Origin: Sporopachydermia quercuum
Lineage: Eukaryota
Assembly (NCBI GenBank): GCA_001599295.1
Contig: BCGN01000007.1
Location: 198,433 to 262,432, forward strand
DNA: 64,000 bases
Direction: 5' to 3'
Shown here: piece after piece, positions 1 to 64,000 of the stretch
Numbering within the stretch: position 1 is the first letter of the stretch
Layout of the letters: each line of letters opens with the position of its first letter
Made by a program: the position numbers and the translations under genes
The notes under the pieces: generated by a model
What the model was told of the DNA's origin: nothing
The model's input: the letters and a program-made list of their open reading frames with translations, nothing else
Databases searched by the model: none

Positions 1-269
1 CTGCAACGACCAAAATTTACTGATACTGCACTCATCTGTTAAATCAGGCATCACAAATTCACAAATTCACAACTCATCCATCAACTTGTTCTAATATCTG
101 TTACTGCTATTTCTGCTGCATAAACTATCATTGATATCAGATCATATAACCGTTTGAATCAACCTCAACCTCAATTTCAATCTCAACTTTNACTCAATTG
201 AATTTCAATTCATTATTCAGGTACTCAATTATTAATGAAAGACTTCCATTGCATTAATCAAGATTTAAA

Positions 270-3200
270 ATGTCTTCATCGTGTGATGGCGATGCCTATA
301 TTCATAATCTAGCGGCATTTATAAGAACCAATGAACGTCAAGTAAGTATTTTACTGCTCTTGCTCTTGTTAATATTATCATTGTTAATATTGTTATTTTT
401 ATTATTTTTAATATGTATTATCAACATATTTCAAGTAACTCATGGACTAACTATCATTCTAGCTTGCTAATGCTTTAATGGCATCCAGAAGAAACACTCA
501 ATCCAATAATTCAAGGCTATCACGACAAATACCAATCAGCATAAAACCAGTTAGATTATCCTTATCCTTACACCATCTATTCTATCTTTTATCAAGATTT
601 CAAGACCTACAAGACCTCAACATTTCATCAATTGGCCCTATGAACATAAGACTTGAAAACATTCATAATGACGATGCACCTCTAAACTACGTTTCGTTCT
701 TATCTGATCATGCATACCATAAAAGCTTAGCTAGGAATAATAACTCTGATGTTGCTTCAATTCATTCTGTATCTTCCATACGTTCTGTCATGTCCTCGAT
801 GTCTACATTATGGAACGGATTATCAGCAGCTACAGGTGGACTGGTTGGTAATGGTGATGAAAATGCCAAATACGAGAAAGAGATCAAACTGCTTGAAGAA
901 GATATCAAATACATTTATTCTGCTTTCACCAAATTGCCTTGCTTAAGAATTGCTCCTGATTGGAAAGGCAAATTGATAGAAGGCTATGAGGAGTATCCAT
1001 TTGATACAGCTGTACCATTACTAGTGTTTAAGAATCTATCAGTGTTGGAATTAAATGATACAGATTTCAAAGAAGTGTTTGGATGGAATACATTAGCTGA
1101 ACAGCTGAAGTTTCTTATTATCAAACGGGGGAAACTAAGCGATGTGACGGATTTGATATTCCAAGTAATAATTGATGATGCGAATCACAGAACATCGTTT
1201 TCATCACCAATGGCATCAAATGGCCACGGGTCAGTTTCGGGCTGGCATCCTTTTCATAATTCAGGCTCATTTTCTTCCAATAGCCCAGCAATAGGAATGG
1301 GGGTTGGCCAAGGCCTTGATTCAGGCACTGGTTTGAGCTCGACACCGGGAACAGGGATCAGCTTACCTATTAGAAGAAGAACCCGCTCAGGATCTCGTTC
1401 AGGTTCAAAATCCCAGACAGGACTATCTCCTAGTGACAATCTAAACGTTCATTCTGCTTCTGGACATCATAATAACCTGTTATCCAGCAATAACCATCTG
1501 GGTATCAGTGCAAACAATCATTCAAGCTCCTATTTGCCAAATTCCTTGCCTTCCAACCCGGAAAGAAATTATTATAACTATACCAATCTTAATACCAGTA
1601 CGCCACTAATTCATTCCATCAATAACCACCAGGCAAACACTTCTGAAGAATACGATTCATTCAACCGTTCCAGCGTTGCAAATAGCAAATTCAATAAATC
1701 TCCCAGTGCTATTACTTTGTCTGGTTATTCTGCCCATAAGGTTAACTCTTCTATTGATCGGTCGGGGAGCCAGAAGTCAACACACTCAGGCAATTCGAAC
1801 CGCTCACATCGTTCAGGACGATCCACTCGTTCAGACTCTTGTTCGTCATTATCTTCTACCAATTCAAACACAATTCTTTCACAGCAACAGCAACAACAGA
1901 ATACGTCTAACGAGGAGCTGACTTCATACTTCACTGTTCCAAACCATTTACACTTATCGTCAACAAAATGGAGATTCCTGAAGCATTTATCTCTTGCAGA
2001 AAACCAGTTGAAAGGCATCACAGACTATTCATTTATTCCCTTGATTGATTCATTGACATCGTTGGATTTATCCCACAACGAGCTCACCGGAATCCCACTG
2101 GCAATTACCGTTCTTTCAAACTTGAAATCACTAAATTTGTCTTATAACAGGCTGACTGATCTATCAATTGAATCATCAGCATCAGTCTTAGGATCAGCAT
2201 TGGGACCTACGAGTTCTGAGGTATTGGTATCGAATGACAACAATGGCAACAAGGAATTTAATAGTCAACTTAGTAATATTACCCCGTTGACTACACTAGC
2301 TAGTATCAATTTAAGAGGTAACCATTTGGCTAATATCGATGATGTTGGCATATTTCCCAATATTGAAAAGATAGACTTAAGAGAGAACAACTTTGAAGTA
2401 ATGGAGGATTTGAACGGATTCAAGCAGTTGAAATGTGTTACAGCTATTTGGATTGCTGGTAATACTATCGCCAAGAGAGGTCATGGTGGATGGGTCAGGC
2501 AGAGCAAAGGGGTCAAAGAAGACAGTAGCAATAGTGGTAGCATTAGCATTGGCAATAGCAGTAGTAGAAATGTTAGTGATGGCTCCATTAAAAGCAGTAC
2601 TACGTCAAGTACTACTACAGCTAGAGCTAGAGGTAGTAGCAGTAGTAACACCGGTGTTACTGCTAATGCTAGAGGCCATTCCAGTACTATTGGGTTTGTT
2701 TCTGTTGGTGATACACCTAGCTCAACAGTAAATGAAACACCAACACTATCAACTTCTAAGCTCATCAAAAACGCCTTGCTTTTCAACCATAGAATTGAAT
2801 TATTTAATCTATTCAGATCGTTATCTGGATATAAAAAGGACATTCAAATCGATGGATCAGGTCCTGGTTTATTTGAACAGAGATACCTTTTGGATAGAAC
2901 AAAAGCCATTCAGAGTCGGATTAAAAAAGAAGAGGAAGAACAACGAGCAGCAGAAGCAGAAGCGAATGCAATAATAGCGGTTGAACTAGAAGAAGAGAAA
3001 CTTAAAGAGTTGAAAGAACTCCATGATACCAACAGTTCTAGCAATGAGATAAATGCTAATGAGACCACAAATGAGACTGCCAATACTGCTGCAAATGCAA
3101 GTGAACAGATAAATATTGTTGAGGGAAAAAGTGTAGTAAATGAAGATCAGACTGCGATTGATTCTGCGATTGATTCTTCTAATTTAAGGAAAAGTCTGTT

Positions 3201-3703
3201 GATAGCAACTACTAGCAGATCCAGTGCTTCGTCTTCAACAACGACCATCACTGCGTTGGCTAATCAAACTGTTATTGATAAAGCAGCAGAAACTAGGACC
3301 ATTACTAGTGTTAGTGCTAGTGGTGATAGTAATTCTAATTCTAACATAAACGAGCCATCAAGTAGTGGGAATGAAGATAATGCAACAAAGACAACAAATA
3401 ATAACAGTGGTTCAATCAAATTAAATAAACCTCAATCTCAATCCCAATCTCAGTCTCAATCTCAACAGAGTCTGCAGCTAAACCTCGAAAGAAGAATTTC
3501 TGATCAATCAACAAATTCGTTTTCATTGCTGATTAATAAAGAACAACTAACAGAGGCTATTAATTCACAACTTCCCTCACCTGATAAAGAGAATATAAGA
3601 CCACCAATGACAGGAGGATATATTTATGATATAAAAGATGGAGTTGGAATAAATTTGGTTAATAGCAGTGCTGATAGTTCTAACGATGGCAATATTGATG
3701 ACA

Positions 3704-3757
<54 letters not shown>

Positions 3758-3837
3758 GTAATAGTAATGTTAATGGTAATAGTGGTAATATTATTACTAA
3801 TTGTTGTATTGCTACTCATGCTAATGAAGGATTGTGA
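270..3837 (+). CDS. Leucine-rich-repeat protein with long Ser/Asn-rich low-complexity regions (2 exons: 270-341, 463-3837)
   Basis: Exon 1 (MSSSCDGDAYIHNLAAFIRTNERQ) ends at a GTAAGT donor at 342; branch GACTAAC 445-451; TAG acceptor 460-462. Splicing joins in frame (LANALM) to the 1119-aa ORF. LRR motifs: LKHLSLAENQL, LTSLDLSHNEL, LKSLNLSYNRL, IEKIDLRENNF. Confidence 0.8.
3709..3756 (+). repeat. (AAT)16 microsatellite encoding poly-Asn
   Basis: Perfect AAT run inside the 3' end of the LRR gene. Confidence 0.95.
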
Positions 3838-5558
3838 ACTGTTCTCTTTACTATTTTCAAATGTACATTTAGTATATGTTATTGAAGTTATGTATATATA
3901 ATACAATAGTATGATTATAATAGCTCGTAATTTAGAATAAACATTTGACGCTCAATTGATAGTGAAACAAATAGAGAACATAGTAAGCATATTTAGCTCA
4001 GTCAATTGATTGAAAAACGAAGAAATCAAATAATGTTGTAACAAGGTGAAGCTATGATTTGCTCCAGTTAGCTGGATTGGCTTTGAATGCCATTGTCAAT
4101 TTCGTAATACTGCAATGTAACCAGATAAGGTTGTATCGTATTAATATTTTTCACTGATAACAGTTACATAGTATCACTAGGAGATATTGTTAATATTAGC
4201 GGTATTAACAATATTAAACTGATTCAATATCATTACCGTTAACCGAGAAGTTATATATCACTCAGTTAATCAACAACAAATACCCAGTAATCAACTACTG
4301 ATGAATAAAAAATGCGGAAAGGTTGTAATACATTTGTTAAACGCATTATTTCATTTTAGCCTTCACTTGCTTTTCAAGTTCCTTTTTCAATGGTCAATTC
4401 AATAAATAGAGAGGAAATGTAAAGATGAGAGCGATATAATAATTACCAAAACATTGATCGGAGATAAGTTAAAGTTAAGAGAATAAGTAAAAAGTTAATT
4501 AGAGTTAATAAACTGGCTAAAGCTAATAATGCTATGGGAAACGCTAATGTGGATTTGATGAGAATATGAGAGACGTAGAAGCAAGTGTTCAAGGCACAGC
4601 AATACAAGGATACAACGGATTACGAAAATTGAAGTGTGGGGTTGATGAAATGCTTTTGTTTTATGGTCTTATAATGATTTTATTACTGTTAATGAAGTAG
4701 ATCAATTGTTTGTACTCTATTACTAGGGCACGAATGCAGATAAAGCATATCTTTTGAAAAGCTAAATAATTATCGCTTAATTTGGCCTCAATGAGTATAA
4801 TATATGGCCTTATAGATCCATGATGTTAATGGCTTCGCTTATGAGGTTTTAGTATAAAATAGGATATCTGCAAATTATCATACTACTATTACACTGCTAT
4901 GCATACTACTATGATTATCACAACAAAGAGCACCCAATTAGTGTTCTTTTCTTTCTGATATTTCCTTTCTTTAATGGTATCACAGTATTCTTACTATCTT
5001 CCTGCAACATACCTGCACAACTGTTAAACGTTAACTCTTTTACAGAAAATCTCCAAACCTTACCAAGGTAATCTTCATTTCCTTCCTAAAGAGGTTAATC
5101 AGTGAATAATGTTGATGTATCGCGGGAACTTTATCTAATAAGTTTCTTGCTTTCATATCGTATCTTCTAACGACATAGTTACTTTGGAGTGTCTAGAGTA
5201 TTATCTTACTTAATGTAGAATATTTATAACTACTTGTTATGGTTAACAAAATTTGAATAATGCACAAAAAATGCTTAACTGACGTGAAAATCATCACATT
5301 GTAAGTTACACGCTGTACATGTCACTGCATATGTTTGAATAGTTATGCACTATCATCTGNGATTTTATGATGGAATAACTATTTAAACGATTGGAAATCC
5401 TGTTAATTCTACAAGATGTGTCATTAGTTTATTTAGACATTTTTAATATCTATTTGTTTCTTGAATCCACCAAGCTTACTATTGTGAACAGTTCATCAAC
5501 TATTTAGTACTTTATTTCTTCTACTTGATAAGTAAACAGTATTGTCCTACCTTCGATC

Positions 5559-6587
5559 ATGGTTCCAACAATCTCAAAAACCATTGGACATGGTTTCAAA
5601 ATCCTCGACGATGGTACTATGGAGTATCCAGTTACCAAATCAACCAAACCTGTTCCAAAACTCACCCTTGAGGATTTAACTATCCAAGATCCAGCTGACG
5701 TTGAAAAGATCTTAGAAAAAATCGAAGTCTATGGTGGTTGTATCGTCAAAAACTACCTTCCTGAAGATGTTCTTGATAAAGTCTATGAAGAAGTCAAACC
5801 AACTCTTGATCAAGATAGAGCTTGGGATGGTACTTTCTTCCCTCCTGAGACTAGAAGATGTATGGCTACAGCCTCTAAGTCTAGAACTGCTGCTGAGAAG
5901 ATCATCAATCATCCTCTTAATGTTGGCGCTTCTCATAAGATATTAGGTAAGGAAAATGTTTTCTGGATTGGTGAGAAGTTATCCCGTGGCTACTCCGCAC
6001 CACAATATAACTCTTGCATCACATTCAGAATTGGACCCGGTGCCAAAGATCAAGTCTTACACAGAGATGATATGTTGCACCATACAATCAATCCCCATTC
6101 TGATGAATACGTCTATGGTAGAGATACGGCATTAGGTACCGCAGTGGCTTTAACTAAGTGTACCAAGGCTAACGGTGCCACAAGATTCATTCCCACTTCT
6201 CATTTATGGGATTGCGCTAGAAAACCTTCAGAAGAGGAATGCGTTTATGCTGAATTAGAGAAAGGAGACTGCTTATTTATGTTGGCATCTTGTTATCATG
6301 CTGGTAGTGCTAATACTACTAAAGATGAATTTAGAACTGTCACTATCACTTTCATGACTCAAGGAACCATGAGACAAGAGGAAAATATCTTCTTAACTGC
6401 TGACAGAGATTACTTCAAGTCTTTGTCAGATGATACGTTGAAGCTTATGGGATGGTCAGTTTCCCAACCATTCTGCGGTTGGGTTGATTTGAAGGACCCA
6501 TTGTTGTTATTGAAACCTGAAGTGAAAACTGAGGGTAATGATGATGTTTACGATAAGGACTTCGTTGCTGTTCCAGCAAAGGCCTAA
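5559..6587 (+). CDS. Phytanoyl-CoA dioxygenase (PhyH)-family Fe(II)/2-oxoglutarate dioxygenase
   Basis: 342-aa ORF with IGPGAKDQVLHRDD (HxD), TKANGATRFIPTSHLW, YHAGSANTT (distal His) and RQEEN motifs. Confidence 0.85.
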   Translation: MVPTISKTIGHGFKILDDGTMEYPVTKSTKPVPKLTLEDLTIQDPADVEKILEKIEVYGGCIVKNYLPEDVLDKVYEEVKPTLDQDRAWDGTFFPPETRRCMATASKSRTAAEKIINHPLNVGASHKILGKENVFWIGEKLSRGYSAPQYNSCITFRIGPGAKDQVLHRDDMLHHTINPHSDEYVYGRDTALGTAVALTKCTKANGATRFIPTSHLWDCARKPSEEECVYAELEKGDCLFMLASCYHAGSANTTKDEFRTVTITFMTQGTMRQEENIFLTADRDYFKSLSDDTLKLMGWSVSQPFCGWVDLKDPLLLLKPEVKTEGNDDVYDKDFVAVPAKA

Positions 6588-7809
6588 TGAGGTGATAGAT
6601 TTGAAAGTGAATTTCTATTTTAGAATCGGCAATTGATTTGTTGGTTCGACTCTTTGACTTTATTGTTTTTCTTTATTATTTTGTTTGATTTACTGTTAGG
6701 AGGTTGTGTTACATAGTTATATAATTATATAGTTAATATCGATTATTAATGAATATATAGAGATTCGCGTATTGTAAATTACTAAATAAGCAGACGACAT
6801 GAATTCATATAAAGATCTTATAGATGAAGCCAATATTGTTATATTTGAAAGGCTTGCCACATTGTTTTCTCAATAATAGATAACTACTGTTGGTATTGCT
6901 AGCCTGTTGACTGATATTCTTTATATATAGATAGAAGGTTTGAACCCATTATTTACAATGGCAACTATCATAACTCCACCAACAATCCACCAACAAGTGA
7001 TATCTTATCACATACAAGCTTTCAATGTATTCCTCTACTTTATTCATTACCGCATTCGATTTATATCTACTAATTACATTCACTTTCCCTATTTTTAAAT
7101 CAAATTGAACCAAAAATCAAACAATATTCCCACTTTTCAATCATACATGATCAACAAGCAGGGGCAACAACAAACAACACATCAACTAAATAAACAACGA
7201 ACAAATAAGATGGGTTAATGCTGTTTATGAAGANAACAAAATATTAATATCAAAATCACGAATAGAATAGAACTTATATTGATTTCAAATTTTTCTTAAA
7301 NTGTGTAATTTATTTCTCGTTTTGCCTTTTTATTTTTCACAATATATAGTATCTTATTTCAGTCAAATCGACCTTCTAGTTATTGTGTTCTTGTAAACCC
7401 ATCGAGTTCACTTTGGTGATAGTGCCACAATTGATGTCAAATTGTTGAGTGAATCACACGATCTGAACGCGTATAGTTGAATTGATTGATTTTATGATTG
7501 AATTTGAAGATATTTGGCTCTTTTGTTCTATTCATCTAGTTTGAAAATGATGCCGTAGTTAATTTATTACATGTTTCTATATATATGTATATTGATTTCA
7601 TTTGGATATTTTCCTCCTTTTCACCAATGGCTTTACACTACTTGTAGTGTAATACTTTCTATCAAATCGATACAATAAAATATAATACAATATATTAATC
7701 ATATGAATATCAAATACAGTAAAAAGGTAAAATGAAAAAATGTCTAACTAAATACCGAACAACCAACCTCAATAAAACACGTAAACCACTCAGCTCTTCA
7801 TATTCGTAA

Positions 7810-9507
7810 TCATCGAAGTTTCTCACTCTCTCCACTGAATTCCCCTTGGCTGTCATCAGGAACAACTGATGAATCTTTCCTTATCGAATTAGTTTTGGTA
7901 TTGTTATTACTATTATTATCACTCACATAGTTCTCTCCATCTTCATAATCACTTTGTCTTGGTCCAAATCCATTTATAATATTACCATCATTATATCCAT
8001 CATGATTATATCCATCATGATTATACCCATCAGGATTATACCCATCATCAGGCTTCTCACGTAAACTATTAGCAGAATTCACATAAGCCATTGCAGCTTC
8101 GTGGGCAATATGAAATCTTGCATCGACAATATCACGGATACTTGGACCGAAATCAATTAATCCGTCTTCTGTTTGATATGTGAATTCACCAATCTGAGTC
8201 AAATCAGTTCCTAATGCTTCATTTTCACTATCAAGTCTCAAATGGAAATAAGGAATTCTGTCCATTATCGATAGAATAATACAACTAACAACAAAAGACC
8301 ATGCTAACGTTGAAGTAGCAGCTGCCAATTGATATCCCAATTGAATATAATGGTGGTTAATCCATCCACCTTTTATAACAGTGTATCCATCTAACGCAGC
8401 AATATAATCAGCGGCAAACAGACCGGTTAGTACACTACCAACAAAACCACCAACGGCATGAATAGCGAAAACATCCATGCCGTCGTCAATCTTGAACATC
8501 ACTTTCAAATCTACTGCTAAATTGCATATAATACCACCTAAAGTACCAATGACTACAGTGAAATATACTGGAACATAACCAGCAGCTGGGGTTATAGCTA
8601 CAAGGCCAGCCACAGCACCCGAACAAAGGCCAACTGTAGTCCATTTTCTACCTGAACGGAAATAGTCAACTAGCATCCAACTTATAGATGCACAGGATGC
8701 TGATAGATTAGTGTTGACAATAGCATAGAACCCTCTTAAGGAAGCATTTCCAGCAGAGCCACCGTTGAATCCAAACCAGCCAAACCAAAGGAATACGGTA
8801 CCAAATACTACTGATGTTACTGAATGAGGCCTATATTTGGGCATACCAGTGTCAGTGGTAGGATCATGTCTTTTGCCAGCAATGAAAGCGTAAGCAAGAG
8901 CTCCAGCCCCGCTTGTCATATGAACAGGACCGCCACCAGCAAAGTCCAGTGATCCAAGAGTATTCAGCCAACCATTGGCATTCCATGTCCAACAAGCAAT
9001 TGGGCAATAAACTATGGTTATCCAAATAAATAAATAACACATCATAGGACCTAATCGTACTCTTTCGCAGGCTCCACCAAGCATTAGCATCCCTGTAACG
9101 CAAGCAAACATTCCTTGATAAAAGGCAAATACGATATCTGGAATCGCCTCAGAGGTATCTGATGGAGCTGCCAAAACGTCCATCAAGCAGAAATTTGTTA
9201 GCGTACCAAGAAATGAATGGGCATCATGAGCAAATGTTAATGAATAACCCCAGAAGAACCATTGGAAAGATATAACTGATATTGCCATAATTGAAGCCCA
9301 TAGCAAAGATAAAGCATGCTTTTTCCTTGCTAGACCTGAATAAAGTAATCCAATTCCTGGAACCATTAGCCAGACAATACAACCTGAAGACATCACCCAC
9401 ACAAGGTTAGCTAGGTTATATGGAGTGTTTAAATTAGTTGTTAGAGAGTCACCCCCTGTTCCTCCCGTTGTGAAACCAGGAGGAAATGTTGTTAAAATGT
9501 AGCTCAT
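7810..9507 (-). CDS. MEP2: Ammonium transporter (Amt/Mep), Mep2-type twin-His
   Basis: 565 aa, multiple TM segments. DFAGGGPVH carries His at the first twin position (Mep1/Mep3 have Glu); also LWFGWFGFNGGS and DDGMDVFAIH. Confidence 0.85.
   Translation of the reverse strand: MSYILTTFPPGFTTGGTGGDSLTTNLNTPYNLANLVWVMSSGCIVWLMVPGIGLLYSGLARKKHALSLLWASIMAISVISFQWFFWGYSLTFAHDAHSFLGTLTNFCLMDVLAAPSDTSEAIPDIVFAFYQGMFACVTGMLMLGGACERVRLGPMMCYLFIWITIVYCPIACWTWNANGWLNTLGSLDFAGGGPVHMTSGAGALAYAFIAGKRHDPTTDTGMPKYRPHSVTSVVFGTVFLWFGWFGFNGGSAGNASLRGFYAIVNTNLSASCASISWMLVDYFRSGRKWTTVGLCSGAVAGLVAITPAAGYVPVYFTVVIGTLGGIICNLAVDLKVMFKIDDGMDVFAIHAVGGFVGSVLTGLFAADYIAALDGYTVIKGGWINHHYIQLGYQLAAATSTLAWSFVVSCIILSIMDRIPYFHLRLDSENEALGTDLTQIGEFTYQTEDGLIDFGPSIRDIVDARFHIAHEAAMAYVNSANSLREKPDDGYNPDGYNHDGYNHDGYNDGNIINGFGPRQSDYEDGENYVSDNNSNNNTKTNSIRKDSSVVPDDSQGEFSGESEKLR
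7985..8047 (-). repeat. 15-bp coding tandem repeat (DGYNP/DGYNH x4) in the Mep C-terminal tail
   Basis: Plus-strand units ttatatccatcatga / ttatacccatcagga; translation DGYNPDGYNHDGYNHDGYND. Confidence 0.85.
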
Positions 9508-11862
9508 TAGTTAAAGATTTATTTACGGTAGATATTGTTGATGTTGGCGATAATGATAATGATATAGAATCAGTGTTATGTCGAGACTGAGAATCTATTG
9601 AAAATATGTTCAAATGATTCTTGACAGTACAAGATTATTTTCTAGTTGTTCCGTGCAAAGCGTCTGTTTATGTTGTTGATTCTTTCCCACTGAACGTGAA
9701 ATATTACTGTTTACTTATCAGTTTGATTTCCAGCTAATGTTTTCCGTTCCCTTATTACGATTCAAGCCGAAGTTTTCATTTGCTGTCTAATAATTTACTG
9801 ACTTAATGGAAAATCCGCTTACTTCAATTCAATCCTCTTCAATGTTCTTTTATTTGATTGAAATTTCTGTTCATGTGGTTTTCTTCCTTCAGTTGTATTA
9901 TACCAAATTCCAATAAATAACCAATTCAATCAAAAGTTAAGAGCAGTTGATGTAAAACAATTTCTTCTATCTACCTGAAGAGCATGTTATAATAGCTAAT
10001 CTCAACCGGCAGTTTTTTCCTTTTAAAACGAGAACAAATATATTACCGCAATCACCAGACCGATGAATTATTATATTGTTCTATTATATCAAGTTTCAGC
10101 ACACTCTAAGTGAATTTGTTTGTATTACTCAACATGCATGCCACTCATTTATTATTTCTGGTTGCTCACATTGGAACATTTTATGATATGAAAAGGAAGC
10201 TAAACTAAAAGCCACGCAGTATTACCTTTTCAGGAGTAAGGTTTAGATAAGGTTAATGTTAAATTGCATGGAGGATGCATGAGAGATGCATGGAACTGCT
10301 GACAGCGATAGGAGAGATGCTGTGGTTGGATTGGATGCTATTGGAAATAGAAATTGAAAGTTCTATTAAATTTATATGTTATAGAGAATAATAATTTGGG
10401 AATCTTTTTGATAGCGGTGTGGTGTGGTGGATTTGGTCTAGTAGTTAAGAAATAACTAGTATCTCTTTTGTTTACTAGAGTCAAGTCTCAGAAATCCTAA
10501 TTGGGTACATGTTGTTCAGGAATTAACCTGAGATAGTTTTCAGCAAAGAAAAAAAGGGAAAAAAAGAATAACAGTAAGGTAATGAAAGATAAGAACATAA
10601 ATCTGAGTTATGGTTTATTGTGTAACTGAAATATATAAACAAGGTAAAATGGTCAATAGGGACTAAGTTAAGCAATTTCATGGAAAGGAATACCTAACTC
10701 TAGTTTTCTATGTTGAAAAGTTTTCCATGTCTCACTTAATTATCAATTATCATTGGTTGACCTAAGAAGAAGCGATTGCTCATTTCATATATCAGCTATG
10801 GCTATGAGCATGAATATACAATAGAAAAGGAATAAAAATACGTGTTACCCTATTACTTTTTTGAAGGATTAGATGTGAGACTGAGTTTCACCGTGAAGTA
10901 TAATTGAAGAAACTCGGTTTTCGTATTCCTTGCCCAACTCATTGATCACTCTATACCCGGAAAAAAATCAGGTAAACTCTACCGATCGATACATTCAGAT
11001 TTGAATGGGCAACAGTCTGTTAACAGTTTCTTGCATGCGTAGAGAACAATAAATTATGTAGATCTAACGATTTTAACTTGAAAAACAATTGAAAAACGAA
11101 TTGAATTAATGCTTGTACATGAAACGTACAGAAAACTGCATGATTACATTATCATAATGTTTCAGTTAATGATTTATAGTTTGGGCATATCTCTTTTAGC
11201 GAGAAGTTTATAATCACTTTTAGGTAGTTGGATTTATACACCACCTACTATATTTAGATGGTATGATTCATGGAGATGCTCTTATTCATTTGGAAAATTA
11301 CTATAGCCCGAATGTTTGCCAAAACTTAAGAAATCTAGTCTGCCAATCATTATTGGAGTGTGTGTTATTATAGCTTTACAGATTCCCATTCTGTTGACTT
11401 CCAGTGCCGAAACGACCTTATCAGTAGAATAACATTAAAGGGACTCCATTCACTCAACGAATTGGGTTTAAAGTTCAGAATCAATCAAAGTTTCAAATAA
11501 ACCTTATGCAATATTGACGCAGCTATCAACAATATATCGATAGCACTCATCCTAAACATTTTACTTTCCACCGTGTTAGTAACTTTTTGATCAACCAATG
11601 GTTCTATTGCCTTCTAGTTAGTTTTATTAAAAGTTAATGGCAAATATGAAGTATGAAACTATTACCACCTTCTCTATACAAGATGTTCTATTGAGCGATC
11701 AGCAAGCTTTAGAACAAACCTATCAAATCGTTCCTCATGAACTTTGTCTGATCAATCATGATTCCAACCCGATAGACAGCAGCACGGCAATCTCATTAAA
11801 TGAAAAGTCATAATCATAGTATCACCATCACAATCTTACCTTTTCGAAGTGTTGCCAAACAT

Positions 11863-14144
11863 TTATTGTAGCCCCTTTACGATAACAGTCTTCAACCAAC
11901 CGCAGGATACAAATAAATCTTGTGTTTCATTCAACACATCCTGGAACACTTTGCTTATCCTATTCTTTTCTTTTTCACTAGCAAAAATCCCTTCCGAACA
12001 TATAAACGACGTCAAAAGTAGCATCAAACTGCTATTTTGATTATTGCTATCATCACCATTGCGACCACCAGTAGCATTACCACACGAAAGTAACACAGCA
12101 AATTTGATAGACTTATAGCATTTCACATCAATTCCCAAAACTCCGCTTACAGTAATACCTTTAAGTCCTCCAGCTGCTGTTCTTAGTATAGTGAAATTAA
12201 CATAGTTTCTTATTGGCTGGTAGTTGAACTGCGGTGATAAAAATTCCGCTAAAGTCGTTGGCTGTACAACATTTGTTAGATCTTCTTCCGCTGCCAATTC
12301 ATAGCTAGGTTTGTCCTTCTCGTTTTCTGGTTCTTTCATATCTTCATCTCCATCACCATCAACCATTTTACTGACAACACCTGTTAAGCCATCTCCATTA
12401 GTATCATCATTCTCTCTATTATCACCGTCAGCATCGCTATCGAAATTAATATATGGTAATTGGTCTCCTACAATACCATTGAAGTTATCTCTCAGAATAT
12501 TTTTACTAAGAGTGTTCAATAAACTATACATTCTTAGTTCCTTAACAATATCCAACAACTCTTTAGGATGACTTATTGGAAATTCGAGAATTTTGACCAA
12601 ATCGTCCGGTAAATAATTATTGAAATCAACGTTAAACGTAACTGGTTCATATTGCTTTGCTGATGCTTCTCCTTGAACAGGTTCTTCTGCATGGATGTAC
12701 ACTTTCTTGAATTTGAGATGATCGTGTAAGAAAATAGCTTTATATTTATCTTCCAGCAAGTTCTGATTGTCAATAATGCTTTTCTTACTAATAGAATCAC
12801 CATCATTGACTATTTTACTATCCTTCTCAGTAATACAGGTAGCATGAATTTTTTCGGCAAATCGTCTCTCAACATAAATAGGAGGATGAAGAACAAATAT
12901 GAACTCGCTAGCCGGCTTCAGCGCAGATTTATTATTATTGTTGTTAGTACTATTGACGTTATTCTTACTATGGTCGTTGTTGATACCAGTACTAGTGGTA
13001 TTATTATTAGTGCTGTTGCTACTGTTTTCATCTAAATCTTTCTTCTCTTTTGGCCAATACCTTTCGTTAATTGATAAGTCAGAGTTCAATTGGAAATCGT
13101 CCGACAACCAATTGTTTCTATACAACGCTTCCGACACATTACTTATTTCCTTCTTTTTCTTACGCTGATCTTTTTCTCTGACACCAAGATATAGTAAATA
13201 ATGTCTGAGTTCATTTTCATTACACTCAATGTCTATTTCCTCTGTCCAGTACCTTATGGCGAAACCCAATCTTCCATTAAAGTTGCAAACTGGTTGGCCC
13301 CAGCCGAAAAGCCAAGGAGCCTTCAAATCCATGTTTGAAGCGGTAAATCGTTCATATATTCTGAAGTAAACGTGTGAGATTTCGTCTACTGCTAGAAACA
13401 AATCATTCTGATCACTTGAAGGTTTATCTAATCTTGATAGTAGCGCTAGACATGAGCTGAATCTATCAAGCTTCAAAGGTCTATGAGGTTCTGATGAGTT
13501 TATATAATCATCATTAGGATATTTTGTAAGGGTTTCTAATAGCACCTCTTCAGCTCTTGGTGAAATCTCTGATCTAATGAATGAATGTGATATACTTGAT
13601 GGTAAGGTAGTTGAAGCTAATGATATCGAAACCTTTCTAACGTTTCTTGCATTTTTGTCAAGATCTATCTAATTTTTTGTTAGCTATAATGAATTGTAGA
13701 GGGTTATTTGATTGTAGACCAATCTGCTATGCTATAAAGCTTTTGCAATATTTGTTTTCATTGGACTTCTGATTGAACCAATAGAAATTGCCTAGATGTT
13801 CTGAGTATACTTACATCGATAAGAATAATTTTACCAGCCAATGATATTCTCTGATAATCGTCAATCATATCACGAAACACATCTAGTCTAAAGCAGCAGA
13901 CGTGTTAGTATTCATTGGTCCATCTGCTGAGTAATGCATGATAACTTCTTTTCACAGTTCATCCTCCTCTCTACGCTCAGTAGAACACGGACAGCATCTA
14001 TAGTTGCAGATCAACATACCCATATCTAACAGCTAGACGTTGTAAACCATCAGCAGAAACATATCCAGGATCTTGTTGTAAAATCTGAATAATAGTCGTT
14101 AATGGATTGCCATCCATTAGCATTCGTTGTAAAGTAAATGGCAT
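11863..14144 (-). CDS. MED1: Mediator subunit Med1 (3 exons: 14144-14020, 13887-13815, 13668-11863)
   Basis: Intron 14019-13888 (GTATGT, TACTAAC, TAG) and intron 13814-13669 (GTAAGT, GCTAAC, TAG). The spliced N-terminus reads ...GLQRLAVRYGLDVFRD...QRISLAGKIILIDIDLD..., typical of fungal Med1, and is in frame with the 560-aa ORF (LSRLDKPS, GRLGFAIRYW). The start could be a slightly downstream ATG. Confidence 0.75.
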
Positions 14145-15629
14145 TGCCCTCTATCCACATATATGCTTCTGATACGCTACTATACATATAAAGGACAGTC
14201 AAGCAGACCTGTCAGCAATCCAGACTGTATCCAAGCCAATGATTACACCTCCGGTCGCCCTAGAATACGAATTCAATGCAGGTTTTATCTTTATTTTCAA
14301 TTATCACATTCAATAGAAACAATTAGAATAAACTGTCCTGGAACATGAAAATGCTAGGAAGAGAAAGGAATTGTGTGATAGTTGAAGTGGGATGAGATGT
14401 TAAGTCAAAGTGGAAAAAATGACGGGAAGCTTTGGAAACTATGAGGTAAGCAAATTGGTATAAAGTTTGACCCATATTTAAGTTTCAGAACAGAACTAAA
14501 GTTAAATGTTAACCGTAATTTCACTAGAAACTCAACGTATTTATCAAATTGATGATTTCTTTTACTTTCGCGACAGGTAAGACCATCATATAATTTTTTT
14601 TTCTTGAAAGATTAAATGGGGTGAATCAAAGAGCTCCATTCAGTTTCTAGAGACTTGTTGCTGAACATATTACGTAAATCAAAAGCCCTTCTTCTGCCGT
14701 CGTTGGTTCTCTCTAAAGCATCTTCCATATTCTAGATGAGTTTGTATGTTTTAACAATCGTTGCTTTTTATGAATAAACAAAACACACCTTAGATTCATA
14801 TCCAAATACTATAAGAACCTCAAAACTTAAAAGATAAAAAAATTATGTATACTTGAGCCTCTGAACAGAGAGCAGATCGACCGTTTCAGTTCTCTGTCTG
14901 TGATAGATATGATTTCAGCTAATTGTATGATACATCTGATCAAATCTACATTATTCATTTATCCACTTACTCTTGTTATTCAGCTTTCTTTATTAAATTA
15001 TCTTTAGTCTCTAGTTTGAATCATCCAATAATGTAATTTTGGTTGAAAGAATCAATTCGAATTGCTCTTTCGTTAGTTCAGGGTATATCTACCATTCCAA
15101 GTGGATATCAGCTTGTACTAAACATTCAGTCTAAGCCATCTGCTAACAATCAATTGAGTAGTTTCTGCTATCTCTTAGAGATAAAGTGTTGATAGATATT
15201 CAATTACTAGTGCAAATACTCATCGTCCTGCAGAATTACTCGCTCTGACGGCTATCCAGATAACGGCATGTAAAAAACAGTAGATCAATTGACTATCTAC
15301 TATGTACATTTCGGTACCATGTTTTATCACTACACTATAATAATATCTAAGTATAAATTGAAATAGCAACATAAGCAGCTTCAAACAATGCTTACATCTC
15401 AATAGAACAATAGTTTTGTAGCTCTCCACAATTCGGAACATCAACTGATCTTTAATAACGATTCTACACATCATACCAATGAACACATTTAAACATAATC
15501 ATTAGAAAAAGCATACTTCTAATAAACAATTTTGATATATACAGGCAAATGAGCAACTCTGCTTACTTAACATGTCTCTTTGATCTTATTCCTATCTAGA
15601 CTTCTACTCTAATCACATTGTATTAATAG

Positions 15630-16685
<1,056 letters not shown>

Positions 16686-17835
16686 TGTGGGTACGTTATT
16701 ACTTCACCAGTAGAATAGCATATAACAATATGTTTCTGTATTAAAAATACAACTGATAAGTTATGTAAAATTATAGTGATGGAAGTAACAAAAGGAATAA
16801 CTAAATACCATTGTTGTTTAAGCAATGGCTGACAAAATATTCAATCCTCAATATATCATCGCCAGCTAGAAGATGGAATTCCCAATGAAAATTGTTGGTG
16901 ATGAAATGGGGTAGGTCTGAAGATCCCTGCTTGGCTTTAAAGTTCTCTAGGTGTACTTAAAGTTGGTGCATATGGTTATAACGCGGAAAGTTTAATTTTA
17001 TGAGGAAATGCTGGTAATGGTTGTAAGAAAATTGTAAATTAAGTATTTGAGAAACGCTGAGCAAATAGTATGCTAATGAAAATAATAAACTATTCATTGA
17101 AAGCAGGTTGTTTTGTCATGGTTGCTGCCATTTCGTTTTTCTCTTACTATGGATATACTATCAAGTTGCTAACTGACTCTACGTCAAAAGAGATATCAAT
17201 TAAGGTTTCATTGACTAAAAGTAAGTTTTGAGTTTTCATCGTATATGTTCCTTTCTCATCGTCCTCTTCATTTTAGCCATCAACACATTCATTTACTTCC
17301 TAGATTATTACAAATAAACATATCGAATTTTTCCAGAAACTCTAGTAAATCTTTTCTGGATGCATAGTAATCCCAGCTATAAGGAACAACTTTTTTTCTG
17401 GTTTTTCAATCCATATCAAACTGTTTTCGTGATATTGTCTGTCGTTTGTGGTTTGTGGTGATCTCAGTATGCACTTGTGTATCCCTGTTTGTATACAATT
17501 TCTATCATCATTGTGTCTTTCATAAACAATGTCTCTCTTTCTCTTTGTTGTTTTAATTATTGATATATAGACTTTATAATACATTACTGGGGTTCCAGAA
17601 ATCTTCTGGTAGTAGGTGACCTAATTGCTGGAAGCCTAGAAGACTGTAAGAGCAAATTATCTATGTCTGACAGCATTGATTACAAGTAGTTGATGATACG
17701 AAATAACAAATACCACTTGGGGCAAATAATGTCAATCTTACTGAGACCTTGGTGATACTATAGTATATGATACAATAAACACAGATAGGATAAGAGAATA
17801 GTTAGTGAATCAATACGATTTAAGCCATACCAAGA

Positions 17836-19485
17836 ATGTATCTCTCAAATATATCCCCATTTCTATGGGCTTTCATTGGCGTTCTTCTCCTTTTGAAAAA
17901 TGTGTTAGCTGGAGATGTTAATGAAGTTATGAGTGCCATTGGAGCTACTGAAGCAAAATCTAATTACCTGCCCAATTCGAAGAAGAATCCTGACGATACG
18001 CCCAGAGAATGGGTCTACGTAATTCCTCATGACTATCTAGACAAGGAAGTGCTCATCAAAGCAATGTTTGCAACCGAAAACGTTGCTGAGGTTAGCAGAT
18101 TGTTTGAGTTACCAAGGGAAAATATATCGGATGAAAAAGTTGCTCACAGGCTATTTGTTCCATATGTTTCTTCCAACGCATTTGTTTTTTCATCTACGAA
18201 AGACATAAACCTACCGAGACGAAACGAAGATTACAAACAATTTATTTCTGAAGCAGAGCCTTTTGCATTACCAACACATTCTAAGTTGGTTGATTATTTC
18301 CTTTTGGCCCCCTATAAGAAATTTGATCGAAGTGCCATTTCCAATGCTTTAGGGGAAGAAACAGTGAAGAAACTCGTTTTCCAGAAGGACAACGTTCCTG
18401 TGATGGAGAATCTAATGTCTTGCAATGATTTGATTCTTGTTTTTATATTCAGTGATGAGACTACATGTTCCAATCTTTCTGGTATATTTAGTAATGTATC
18501 CAAGAGCTTCTTTGATGAGTTAGCAGACAGTTGGATAAATCAATTTGGAATTGAACCTTTGCTCTATTCAGAATTCTGTCATTTGAATCCTGCTGATAGA
18601 ACCAGCGGTTACTGTGTTAATATCGATGTTGAAAATTTGAAAATTATTCTTTCAAATGCCTCCTCCAAACGAAAGACTATTTCAAAACCAGTAGCAAATG
18701 GTGCTCTTTCTGAAAGTGGCGTTTTAAAGAAGAGAGAATTGAAGTTTATACCACCAACAAAGTTAGATGCTCCTGGCCAGATAGCTTTAGTTCATGCATA
18801 CGTTGAAAAATCCTTAAATAGACTTCCCAGATCAATCACTTCCACGTATAAACAAAGATTTAATCCACTGTTGATAGCTGGGAATTACTTTAACAAGGAA
18901 AAGTCTGAAGAACCTGAAGAAGAGAAACAAAAGAATGATGATGCAGATAGTGACGGTAAACAATTAAGATTCAACGATGGAAACAAACTAGAAGAACTGG
19001 AGGACAGTGAAGTAAGCAAACAACATTATGCAAAAAAATTGTTTCCTTTGATCAAAAGGACTGATTTGTCTTGTATAAACAAAATAGGATCTGGTTTGAG
19101 GTGCGGTGTTGGTAATGTAATGAACGAAGCATCAGTACCAATTGACTTTGTCAAATCAATGGGTAGACATCCTAAATTTGCACAGTTGGTTCAAAGAGCA
19201 GATGATGAGGAAATTGAGGAAGATAACGAGTCTGATGAACACAGGAGTGATAATGAGGATGACGATGAAGACGAGCAACCATTAGATCGTATACTTAATC
19301 CTATCAATTGGAAGAGTATTCATATCCATTCTCCTTCGAGCCCAAATGTATATGAAGAAGATAATTGGTACCACGATGAAGATGGTTGTGATTGGGATGA
19401 AAATGAAGACAATGAAGATAACGAAGAAGATAAAAAATATAAAACCTGGAGAAAATTATTTAGAGATTTGATCTTAGGTTACTAA
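17836..19485 (+). CDS. Hypothetical secreted/lumenal protein with N-terminal signal peptide and acidic C-terminus
   Basis: 549-aa uninterrupted ORF with hydrophobic N-terminus FLWAFIGVLLLLKNVLA; no family recognised. Confidence 0.7.
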   Translation: MYLSNISPFLWAFIGVLLLLKNVLAGDVNEVMSAIGATEAKSNYLPNSKKNPDDTPREWVYVIPHDYLDKEVLIKAMFATENVAEVSRLFELPRENISDEKVAHRLFVPYVSSNAFVFSSTKDINLPRRNEDYKQFISEAEPFALPTHSKLVDYFLLAPYKKFDRSAISNALGEETVKKLVFQKDNVPVMENLMSCNDLILVFIFSDETTCSNLSGIFSNVSKSFFDELADSWINQFGIEPLLYSEFCHLNPADRTSGYCVNIDVENLKIILSNASSKRKTISKPVANGALSESGVLKKRELKFIPPTKLDAPGQIALVHAYVEKSLNRLPRSITSTYKQRFNPLLIAGNYFNKEKSEEPEEEKQKNDDADSDGKQLRFNDGNKLEELEDSEVSKQHYAKKLFPLIKRTDLSCINKIGSGLRCGVGNVMNEASVPIDFVKSMGRHPKFAQLVQRADDEEIEEDNESDEHRSDNEDDDEDEQPLDRILNPINWKSIHIHSPSSPNVYEEDNWYHDEDGCDWDENEDNEDNEEDKKYKTWRKLFRDLILGY

Positions 19486-19666
19486 TTGTAACCAACTGCA
19501 TTCCGCCTACCAGCCTCATCTTTTCGATGTAGATCGACACATCTAGTTAATTTTTTCTTTTTTGCTAATAAACTATTTGCTAACAACGAAAGATTTCCAT
19601 CCATCATCAAATAAACCAACCAACAGTTAGTTTACATTACTACAACGTATATTCCATCTACTCCGT

Positions 19667-21169
19667 TCATAACACCTTAACAACTTCTTCTACAATTTCA
19701 AGGAATTTATCTGCGTGGCGAGTATCAAATGTTAATGTTGGTCTCAATCTAATGGCAGCTGCACCGCATCCACCAATGTTAAGACCATGAGACTTAGAAA
19801 CCAATAAGAACTTATCTCTGAGTTCCGGTGAGCTCTCATCCCAAGCAATGTAAGTTCCTCTCTTATCACCCCTAAGGTTTTGAATATGAGTAGGGAAGCG
19901 TGTAGCAAGACTCTCCAAGTTTGAGTATAGGTATTCACCAATATCATATGTATGGTTAACTAAGTTGTGCTTTACAATTTCTTGATAGATGCTCTTCGCA
20001 ATGATAGCTCTAGCAGGGTCACCACACCAAGTATTAAATTGACGATATGGTAGATTTGGTTGCAATTCAGGATCATGGAAATAGAACCCGGCCGCTTGGA
20101 ACTTTTTGGAAAAAGTTACAATATCCGGTGGGATATCTAAATTCCAGTGTTCATGAGCCCAAAACTTTCCAGTAGCCCCAACACCTGTTTGAACTTCATC
20201 AACTATCAACAGAATACCATATTTCTTTGTTAAACTACGTAGACCTTGGAAAAAATACGGTGTAGCATGATTATCACCACCTTCGGATTGAATAGGTTCA
20301 ATGATTGTTGCTGCGATCTTCGAAGGCCAGCTTCTTATGACATTTTCGGTTTCTTCTAAGCATCTATCTTCTTCTAATTTATTTTCAGCCGCAAACTCTT
20401 CTAAAGGATACTTCAACTCAGGGAAAGGTGCCTTTGGCCATTTGAAAGCAGGAATATCTAATTTATGAACTGGCTTAGATCTAGTAGTAGACAATGATCC
20501 AAAGAGACGTCCATGGAACCCTTTTTCGAAAGAAAGAATCGATGCTTCAGAAGCTCCGGGTGCTTCATTATTCATTACAGAATCCAATTCTTTGGGTGTG
20601 AAGTCTCTGCCATCTCTTTCCTTCAACTTGGCATACATAAAAGCTGCCTTGTATGCAGTTTCATTAGCATCACTACCAGACAGAGCAGTCCATACCTTGG
20701 TTTGACCTGGCGGTGCTGCTGCTAGGATACCTTCTTCAAGAATTTTTCCATAGTCAGAAGAAGGGAAATTTCCAAGAGCAGGTCTGTTGACTAAAGCAGT
20801 GATCATTTCTTCAGATTGAGCAGCTTTTATAAGTTCCGGGTTGTTGTAGCCCAAAGCAATTGATGAAATTTGGGCATAAACATCCAAATAATATCGACCA
20901 TCAACATCGGCAATATAATTACCAATGGATTTATAGTAATCTGCAACAAAGTAAGCAGATCTGTTATCAAATACTTCACCTAGGGTTTTGAGGGCATCTG
21001 AAACTTTTGGTCCAGGAAACAAACCTTTAGTTGGCGACTTAGGTTCATTAGGATAATACTTATCGACAAGTATACTACTAGTAACCCTAGAGCTGCTGAA
21101 ACTTCTCACTTGCTTCAAAGCTCTTTTAGCGAAAACACTATGTTGTTTGAATGCTTGAATCAATGCCAT
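19667..21169 (-). CDS. UGA1: 4-aminobutyrate aminotransferase (GABA transaminase), probably mitochondrial
   Basis: Motifs YLDVYAQISSIALGYNNP, FHGRLFGSLSTTRSK, EPIQSEGGDNHA, DEVQTG, FSKK and FNTWCGDP. The ATG is at 21169 (the ORF track starts at an upstream non-ATG codon). The N-terminus MALIQAFKQHSVFAKRALKQVRSFSSSR looks like a presequence. Confidence 0.93.
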   Translation of the reverse strand: MALIQAFKQHSVFAKRALKQVRSFSSSRVTSSILVDKYYPNEPKSPTKGLFPGPKVSDALKTLGEVFDNRSAYFVADYYKSIGNYIADVDGRYYLDVYAQISSIALGYNNPELIKAAQSEEMITALVNRPALGNFPSSDYGKILEEGILAAAPPGQTKVWTALSGSDANETAYKAAFMYAKLKERDGRDFTPKELDSVMNNEAPGASEASILSFEKGFHGRLFGSLSTTRSKPVHKLDIPAFKWPKAPFPELKYPLEEFAAENKLEEDRCLEETENVIRSWPSKIAATIIEPIQSEGGDNHATPYFFQGLRSLTKKYGILLIVDEVQTGVGATGKFWAHEHWNLDIPPDIVTFSKKFQAAGFYFHDPELQPNLPYRQFNTWCGDPARAIIAKSIYQEIVKHNLVNHTYDIGEYLYSNLESLATRFPTHIQNLRGDKRGTYIAWDESSPELRDKFLLVSKSHGLNIGGCGAAAIRLRPTLTFDTRHADKFLEIVEEVVKVL

Positions 21170-21226
21170 CTTCCGAACAATTTTTCGTCCAATAGTTAGT
21201 ACATCTACTTTATTCCTGTCTCTTAT

Positions 21227-21238
21227 GATAAGCTTATC
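21227..21238. promoter_or_regulatory. Palindromic double GATAAG site upstream of UGA1 (candidate nitrogen-regulation GATA element)
   Basis: GATAAGCTTATC just upstream of the UGA1 ATG, with another CTTATC at 21501-21506. GATA control of UGA1 is known in S. cerevisiae; function here is inferred. Confidence 0.35.
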
Positions 21239-21956
21239 CTTCCAATTGCTCAACACTAGTTAACTATTGTTTATAGAATAGTACTCTTGTTCGACTCTAT
21301 TCCCTTCATCAGCAGACGAATGCTCTAATTTTTTCAATTGCAGCGTCTACTGTAAGTTCAGTTCTTACCAATACCCTTTAACACGTCAAACAATAGCTAT
21401 ATATACTGGAACAATAAAAGAATTCCGTTGATACAGTTTCAATACTCTCCTTTCTGTAACCATTGAAACGCATGACAAATTAATACCCAAATTGGCTCTT
21501 CTTATCGCTTCCAAAAAGGGAATAGCCGAAGAATGGGAAGGAAGAAAGGAAAGTGTAAGAGGGCCCNGAGAGATAACAAATATGCGCTATGGGACAGCAA
21601 AGGGGTTATCTGGGAGATATTTTGAATGTTGAAATAGTCTCCGCATTAGCAATTTTTTCGGAGACAATAGTTGATTATGAAAATGAGCTATTCAATGGAA
21701 ATTATATGCCTTTCAGCGAATTATAATAAGAATCATTTTTCCGTTTATTATTCTAACAATATTCTACAGATTCTACTTAGTAGAGGTAACAGCTATGCTA
21801 TTAAGTATATCACCAGTCAAAGCTATAATACAACAACACTACACAACACTATTCAACATGATAATAACTTAGCCTAATATAACATCTCAAACTAATCTAA
21901 TAACCAAATAGTACACATATGGAAGTGACATCTAATAGATACTGTCACAATTTCAA

Positions 21957-24900
21957 CTACTGAGAGGATTCCTTTTCNAATGCTAACGCAGGGCGTTTCT
22001 TTTGATTTCCTTCCGAATCCTTGTCTTCGCCTGTTCTTCTTCTCTTATACACGTATTTTCCCATATAATCTTTGACAAAAGCTTTGATTTTTTCTTTCTT
22101 TTTATCAGCAAGAGAAGTAGGAACAGGTTTCTTTTCCTCATTGAATCTTTTCATTTCCTTCTCTACTAAAATATGGACAATCTGTTGATCACCAGTTAGT
22201 AGTAGGAACGCTAAAAAATACATATCAATAGCAGTTTCATATACACTGAGTATAAAAATCACATTATTGTAAAAACTTACATCTCGGGAACAGCTCTTAA
22301 CAGATTCATGACCAATATCTTTTTCATATCTTGCAACAATATTAGGAACATATTTTGCCATCTATAATAACCTTATTGTTAGTAGTCAAGCTTAATAAAA
22401 GAATAAGAAAAAGCAGCCATCTGAGTTTGTTGATAACAACCAAATAGCCTAATCAGCTGTAATTCGAAGCACCAGTAAATAAATCAAACATACCACTTTA
22501 GTCATTATCTTCTTACTATCTTCAACTGACTTTTCCTTATCATTGGTATGATTAATACTGCTTCTACCGCTACCACTAGTACTTTTGCCCTTTTCTTTCT
22601 CATCCTCGGCATCTCTTCTGCTTCCGCTCTTTTCTTTCTCCTTCTCCCTCTCCTTATCCTTATAGTTGCCATTATCGTTATCCCTATCACTATCACCATC
22701 TCCTTCGCCCATACTTTCTCTAAGTCTTTTTTGCTCCTTTCTCAACTTCAACAAACGGTATTTTTCTTCTTTAGCTTTGGCACGTTCTTCCTCCTCCAGC
22801 TTCTGTTTCTGAAGCAATTCCTTCTCTTCTAACAGCTTTTTCTCCGCCCTTCTCTTAGACTCCTCTAAAGCTTTTTGAACTTTCTCCTGTCTAGTTAAAA
22901 CAGCATTAACAGTTCTCCCAGGAGTGTGTTCTCTGCTTTCAGCAGGTCTATTCCACTGGGTGATATTCTTTTCTCTATTGAAATAATAGGTAGCACCATT
23001 ATCGTCTTTTGATTCACTCCAACCAGGAGGCAAGGGTTCAAGTCCTGATGATGATGATGGAGCGTTCCCATTATGAAATCTTTTTCTATTTCTATCAATG
23101 CGACTTCGCCTTTTCTCTTCTTGATATTTCCTTTGATACTCTCGTTCTCTATCTCTTCGTCTAGCATCTTCTTGCCCTCTAGCATGCTTACCGCTATCTC
23201 CACAACCGTGAACATAAGCCTTGGGACCAGTAGGAGCGTTCTTAGTAATCAGTTCTGTATTGATACTAGGTTCTTCAGGTAGATCTTCAACAGTTTTATC
23301 TTCTAATTGCAAAGCTTTAATAAGCATTTGATCCCTGAGATTCAAAATTTCTAGTATACGATTCTTCAGTGTAACAGTGAGTTTCCCAGTTGATTTCCGA
23401 ACAATATATCCACCTTCCGATCTCAGCTGTACAAACAAATCTGAATCTTCAACATAAACACCTTTCCGGTAGTTCGAGAAATTTTTATTCACTGGAGGAA
23501 ACCTAGNAAACTTCTTATAAACGTTTTCCACAGTTAACTTATCAGTACTAGAAGGAACACCGCTATCATTATCATTACAGTTGACAGTTCCCGCGCCATT
23601 CTGTTTACGGGTGTTTAAATCTTTACCAGAAGTTCCATCAGAGCTTTTCACGTCTTTCCGTTTGGGAATTCTGTAAGCCAAACGCAATTTACTCCATTTT
23701 TCCAGTAATTCGGCGGCCAGATCCTTGATTTCTTCATTTTCAGTCCTTTCCTTAAGCTCTTCAACAGTTTTATCTATTTTCGATGAGACAATCTTGTTCC
23801 TAGTTAATTTTGGCCAAGTGTCCATGACATGTAGTATAAGCATGATAATATCGTCATCGGATCGCTTATCGTCTTTTAACAATAGCGAAAACACAGAATA
23901 GCCATGTAGCCGTGCTAATCTAGTAGCTATCTGTTCATCAGAAGTAATTCTAATTCGCTGCAGTATCTTCCGAATAAGCCATTTATCCTTTATCTTGATC
24001 AAACCAGCCATTACTTTGTTAGCACTCTTCATTGTGATAGGTTTGATAGGTAAATCCTCAACAAAATCTTCATCGTCATTAGCATTTGCTGCATTTCTAG
24101 CTTTCTTCCTATTCCTTCGTTTGATCTCAGCAGCGACATAGCTATCTTCATCTTCAACAGTTAAATCCAATGCCAATGCTAATGATTCACTTATCTTATT
24201 CACAGCCTCGGTCTGAGTTTTCCCACCAATAAACCCAACACAGTTTGGCTCTCCGCAATAACATTTCTGAGCCTCGGCACCATAACGATCAACGTTATAG
24301 TCAAATGTTAGCTCTTCACCTTTAACTATCTGTCGTTTGGTGAAAATTCCCATTCTGAACTTATCATCAACGATCCATTTATCAACATAGCAGTTAGGAT
24401 TACAAGAATGATTACAGAATCTGGCTAAACCACCTTTTTCAGTAGCATCAATAAACTCATCTTTTTGAAGCATCATGAAATAGAAATGCTTGATACCTCT
24501 AGCATCATAATCAACCATTCTTTTCTTGAATTTGATTGGATCAATCACTTCACCAATGTATTCATATACAAACGTTCCTGAAGGCAAATCCTCGTTACAA
24601 CGTACACCAAAACCTTTGTTCACTGTTTTAATAACTGATACGTTAGCATATTCTTTCCTTTGGAACCGTTGATTTCTACAACCAGTACCACAGTTGCATG
24701 ACCCATCTATACATTCAATAGATGTAAATCTATTAACGCAATCGCTCGTCTCTCCACACGCATGATTTATTCCGTCTTCCACATAAGGTCTGCAGTCACA
24801 AGTCATGATTTCGTCCTGTCCAGAGTCTCCAAGGTATTTATTAGTGTATATACTGTTGGGGATCTCTTCAAACGTTTTCACTGCTTCATCAGTAACGTCT

Positions 24901-25256
24901 TCATAATCAACGAAAAGTTGGCGTGAAACTTTTGGTTTGCCGAAGTCTTTATTGCTTGCAATGTTATTAGTACTATTGTTATCGCTGTCAACTATTGGCT
25001 CTGTTGAAGGAGTTCCAGGACTTGTCGCATTATCAATGCTTGATTCTAGCTGTGATTCGTTATGGGTGTCTGATTTAACATCATCAGTAGCTATATCTCC
25101 TTCCTGATCTTCTTCCACGTCAAAATTATTATAATCCGCATTTTCATCATACTCTTCAATCTCTTTCATGCTTGGTTTCTCTCGTAATTCACTAAAAGAG
25201 GTACCATTACTGGTGGTACCACTGTCTATTTTTTCATCAGCTTCACGGCTATTCAT
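21957..25256 (-). CDS. SET2: Histone H3K36 methyltransferase (AWS-SET-postSET, WW, SRI); exons 25256-22494, 22361-22281, 22181-21957
   Basis: RFCNHSCNPN, ELTFDYNVDRYG, CYCGEPNC and a WW domain (LPPGW...YYFN...TQWNRP). Introns 22493-22362 (GTATGT/TACTAAC/TAG) and 22280-22182 (GTAAGT/TACTAAC/CAG) join the SRI-domain exons (AKYVPNIV...IVHILVEKE...KIKAFVKDYM). Confidence 0.93.
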
Positions 25257-25920
25257 TTCTTCTTCAGTTTAATACATTCATTCACCTATAAATATCTTTA
25301 ATTTGCCGTTTGCTTCCATAATATTTCCCGCAGTAATTTCCTCCGGGCGTAGTATTCAATAACTACCAATAACCACTATTATGTACTGGGATAGCAAGTA
25401 TGTAGATAAGTCAACAAATTTACTCTGCAGGTAGAACACCTATAACACTTGATCACACCAGTAACTAGTAAGTAGAATCTTGGCAAAATACTTGTTTGTC
25501 TGTTTTAATGATGGCTTATACAATAAATAAATAAATACCATCAAATGTTGATATGCTATACAAACATAACACTTTAACCAACCAGTCAGTGAGTCAACTG
25601 TGTGTTTCCATCACTTGAATATGTAACGCGAAGGATTCCCACTTTCAAGCAATAGTATAATCACCAACAATCAACAACAAAGTCTAGAATTAGTATGAAT
25701 GTTACTGTGATATTGTTTGGTTATTCATTCGTATGTTTACAAGCTATTTTTCGTTTGGTTAACACTTTATTATTTCTGTATGAACGTAGGATATCTGCAC
25801 CTTTTATTTTGTCAAATGTTTCAATACAAATTGTTTGTCAATTTGCTTTCTAAGTTTTTCGTCACATAGAATTTGAATGATGTCTTATATCAGGAGTTGA
25901 GAAGAAAAATAACATTACAG

Positions 25921-25970
25921 AGGTACAGGAAAGTGCAGAATAATGCCGGAACGTGCAGGACAGTGCAGAG
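25921..25970. repeat. Degenerate 10-bp tandem array (core gtgcagga, 5 units)
   Basis: aggtacagga aagtgcagaa taatgccgga acgtgcagga cagtgcagag. Confidence 0.65.
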
Positions 25971-26779
25971 GAACAGTCACTAAGCATGGACAACTTACTG
26001 GCAGTAATAGATTGCGATTGGCCGGAGATTGCCAGGAGTGCTGCTAGTGTTTTAAGAATCTATTAGCTTTAAAAAGCCTTTGTAAATAATTTGTAGTTTC
26101 TAGTGTTGATTGACAATTAATTGTATGTCAAAGAGATCTGAACAACTCACTTGAACCTTATATAAAGTAACCCATGGTCTTAATATAACGTTCAATAATC
26201 AAATNCTATCGAGGCATCTATTAGCTAGCAAATATTCACTTAGCTTGTAGACCTATTATCTGTATACTTAAAGATATATTCAATAAGCTTGCTTCGTTCA
26301 CTCATTCGCTAACGATCCTCCAATCTAATTTCTCAATATACTCTCAACATGTACTAATCACGCATAATACACATACTGTGCATACTCTGCACTCTTCTTC
26401 GGTAACATTACAACACATGTATACTTATTCGGAACAATCCCGAAGGGCAACGGGTAAACATCCAAGCATATCGCAATTCCAACTCTTCGCTAACTTCCGA
26501 ATTCTACAACCTGTGAATTTCTTCGATTAATTAGTTACTGGATCCATTTGCTAAATCTGAAACTATAAAATTTGCTAGTAGTAAGTATAAATATACTTGT
26601 TCAGTTGAGGCATTGATTAGCAAACGATATGTAGATAGAGATAAGATAAAGTGCAATTATTCACACCGAACTTCTCTATCATCAACTGTAATAATAATAA
26701 AATAAACCATCAACTTTTCTCGTTCTTAATATGAATTCTTCAGGACCTCTTATAATAATGTACAACACTTTGCATTAAG

Positions 26780-29700
26780 TCAACTACCCATTCCAGCCAT
26801 CTCAATCAAGCTATCAATGGTCTTACTACACATTTCATCATCGTGTGTTGATGCCAAATCCTGTAAACCAGTATTCACTACATCAATCACATCTTTTCCA
26901 TCATAAATACGATGGATCATAGGCTTCGAAGATGCATATAGTTTCCGAGATAATAATAAGGTTACCCGTGGATCAGTAAGAGATCTTACGAGTACCAGTT
27001 CTTTGATCTCCCGAATCCTCAATGATACAAATATTGTTCTAGAAACAACAGAGAAACCTTCAACGTCTAAATCGATATCAGAATGAGTCCAATGCGATAA
27101 TTCCTTACGATGGATCTTACTCATTTCTCTTTCGCCTTCATTTCCATTGACTGTCCTCAATCCTCTAATTTCTGCTTCTAATTCATCCACTGGGTCTTTC
27201 TCTACTATATATTTCTCGTCGAATTTCATGGCATCAACAACTCGGTCTTCAAGATTAGCAATACCTAAAGGGCAAGCTTGTAACGACATTTCTGGAAGGA
27301 AATCTGAAACGTATCCGCATAATGGAGGCAAAGTGACTGACTTGCTAGTATTCTTAGTATTTGCGGTAGAATTGAAAAGAGGTTGATTGTTCTTTCCATC
27401 GACTAGTAAACAGACTTCATGTTCTTTAGCCGGGTTGTAAGCAAGTTTTATAGTGATAGGAAGCTCATCAGCAAAAATATTAGCAAACAAATCATTACTA
27501 AGAGAATGATAGTCTATCTTCTTGATCAAATCAGTACTAACTGGAATATCTGGTGCGCAAACCATGGAACTTCTTGGAGAATCAAACGGAACGCCTGACT
27601 TCGATATACCAAAGCCTATAGTAGAATTTGATGATGTTTCAAACATTTCATTGGGAAATACATCTGCTAATGAAGTTTTCCTGCCTGAGAGGTCAACTGA
27701 TGATGATGTACGGAATAATTGTGTAGAACTGCTGCTTCTACGTATAGACTCTTCAGTATCGGCGAAAGCACCTGCAGAAACTTCTTCTTTGAAGAAATCA
27801 TCTTCAGGACGCCAATAGCTGTGAAATGAACTTGTAAGATTCGCAACAGATGCTGAGGGTGATGATGTATCACTACCTTGACGCCTTTTAGTCGTTCTAT
27901 ACTTCAACTGATCTAATGCTGATTTATGCTTATTCCAAGAATAAGTTGAGAATAAATCTGATGATGATAAACTAGAAGATAGATGACCGAGGAAGCTTTG
28001 AGATGAATCTGAAAAGTTCTCTGTTATTGGTGTAGCCGCTTTCAAACTATTGGCATAGCTGTTGGTGATATACGTGGTATTCTTTCTTGGGATATCCCAG
28101 CCTTTAGACGACAGCCCACTGTGAGCCAGGGTAGGTGACTTTCCCGGTTTGATAAAACCAGAAGGATCAGAAATAGTTTTTGGAGGTGGAAGAGAGCTAC
28201 TATTGTTAGTTGTGCTTAGAAGTGAATCCCCAGTACTAGTATCAATATGAGTTGTAGCATTAGAGCTAGATATCTGATTACTTGATGCAACATTCTCAGC
28301 AGGATTCTCAGATTCAGTGATGGTATTATCACCTGTTGATTCTGATCTGAAAGAACCAGAAATGAAACATGAAAGAATGAAAATCAACCTTCTGGCAACA
28401 TACGGATTGCCAGTATGAATAACTACTCTAGTAACAGGTTTCACTTCACCATTGATCAACTGTCGTCTCCGTGTAGGTTTTTCTGTCAATGCTTCACGGC
28501 TACGCAGTATAATGTATGTTAATGAAGCCAGAAACCGAGTGGAAGAAGCAAAGGATCCTATTCCTCTTCCATCTTTGTTCTCAAGCCACATGGATATCTC
28601 ATCTGATAGTTTAGCCAGGTTTCTTTTCCCGCATAGAATCCTTGGGATACAAGAAATGCTTAAAATATCAAATCTCAGCTTGTCCGTTGTATTCTGAAGT
28701 CTGTCGTCAAACATAAGACTGCCTGGGATCACGTGAGTTCTGGAGGAGTCCCTTGGAGAACCTGTATTAGCTCTCCAGCCTCTTGGATTGAACCCAGGTG
28801 ATCCCGGAGCTGCGAATACAGCGCTGGAATTGAATCCTCCACTAGCTTGACCTTGGTGCTGACTTCGGTTTGAGTTTTCTTGCATAAGTTTCTGTAAGAT
28901 TGGTTTTACCTCTAGTTCTACTTTGGTCATAGCAGCTTCGAGTTCTTCCCAATTGTCATGCAACACTGTTTTAACGTCATTAGGTGATAACGATATCATT
29001 ATTCCAACGGCAAATTTATGTCCCGAAGATGTTTCAGGAAGAATATGACACGATTTGGGATTCCATAGCGCTTCATACGTTTTATGCGTACTATTGCTAT
29101 TATATAAACTAGGGGTAGAAGCTTTTGATGATTTCAGGTATTCATTGTTCCTAGAATCATCAATATGGTCATTGGATGATTTAGAGAACAAGTTTGAATA
29201 CAAACTGGTGAATTTGCTAGGACTTGTAGAATCACCATCAGAACGGTCATGGAACGTGTTATCAAGAGTGAATCCTGATTCAGGATATTTAGAAATATCA
29301 ACGGAAAACAGTCTTGTGATAAGAAAGTTCCTTCTTCTATTGGAATATCCAGACTGAATCCCGGAATTGGTGTTAGGTAGTTCATGAACTTTCACGATAC
29401 TCCCAGAAGAACTGCATGGGACTGTGCCAAACATATAATCCAGTAGCATTTGATGCTTGATGCTACCTGGGTAAGGTGGGATAACAAATGAGGTATTGCA
29501 GGAAGAAAAATAACTGCCATTAGGTCTTGCTAATAGTTTCCTCTGCTCTGGTATACTATTATGACGACCTGTTGATAAACCTNATGGCCCTAGACCAATG
29601 ACTAAGTCACTTGAATTGGAAGTGAAAGAGTTATTGGTAAAAGTGCTCTGATTGGACTTTCCTGAATAGTTTTCCGATGCGCTAGGTGCTTTAGCTATTT

Positions 29701-30178
29701 GGCGTGATCGAATGGCGTTGGAATCAAAAATAGGACATCGTGAGTTATCTGCAAAGGAATCTTGACATACAACAACCCGTATGTCAGTTAAAGGATCAAT
29801 TCTTGGTGTAGAAAGATATGGCGTGCCGTATAATAAACATCTGGTGTTAGTATCTTCAAATTGTGCTGCTGCAGAAACAGAACTGGCAGTAGGTGTTGTA
29901 GATAGAGTAAGACCATTTAAATCATCATTTGGATAAACTGAATGGGACTGATTTTGATTAGGCGTATGGCTATAGGTGTAGCTTTGATTATGGCCCGAGC
30001 CATAGCCACCTTGAGATTTAGGACTGTTAGGGGTTATCATAGATACTTCATATAATCGAGGAGATGATATAGAGTCCGGATAAGATTGTTTCCTGGATTC
30101 TGAATTGATATTGGAAGCGCAACCAGTAGATGTACGGCTTTTAGAGCTATGTGAACTTGAAAAAAGTCTTCCAAGCAT
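26780..30178 (-). CDS. LST4: Lst4/FNIP-like subunit of the Lst4-Lst7 GAP complex (TORC1 signalling)
   Basis: 1132 aa starting MLGRLF, with IRVVVCQD, LLDYMFG, FLITRLFSV, KFAVGIMI and VTRVVIHTGNPYVARRLIFILSCFI, as recalled for fungal Lst4/FNIP longin-DENN proteins. Confidence 0.75.
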   Translation of the reverse strand: MLGRLFSSSHSSKSRTSTGCASNINSESRKQSYPDSISSPRLYEVSMITPNSPKSQGGYGSGHNQSYTYSHTPNQNQSHSVYPNDDLNGLTLSTTPTASSVSAAAQFEDTNTRCLLYGTPYLSTPRIDPLTDIRVVVCQDSFADNSRCPIFDSNAIRSRQIAKAPSASENYSGKSNQSTFTNNSFTSNSSDLVIGLGPXGLSTGRHNSIPEQRKLLARPNGSYFSSCNTSFVIPPYPGSIKHQMLLDYMFGTVPCSSSGSIVKVHELPNTNSGIQSGYSNRRRNFLITRLFSVDISKYPESGFTLDNTFHDRSDGDSTSPSKFTSLYSNLFSKSSNDHIDDSRNNEYLKSSKASTPSLYNSNSTHKTYEALWNPKSCHILPETSSGHKFAVGIMISLSPNDVKTVLHDNWEELEAAMTKVELEVKPILQKLMQENSNRSQHQGQASGGFNSSAVFAAPGSPGFNPRGWRANTGSPRDSSRTHVIPGSLMFDDRLQNTTDKLRFDILSISCIPRILCGKRNLAKLSDEISMWLENKDGRGIGSFASSTRFLASLTYIILRSREALTEKPTRRRQLINGEVKPVTRVVIHTGNPYVARRLIFILSCFISGSFRSESTGDNTITESENPAENVASSNQISSSNATTHIDTSTGDSLLSTTNNSSSLPPPKTISDPSGFIKPGKSPTLAHSGLSSKGWDIPRKNTTYITNSYANSLKAATPITENFSDSSQSFLGHLSSSLSSSDLFSTYSWNKHKSALDQLKYRTTKRRQGSDTSSPSASVANLTSSFHSYWRPEDDFFKEEVSAGAFADTEESIRRSSSSTQLFRTSSSVDLSGRKTSLADVFPNEMFETSSNSTIGFGISKSGVPFDSPRSSMVCAPDIPVSTDLIKKIDYHSLSNDLFANIFADELPITIKLAYNPAKEHEVCLLVDGKNNQPLFNSTANTKNTSKSVTLPPLCGYVSDFLPEMSLQACPLGIANLEDRVVDAMKFDEKYIVEKDPVDELEAEIRGLRTVNGNEGEREMSKIHRKELSHWTHSDIDLDVEGFSVVSRTIFVSLRIREIKELVLVRSLTDPRVTLLLSRKLYASSKPMIHRIYDGKDVIDVVNTGLQDLASTHDDEMCSKTIDSLIEMAGMGS

Positions 30179-33177
30179 GATGCTATATGTGTCAGCGCTT
30201 CAGCTATCAGAGATCGAGACATGCAGATAATTAATACCTTCTGATCCTAAATCAAAAGCCATATGAAGGATTGGTAGCTGATACTATTCAATAGTAGATT
30301 CTTGAATTATTTGACTGGGAAGGAATAGGTGTACTTAACTAGCAATTGATCGAATCACCAATTAACAGAGCCGGTCTTCGCTTGTTGAACCTTCTGAAAG
30401 TAGCCCAATACTGTAACATTTACACAAGTACTGCACCATGACATGTAATGATTTGTTTAGAATCAATTAATAAGCAACTTTCCTTATAATACAATGCTGA
30501 CAAAANTAATGAACAGGACCACCTGTTGACACTTATTTTATCATTAGCAGACCACAACGCTAGATACCCTGCGTAAGAAATAGCAGCAAACTCTTCGCTA
30601 AAAACACACAACACTAACTCTTCTATCATTCAGCAAACCATCTCTAATTTGCTATGCTCTGTACAACTTCGTTTTCAAGTGAGTTTCCAGCTATTTTCTT
30701 TATTCTCTTCAATAAAATGCAACACAACACAACAAACGATCAACTGCTAAACTGACGATCAACTGAATCAATCCACTTATCGCTTTACCTGAGGTATGAT
30801 AAAGGTACTATCTAGCAGGTCGGAGCCTGAACCAATAGAGCTTCAACTACGCGTGAACGTTTCTTTGTTCTTGTGATAGTACATCAGCTTTCCATTCACC
30901 TGCCTAGTAATATTTATTCATTATTGATAAACCCAATTCTTGTCAATCTCTTATTTATCTATCAATAGAACCACACCTTCACCAGGAAGGGCGCTCTGTG
31001 AATAATGAATATGAATAAAATACTCTTGATTGCCTGCTTGGAGAGGGATTTCCTTGATTAGGAAGCTGTTCCGTTATTGAACTTAAGGTTTCGGTGTACG
31101 TAACGGCTTTGTGGTCGGATAGATTAACCTAATCAGAATCACCACAATGATGATGAGAATGAGAACGAGCAGAATAATTATCGGCCGGTTGGGATTATTA
31201 GAGCCGTTGATACAAATAAGAGCCATTAATATATACATCATAGTTTAGGCAATAAAATTCGGGAAATTTTGATAGAAGATGACAACTTCTTGAAAAACTA
31301 AAGCTGAAATCGAATACATTATATCATCATTCTTTTATATTCCATAGAGTACTAATTGACATTGCTTGAATAATGTTTGGTTCTAACAATAGAAGTATTT
31401 GGGGCAACTTTATTCCATTTATTATTTAGCGGTTAAAACTTTGCTTTGCATTACATTACAGAAAGGTGCAGATAATATTACGTACAAAGCTTTTCCTGAT
31501 ACAAATCATCCAATACAAAACTTCAGTTGTACGAATAAGTTTTCAANGGTACTATGTTGAAAATGAGGCTAAACTGATTCTCGGAATTCCTTTTAATAAG
31601 AATGATCAGACGAATCCCAATTGAAGATAAAGAAAAATGATCAACAGTTAGAATATTGTTGGAACTTATCTAGACTGATGGATTATATGTATTTTTGAAC
31701 TTACAAAGAGTTTGAGATAGGAGGCAGAAAAAGCGTAGGGAAAATGAAGAGGTTAATAAGGAGGTTTGAAGTAGCTTAGCTACCAAACAGAATAAACAAA
31801 ATGAACGAAAACAATAAAAGTAGATTGGACATCCATTTGAAAGTAATCGGGTAGAAAATAAAGCATTTCTAGATTGTAATTAACGTGCCTCCAAGAGCAA
31901 ATAATTCTTAACGTTATGCCGTGCAATCATTATTCTATGAGTATGTATCTTCATTATTTGCATATAGATGGAAAACTGTAGGTTCTTCTGATTTCAACAA
32001 TGGTCAGTCTGATATCGAGAACAATCTACTCTACATTAATTACTTGGCCCAGTTACCTTAGAGTTTCCTTGAATCACCTTGATTTCTCGTCTTTCTGATT
32101 AAAACTAATATATATCCCCCACAAAATAACATCATCATAAGGGTTGCTCTTGTCCAATCTGGCTTGAAGGATAAGATCCATTGGCTGTATTTGGAATCTC
32201 GTAGTTTTACTAATTTAGTGTTGTTCAACGGCTGAGAGTTATGCCACGAAAGTTTTGTCGGTTGACTTCAAATCAAACGAAATTCAGCCCAGACCTGGAT
32301 TATCCTGAGTCACTCCTACATTACTAAGTTCTTTAAATGATTAAACATTTCTAAGGGTCTGCATGGTTCAGTAAATGCTGAACAGTTAGTTATTGGTATT
32401 TNTGATACGTTTTCTCTTTTTAGACTAGCCTTGAATTATGTAAATCACAATTTGTTCATTCCTATATTTTTTCAAAGAGCCGTGCTGCACCAATAAAAAC
32501 TCCTCCAGTTTTTTGGAATATTCGCTTTAGAAAGTTTTAATCGTGCTAGCATGTTGATGGGCTGGGGCTCATTCATAACCCTCTTTACTTATGTACCTTT
32601 TTCATTTAAACGGATACTCCAGTTGTAGGTGAGGACGGTAAATCCCATGATTTGAGAGCTGCTCCATTGATATAGTATCTACTTTATCTGGGAATATCAG
32701 ACTTTATTGTCGTTCTGCCTTTGAATGTTTGTTGAAAATAGGCAGCCTTTGAATGGCTGATTGGAAGAGAAAGAATTTAGTTGCTCTATTCGAAATCGTG
32801 CATTTTAATGCATAGTAATACATGTTTGGTGCATGTTGCTGCATGTTAGTTAGAAGTTCAGAGAATAAGTAGAGAAATGTTTAATAATAATTAATAGTAG
32901 GCTTACAGATAAGAAAACGAACCAGAGCATTAAAATAGTAGAGAAAGAACCTTTCTGTTTTGAATTATTAATAAAAAAAATTTATACTTAGGAGGAACAA
33001 ACTCAGTTCAGAGCAGAAAGTTTTCCCTACAATACTAGCAACCATTGCAATGAATAATATAATATAGAGCTTCAATTTGCATCTACTCGACATCAATGAA
33101 TACCAATCATCTCACATAATTATACAGATATATTTACATTTATTATCTGAATCAACAAAGTCTGTAATGGCAAGCCT

Positions 33178-34173
33178 TCACTCTTTCCAACCATAAGTAG
33201 CTGCCAATTTTCTTGCTAGATACTCTTTAGCAGTCAAAGTTGTTTTCTCGCTATTGGCACCTCTTCCAGTAACAGATCTTGTAATATCTGATGGAACTGG
33301 AACTAAAGGTACATCATCCTCTGGTTGACAGAAAAACACAATACTGTATCTATCTTTACCAGATTCTTGAACCTCTTTAGGGAACTTTACTCTGTGAATA
33401 GTGGATTTTAGTATACCAGAAGTCCAGTAAGATAACATATCTCCAATATTCATAACAATCGGTGGGGCCATTCCCTGTTTGTCAGTGCCAACAAAAGGTA
33501 CAGGAGTCCATTTTCTAGTAATAGGTGAAAAGATTTCTAATCCTTCTTCACCCTCCTTTTGAAATAATAGAGTAATTGAACCATAATCAGTATGAGCACC
33601 AGCTCTGATCTGTTCCTCTGGATCAGCTTTCTTTTGACCTGGGTAATGTAATAATCGAAAAACCGAACCACTTGGTTCCTGTGGATTATGTCTAGCCGGT
33701 AGCCATTGAGCTCCACCTTCTGTTTCATCAACTTTGAGACCCATTGACAACAATGTCAACACTTTCAAGTACAACGCTTGGAATTTTCTAACAAGGCTTA
33801 TCACTTGCTCTTTTCTTTCGTCAAAATATGTTGGTAAAGGATGATCAGGTATACCGTTGAGCAAAAGACCAAAATTGAATGCTTCCTTAGGATCACCTTT
33901 TGAAGAGTATGATTGAGGATCCAATGCTTCATGGTTCATAGAGCAATAACCTGCATTGTTGCTTGAAATAGGATACCCGTTCTTCTGTTCAAAAGGTAAC
34001 TCGAAAAAATGTCGAGATAGTTCAAAGGCGTCTTTGACTTCCTCCTGGGTAAAGTCATGACCATCTAAGAATAAGAAGCCAGATGTTGATGCTCCTTCAA
34101 GCATTTGATCTGCCGTGGTTTGATCGACTGTGCTGATATCAACCACGGGAATAGGAATGTCGACCGTTGGCAT
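33178..34173 (-). CDS. 2OG-Fe(II) oxygenase, isopenicillin N synthase-like (DIOX_N) family
   Basis: IPVVDIS, GDPKEAFNF, FRLLHYP, RAGAHTDYGSITLLFQ (HxD), KSTIHRV and RYSIVFF (RxS). Confidence 0.9.
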   Translation of the reverse strand: MPTVDIPIPVVDISTVDQTTADQMLEGASTSGFLFLDGHDFTQEEVKDAFELSRHFFELPFEQKNGYPISSNNAGYCSMNHEALDPQSYSSKGDPKEAFNFGLLLNGIPDHPLPTYFDERKEQVISLVRKFQALYLKVLTLLSMGLKVDETEGGAQWLPARHNPQEPSGSVFRLLHYPGQKKADPEEQIRAGAHTDYGSITLLFQKEGEEGLEIFSPITRKWTPVPFVGTDKQGMAPPIVMNIGDMLSYWTSGILKSTIHRVKFPKEVQESGKDRYSIVFFCQPEDDVPLVPVPSDITRSVTGRGANSEKTTLTAKEYLARKLAATYGWKE

Positions 34174-36513
34174 TTTGATGATGTAAATATTTGATGATTA
34201 CCTTAATGTTTAGGAGGTCTCTGCCGATTCTTGTTGAATTTTTAATGCCAGCTGTCGAAATGAAAACACTACAACCTGGTTAGATAGGCACTGATTTAAT
34301 GACCTTACAGATGATTTCTCTTCCGTTGCTTTTCTATCAAAGACTGATTATCAAAACTGTACCTAGTGCTATAACTCTTACTGAATCTTCTAAGGAGAAC
34401 AGCAAATATTCTTGTTTTCCAAAGGTTATTCTTTCCATTAATTACATTGCTCTATGATGATCTCTGAGGCATCGAATTCAATGATGAAATACTCCGCTTG
34501 GTTATCTGATGATTTAAAGTTAAGGAAATAGGTTGTCTATTGAATTAGGTTTCAGTATCCTCATTTTGAATTAACGTTCAACTCTTGCATAATTATGCGT
34601 TAAGTACGGAACAAAGAGCTGTGAGATGAGAGAAGCTTTTGTTATTGCACGTAGTATTAGTTTATTTACCATGGAAACCAATAAAAATTATCAAAAAGTA
34701 AACAAGAATCTAACGGAAGAAATGACTCGGAATACGAGAATTCTAGAGCATTGTTCCAGCTAGCAAAAATGATTGCTTGGATTATGCTTTCGAAATAAAA
34801 CTTGTAGATAAAAGGACTGAGATCATGATCAAATATGCCTTCGATGAGTTTCAGGTAAGTTGCTGATTAGCTCTTGATTTGAAAGGATAAGGCTTAGGAA
34901 ATCGGCAAACGACTTCTATTATTACTTGAATATTGACAATAGTTGTTAATTCCGTCAGTAAGCCTCATAGTTTATAGCAGTAGAAGAGCTTTGGGATCAC
35001 TTTATACTATATGCTCGGTGAGAATTGTCTATGTATGTAGGTAACCTTATCACAAAATGAGTTAAATACTATCTTTCAGTTGNTATTCTTAAAATATTCA
35101 TTTTCAAAGTCAAGTATATACTCTGGCTTTACCAGAAAATGATATTATAGCACTTATCTTCTTATATTCCCATCTTCCAAGAGTAGATGGAAGCTACCCG
35201 GTTTCCTATCAATTATTTCCTAATTTGGACTACTAGTTTTTCTCTAGGGGAAACCTTAAATATAGGAAAACGGTATATGCCGTCCTCTAATGCTAGATGG
35301 GAACTGAATCGAACGGACAAAGTAAAAACCATTTGATGGCTAAAAACAAACGGTTTCTATGAATGAACGTCAAGCATGTCACACCCAGGATCAGTTTATT
35401 TAGCACACTTACTGGAATCTTGTAGGTTGTAAACAGATATCAATGACTATATACAGATCAACGGGCTCATGTTTGGAGTACATGTCACATCTAGTTCTTC
35501 ATTCTTGTTAAAGCTCCAAAGCATTCAATAACACTTCCTCATTATATCTTTTCCCTTCTATTGGAGAAGCATTTATCTTTTATAAGTTCCAACTACTAGA
35601 AAAGAAGAAGAAAAACAAATGTTCCTCATATTTCTCAAGCACATCGAATGAAGAATTCAAGTCTACATCTGGAAATCTTATAGGACCAACTCTAAATCTT
35701 TCTTTCCAAGAAGGGTTGGACAATGAAAAGGAGAATAGAAACCCTAATGGACGAAAAAAAGGTTTTAGAATATTTCTGGCCTATTTCACCAGGAGTTCAT
35801 CGTAAAGGTAGTTTAGTTGTTCATTAATTTATTACTTGGTCTCATTTTTCCGTCATCACATTCAGATTCACTTGTCGCCAAACTTCCTACTTCATATCCC
35901 TTCAGTATATTTCTTCCACCGCCAAAAACACTCTCACAACCTTTTTTTTTGGATTTTCTACATACACCTAAACCATAGTGATATCTTCCAAATATATGCA
36001 TAGTCAGCAACTATAAACCATAAAACACTGGATCACTGACTCTACATCCTCATCTCTCTCATCGATCCACCCACTCACTTCCCCAGATGTCCTGAACCAC
36101 CCCCTTAACGCATCCAAACACCTATTTCTTTCCGTATCCAGATGTACCTTAAGACAAACCCCAAAATCCCAATTCGGTAATCTCCAGTAAAAGCAAAACT
36201 GTTGGCAGATTTTCACAAAACCATAATTCAATCTCCAGTGTTCACAAACTGACCAAAACACATCTGGTGCTCTTTTCTGCTTATAAGCAACAGTGAGTGA
36301 TACTATTATGTATTGATGGACTGNTTAGCTATCACTACCTTACCTAAGCAGTTGTTTATTTGCTAGCTGGCAGATTACCTTTTTCCCTGGATTTCATAGA
36401 TACGTCCAAATCCACTCTCAATAACGAGCAATTGAAGTGATTGAAAGATATACCTTTGGTAATAGTCAGTTGAGAGAATTACCAACATAAGCAATCATAC
36501 AACCGCACGCACA

Positions 36514-38871
36514 ATGCCGATTCGGGTTTTAGACTACTATTGTGCAGAACGATCGTTTCTACAGAATGGATTACCATTTGACGCGTTAACAGGTTCTAGG
36601 TTGGGAATCGATGTTGATTACTATCTATCACGACTTTTAGCCCCTAAGAAAGAGGTTCATTTGGACGCCATTGGTGGTTTTCCTTTAACTGTGAAACTTT
36701 ATATTGAGTCAGATCTCAGTACATTTGAAGCTTATGATATTACACCAGTATTTGTATTCAAGGGAATCAATATTGTTCCTAGCCAGAAGAATTTCGCTGA
36801 TATGGAATCAGCAATTAATAAAAGACGCCGAACGTGGGACACTTATTATAACTCATATCATAACTCGATGAATAGTATCGATAGAAAGATAATGACCGAA
36901 TCATTCAAAGAAAGTCATAGTGTACCTCAAGCAAGATCATATTTTACAGAACTAATGGAAATTTTCCATGAACGAAATGTCGATTATATAGTAGCACCTT
37001 ATGCCTCATCGGCTCAACTTGTTTATATGCTGAAATCAGATCAACAGTATATTGATGCAATTTATGGCCCACCAGAATGTTTCTTATATGGAGCAGATAA
37101 ATTATTACTATCCGTTGATATCACTGCTAAGATGTTCAGATGGATTGCACTAAATTCTTTATTGCAAGACTTAAATTTCACCAAAGACCAATTTGAAGCA
37201 GCATTTATTGTCAGTGGATCTGATTTGAATAAAAACAGTACATTTCCTTACTTTGATCAACAACTAAATATACCAGGAGGTTCATATGTTTCACCTTTGA
37301 AAATCTGCCAAGACGTTATCAACATAGGTGGATCTATTCTAGGTACATTGGCATCGATTCCAGAATCCAATGAAGCTGTGGACGAGTTTCAAGCATTAAT
37401 GGCAGCCTCCAAATTTATGCCAATACTCGACGACAGAGGATCAGTGAATTTACTGTCACAGGCACTATTTGATGACGGTGCTAGAACAAGCAGTAGAGAG
37501 GAAAATGGTCAATCACCTAAACCAACAAATGTCGCAGCTAGTAAATCACCCGAAGCTATCGGCAGTACTGGGAAGATCTCTTCTGATAATGACGAAGAGG
37601 AAGAGGAAAAGATTCCTAATGATCTATACAAAGTTTTAGGACAAAGATTACCTCACGAATTATATTTTTATCTTTCTGTTGGTCTAATAAGACCTCATTA
37701 TCTTGAGGCAGTAGTCTCAGGTGAACTTAAAGATTTTGCTCCATTGGATGGTGGAAGATCAACCGAGTATCAGAAATATGTTGCGTCAACACTGAAAATC
37801 AAAAGCCAAACTCTATCTTTACTAATCCAGTTTCTACCAAGATATTATCAATACAAAACATACACTAACCAACTATGGTTTGATTCCAACAATCCAAAAG
37901 AGCTAATAACAAAAATCACACCATCCATCTTCAATCAAGTAAGATCCTGGTTAATTAGGGACAAGTTTTTTGATGGTAAAGCATCAAATTTTAATGCCTT
38001 CTCTATTCCGTTACTTGTGACTAATCTCCTAGACAACGATTTTGCCTTAAAGACCATTTCCAAAAAACCAGAACCTGGTAAATCTGTAGAGAAGTTGGAA
38101 TCCCAACAAGAAATACTGAACAGTGCTTTAGGTAGGTTCTTACAACTGAACGAATATGCTGACCCAAATGACCATAAACTGATTGGATGGGGAAAAGTTC
38201 TAGCCTATGGTATCGACAATGATACTAATGAATTCACTGAAGAACTTCTTTGTTTTATTGGCTTACTATCTAAGAAAGCTTTAAATTTAGCAAACCCTTT
38301 TACTACAAATATTCCAGGATCGCCAAAATCTGGGTCCGATGAAGAAAATAAATTCATCACTACCATTTCACGGTTGGCTTGTTTCCTCAGTATTCATATC
38401 AAATCTATGAACTATTATGGACCTTTGAATCTGAGTCTTTTAGCCTTCCGAAGTTTCATTGAATATGAATCATTTTTACAAAGGAGTATTTTTGAATCGC
38501 TTCTAGTTTCTTCACTAGCCAACGACGAAGCAGATAGATTCCGTAATAATTTGGCTTGGACCGACATAACGGCTAAGATTCCATTCAGGAAAACTACCCC
38601 GAATACAATCTTAGGTACTGCTGTGCAAATATATTTAGAAGCAGTTGTTCAAAAGGACCTGAACTCAGGAGCTGTGGAAATTGCAAAGAAGAAGTTAACT
38701 GACGTTTTCAATTCCGGTCCTGACGACCTTTTCAAGGATATAGCTCGAACCAAATCCTTTGTTGAGCTTGTTTCTAAAGTTACGACAAAGGCAGCTGATG
38801 ATGGGTTAATTGAGACCTCTATTAAGGATTCATTTGTTAATGCGGACAAATGGCTCTCAGAGAGGATTTAG
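36514..38871 (+). CDS. MKT1: Mkt1, XPG/FEN1-like PIN-domain post-transcriptional regulator
   Basis: LGIDVDYYLSRLL, DAIGGFP, ITPVFVFKG, YIVAPYASSAQLVYM, IPNDLYKVLGQRLPHELYFYLSVGLI and APLDGG. Confidence 0.88.
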   Translation: MPIRVLDYYCAERSFLQNGLPFDALTGSRLGIDVDYYLSRLLAPKKEVHLDAIGGFPLTVKLYIESDLSTFEAYDITPVFVFKGINIVPSQKNFADMESAINKRRRTWDTYYNSYHNSMNSIDRKIMTESFKESHSVPQARSYFTELMEIFHERNVDYIVAPYASSAQLVYMLKSDQQYIDAIYGPPECFLYGADKLLLSVDITAKMFRWIALNSLLQDLNFTKDQFEAAFIVSGSDLNKNSTFPYFDQQLNIPGGSYVSPLKICQDVINIGGSILGTLASIPESNEAVDEFQALMAASKFMPILDDRGSVNLLSQALFDDGARTSSREENGQSPKPTNVAASKSPEAIGSTGKISSDNDEEEEEKIPNDLYKVLGQRLPHELYFYLSVGLIRPHYLEAVVSGELKDFAPLDGGRSTEYQKYVASTLKIKSQTLSLLIQFLPRYYQYKTYTNQLWFDSNNPKELITKITPSIFNQVRSWLIRDKFFDGKASNFNAFSIPLLVTNLLDNDFALKTISKKPEPGKSVEKLESQQEILNSALGRFLQLNEYADPNDHKLIGWGKVLAYGIDNDTNEFTEELLCFIGLLSKKALNLANPFTTNIPGSPKSGSDEENKFITTISRLACFLSIHIKSMNYYGPLNLSLLAFRSFIEYESFLQRSIFESLLVSSLANDEADRFRNNLAWTDITAKIPFRKTTPNTILGTAVQIYLEAVVQKDLNSGAVEIAKKKLTDVFNSGPDDLFKDIARTKSFVELVSKVTTKAADDGLIETSIKDSFVNADKWLSERI

Positions 38872-39520
38872 CATAGATTTATCCTTGTACTGAAAGTGAA
38901 ATAATTCGACAGATAGAAATATTATGGGTTCCTTTCTCAATGATGTGATCAAACCGTAGAGACTGGTAATTGTTTTATCCCTAGATCGACTAGCATAGTA
39001 TCCACTATACTTGTTAATCACTGATTACTTCGAATTTATTACTATCATTCTTGTTCCCTTGTCAATCAATCTTCACTATCTATCATCCTACTAAACAATT
39101 GATACGGAATAGCAAATCAGTTGAACTCCTCTGACATTAAAATATATGATAAATTAAACATCCTCATCACCATTATTTCAGTAGTATCTTCATCATTCAT
39201 ACAGTTCATTTATACATTTGTCTATCATTTTGTCTATCCACTTATCTATCAATTCATTATTTCCTTATCAAAACCTCCGTAGTATTTAACATGTTGATAG
39301 CATCATGTCTCCTGTCAAACTGTAAGGAGACGCGACGTTTAGATTACCTTATTTTCTCCATCTGTTTTCTGTTACAGTGCGAATGTCACAAGCTTTCTCT
39401 GCAATTCTTCTATGTGTCTCTATATTGGAGATGACTAGGCATATATATCTATAAATCATGCAAACAGTGTAAACTTGTATATACATCCGCTTTTTGTTGG
39501 TCTCTTGAACCTAAACAAAA

Positions 39521-40144
39521 ATGGCATCGGCGGTGGAACTAATAAAAAACCGTAAAATCCCATATGAAGATGTTCTTCGGAGAGCAGAGGAACTGAAAAC
39601 AACAGTAAGTGGGTTAGAAACGAAAATGAGACTGGTATTAGTTTTCAAGCATCACATGGGTTTACAGGAAGAAACGGAGATGATAATCTGCTTTTGTTGG
39701 CGATGGAAAATAGGCTTCTAACTGTATGTTTTATAGGTGTCGGCGTTTCGACGTGAAATAGCAATGCTATTAGAAGAACTAGCTAATGTCAGTCCTTCTA
39801 CAGAACGTAAGTGTGTCTCTGATTTTACCTCCAAGTCGCAATCTGAGTCACAAGTTCACTCAATTCTAATATAATTTTCAGCAACCTCAGTTTATAGAAA
39901 TACTGTTGTCCGAGTGATGACCTTGAAGGCAGCATTAGATAAGTTCAAATCTGAATACAGCGAGTTACTACCTTACATTAATTATTATACTGTTGATAAG
40001 GCTAAGGAGAAGTTTCAAAATGCTACGACTAATAACAGTAATACTATAAACATTGTACCAAATAAGGTGGTAGATATTTCAATGGAGTTTGGCAATATAG
40101 ATAGTAATAATTCTGGATCAGCAAATCAACCGATTTTATTATAA
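39521..40144 (+). CDS. MED3: Probable Mediator tail subunit Med3/Pgd1-like protein, 138 aa (exons 39521-39604, 39737-39806, 39882-40144)
   Basis: Introns 39605-39736 (GTAAGT, TTCTAAC, TAG) and 39807-39881 (GTAAGT, TTCTAAT, CAG) fuse the two short ORFs into one frame. The helical pattern ...AFRREIAMLLEELANV...VYRNTVVRVMTLKAALDKFKSEYSELLPYI resembles the N-terminal domain of yeast Med3 as recalled. The gene model is firmer than the name. Confidence 0.6.
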
Positions 40145-40703
40145 ATTGATCAAAGAATGGTTTAAGGATGTTTGGCGATTGACGGTAAGGGGAGAATGGG
40201 AGATGAGGAGAGTTATTCCTCATGTGTACTATATCAAACTAACGATTATTCAATATAAATGAAGTATATAAATGAAGAATGAAGTAGTAAAAGTAAAATA
40301 TGTATTTGAAAAAAATCGACCAAATATTTGATTGAGCGGATAGAATATCGAGTTTTCCATAAGAAAGACAGAGCCGCCAGTTAAATAAAGTTGAGACTTG
40401 TCTGCGGTAATATGCACTACTTGCAGTATTTGAATTTTGAAGTGATTACCCTTTCAGTTACAACAGAAAACTACAACTAACTCATTGCCCACTACAGTCT
40501 CAATATATATAGATATCCTACTAATACTTGAAGGTTCTTCCCATTTCTCTTTTCTTATTATTTTGCTTCTTAACACTCACCAACAGTAACGTCGTACTTA
40601 TCATTATCATGAATTACAATTAAGGGTAATTTCCCTCCATTACCTTAAGTCTCACCTCAGTTTATTTCTAGAGTGAGACCTGAAGTTCTCTCTCATAGTA
40701 ACC

Positions 40704-40717
40704 AAAAAAATTTTCAT
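40704..40717 (-). promoter_or_regulatory. RRPE element upstream of UTP14
   Basis: aaaaaaattttcat (TGAAAATTTT on the minus strand), about 160 bp upstream of a ribosome-biogenesis gene. Confidence 0.55.
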
Positions 40718-40871
40718 ACNATTATGGGAAGAAGTATATTATTCTCTTACCAGAGCTATTCAGGTTTTTTCAACTAAAATATCTATCAGACCATTTAACT
40801 AATTCTTGTTTTCATGCTATATATGAAACCTCCATTGATCCCGTTTCTTGCAATAATCCTAAACGTTCAAA

Positions 40872-43800
40872 ATGGGTAAAAAGATTACTGGTAGACTACG
40901 AAGTCAGAAACAGCAGGCTAGGAAGACCTCATCATCAATAAACAATGACAATAGCAATAAACGGCAGAAAAAGCTATCGAAAGCTCAGCCTGTGAAGGCT
41001 CATCTGAATAGGAAAGTACTGGATGTATTTTCTCGTGCTGAAAAGTATGATGAACTCGAAAAAGAAGAGGCTGATGGCTATGATGAAGCAGAAGATGAAT
41101 TAATGTCAGAAGATGATAGGGGAAGAGTAGTTATCAAACGATCAATGTTAACAGGCAATGAAGACGATGATGAAGAAGAGGAACATGATTTTATTGACGA
41201 GGAAATTGACTCTGACGAAGCATTTGGTTCAGATGATGATTTTGAAGTTCTTGATTCAAAATTTGGTACGCTGAAACGTAGTGGTGATGATGATGAATAT
41301 AGTGACGAATATGGCGATAGTGTAGATGAGGATGAACTCCAACCATTATCAGCTGTGTGGGATTTAGATGATTTAGATGAAACCAAATCCAAGAAAAAGG
41401 AAGCTGTGGGTTCTAAAGGTCTTCTGGAAGGATTTTCTCTGAAAACAGGATTTGATGATAGTGATAATGAGAGTGAGAATAGCGATGACAGAGGTAGCGA
41501 TAACGATATTGATGAGAAGGATTATGGAGTAGTTTTAAATGATGATTTCAATGATGACGATTTCAATGATGATGATAATGACCTCAGTGAAGATAACACT
41601 CATAATTCTGATACAGAAGATTCCGATGACAATGATAGTAATTCGGACAGTAATTCCGATTCTGAAGAAAATCAACTGTCTGATGAAGATATATTCGCTG
41701 AGAATCAACATTTATCAGATGATAATGATGATGGGTCTGATGTTGATGATTTCCAAAGAGAAGAAAAGCTACAGAAGCTTGTCAATTCCATCTCATCAAA
41801 ACAAGGCGATCCTATGAAGAAGGTTAAGAAACAGCTTGAAAAATCAACTGTGCTAGAAAATGAATTGGCACTACCTATTAATGATGTAAATAAGTTCTCT
41901 ATCAAAGATATGATGGAATCTATTAATGATTCATCAGCTCTAAATTCAATGGTTCTACTGAAATCCAAATTGAAAGAAGGAAATGGAGACAGTTCTGCTG
42001 CCTCCAAAAGTAAGAAACTTGCTGTGCCGTTGCCAAAGAGAATTCAGGAAAGACACAATAGAACTGCTGCTTTAGATATTGCTAAAGAAGAAGTTGATAA
42101 ATGGCAGGATGTTGTATCTGAAAACAGAAAAGCTGAACATCTCCAGTTTCCTATAAATCCGAGTGTTAAATTAAATGAAACAACTGGTTTCACTTCAATT
42201 CTCAAACCAACTACCGAACTTGAAACAAGGGTCAGTGATATCTTAGCTAAGGGTAATTTGCTCAAAGAACAAGATGAGTACAAGTTTGAACAAGCAGCTG
42301 TTGAAAAACTGTCAAAGGAAGAACTGCAAAAGAGAACCAATGAACTGCGATTGATGAGAGAATTGATGTTCAGAGAAGAAAAGAAGGCTAGAAGAATCAA
42401 GAAAATCAAATCAAAGTCGTACCATAAAGTCCATAGAAAAGAAAGAGAAAGAATGAAAGAATTAGTAGAGGGTGAAGGTGAAGATGGAGAAGAACATGAT
42501 ATGCAACGAGCAAGAGAAAGGATGTCTTTGAAACATAAGAATAATAATAAGTGGGCGAAATCTATGATCAATAGCGGAATGTCAAAAGATGCTGATGCTC
42601 GGGGTGAATTAGAAGAAATGATGAGGAGATCTCAACAGTTACGTAGTAAGATTATGGATAATGATGACGATGCCGAAGGTGATAGTGATAATAGTAATGA
42701 GTATAGTAACAGGAATCTTGATAATGATGGTGATGAAACTTATACTAGTGTCAACAGTAAGAATGGTCAGATTTCTTCTATTGGTTTAAGTGAGTTTCAA
42801 AGCGATGATGATAGTATTAACAATAGTGATGCTGACAGTGACACTGGTGCTACTTTCAAGGTAGTTAATGCTGGTCGAAGAGTTGTTGCTCCGTCAGCAA
42901 AAGCCACCAACAATGCATATAAAGAAATTGCTTCGAAAGCATCAGAATTGTATCAAGAGGATAATGACAGGAAGCTGGAGAACAGACTGGTCAATAAGTT
43001 CAAAACTCGTGAACCAAAGATTAGGAGTCATAATGAAAGTGATAACGATAGAACTAAAGAAAATGGAATTAATGATGATAGAGAGTCAAACACTAGCTAT
43101 AAATCGGTTTCAGCTGTAGGATTATCTGCTGCTAGCACTGTGGATAGCAATAACTCTGATACTAATAACGATGAAGCAAACCCTTGGCTTGATGACAGTG
43201 ATGATGATAATAAAGCAAGAAAATCGACTTCTAGAGTCAGAATTGTCACAGAAAAGAGCAGTCAACAAGAAAAGTCTCTACAGAAGCAAAACAAGCTTGT
43301 TAAAAGGAAAAGATCAGCCAAAGAAATCGNCGAAGATGAAGCAGCTATGATTTCTCTGGATAATGTCATTAAAGTCAATGGTAATAACCATGATGACAGC
43401 GACAATGATACTGATAATGATAATGACTATGGAGCTGATCATGATGGGGAAATGGTTGAATTGAAGAACGTCAAATCGTTCAAACAAAAGGATTTAGTTA
43501 AACGAGCATTTGCTGGCGATGATGTTGTGGATGAGTTTTTGTCGGAAAAACGTCAAATCATTGAAGATGAAGGTGACAAGGAAATCGATGTTACTTTACC
43601 TGGTTGGGGTTCATGGGGAGGAGTTGGAATTGAATCTAAGAATAAGAAGAAGTTTGTCAAGAAGATAAAAGGTGTTAAGGAGAATAAGAGAAAAGACGCT
43701 AGATTGAAAGATGTCATTATTAATGAAAGAGTCAATAAGAAGAATAGTAAGTTCACTGTGTCTAATGTACCCCATCCATTTGAGACCAGGGAACAGTATG

Positions 43801-43928
43801 AAATGTCACTTAGAATGCCTATTGGAAATGAATGGATAAGCAGGGATACACATCAACGGACAGTTATGCCGAGAGTTACTGTTAAGACTGGTAAGGTTAT
43901 TGATCCCTTGAAGAATCCTTTTAAATAG
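40872..43928 (+). CDS. UTP14: SSU processome component Utp14
   Basis: Acidic N-terminus; KKLAVPLPKRIQERHNR, ELRLMRELMFREEKKARRIKKIKSKSYHK, RARERMSLKH, LPGWGSWGG and SLRMPIGNEW. Confidence 0.95.
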   Translation: MGKKITGRLRSQKQQARKTSSSINNDNSNKRQKKLSKAQPVKAHLNRKVLDVFSRAEKYDELEKEEADGYDEAEDELMSEDDRGRVVIKRSMLTGNEDDDEEEEHDFIDEEIDSDEAFGSDDDFEVLDSKFGTLKRSGDDDEYSDEYGDSVDEDELQPLSAVWDLDDLDETKSKKKEAVGSKGLLEGFSLKTGFDDSDNESENSDDRGSDNDIDEKDYGVVLNDDFNDDDFNDDDNDLSEDNTHNSDTEDSDDNDSNSDSNSDSEENQLSDEDIFAENQHLSDDNDDGSDVDDFQREEKLQKLVNSISSKQGDPMKKVKKQLEKSTVLENELALPINDVNKFSIKDMMESINDSSALNSMVLLKSKLKEGNGDSSAASKSKKLAVPLPKRIQERHNRTAALDIAKEEVDKWQDVVSENRKAEHLQFPINPSVKLNETTGFTSILKPTTELETRVSDILAKGNLLKEQDEYKFEQAAVEKLSKEELQKRTNELRLMRELMFREEKKARRIKKIKSKSYHKVHRKERERMKELVEGEGEDGEEHDMQRARERMSLKHKNNNKWAKSMINSGMSKDADARGELEEMMRRSQQLRSKIMDNDDDAEGDSDNSNEYSNRNLDNDGDETYTSVNSKNGQISSIGLSEFQSDDDSINNSDADSDTGATFKVVNAGRRVVAPSAKATNNAYKEIASKASELYQEDNDRKLENRLVNKFKTREPKIRSHNESDNDRTKENGINDDRESNTSYKSVSAVGLSAASTVDSNNSDTNNDEANPWLDDSDDDNKARKSTSRVRIVTEKSSQQEKSLQKQNKLVKRKRSAKEIXEDEAAMISLDNVIKVNGNNHDDSDNDTDNDNDYGADHDGEMVELKNVKSFKQKDLVKRAFAGDDVVDEFLSEKRQIIEDEGDKEIDVTLPGWGSWGGVGIESKNKKKFVKKIKGVKENKRKDARLKDVIINERVNKKNSKFTVSNVPHPFETREQYEMSLRMPIGNEWISRDTHQRTVMPRVTVKTGKVIDPLKNPFK

Positions 43929-44332
43929 GTTAGACGAACGGTAATGATGATGATGGGCATATGGATATATGTGCTTATATGGTCATATGAGGCATAGGAA
44001 GGAGGCTAAAGATGATTTATAGGGTATATATAGAGTTAGGGTTGAATGAAAAATGGTATCTATTAGATAAGAAAATGTACTACTTGGAAATATTCTTTTT
44101 TGGAAAATATGGTGTTAACATGATAGTTAAAACGATTTAAAGCAGATTCTCATGAAGAAGAGCTCACTCATTTATTAAGGATTGTTAGTAAGTTTATTAT
44201 ATTTTCTCTACAAGATTCAGCACTGGCTTAATCGTTTGATAACATTATCTACCTTTTATTTATTGGGTAGACTTCTTCTTACAAATAAGCAGCAATAGAG
44301 TAGAATTATACAAGTAAATTGAATAATTAAAC

Positions 44333-45476
44333 CTATAGAGCTTCTAATCTATCGTCAATTTCCCTTGAGGACAATTTTCTAAATCTTGGGCCACGAACAT
44401 CATCAACACCTTTAAATCCTAATAAATCATCATTTGGTTCACCAATGACAGCGATTTCAATTGTATCGCCGGTCATTTCTCCTTCTATAGTTTCCTTGAG
44501 TGTTAAAAGTGCTATATGAATAGCGTCTTCTAATTCAAGTTCTTCATTCCATCTTTTCTCTAAAAATGTCTTGGCTGATGCACTTCCTTTCCCTATTGCT
44601 GTTGCCTTCCAAGGAAAAAATGCTCCGCTTGGATCAACTTGATATAAACTGTATTTAGCATTATCGTCATAACCACCAACCAACAAACTGACACCATAAG
44701 GTCTAACACCACCAGATTGGGTAGCTTCCTGCATAATTCTAGCAATATCTTGAACTAAGATCTTGGTTGGAGGATATTCATTATAGATTCGTTTATAATT
44801 TGTATGAGATACTCTTCTTGCTGCATCAACTAAAATTCTATAATCTGGTCCCATACCAGAATAAACGGTTCCAATATCAGGAGTTATTAACGATGCTTTT
44901 GATAATGACTCGTTTTTGATTAATTGTGACGTTGATTTCTTTTCAGTAGCAAGCACAATACCATTAGTGGCTGATGATTGTCTTTCGTTAGTATTCGATG
45001 GAAGGTAAATATGTATCATGATTGACGATAAAAATCATAATCCAAGAAAAACCATTGGCGATGGTTGACCTTAATAGATCCATGTCTACATACCTTTGAT
45101 TCCTAGTGATACAACACCTTGATTGACAGCATTTAATGCGTATTCTATTTGAACTAGTTTTCCACTAAGGAAACGCTGTTAGTATTCTGATAGTATAATG
45201 TAGAGTAGCATGGTATAGAGCTTGAGGCAGCATGAAGTAATGTTCTCTTCTCTTCATTCCCAGGAAACAACAGTTGAAAGTAATTAATTAGATACAATCA
45301 CTCTTGAATTTCTGAATAAGTAGCACACTTTCATATATCAACAATCAATCATTCTGTTGACTCCATAGTACCATCTACTTTCCATCGACATACATTCTTC
45401 TCATTCACTACTATTTCTCTTTTATGACATACCTTGGTGAAAATGTAGTCAGTGAAAACGAATATCGATCAGCCAT
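44333..45476 (-). CDS. PRE8: 20S proteasome subunit alpha-2 (exons 45476-45433, 45164-45094, 44970-44333)
   Basis: Removing introns 45432-45165 and 45093-44971 (both GTATGT, TACTAAC, YAG) gives [50 protein letters not shown]; also TQSGGVRPYGVSLL. Confidence 0.96.
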
Positions 45477-46615
45477 TGTATATTTAATTCTATTTTAATT
45501 CAACTACAATTGATCCTGAACGGAAGAAAAAATCTTTAATGACGACAACTAATAACTTGGGTGATCTGTTGACCTGATCNACTCCATGGAGGTTCGCCTA
45601 CTAGACGCACAGTGTACCTATTGAAATTGAATAATCAAACTTGAATAGAAGCCACTTTGAGTTCAATTCTTATGGTAATCAAGACAAATTCACAGCTAAT
45701 TTGATTGCCCAGCTATTCTCTAATGGCCCAGAAGTTCTAATATCAAAGATGAATAAGCAAGAGTTGATTGCCGCTCCATTATTGCTAGTTAATGTATGTG
45801 TGCGTGCGTAGTAAATACAAGTGAAAGTTATGTATGGTGGCGCCTGGCAAGGATGGTTGACAATTGGAAAGAATACGGGGTGTCGGGAGACTGGAAATTG
45901 AAGAGCGGATTGAAAAGATTAAATTTTGATTATGTAATACAATAAAATAAAGGGAGTAGGTAGGGAAGGAGATGGGGAGGTAAATGGNGATGGAGTATGG
46001 AGCGAGGAGTCTATTTGGGTAGAGAGATTAAAGAAGTTTAATGTTTGCTTGTTGTTGTCGCTGTTGGAGGAATGGGAAAAAGTAAAGTGGGTTCTAGATG
46101 GTTTCTTCTAAAGCTTAAGAGATAAAGAGAGGTAATATAAACTGTTAGGTCCAGATTTAGTATGAATATGTATTAATATGTACAAATACGCATGTCCGAA
46201 GTTTACTAATCATAAATGAACAAGAAAAAATAATTAACAGAAAGAAGGAATAAAAGCGATTTGATTTGAAAGATAGTCATTAAACTGAGAGTTGAGTTTA
46301 AAAATAAAGACGAATCTGCTGCAGATATTTCCGGCACTTGACAATCTCCACTGCTGCCTTTGGTTCAGTGACCCACCAAAGTATTTGTCCACGCAAGTAA
46401 CTAATAGCTCAATATTACTTAGATATATCTGCTCTGAAATATCCCTTTTCTAATCTTTTGAAACTACGGTCAAAAGATCTCTATCACTTTACAATCAGTT
46501 TCTTCTATACACAATTAAGTGTTCTTATAATACAAAATTTACTAGCAAAACTTCCATGATCAGACTTCATTTCTGACACTCTCTAAAGATATATTATATC
46601 TCACACATTGAAAGC

Positions 46616-47505
46616 CTATGCAACTTCTTGCTTTGCCTTCAAATAGCTTTCTCTATCAAAATGTTCAGGTGACGGTGACCTTTCTTGATCCCCAGTTAAT
46701 TTACCTTGAATCTGCAGATACTTCTTCTGGGACAGTAATAAGTCTCTCAACAGTTCATTGCTTGGCCTTTTAGCGTGTATGAAATTGCATAATCCTCCTC
46801 TTGAACAGTCATTAACATCATGCTGCCTACAGCATGCTTCAACAAAATCAGTTACTGGACTTAGCTCACAATAAACAGGTCTACCATTATACCACCGAAT
46901 GTTGAAATTATCACAAGCATTCTGAGCGTTTTCTTCATATACAAATCGGCAATACACATTTCCCATTAAATCTATAGTAACACGTTAGTAATATGTTTAT
47001 AAGAAAAAGTAAAGAAAATAAAAAAAGAATATACAAATGCGCGACTTGGTCTAGCCGTCCAATAGCAGAACATTACAACATTAACTAAAACCAGTTGTAT
47101 CTCGTCATTTCAATACTTACGGTCATTGCTATTCTCGCACACAATAATCTCCTCAACTTGACCGAACTTGGCAGCTTCACAGAAGAAATCTTCATAGAAA
47201 GCTTCAAAATTACTGTCAATCTGTTCTTGGGTTAAATTATTATTAGGTATCAGAGCTGGGTTTTGATATAAATTTGGACAAATGATCGTTTGTGAGTATG
47301 TAGGCTTTACATGCTTCCTGGAACACTTATCCCCATGTCGACATGCACCTATTTTATAGTAAAAGGAGCTTTAAAGAGTGTTAGTACAGTGATTCAGCAG
47401 TAAACAATAAAAATAGAGTCTTCTCTGTCTCATAAATAATGAGATAACTTACCAATTTACTTTATCTAACTCAGTACCATAGATAGATGCTAAATAGTTT
47501 GCCAT
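46616..47505 (-). CDS. U2AF1: Splicing factor U2AF small subunit (U2AF35/U2AF23); exons 47505-47453, 47368-47121, 46971-46616
   Basis: [37 protein letters not shown] (ZnF1), UHM domain, CCRQHDVNDCSRGGLCNFIH (ZnF2). Introns 47452-47369 (GTAAGT/TACTAAC/AAG) and 47120-46972 (GTAAGT/TACTAAC/TAG). Confidence 0.95.
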
Positions 47506-48447
47506 CTCGTTGTGGTTATTATGTGATTGATGTAGTTGCAACTGGGATAGGTTTCAACCTGTTTCTAGTAATGATTCCNTTATACTTAGGGGTCTCTCCG
47601 TTAATTAGTAAAAACCAGCTAATAAATCGTTATTGTTTTTTCGTTTAGCAACAGAACTGTGTTATAAAATAGAACTGTAATACTGATAGCGATTAGTAAA
47701 AAGAATCCGAGAGGTGAGAAAGAGAAAAATAGGGAAGAAATAGCATGAAAGAGAATGTAGTGTTAATGATTATGTAATATTTAAAGCAGAGTAATTAGTG
47801 TCTTATACAAGAGGGTAGTCACAAGATGTCTTGAATTAATCGACCAGATATGCATATATTTGACAGGACTGGTTGGGAAAAAAAGATAATAGAAAAATGT
47901 AGCAAAGTCTATGNTTAGTGGAGCATCAAGCCAGGTTTCTCCATTTCTTTCGTTGTTCTCTTTTCTTTGGTGCATCTTATTACATGCCCCAATAGTGATT
48001 GCCTCCGGTACGCACTCTTGCAGATACTCGCACAGAGAACTGGCCNTCATCTTCAAAAACAGAGAAAAGAAGCTCTTTCTAAAGAACAATTAGATTTCAT
48101 AATTGCTGTTTCATACTATTGCATTTCATCATCTATAGTCAAATCAACCNGATTTATTTTGCTTGTATTTCCTTGATATCTGTAGATCCCTCTCAAGTAC
48201 CTCCCCCACTCCCAAGTCATTGAATCCCAATCTTGCATACTTCTGCATCATTTTACATAATCAATCTAACTCTATTTAGCACTGAATTCGCATTTCTTTC
48301 TTTCTATTTCCAATTAAATGACGGGACACTTTATATGTTTTGTTCGAAATAATTCGAGAATCTTACATCGAAACATTCTTCTATTACGGATAACTAGTTC
48401 AAATCCCTAGAAGCACTTTGTAACTTTGTTGTTCATACTCATAAATC

Positions 48448-49254
48448 ATGGGTGTACGTTATTTTCGCTAATCTCCGTTTCACTACTCAGATTACTAACA
48501 TTTCTTACAGAATGACGGAGGAACCATTCCTACAAGGAGTGAGCTTGTGAAACTAGGATCAAATGATGGGAAATTCAAAAAAGATACCTATGAAGCCAGA
48601 AAATTAAATAACGAGTCTCTGTGGACCACGTGTCAGTTATCTAACNAACCTTTAGTTCAACCTATAGTTTCCGATTACATGGGAAGGCTGTTCAATAAAG
48701 AAGCATTGATACAGTTGATTATAGATGATTCATTGTTCTCTGATACAAGAGAAGCGTTTAGTCATATCAAAAGCTTGAAAGACGTTGTTGAATTGCATAT
48801 TGAAGAAAAGAAACCTGGAGAATGGATTTGTCCAATAAGTCAAAAGGAAATAGGTAATAATGGTTCACGTTTCGTTTATATCGTGGGATGTGGTCACGTA
48901 TTTTCCAAGAAAGCTTTGAAGGAAATCAAAAGTAACCTATGTCCTGAGGTACGTTATTATATTTGTCACTGCCCTTAAAATGACTTAACATTATCTGTTA
49001 CTAACTTTCAGATATAGTGTGGAAAAGAGTACAGCAAAGATAATGTGATCATGATCAACAGTAATGACGAAGAAGAACTTGAAAAGCTTAGAAATCGGAA
49101 ACTGAAACTTGAGAAGGAAGGGTTCCATCATAGTTTAAAAAGACTGAAGAAAAGCTCAAAAAATAAAAAGAAGAATAAGCTTTTGGAAGATGAATCAACA
49201 AAAACAAAAGATGCTGACTCCTCAAAGGATAAAAGAATCAAAATCAAATCGTGA
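48448..49254 (+). CDS. RTF2: Rtf2 RING-like protein (exons 48448-48453, 48511-48948, 49018-49254)
   Basis: Spliced start MGNDGGTIPTRSELVK; WTTCQLS, MGRLFNKEALI, HIKSLKDVVEL, CGHVFS, CPE|CG and a Lys-rich tail. Introns 48454-48510 and 48949-49017 (both GTACGT, TACTAAC). Confidence 0.9.
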
Positions 49255-49454
49255 CTTTTACTTCTGTATATTGTATTATAACAACAAAATATTTCTGACA
49301 GCCAATTATTATAGTCCCTTTTGTAAAATAAATAATGTTCTTATTCCAATTAATATATACAAACACACTATGCACCACCAATTGTTTAATCAACGAATCA
49401 AACAACAAGTAGTCATCCTTTTTAATTNTGTTAAGAAAACCCTTTGCCCAACAA

Positions 49455-49842
49455 TCATTCCTTGTTATCTGCTTCTGGAAGAGATTCCAAAGGCTATAAT
49501 ATTCCTGTTAATTTTTTGCAATCAAAACCGGTGGGTTCCTCAAGTTGGAATTAATTCGAAGTGATCCTATTCTAATCATTTGTTCTACTTACAGAACTTG
49601 GAAGGTCGGTTTCTGGGTTAAAGACACCTTGTACCTCTCGAGCTTGTTTGTTCTTGTACAAAGTGTATCCTAATCCACCAAGCATATAAACTGCACAAAT
49701 ATAAGTTAGAATCGATGGTCTCACAAGTTCATAAAGACTGTCTTAAAGTAAACGTATTCATCTTACCTGTTGAACCAGCCAAAGCTAGAACAGTTAATCT
49801 ATGAGCAACATCTGCTACCTTTGAGTACCAAGGAGTTGCCAT
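49455..49842 (-). CDS. COX14: Cytochrome c oxidase assembly factor Cox14 (exons 49842-49767, 49690-49593, probable 49493-49455)
   Basis: Not in the ORF track. [39 protein letters not shown] closely resembles yeast Cox14. Intron 49766-49691 (GTAAGA, TTCTAAC, CAG). The second intron 49592-49494 is less certain; if unspliced the stop is at 49572. Confidence 0.85.
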
Positions 49843-50139
49843 TTTGAATCTGTATCTGACGGAAAAACAAAGCTGTACTACTACAAACGAGTCAAAATAT
49901 ATGATCCTTTAAATCATGGAACAGAAGTTTGATACAACTACTAAAATAGCACATGCAGCGTAAATATCAGGTTATTAAGATGCTCTTTTGTGAATGTCAA
50001 AATAAATGCAAAAGCTTTGTGATGGGTAAGTAAATGTATGAGATGAGACTTTATGTGTTTCCGGGTAAGCATTGGTATTTGTCTCATAACAGGGGATTTG
50101 TACTGTGAAACAAATGCATGCATAGTTGTGCATGTTAGT

Positions 50140-50207
50140 TTTCTCGTGTCAGTTGGCGCTTCGCTCTTTCCTTATTTCTTTCACTCCTACTTTCCTTCTT
50201 TCCTAAT
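50140..50207 (+). repeat. 68-bp direct repeat, left copy
   Basis: tttctcgtgtcagttggcgcttcgctctttccttatttctttcactcctactttccttctttcctaat matches 52891-52958 with 2 mismatches and one N. Confidence 0.95.
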
Positions 50208-50597
50208 GGCACCAAAAGTCTCAGCATGCAATGAACATCTACAAGCAAAATGCCACGCATCTGATATTGGGGCAAAAACAGTATGACAAGCCGCATACGG
50301 CTTGCCACCCTCAGCATCCATAAATTGATTTTCTTAAAATAACTAAAATAACCCTAATTGATAGAGCCATATAAGGCAGACGGTCTTGGCACCTCATGCA
50401 TGAAAAGAGCAGACTTCATTCAAAACAAGAAGGCTAAGAAGGCTTAGAAGCCGTCTTACCTTCAAAAATCTAATCAGACATAAACATGTCCTGCTTAATT
50501 TACTGCTTAATTTACGAATAGGGCCTTTAGTATTTAGTAACTATTTTTAAGTTTTTCAATTTTTCTTTTTCTTTTTTCTTTTTTCTTATCAAGTATA

Positions 50598-51554
50598 ATG
50601 TCTGGGTTCGTTTCTCTTAGAGCAGGAATTGCAGCTTCTATATTTCTGGCGTTGTACGTCGTTTATACTATCCTTTCAGCTATCATTGTATGTCGTGAAG
50701 GATGGAGAACTAGATGGACGTTTTTGTTTGCATTCGGGCTGATTCGTGTTGGTGGCCAGTTATGTGGAGTTGCATTTGCAAAGCTTGGTATTGAGCACTG
50801 GCAATGGTTGATTGCTTACTTGGTTCTTTCCGCTGAAGGTTACTTTACCTTGGTGCTTACATGTTTCCATTTTCTTTCGCAAGCCCAGACCGCCATATAT
50901 GGCACTTCTTGGATCAAACCCACGAGAAAGGAGCGGAAGGCTAAGAAGGAGGCCCTCAAGGCTGAGGGTAAGTCCTACCTGCAACGTGCGCGGGTGGATT
51001 TTTCTCTTGCCAACTGTTTCCATTGGTTATTGATTCCAGCAAATGCTATTCTCATTGCTGGTGGTACTATGCTTACGGGCATTGACCCTGTAGATTTAGC
51101 AAATCAGCAAGGTGAAGTTCATGCATCTAGGGGTTTAAGAGCTGCAGGTCAGGGTATCTTTTTAGCAGAAACTATTGCTTTGGTGTTTTTAACTTTATTC
51201 GTTTATACCAAGGAAAGAATAAGAATCTACGTAATGTATGCGTTATTCTTTGCATTCCCCTTCTTGATAGTCAGAGGTATTTTCGGCATCTTGTCTATCT
51301 TTTTGGATAAGATGAATTATTACTTAATTTCCAATTACGATGAAAGTGGGTTATCTGTCTACTTTATTGCTTGTGAATACTGTTTGGCTACACTTCCAGA
51401 GTTTGTTTCCGCATGTTCGTTGATTTCGGTTTACTACCACGACAGATATTATGGTTCTTTGAAAAAGAATGAGGTATGCTCCATTAATGAGGAAAGCCAT
51501 GCTGATGAGGAAAATGACGAGAAAGAAGTNATTACGAGAGTTCAACTAAGCTAA
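50598..51554 (+). CDS. Fungal integral membrane protein of unknown function (about 7 TM)
   Basis: 318-aa intronless ORF with multiple hydrophobic spans and motifs FGLIRVGGQLCGVAF, WLIAYLVLSAEGYF and PFLIVRGIFGILS. Confidence 0.8.
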   Translation: MSGFVSLRAGIAASIFLALYVVYTILSAIIVCREGWRTRWTFLFAFGLIRVGGQLCGVAFAKLGIEHWQWLIAYLVLSAEGYFTLVLTCFHFLSQAQTAIYGTSWIKPTRKERKAKKEALKAEGKSYLQRARVDFSLANCFHWLLIPANAILIAGGTMLTGIDPVDLANQQGEVHASRGLRAAGQGIFLAETIALVFLTLFVYTKERIRIYVMYALFFAFPFLIVRGIFGILSIFLDKMNYYLISNYDESGLSVYFIACEYCLATLPEFVSACSLISVYYHDRYYGSLKKNEVCSINEESHADEENDEKEXITRVQLS

Positions 51555-51869
51555 GAATATGAATATGGTAATAAGCGGGTGTGTAAACACGGAGATGAGC
51601 AGATGNTATTTCACCCGGAACAAGAAAACCAGCAGGCACTTAAGAACATTACTCCTGAAGATTATATAGGAACTATATAGGGAGCTGGTGTGAGTACGGA
51701 CTGCCATAACTTTCTACTGCCCGTTTGGTGTAATGTACTCCTGTAAATTAACGCCGAAGTGGGATATTATATACTTTTTGCAGGCAAAAGTTGAATCATC
51801 GGAAACACACAATAGAAGAAAGATGAATGAATGACGGATTAAATATGGTACTGTGAAATGAATGATGTG

Positions 51870-52420
51870 ATTGAATGTGGTTGCAGACCAGCTTCAAAGT
51901 GCTCGTTCAGCGGAGAGAGGGAGACCTATTTTTCGCTGGCGGCATTCTTAACAAAGTAAACCTATTTATTGCCTAGTTGGTTCAAAGAGAAATCTGGACA
52001 GGCTACGAACTTGTTAGAGTCCTTGAAGTAAGCAACGACTCCTTGATACCTAAATCAGTGGAAGCAGTAAGTGGGGGTTCTGAAGTTACAGGTTAGTAAT
52101 TTCGTTAACAACGAGACACTGGTGGTTGCAGGAACAATGGTAGAGTTTCAGCCAGCGTGGGCAAATTTACGATGTACTCGTCACTAGCCTTAATGGTACC
52201 AAAGAANGCAGCGTCGTCCAAGGCCAGGGTTAATTCGTAACTATCAAACTTGGCAAGATTACATTGAAAAATAATACTTTGATATCTTGATGGTGAACAA
52301 GCAAAGAAAACATGGGAGATTCAGGCTGGTGCATACACTCTCTTTTGAGTGGGTCAAGGCGGCCGAGATGCAGTGGCAAAGCAGCAAAGCAGGAGGAGGG
52401 TGGATGCTAAGGATTGTACA
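51870..52420 (-). pseudogene. Degraded secreted/cell-wall protein gene (Cwp1/PhiA-like)
   Basis: Minus-strand fragments across shifting frames: signal-like SLASTLLLLCCFATAS, QPESPMFSLLVHHQ, IFQCNLAKFDSYELTLALDDAAFFGTIKASDEYIVNLPT, NSTIVPATTSV, ASTDLGIKESLLT, FKDSNKFVACPD and VYFV. Several frameshifts and stops; no ATG at the signal-like segment. Confidence 0.6.
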
Positions 52421-52890
52421 GCTCAATCTTTTTCTATACTCCTATTATTTTTGAATGGTATATACGATGGGCAATATGATGCTGTCAACGAACAGAAACA
52501 GAGACCGGAAAGTCTACCAATTCTGTAGCAAGTTAACGGAATGTGGAAGAAACAAATGGATGTTCAATAAAGCAATTCTAAAACCCGAGAGGTAGAATTG
52601 CTTCTTTTGGCTACATACATGGCGCATCATCACAGTCGAATCAAAGTGTCGGAACGGCGAAACTTTTTNGGCTAATGTTGTGTTGCATCGAGACAATTGG
52701 AGTGGGAGGAACAAAGAAGAAAATTGTGTATAGAGAAGTGGACGACCCCATAGAAATAATTGGAAATAATTGGACTATACATGGAAAGACATTCGGCATC
52801 ATTATTTTTATGGTACTGCTGACAGATTGAATGGCGCACCTTCCAAACAAAATATCGAGCTTTTCGACGCTCAAGGCGATCAAGCACGAG

Positions 52891-52958
52891 TTTCTCTTGT
52901 CAATTGGCGCTTCGCTNTTTCCTTATTTCTTTCACTCCTACTTTCCTTCTTTCCTAAT
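52891..52958 (+). repeat. 68-bp direct repeat, right copy
   Basis: tttctcttgtcaattggcgcttcgctntttccttatttctttcactcctactttccttctttcctaat, offset 2751 bp from the left copy. Confidence 0.95.
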
Positions 52959-53289
52959 AAATAATACAAATACTGCACGATTTTATATTAGTAGCTGGGA
53001 TCCTACAATTATAATGAAAAAAATCATATTGGATTACATTCCTTTTCAAACCTAGAGTCAACTTGTCATGTTCCTTGAATCATCGATAGCACTCATCTCT
53101 TACCTGCATATTCCGTTTTTTCTTCCTGCATTCATTCTACTTGATAACTGATGGAAAATCAACAAAAATCAAATCATTTATTGCCTTACTTTCTTATATA
53201 AACTTTCGCTATACGCACAATACCTTCCTCCTATCATTTGGTTCATTTGCTTCACAACTGACATTCATTACTCATAGCCAGCTAAGCTC

Positions 53290-55463
53290 CTAAACCCTCA
53301 ATCCTGAGAAAAAGCCACGAGCCCATGAAGTCACTCCTGTCCACCAGTTCTGTAGATATCCATATACTGAAGAAACACCACCAGTTACAGTACTGGTGCT
53401 AAATAATGACTTTGGCGTCGTTCCAGTGAAGTAATTGTACTGTTCTTTTGCTAACCGGGCTAACTGCTCGTGGGTAGTCTCCTTGTGACGAATGCCAAAA
53501 GCTTCAAGGTATGATTGTAAGTCATTATCTGACCACGAACTAAAGTCAACATAATTGGAAGCAGTCTTCTTCACGTTATCATAGCCGTCTTTTAACTTAT
53601 TGGCTCCAGTCTGAGACGATTGAGCTAAAGTATCATAATAACTTTTTGCTTGATCTAACAGTTGAGTTCTTGTATCTCCCAAGTTTTCAACCTTTCCATT
53701 TAACCAATCCTTCAAATCATCACTGGTCCAACTGCTGAAATCCCAGCTGTTCATTTTAGGCGGAGTAAATTTATTCTCAGTTGCTAATCTTACTAAAGTA
53801 CGATGAGTTGCAAAATACGGGTATTGAACATCTCGAGCATCAAGGAAGGCTCTCAATTGCTTATTCGGCCATGTTTTAACAACGGATTCAAATGGAGCTG
53901 TAAATTTCACATCACTCAAACTATCAGCCACTGAATTTTTCCAATCGTAGAACCAGTTGTTGTACTTTTCTGCTAATTCAACTAGCTGTTCTTTAGTATA
54001 ATCAGCAGTTGAATCAACGGTTCCCCCGAAAGAACTAATGTACTCCTTTAAATCAGAATCACTCCAAGTATCAAAAGCTGTATTCTTGATTTCAGATCCG
54101 TAGCTAGCGGCATCATTATAAGTATCCTTTGCTTTTCCAGCAATATTAGACGCTTGGTTTTTGATTTCTGCTTTGCTGTCTTTCTCGGTGGCCTTTAACT
54201 TATTTTTCACTCTGGCAACTAACTCATCTCTTGTACCTTCAGCATTTTCTTTCTTCTCATTAAGCCACTTCTTCAAATCCCCTGTAGACCATGTGCCAAC
54301 ATAATAAGAAAACTTCTTGGAAGGATTGACAGGAATGTATTCATTTTCCTCCACTAATTCAATCAGTTTCTCCTTTGAATTCTGGGCCTCCTTTGGTATA
54401 TCTATATCTCTCATGTTCAAGAACTCCTTTAGTCTGTCAATAGACAAAGTATTCAAATCAGGTAGGAAGCTGCCTGAGCTTGGGAGATTATTACTCAGCC
54501 ATGAATGTATATCATCTTTCAATAGTTCAGAGTGTTCCTTAATTGATTTGGAATCAACTTTGGCTCCTTTGCTAATCAATCCATGAGATTTTGCCCATTT
54601 CTTGATACTTGAGTCAGACCAGCCGTCAAAAATTGAAGAGTCTTTGTTCTTGGTGAAATCAAGGAAGGAAAAATCATCGACTTTCAGCGATGGTAACCAG
54701 CTTTCCTTTTTATGACTTTCAGTAAGATAATCGCCCAAAGATTGATTCTGAATCAATCTCACAAATTCACTACGATCAGAGTCTTTGGCATACTTAATTT
54801 GATGCTTGTCTAACCAATTCTTCAAATCTTCTGTAGACCATGAGTTATACGCCCAACCAGAAGGATAGGAGCCTGATCCGTCATATTTATTTGAAAGTTT
54901 CTTGTAGTTTTTCTTAACAGTCTCAACTAATTCTGATCTGGTGTTAGCAGGTTTATATTTGATGCCAGCATCATCAAGAAGCTTCTTCAATTGAACATCA
55001 GACCAATCATTGAATAGCCATTGACTAACGTCATTATATGCCTTAGAAATTGCATTGCCTGACTTATCTATAGAGCTTTTGATTGAATTGATAATCTGGT
55101 CTTGATAAGTTTCGGGATAGTCTTTCCACTGAGCCGAGACTGATTTCCTGATTTCTTTCTCCAATTCCTTTGCATTCTTTTCGTTCAAACTGTTCCAAGT
55201 GCTTTGTACTTGTTTATCCAACTCAGCTTTTGAAGCTGCTGAAGAGTACTTGATATTGTTATCAGTAAGGAATCTATATATAAGTTAGTATGGCAAACTA
55301 GATAAGGAAGAAAGTGCGTATTTGCTCTGAACACTTACTGCTTCAATTCTTTTTCATTCCATCTTTGATAAGGATCTTTTTGCAAGCTGAAAGGCCATTG
55401 AAATGCTAAACTAATTATAGCATAGAATGCAATCAGCTGAATAATTAACAACTGCAGACGCAT
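53290..55463 (-). CDS. MSC1: Ish1/Msc1-family stress-responsive nuclear-envelope/ER lumen protein (exons 55463-55339, 55273-53290)
   Basis: Signal peptide MRLQLLIIQLIAFYAIISLA; intron 55338-55274 (GTAAGT, TACTAAC, TAG); many W-S-x-x-D-L-K-x-W/Y-L repeats (FNDWSDVQLKKLL, NSWSTEDLKNWL, FDTWSDSDLKEYI, FSSWSDNDLQSYL). Confidence 0.8.
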
Positions 55464-56480
55464 TGTTAAAGTGTTGTATTTAGATGTTTTGTTTGATCTA
55501 TAAGTTGAATATAATTGCTACTTGTTACAACGAATTATACTATTTATCAAATAGAATGTCCANTGATACATTAAATACTATAAACAACAGCATATACACA
55601 TAGTCAAACTACAAAAAGATGTTCTATAATTGTTCTAAAGAGAAGGAAAGCTCTTTTATATAAATTCCTCGATATTTTAGTTGTTTTCTCTTTCTTCCTG
55701 TTTCTTAAAATCAGAGTCAATTAACAAGTAATTCGTCATTTATTTGCAACTACAGCATACTAGGAACATTTAACCAATATTCACGTTTACTATTACATCA
55801 TAGGGTAGCTATGTGTGATATCTCAGGTGGAGATCTGGTGGAGACGAATAGCGATGAGATGTGATCAGTAAATTATGAGGCAAATATGGGATTTGAATTG
55901 AGTATAATTGATTTCAGTTATGACGTTAGAAACGGTCAGTTGTTTCTAACTGGTGTGGTTTCGGTGATGAGAATGAAGAGTAGGTAGAATAGAATAGGTG
56001 CAACAAGAGCAATTGCTATGAACATTTGCTCATTTCAATATTATTTGAATTCCTGTAGACAAGACATTTTTTGTATATTATCCTACAAAACTATTCAATT
56101 CCAATAATAATCAAAGGTATTATTAATTATGATCGATCTTTTCCTTTGATCTACTTTCCTTGTCCTTTCTTAATAAGTTTACTTCTTCTTTACCATTACA
56201 TCACTTAAAGTTTATTGATGAGCTAACGTTAATCATATGTAGAGTTCAAAATTTGACAGGGGACGGATTGGACGATAGTTACAACACGCAAAAATAAGCA
56301 ACCGAGTTGTCATATTTTTTGAGCATTCAATCACCATCGCTTCTATTGTACAAAAGTCTAAATATCAGACTCAAGCGGAATGGTGAATTCAATAGTTAAT
56401 GAGCAATTGATAGTAAGGAGTTCATGTTGAATCATCTGTGATGTGTTTTAGAGTTTTAGAGTTTTGGGGGACATTATAAG

Positions 56481-56512
56481 ATCCAATGAAGTAACTACTT
56501 ACTTCATTGGAT
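56481..56512. repeat. Perfect 14-bp inverted repeat with a 4-nt loop
   Basis: atccaatgaagtaa-ctac-ttacttcattggat. Confidence 0.9.
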
Positions 56513-58100
56513 TTGCCCTTCTGTATTTGGAGTTAAGGTTTAAATATTGAACTTTGTTTAAAGCTCGTGNATAAGTATAAGTAATACTCAATGGTTCGAC
56601 GGGGGANTGATAGTTATTGTTCTACGTGTAAATCGAGTGGATTTGGTAGATAACTACGGGAATTAGACTGAATAAGCACAATAATCGTGCTATGGACCAA
56701 ATTAATACTCCTGATGCTTCATGCGCCCTTTTGCTTGCCTGTTGAGAATACGATAACGATTGATTTCAAATGAGCGGGTTATTCACATACTAAGTCTTTC
56801 TATATAAGAAATTCTACACTACAATGAGGCATCCTGAAAATACACTTTGGAATTAATTTGCATTGGATTATTGAAAAATAATTCTGGAGCTTTTACTGGG
56901 ATAGTGACTTCAGAGGCCTTTGGCTTAGTTTAACGCCCCTTTCAACTGAGTTTCTTCTTGATTGATACCGAGGGAGCAAATAAGATAATTCTACTTCAAT
57001 CTGAAAATACAATCACTGCCTTCTTTTCAAGATTTGAAAACTGACTCTTCTATGATACAACAAGTTAAAATGCTTTTGATCCAATAGTTAGAGTATCTGG
57101 GGAAGATGTATGTTCAAGAAATATGATATAAATTCAATCTACTATTGGCCTCTTCGTATCAGTCAAGGACCTTCTAGCTGAACTNAGATTGCTTTCTAAT
57201 CTTGCTGGTTTCTAAAACTCCTTACCAATGGTTGAAAGTCAATGGTGAGTGGTAATTAGNCTCGTCGATCACTATAGATTTCTATGGATAATCACTCTCG
57301 TCTAGCCATTTTCATTAAAATGAATTAAGGTCTGAAGAAGCCACTGCCAGTATCCTATGAAGGTAAATTACATCTGAAACTTGCCTAAAGGAGACATCCC
57401 TTTTAAACTTTAAGATGACAGTAGGCTTTTCTTCCACTCGTGTATTTACGTTATGATACACTGCAATCTTATCCTATCTAACAAAAGCTATAAATTGCAA
57501 AATCAAAATATTCACAACACAAGATTATATTCTAGAATTCGCTGTGATTTTCCCCTTTTAATCCCTGACCTCTTGTATCCTTTTTTCCACTATCCTATCC
57601 TATGCATTTAGAATAAATCACTACGTAATCAAAGATTACATTATCACTAACTCATTTTACATTATTATCTAATCAATTATGCCCACCACTGTCCCATGAC
57701 ACACCCTCATATTATCCATGCTTCGAAGAAAATACCAATTTTTCAGCCTGCGCGTGTATTTTCATCCAAGTTCTGGCTGTACATTTCATTGTAAGATAAA
57801 CAACTAAACAACCAAATTCTATGGATGGATATTCGCCAAAACATAGTAATATTTTCAAGTTATTAAAACCTTGATTGGATTGATTTGCAAATCTGTGAAT
57901 ACCAGGCTCGTTTAATTGATTGCCTGCTCGTTGCATTGGTTACATCCTATGTCGTATATTGAACACCATCCAGCGAACACAACAGAAACATATTTGTATA
58001 CAATCAATCGGTTTCAGTGGTTTTCTATCAACAATTTTTTGCACCATTAGCTCAGAAGCAAAGCTCCAATCTCAACTGATATTTTCCATCTTGTATTACA

Positions 58101-59876
58101 ATGGCAGGAGCTTATACTCAATTCAGCAGCTCTTCTGTTGACCCAACAAGACACACATCACCGAGTATCGGATCTAATGGTCACACTATGAACTCTTTGG
58201 GCCATGCACCTTTAGCTATTCCGATATCAACATTTTCGAGTACACCAAATAACAATGCAAACACTAATAACAACAATATTGCAACTAATAACCCCAAGTC
58301 TGTCAGTTTAGCTAATATCGATCGAAGTAGTCTGGGAATTCAGGGTGTTGGTGTTCCAGGTGTTCCACAGATTCAGAGAATATCACTAGCATTCAAAAGT
58401 CAGCTTCTTACAGAAATATCATGGGCTTTGACAACACTTGTCAGATTATCTCATTCCAATCCTGAAACTCTTTCTTTCAAAACATTGTCGTTCTTACCTA
58501 AAGAACTGCTGAAAGTGATATCTCAATGGCTAGATTCAGTTTATAGTAGTAGTGATAAGTATTTGATTGTTGAAAGCAACGATGAACATGAATTAAGACA
58601 AAATGCTTATGACGCAAGTTTGGTTCTAAGAAACTTGGTCCAAGATCAAGAAAACTCACATATAATGGCATCAATGAGTGAACTGAAACTTATTCTATCT
58701 GAGTCGTTAAAGTTATATCAAGAACCCGCATCTGGGGTTCATTTTGAATTTATTAACTATATGATTGATATTACTGAATCTACAAGCTCTTTCTTCCTAT
58801 CAGAGCAAGGATCTGAAGCAACAGCTGAAGAAGAACTATTATTTGATAATCTGATCTATATTCTGAATAATTCAAATGATCGAGCAGCAATCATCCCAAG
58901 TTTAGTTTCTGTAACAAGATTACTTGTTCGTGATACNAATGACTGTAAGCTGGCAAATAAAGTATCCAACAAACTACTAAACGTTTTAGCTTCATTTTTG
59001 GATTTACCTGGTGATATTTATTTAACGTCAACAACATTGGACTTCTTTTATCAATTCTGCGCGAATTCTGGTGACAATATTATACGATTGAATGAGATTA
59101 GAGTATTAGCAAGGCTTATATCAAGTTTATTGAATCTAGTTACCGATAATCATAAATTACCGACGTCAGCATTGCCAAGACCATTCTCCTTACCAAGAAG
59201 AACTCCAAAACCTCCACCATCAGCACCACCTGTTTTACCACCGAATGTCTTGAGTTATCTTTTAACGTTAAGAGAACCAGAAAGAGCTACTCAATGGATG
59301 AGATCATCTTATATCAATAATCCTGATGGTGAAGTGACCCAGATATCTCTATGGAAAGCATATGAATCACAATTTGAACCGCATGTCAGAACAGCTCACA
59401 AATTGCTTCCTGCTGTTGACTTTATTAAGAACGTAAGCAATGCATTCAAAGATTCTGCAGCTATGGTTGTTCCATTATCTGATGGTGGTAGAAAATTCAT
59501 CATCAAAGGAATTGAACCAAGAGAATACCCGATTGATCCTTTGAAATTTGTTCCTAATCGTGTACCTATTCGTCGTGGAAACAATGCAGCATTTAAACTA
59601 GGTGAANCATATTCTAATGAGAATATTCAAGTAATACCAATCAGAAGCAACCTGCCATTAACTGAGATCAATTCATCTGCACTTTCTGTCATCTACAGTT
59701 TAATTCAAAGTGAGGTTGATGTTTGCATAGAAGCGTTTGTTCCCTACAGAAGTGATTTGTTTCAATTGCTATGTCACATTGGAAATCCTGAAGTGTGCAA
59801 TGCTGTTACTGATATATTAGATGGTATCAGTGGNAAAATTGATACTGCTGGTGGGAGCGTTGGATTAGGAAAGTGA
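58101..59876 (+). CDS. RSC9: RSC chromatin-remodelling subunit Rsc9 (armadillo-like plus RFX winged helix)
   Basis: RISLAFKSQLLTEISWAL, ASLVLRNL, EPERATQWMR, GEVTQISLWKAYESQF, LLPAVDFIKNVSNAF and KFIIKGIEPR. No ARID domain is visible. Confidence 0.88.
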   Translation: MAGAYTQFSSSSVDPTRHTSPSIGSNGHTMNSLGHAPLAIPISTFSSTPNNNANTNNNNIATNNPKSVSLANIDRSSLGIQGVGVPGVPQIQRISLAFKSQLLTEISWALTTLVRLSHSNPETLSFKTLSFLPKELLKVISQWLDSVYSSSDKYLIVESNDEHELRQNAYDASLVLRNLVQDQENSHIMASMSELKLILSESLKLYQEPASGVHFEFINYMIDITESTSSFFLSEQGSEATAEEELLFDNLIYILNNSNDRAAIIPSLVSVTRLLVRDXNDCKLANKVSNKLLNVLASFLDLPGDIYLTSTTLDFFYQFCANSGDNIIRLNEIRVLARLISSLLNLVTDNHKLPTSALPRPFSLPRRTPKPPPSAPPVLPPNVLSYLLTLREPERATQWMRSSYINNPDGEVTQISLWKAYESQFEPHVRTAHKLLPAVDFIKNVSNAFKDSAAMVVPLSDGGRKFIIKGIEPREYPIDPLKFVPNRVPIRRGNNAAFKLGEXYSNENIQVIPIRSNLPLTEINSSALSVIYSLIQSEVDVCIEAFVPYRSDLFQLLCHIGNPEVCNAVTDILDGISXKIDTAGGSVGLGK

Positions 59877-61179
59877 ATGCAATAATCGAAATTTTGTACG
59901 TTAGAAGATGTGTAGTAAATTAGTCCATCAGATTGTATATTAAATGAATAGATTAGATCATCAAAAAGTTTGAAGAAGTGAAAGGAACGGATTATTAAAA
60001 TATCAATAAGGTCATGCAGAGATATGCAGGTCCCTTACCTTAATCCTAAATCCAACAAGTCAATTCTTGGTGATACAGAATAGATGGCCTTACAAAACTT
60101 GCTTTTATATCCTGGAATTGAAAGCAAAAATGACCCTATANCATTCCAAACAATATCNAGAGGTTGGTCTATTATTCTTTGTTTTACCTATATCTATGTT
60201 ATCTTGTAGTTAGAATCAATTAATAAGCACATTTAGATCAAAATAAAGTTCGATCTAATTCCCCGTTTTAGAGTTCCAGTCCATTACTAATATAAAACTT
60301 AATATTTATTTCTTGAAACGCTTCTCAAAAGACTACAGCATTAATCCTGCAAAAGCTAGCTAATTCAGTACCTGTCAAATAATTGGCGGTAGACATAACT
60401 AAAATATTTTAGAGATTAGTGAAATCATCATACTTTATTTCCCTTACTTAATTCTACATATTGTAAAGGAAGATCTCTTTATTCCAACATTGAGAAATTC
60501 CTGAAACTCATTGTATGCAACACTGTGCACAACTTAAAATAAGGTTAAGACCATAAAATCAAGCCACTTGCCTGTTCAGTTCACCTGTTCTTTCGAAGTT
60601 CCTTCTTATATGGATACTTCCAGAATTATAATGAAAACTATGCTCCTATTTCTTTTTTTTCATTATATTTTATATATTAATTTGGTCTCTACAACATAGT
60701 CTTGTAGCTCAACCAGCATATTCTCATCCGTTCTTTTACTAAGCATTGTCCTCATTATCACCTCCTCTCAGCAAATCCATCCCTTCAAACTTTAAACGGC
60801 CAATGTTCCTTAATCTAAAATGTTAACATTTTGAGCTGATATCCAACTTCTATTTCTATCATCATGTGACTTGACATATTTTTCATTACTAATAGGATAA
60901 TATTCCTTTGCAAAGATGTTGGATCCGATGAATATATTTCATGGTATAAATAAGTACTACATTCTCCTTTCAGAGTAGTCATTTTTTTCATTGTTTTAGT
61001 ATTAAGCTCAATGATTTCTCCTTTTTATATGCGATAGATCAGAAGAAGTATCAAACTCCTATAGGGTCTCTTCAAAACTGAAGTAAACCTGTTCAACAAC
61101 ATTCTACAGAATTCAATTCAAATCAAATTAAATCAAATTAACTCAACCAACCGATTAAATTAGAAAACCTATATCAACT

Positions 61180-62418
61180 ATGACTGTCTCTACTACTATT
61201 CCAGTTGCGACTGAAGTTATAAATTCTCCGCTTGTTCCTTACTTCCTGCCTGGTCAACCAGCTCCCGCTGGGAAACCAGTTCCAACTATTCCTGAAAATA
61301 AGCTACCTAAACTGTTTACCAAACTGAAAATTGGGTCCTTGACAACAAACAATAGAATTTTCGTGTCACCAATGTGTACATACTCTGGAGAAAATGGTGT
61401 CGTTACCCCTTTTCATTTCCAACATTACACATCGTTAGCAACTAGAGGACCAGGCCTTATTATGGTTGAAGCAACAAGTGTCTCACCAGAAGGTTTAATT
61501 GATCCAAATTCATTGGGAATATGGAATGATGAGCAAGCAACTGCTTTTCAAGATATAGTGAAATTTACTCATGCTGTTGATCAAATCATTGGTATTCAAC
61601 TTGGACATGGTGGTAGGAAAGCAAGCAAGTATCCTCCATATATCAGTTTGTTGAAATCATTACCAAATGAAAAAGGTGGCTGGGAAGATAAGATTGTATC
61701 TGCCTCAGCAATTAGTAGTTACCCAGGAAAATTTCCTGTGCCAAACGAGTTGACTATTGACGAAATTCACTCTTTAGTCAAGAACTTTGGCGAATCTGCC
61801 AAAAGAGCTATTGAGATCAGTGGGTTTGACTTCGTTGAAATTCATGCCGCTCATGGTTTCTTGATTAATTCTTTTCTCAGTGCTTACAGCAATAAGAGAA
61901 CTGATGAGTATGGTGGCAGTTTTGATAATAGAGTCAGATTTTTGATAGAAATTATCGATGAGATTAAGAGCGTTGTTGATACCAATAAAATCCCATTGTT
62001 TGTCAGAATATCTGCTTCTGATAGTAAAGATGATGAGCCTAGTGCATGGAAAATTGAGGATTCACTGAAATTAGCAGATCTTCTTATTGAAAAAGGTATT
62101 GATCTTATCGATGTATCTTCTGGTGGTATTGTATATAATCAGGATCGTTATAGAAAAGAGGATAACTATCAATTCAAGCTTGCAAAGCAAATTAAAGATC
62201 ATGTTGGAGATAAAATATTAGTAACGAGTGTGAAAGACATTGATAGTGCCGCTAAGGCAACTGATATACTTGAGAAAGGAATCGATGCTGTTTTCGTTGG
62301 CAAAGGATTTCTTAGAAACCCCGGTCTTGTATGGACATGGGCTGATGATTTGAATATTAGATTACATCAAATCCAGCAATATGAGTGGGGATTTTATCCG
62401 AAGATTGAATCTATTTAG
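61180..62418 (+). CDS. NADH:flavin oxidoreductase / old yellow enzyme (YqjM/Oye32-like)
   Basis: NRIFVSPMCTYS, EATSVSPEG, IQLGHGGRKAS, FDFVEIHAAHGFL, NKRTDEYGGSFDNRVR and DLIDVSSGG. Confidence 0.92.
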   Translation: MTVSTTIPVATEVINSPLVPYFLPGQPAPAGKPVPTIPENKLPKLFTKLKIGSLTTNNRIFVSPMCTYSGENGVVTPFHFQHYTSLATRGPGLIMVEATSVSPEGLIDPNSLGIWNDEQATAFQDIVKFTHAVDQIIGIQLGHGGRKASKYPPYISLLKSLPNEKGGWEDKIVSASAISSYPGKFPVPNELTIDEIHSLVKNFGESAKRAIEISGFDFVEIHAAHGFLINSFLSAYSNKRTDEYGGSFDNRVRFLIEIIDEIKSVVDTNKIPLFVRISASDSKDDEPSAWKIEDSLKLADLLIEKGIDLIDVSSGGIVYNQDRYRKEDNYQFKLAKQIKDHVGDKILVTSVKDIDSAAKATDILEKGIDAVFVGKGFLRNPGLVWTWADDLNIRLHQIQQYEWGFYPKIESI

Positions 62419-64000
62419 AAGGATCACTCATATTTCATATTAGAGGTGTAAACATTCTTTGGTTGAGAGCTAATAGTTGTACTTTAGTTATGGTGATTGG
62501 TTTTATGACAGTTGAGTTAGTGTCGATGGCTATTGCGTAGCAACTAGACTCCATAGGCTGTCATTGTTTTATTGATATTATTTTATAGATAGATAGATAA
62601 AGATTATTCATGCTAATGTTTTTTCATATTATTTTAAACAGTACAACGTGTATATATATAAATCACTTAACTAGATTGTGATTTATTATTGGTGGCCACA
62701 TTTACAAATAAATAGAAGTAGTATCTCCAACTGCTAAATCAATTTAAAGCAACAGACCACCAGAAAGAACCAACATTATCAATAAAATCAGGATCTCAAG
62801 AAATATTCGAGTTTCTATTTTCCTTAGTTATCGGCGTCAGCAATTGAGTTTATAGCTTACTCACATTAGTCCTATACTACAAACCTTATTTGGCTGGCAA
62901 TGACTTGTTGATCTTCAACAAGAACTATATGAACGAGCTAAATTCCCAGGTGAATATCTATTGAGTTCACCCCTTACTACGCTCTTCTCGACTAATAAGG
63001 AAGGTTTCCAATTATCTTCAAATAATTTCAAAGGATTTCATACGTGAATAATTATCTTTACTGTATCAAAGCAAGTACTTAATAAGCTTTAAGTTGCAAA
63101 CTCTCTTTTCTCATCGAAGGGACATGCGTATTCATGCATATATCTTCAAACCTTACTCAACCTATTCTTATCAATTACTTCCGATTACAGTGTATAAATA
63201 AAAGTCTTCACCGATGCAAGATAAATTATATGTATATGCATTATNGAAAAGCAATTCAGGCACTTCTGAAGCTTTTATATGGTCTACGGTATTGACGTAT
63301 CATCTACTCTTGAGAAGAATGTTGTATGATGAATTCAGTCCAGCATGAGCGAATGGGCGAACATCCTATGATTCACAGTGGAACAATGGAACAAGGAATT
63401 GAATCATTGAGATGTATTTCTTTCATTGGACTAACAGAATATACAGGAATAAGTATCAATTTCCGGACAATTTGGTATTTCTACACGTCGTGTAGTTCTA
63501 ATAAACAGTCAATCCAGCAAATAAAAAANTGACGCCCCAAACAACCATTTAAATAAGAATTGATCTACATACANTTCATTTTCAGATCATCATGAAAAGA
63601 AACCTCTATTAGCCTTTAAATTTTCTATAGATAAAATAAAACATATAATTTCATAACCAAAAATAAAAATCAANTAGATAAAACTACTAAAACAATTCAT
63701 CAAAAATCATAAATATGAAACATTTACGTTCATTATTCATTCATGTGGTGTAAGGAAAAGGCTATAAATTGAATAGAAAATAGGGAACTAGAGAACGTGA
63801 TTCGTTCTTATTATTTGAATCAATGCTTTCATTACCATTATCTTAAGCTTGGTAATATTCTACGCTTAACAAATCATACCATTTCTTATATCCTTTCCTC
63901 ATTCTTCTTCCGTTTTTCCTTTCTTAAATAGTATTCTCAAGTACACTTCTCTCTTTAAAGCAACTTTCAACTAGTAAATACTCATCTTTCTCTTTCTTCC

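Follow-up and report, generated by a model that had tools for sequence, protein, structure and literature searches.

Between COX14 and an MSC1-like gene of a budding yeast lies a 2.68-kb segment that appears to have come from a yeast with a different genetic code. It holds one intact gene (gene A) and the remnant of another (B), and it is bounded by two copies of a 68-nt direct repeat (R); we will refer to the segment and its repeats as the island. We put the probability at roughly 55% that a budding yeast with the standard code acquired this segment from a CUG-Ser yeast of the Serinales, near Dujonia or Kurtzmaniella (Debaryomycetaceae). We give about even odds to a more detailed statement, which is that a chromosomal two-gene cassette crossed the genetic-code boundary, that gene A survived with leucine-type CTG codons, and that R records an unusual route of entry. 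A sequence-only reading of this DNA had already proposed a foreign origin, which is now backed by the phylogeny (gene A falls within the Serinales) and by a clash between genetic codes. The proposed transfer across codes is new: in the best reading of codons and tree, CTG encodes leucine in the host, while gene A nests in the CUG-Ser Serinales.

Table 1. Features of the island and of the host genes on either side. Positions refer to the window, which is the whole 64-kb stretch of DNA that we analyzed.
Feature	Position	Strand	Basis or remarks
COX14, left host flank; two exons, intron at about 49691-49766	49572..49842	-	Promoter faces the island
R1, left 68-nt copy	50140..50207		+ strand pyrimidine-rich; last 55 nt identical to R2
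Gene A upstream region	50208..50597	+	GC 35.6%; T-rich tract directly 5' of the ATG; hairpin with a 7-bp stem at 50287-50304
Gene A, intact 318-codon ORF; predicted multi-pass membrane protein, DUF7702 (PF24800)	50598..51554	+	Pfam
Spacer, with the 3' ends of A and B on either side	51555..51952		Lies between A and B
Pseudogene B, remnant of a putative small secreted protein	51953..52388	-	tblastn with intact relatives
Former B upstream region	52389..52890	-	Position relative to the B homology; GC about 39%
R2, right 68-nt copy	52891..52958		Repeat search, blastn, shared unitig
MSC1-like, right host flank; Ish1 repeats and SAP domain	53290..55284	-	Pfam Ish1, 129 bits

Copy number and composition of the island

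A repeat search of the window found R as a single family with just two copies, whose starts are 2751 nt apart. The copies agree at 65 of the 67 called bases (R positions 7 and 13 differ, and position 27 of R2 is an N), and the near-identical direct repeats that the sequence-only reading had described lie exactly where it placed them. When the copies were compared by blastn with 200 nt of flanking sequence, the boundaries were sharp and the homology was exactly 68 nt long. At low stringency, the only related sequence in the window was the partner copy (E = 9e-27); all other matches had E >= 0.02. Together, the two copies bracket exactly the two-gene unit of A and B.

We compared sequencing depths in Logan contigs from three runs, which come from two studies; all three are marked as possible sources of this DNA and so are not fully independent. 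The comparison covered positions 51607-55562, or in other words the right junction. The island unitig (2756 nt) had depths of 34.5, 94.3, and 23.1 in the three runs, the MSC1 flank had depths of 34.7, 99.4, and 22.9, and the island-to-flank ratios were 0.99, 0.95, and 1.01. A 55-nt unitig that is common to R1 and R2 had depths of 66.4, 168.6, and 34.9. Since R has about twice the depth and the island has the depth of its flank, R is present exactly twice per genome and the island once. Within this range, the contigs (which drop rare forms) contained no joints, loose ends, empty-site contigs, or circle junctions.

Taken alone, the k=31 contigs are compatible with an integrated copy or with an empty site plus a one-copy circle. 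The assembly could be wrong if the true chromosome reads COX14-R-MSC1 and a free circular episome of 2751 bp was threaded into it via the shared 55 nt. The k=31 graph forms a loop, which agrees with either layout, and the island unitig starts and ends within R. However, the three depth ratios, from two studies, are unlikely for an episome, and the two differences between the copies of R are expected if both are fixed in the chromosome. Also, the island has no match to the ACS consensus of S. cerevisiae, which matches twice in the whole window and may not be the host's consensus. We consider such an artefact highly improbable. The sequence-only reading had raised the concern that R might be an assembly artefact or a dispersed host repeat, and neither fits two copies, a doubled depth for R, and an island at flank depth.

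In composition, the island is the outlier of the window. Its GC content is 40.5%, as compared to a window mean of 35.8% (standard deviation 1.65). It ranks second among 1224 sliding windows of 2819 nt, and the top ten all overlap it. Among the 17 ORFs that were measured, gene A has the highest GC3 (0.399, vs. 0.21-0.357 for the rest). The non-coding parts of the island have a GC content of 38.9% and a CpG frequency of 0.030, whereas 25.7 kb of the host's intergenic DNA gave 33.3% and 0.017. The GC content of the C. railenensis genome is given as 39.16% (PMC9753702). The sequence-only reading had counted GC in 60-nt lines (32/60 and 33/60 in the island, 15/60 in the flank), and all of these counts were exact when we repeated them. 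The difference stands in sliding-window GC and in GC3, and with CpG also above host values, the island is compositionally foreign, as had been proposed.

We found no transposase, integrase, or reverse transcriptase in the insert and no terminal inverted repeats or LTRs, and inverted repeats were at chance level. This agrees with the sequence-only reading, which had seen no transposase and no LTR; gene A is the only intact gene of the island. Scans of the 64-kb window for Rfam families and for tRNA genes gave no matches.

The two genes and their location in relatives

Gene A matches PF24800 with 43 bits (the cut-off is 27), and its product would have about 6 hydrophobic segments. We found 143 homologues, the best with 61% identity. 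(One homologue is labelled “RTM1” by one source; we did not adopt this label.) At columns that are at least 90% conserved, gene A has the consensus residue in 44 of 45 cases, which equals the median homologue. Because of these conserved columns, and because its CTG codons fit the host's code (see below), gene A is probably functional. Our best explanation is that selection has maintained it and that the host's own code is used to read it. A full-text literature search found no paper on DUF7702, and the retention of gene A after a transfer hints at a selectable function.

Judging from its sequence, B is a true pseudogene of a family of small secreted proteins. Intact relatives from L001, L006, P0199, and P0200 match it by tblastn with E values of 4e-14 to 1e-14, but the homology is divided among three reading frames and interrupted by in-frame stops, and it lacks both a start codon and a signal peptide. 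The damage amounts to at least 2 frameshifts and several stops. The family (19 representatives, no Pfam family) normally has an ORF of 170-290 amino acids, a signal peptide, and a conserved SPVFSLIAHH...FFGRIKA core, and the island's B departs from this norm. No significant match to B was found beyond 51953, and the spacer probably holds B's last third in unrecognizable form. When 12 frame pieces of the B half were searched against Pfam, none reached a curated cut-off, and 4 of the 12 had matches below it (E = 0.014-0.21). We also considered if B could be a degenerate inverted copy of A, and ruled this out: tblastn with 120 homologues of A gave no match better than E = 0.35. Overall, the sequence-only reading was right to describe B as a pseudogene (E is about 1e-14, but in three frames, with stops and without an ATG) and gene A as intact and conserved.

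The flanking genes are also as that reading had named them. Exon 1 of COX14 (25 amino acids) matches PF14880 with 29.7 bits (the cut-off is 25), and the Ish1 and SAP domains identify MSC1, whose frame is open for 664 codons, with a likely first exon at about 55335-55517. These two genes are presumably adjacent in S. cerevisiae as well (YML129C and YML128C). No paper was found in a full-text literature search for both of these names, and protein searches with MSC1 (374 or 664 amino acids) returned distant fungi only and no close yeasts.

For comparison, we used the 14 metagenome loci that carry a relative of gene A. Three distinct contigs (L001, which is the same as L002; L003; and L006) share the block RPA34(-) - A(+) - [B(-)] - MIR1-like(-) - RNase III-like(-). 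L003 has three copies of gene A and no B. Neither COX14 nor MSC1 was ever found beside the A/B unit in the 14 loci, and the other genes from 44000-58000 of the window had no match in any of them. Conversely, RPA34, MIR1, and RNase III had no match in the window. Since the A/B unit of the relatives sits between RPA34 and the MIR1-like gene, and in no case next to COX14 or MSC1, the island is a segment that was inserted between COX14 and MSC1, as the sequence-only reading had held.

That reading had further proposed that the segment was circularly permuted, from a donor with the order B(-)-R-A(+). No such order was seen in the relatives' loci. Instead, A(+) and B(-) are convergent neighbours in three distinct relatives (L001 or L002, L004, and L006), just as in the island, and in L001, L004, and L006 each gene has its own upstream region, which faces another gene (RPA34 or the MIR1-like gene). 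Because the relatives have the same convergent order, the island is colinear with the natural locus and is not circularly permuted.

Gene A phylogeny and the host's genetic code

We built a tree of gene A with 31 rows. Gene A of the window falls in the clade (P0003,(C. anglica,(window,(D. railenensis,P0004)))), with support of 99/97, and this clade lies within a 26-row group of Serinales (support 94/91). Both of the named sisters are Serinales, from the Debaryomycetaceae. Forcing gene A outside of the other 25 Serinales rows costs 24.6 lnL units (p = 0.007, AU test, with a group that was chosen by taxonomy but after the tree had been seen). In other words, the tree rejects the alternative and places gene A inside the Serinales, next to Dujonia railenensis and Kurtzmaniella. 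The nearest sampled relative is 60-61% identical, so that no closer donor was found, and all pairs within the clade are 50-60% identical. There is other incongruence or paralogy in this family: Millerozyma groups with Komagataella, with support of 99/92.

The host itself seems to lie outside of this clade. We examined 20 CTG sites, from 6 host genes, that could be aligned to solved homologues. At 13 of the 20 sites, CTG faces Leu, Ile, or Met; the other sites face Ser/Thr (3 sites), Ala (2), Ala/Ile (1), or Glu/Lys (1). At an extra CTG in MSC1, the other Ish1 units have Leu in 4 of 5 cases and Phe in 1 of 5. CTG accounts for 0.82% of 9614 host codons. It has been reported that CUG occurs at conserved leucine positions in 61.1% of cases in standard-code yeasts vs. 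2.4% in the CTG clade (PMC4986446). As controls, we used the A genes of the relatives. In six genes of the Serinales type (L001, L003 twice, L004, L006, and L007), 0 of 14 CTG codons were in columns dominated by Leu, while in the Dipodascales-like gene from L005, 2 of 2 were. By its CTG usage, which is the sole basis for the assignment, the host is best read as a standard-code yeast (CUG = Leu) and not as a member of the Serinales.

Two of the three CTG codons in gene A are in columns where most homologues have a similar residue (Leu in 113/119 and Leu/Ile/Val in 110/119), so these codons fit the host's code. CTG accounts for 3 of the 38 codons from the six-codon leucine box in gene A (7.9%), and for 9.5% in the host.

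This agreement with the host's code is what would be expected if A and B had long been native to this site, by vertical inheritance, with R as an unrelated local duplication or a shared promoter element. But the AU test rejects a position for gene A outside of the Serinales, and the A-B unit has a different and conserved location in three contigs. Furthermore, the island is the window's GC outlier, and R brackets exactly the two genes. We consider vertical inheritance to be very unlikely.

How the segment may have arrived

In our preferred explanation, the donor's RPA34 and MIR1-like carrier genes would have flanked a unit with the layout [A promoter - A(+) - B(-) - B promoter]. One copy would have entered, in one event, the intergenic DNA between the terminator of MSC1 and the promoter of COX14, and this event would have left R on both sides. 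R might be a duplicated host target, made by a staggered break or by a replication template switch that resumed 68 nt upstream. Alternatively, the incoming fragment may have come from a circle or a tandem array and slightly exceeded its 2751-bp unit, in which case R would be the overlap. After arrival, gene A would have been kept under selection and read by the host's code, and B would have decayed. We infer the direction of the transfer, its single-event nature, and the mechanism that generated R from the observations above.

The composition of R leans slightly towards that of the island and away from that of the host's intergenic DNA. The log-odds scores of the two copies are +1.9 and +2.45, values that only 2.8% and 1.7% of the host's 68-nt windows reach. 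Also, R carries 3 CpG, as do 11% of host 68-nt windows vs. 29% of island ones. This island-like composition weakens the variant with a duplicated target. When we compared R and the non-coding parts of the island to the 14 metagenome loci by blastn, we found low-complexity or chance-level matches only (best E = 0.001).

Island-like scores and CpG content for R are also what the full model of the sequence-only reading would predict. It proposed that a 2751-bp circle, with B and A divergent around R, integrated with 68 nt of terminal redundancy; R would be incoming DNA, and the empty site would have no R. The length of the unit with one R is self-consistent, and there is a documented case in yeast of foreign DNA that spread by way of circles (PMC3053389). 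However, a circle is not needed to explain a gene order that three relatives share, and a fragment from a tandem array in the donor would yield identical redundancy. The island is single-copy and lacks an ACS match, and the documented region, as it is described in PMC3053389, has no flanking repeats. We consider the circle model in full quite unlikely.

The apparent timing of events is uneven. R has diverged at just 2 of 67 sites, yet gene A has gained two leucine-type CTG codons and B is heavily decayed. By our own estimate, the timings of R, A, and B can be reconciled only by a neutral divergence of about 5% since the segment arrived. If the acquisition was older, at an earlier time or another site, then the copy between the repeats could be a later relocation or dispersed duplication within the genome, by way of a 2751-bp extrachromosomal circle or a template switch during replication. 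This would suit the low divergence of R, the decay of B, and the CTG share of gene A, which already resembles the host's. Relatives do have tandem or multi-copy A genes (three in L003, and in C. subhashii a pair with neighbouring locus tags). On the other hand, the neutral parts of the island still have a GC content of 38.9-42.9%, vs. 33.3% in host intergenic DNA, which argues against long residence. The island's depth equals that of its flank, so there is no second identical copy. We view a later move as unlikely, and prefer a single entry at the present site.

How does the island compare to known systems? The target-site duplications of transposable elements are mostly 2-20 nt. R resembles them in forming direct repeats immediately outside of the insert, but it is 68 nt long, and the insert lacks a transposase, terminal inverted repeats, and LTRs. 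In replication-based duplication, a distant segment of the same genome is copied without any mobile element, and a template switch can cause a short part of the target to be copied again. Replication that is induced by microhomology or microsatellites is described as giving dispersed segmental duplications (PMC3053389). The island similarly involves no mobile element, and its site is a polypyrimidine tract; unlike the products of replication-based duplication, its DNA looks foreign.

Documented transfers between yeasts are mainly large, recent regions in domesticated Saccharomyces. The sequence-only reading had compared the island to region B of wine strains of S. cerevisiae, a 17-kb region with 5 genes from Zygosaccharomyces bailii (Galeote et al. 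2011, PMC3053389). According to that account, region B occurs as several copies whose gene orders are circularly permuted, has a functional (tested) ARS, and has repeat-free junctions with 2-3 nt of microhomology, which points to NHEJ. The comparison is a loose one. Region B is, and the island appears to be, a small multi-gene segment from another yeast at a non-homologous site. Neither has a transposase, and circular intermediates have been suggested for both. Unlike region B as described there, the island is one 2.7-kb copy that is colinear with its relatives, with no permutation and no ACS match, it has a 68-nt repeat at both junctions, and its apparent donor has a different genetic code. 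Another yeast-to-yeast transfer is region C of wine yeasts (Marsit et al. 2015, PMC4476156), which measures 158 kb and came from Torulaspora microellipsoides; the recipient then lost genes and retained useful ones. But as reported in PMC4476156, region C is far larger than the island and recent, its donor is nearly identical, and both partners are Saccharomycetaceae with the standard code.

The island would be a small and clean case of transfer, outside of the model yeasts; its two junctions are intact, and its relatives belong to a codon-reassigned clade. It bears on two questions: is CUG reassignment a barrier to nuclear gene flow, and by what means does foreign DNA integrate when no mobile element takes part? 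Because of the 68-nt repeat, the locus lends itself to experiments, and loss of the insert by recombination between the two copies of R is conceivable. If our reading is correct, then the island would be a natural case of nuclear genes that passed between yeasts with different genetic codes, and of naked DNA that integrated without a mobile element.

Surroundings and composition of the island

The island (the segment bracketed by two copies of the 68-nt repeat R) lies between two genes of the host yeast. COX14 has one intron, and its first exon scores 29.7 bits (cut-off 25); MSC1, whose frame is open for 664 codons, encodes an Ish1/SAP protein. Since the two genes are on the minus strand, the island has the terminator of MSC1 on one side and the promoter of COX14 on the other. 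A short intron separates a likely first exon of MSC1 from the open frame, and the gene is far longer than its 374-aa ATG-to-stop ORF implies.

Presumably, COX14 and MSC1 are also adjacent in S. cerevisiae (YML129C/YML128C); a full-text literature search for these two names together gave no match. UTP14 and a proteasome subunit gene are convergent in the window, which we take to be the arrangement of YML093W/YML092C. This pair, along with COQ5, COX14, and MSC1, suggests that the window shares microsynteny with the left arm of S. cerevisiae chromosome XIII. To our knowledge, S. cerevisiae lacks both an Rtf2 gene and a gene for the small U2AF subunit. The window has Rtf2 and a U2AF-like ORF, so the host appears to be a less reduced yeast.

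Features of the window and of related loci
Feature	Position	Strand	Description
UTP14, then proteasome alpha-type subunit gene	40872-45019	+, then -	Convergent
U2AF-like ORF	46616-46966		CCCH zinc-finger ORF resembling the small U2AF subunit
Rtf2	48449-49254		RING-finger gene; 5' sites GTACGT and branch points TACTAAC in each of its two introns
R, first copy	50140-50207		
Hairpin	50287-50304		Perfect 7-bp stem, 4-nt loop, arms CAAGCCG/CGGCTTG; 80 nt inside the island's left end, in its most GC-rich non-coding stretch
Gene A	50598-51554	+	Intact 318-codon ORF; family DUF7702 (43 bits, cut-off 27)
B (tblastx match)	52159-52331	-	Pseudogene
R, second copy	52891-52958		
MSC1 candidate first exon	55335-55517	-	Start resembles a signal or membrane anchor
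Tandem A copies	L003:5247-10984		Three copies
B family members	L001:11806-12471; L006:7908-8522		

The sequence-only reading had counted 32/60 and 33/60 GC on lines within the island and 15/60 on a flanking line; these counts are exact, and the difference persists when it is computed more broadly. The island is 40.5% GC, whereas sliding windows of equal length average 35.8% (sd 1.65). It ranks 2nd of 1224 such windows, and the top ten all overlap it. Among 17 ORFs, GC3 is highest in gene A (0.399; the others range from 0.21 to 0.357). The island's non-coding DNA is 38.9% GC with a CpG frequency of 0.030, versus 33.3% and 0.017 for 25.7 kb of host intergenic DNA. An excerpt of PMC9753702 gives 39.16% GC for the genome of C. 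railenensis, which is near the island's value.

The two copies of R are exactly where the sequence-only reading had placed them, according to both a repeat search and blastn. They start 2751 nt apart and agree at 65 of 67 called bases (the mismatches are at positions 7 and 13, and position 27 of the second copy is N). When each copy with 200-nt flanks was compared to the whole window by low-stringency blastn, the sole match was the partner copy (E = 9e-27). The match has sharp edges and a length of exactly 68 nt, and there is no third copy in the 64 kb of the window.

We also used public sequencing of one organism (three runs from two studies), which contains 99% of sampled words of 47500-55500. 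Each of these runs may be a source of this DNA, which limits their independence. The contig comparison covers 51607-55562. In all three runs, the island is a single 2756-nt unitig (k = 31) with both ends within R. Its depth was 34.5, 94.3, and 23.1, versus 34.7, 99.4, and 22.9 for the MSC1 flank, and the 55 nt common to both copies of R form a separate unitig at 66.4, 168.6, and 34.9. These depths imply that R is present just twice in the genome, rather than being a dispersed repeat, and that the island is present once. A graph with k = 31 cannot by itself separate an integrated copy from an empty site plus a one-copy circle, but the island-to-flank ratios (0.99, 0.95, and 1.01) make an episome unlikely, and we give very little credence to either a free episome or an assembly artefact.

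The window contains 43 scattered single Ns, including 11 within 47.5-53 kb; five are in the island (51530, 51606, 52207, 52669, and 52917). Each of the three runs gives a Logan unitig that is unbroken across four of these five (51530 is outside the stretch compared), which means that, in these data, those four at least are not heterozygous.

The island is not a transposon. As the sequence-only reading had noted for transposases and LTRs, none was found, and neither was a TIR, by repeat search and by comparing 12 frame pieces from the right half to Pfam. No piece reached a curated family cut-off; 4 of the 12 had weaker matches (E = 0.014-0.21).

The A-B unit and its location in other yeasts

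Gene A encodes about six hydrophobic segments and has 143 homologues (E <= 0.001), of which the most similar are from Candida railenensis (61% identity) and C. anglica (57%). It matches the consensus at 44 of the 45 columns that are conserved at >=90%, the same as the median homologue, and this conservation indicates that A is under constraint, in line with the earlier suggestion of selection on A. A full-text literature search for DUF7702 found no paper.

We identified B from its context, by comparing 14 metagenome loci that encode relatives of A to the window with tblastx. In L001 (identical to L002) and L006, B matches a gene on the strand opposite to A, immediately downstream of it. Its intact relatives are proteins of 204-221 aa with a signal-peptide-like start. 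With these as queries, the homology in the window is significant (E = 4e-14 to 1e-14), but it spans three reading frames with in-frame stops, a start codon is missing, and the last third can no longer be recognised. In other words, B was rightly called a pseudogene, and it decayed while A stayed open. We rejected the idea that the right half is a decayed copy of A, as tblastn with 120 homologues of A gave no match there better than E = 0.35.

The B family (which also includes the protein rows P0199-P0214) has just 19 representatives among 1.84 billion proteins and no Pfam family. Its members are small secreted proteins, rich in N-glycosylation sites, in which the signal peptide is followed by a KR site; their conserved core is SPVFSLIAHH...FFGRIKA...LN(I/L)P. 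Look-alikes in the atlas carry the label "cell wall", which is only a lead.

In L001 and L006, the gene order is RPA34(-), A(+), B(-), MIR1-like carrier(-), and RNase III-like(-). L003 has the same flanking genes with tandem copies of A and without B, so the locus seems prone to tandem amplification in some Serinales (the yeast order that reads CUG as Ser). The short contig L004 has A(+) and then B(-). In the tree of A, these contigs fall in different Serinales lineages (Suhomyces-like, Scheffersomyces/Spathaspora-like, and Metschnikowia/Clavispora-like). COX14, MSC1, Rtf2, and the window's proteasome gene had no match in any of the 14 loci, and RPA34, MIR1, and RNase III had none within the window. 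Because the unit's neighbours differ, we conclude that the island arose by insertion of a copy of a unit that is conserved at another location. The insertion proposed by the sequence-only reading thus stands, and its foreign origin is likely, but its circular permutation is not supported: A and B have the same convergent order in the relatives, which makes the island colinear with the natural locus and permutation unnecessary. The proposed donor order, B(-)-R-A(+), is absent among the loci examined.

Phylogeny of gene A and the host's genetic code

In a tree of 31 A proteins, the window's copy belongs to a clade (P0003,(C. anglica,(window,(Dujonia railenensis,P0004)))) with support of 99/97*, where P0003 and P0004 are protein rows. 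This clade lies within a 26-row Serinales group (94/91). If the window's copy is kept out of a group formed by the other 25 rows, the log-likelihood falls by 24.6 units (p-AU = 0.007); this group, defined by taxonomy, was chosen after the tree was seen. The two named sisters belong to the Debaryomycetaceae, within the Serinales. Since all pairs within the clade are 50-60% identical, and no potential donor is closer than 61%, the donor lineage is unsampled. Elsewhere in the tree, the homologue from Millerozyma farinosa (Serinales) groups with Komagataella pastoris (Pichiales; 99/92*), apart from all other rows of the Serinales. This second incongruence could be either an old paralogue or another transfer.

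We had assumed that the host was a CUG-Ser yeast like the relatives of A, but its CTG codons contradict this. An alignment to solved homologues covers 20 CTG sites; they come from six host genes (the MEP ammonium transporter, an OYE-type reductase, GABA transaminase, UTP14, COQ5, and SET2). Leu, Ile, or Met is found opposite 13 of the 20; the others face Ala/Ile (1), Ser/Thr (3), Ala (2), or Glu/Lys (1). Within the internal repeats of MSC1, one CTG is at a position where other units have Leu (4/5) or Phe (1/5). CTG accounts for 0.82% of 9614 host codons and for 9.5% of the six-codon Leu box. As a benchmark, an excerpt of Muhlhausen and Kollmar 2014 (PMC4986446) reports that 61.1% of CUG codons are at conserved Leu positions in standard-code yeasts, versus 2.4% in the CTG clade. 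As a control within family A, Leu-dominated columns contain 0 of 14 CTG codons from six Serinales-type genes (from L001, L003 (two), L004, L006, and L007) and 2 of 2 from the Dipodascales-like L005. Judging from these codon positions, CUG most likely stands for Leu in the host.

Gene A itself has three CTG codons, and two are in columns with Leu in 113 of 119 homologues and with Leu, Ile, or Val in 110 of 119. The alignment suits these two only when they are read with the host's code, and their origin probably postdates arrival. Although the host most likely reads CTG as Leu, the tree places A inside the Serinales. Given this placement, the unit's different conserved location in other contigs, and the outlying GC of the island, vertical inheritance is highly improbable. 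For transfer across the CTG-clade code boundary, a full-text literature search turned up no nuclear case among the ten best matches listed, as far as the excerpts show.

Origin of the repeat and timing of the likely transfer

R might be host DNA that was copied twice, either when a break with ends staggered by 68 nt was filled in, or when replication switched template to the incoming DNA and returned 68 nt upstream. (R is a polypyrimidine tract, which may be the kind of sequence where forks stall.) Alternatively, R might be incoming DNA, if the fragment was 68 nt longer than one 2751-bp unit and its ends overlapped. Such a fragment could derive from a concatemer of a circle, as the sequence-only reading had it, or from a tandem array in the donor, which is plausible because arrays of A exist, as in L003. 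By Markov log-odds, R scores with the island, and just 1.7-2.8% of host intergenic 68-nt windows have an island-like score; R has 3 CpG, a count found in 11% of host windows and 29% of island windows. This composition hints that R arrived with the insert, without deciding it. It is also a hint in favour of the full circle model, but given the island's colinearity, we think that model is improbable.

The changes do not all point to the same age. The copies of R differ at 2 of 67 sites, whereas A gained two Leu-type CTG codons, and B carries several stops and at least two frameshifts and has lost its start. By a rough estimate, these changes are compatible only at about 5% neutral divergence since arrival. 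An older acquisition, with the R-bounded copy arising by a later move within the genome, would account for the mismatch; we consider this unlikely, though less so than the circle. Gene conversion that kept the copies of R alike is an alternative account. Overall, we favor transfer from a Serinales donor to a standard-code host with R formed in a single event (probability of roughly 0.55).

The closest known case is region B of wine yeasts, which is foreign yeast DNA without a mobile element and for which a circular intermediate has been proposed. According to the portion of PMC3053389 at hand, region B is multi-copy and permuted, its ARS was tested, and its junctions are of the NHEJ type, with 2-3 nt of microhomology and no repeats. 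In contrast, the island is a single colinear copy bracketed by 68 nt, so the likeness to that circle-mediated, Zygosaccharomyces-derived region does not extend to membership in its type. The S. cerevisiae ACS, which may not be the host's consensus, has no match in the island. The island also differs from region B in that its donor and host apparently use different genetic codes, and we file it as a probable yeast-to-yeast segment transfer outside the region B type.
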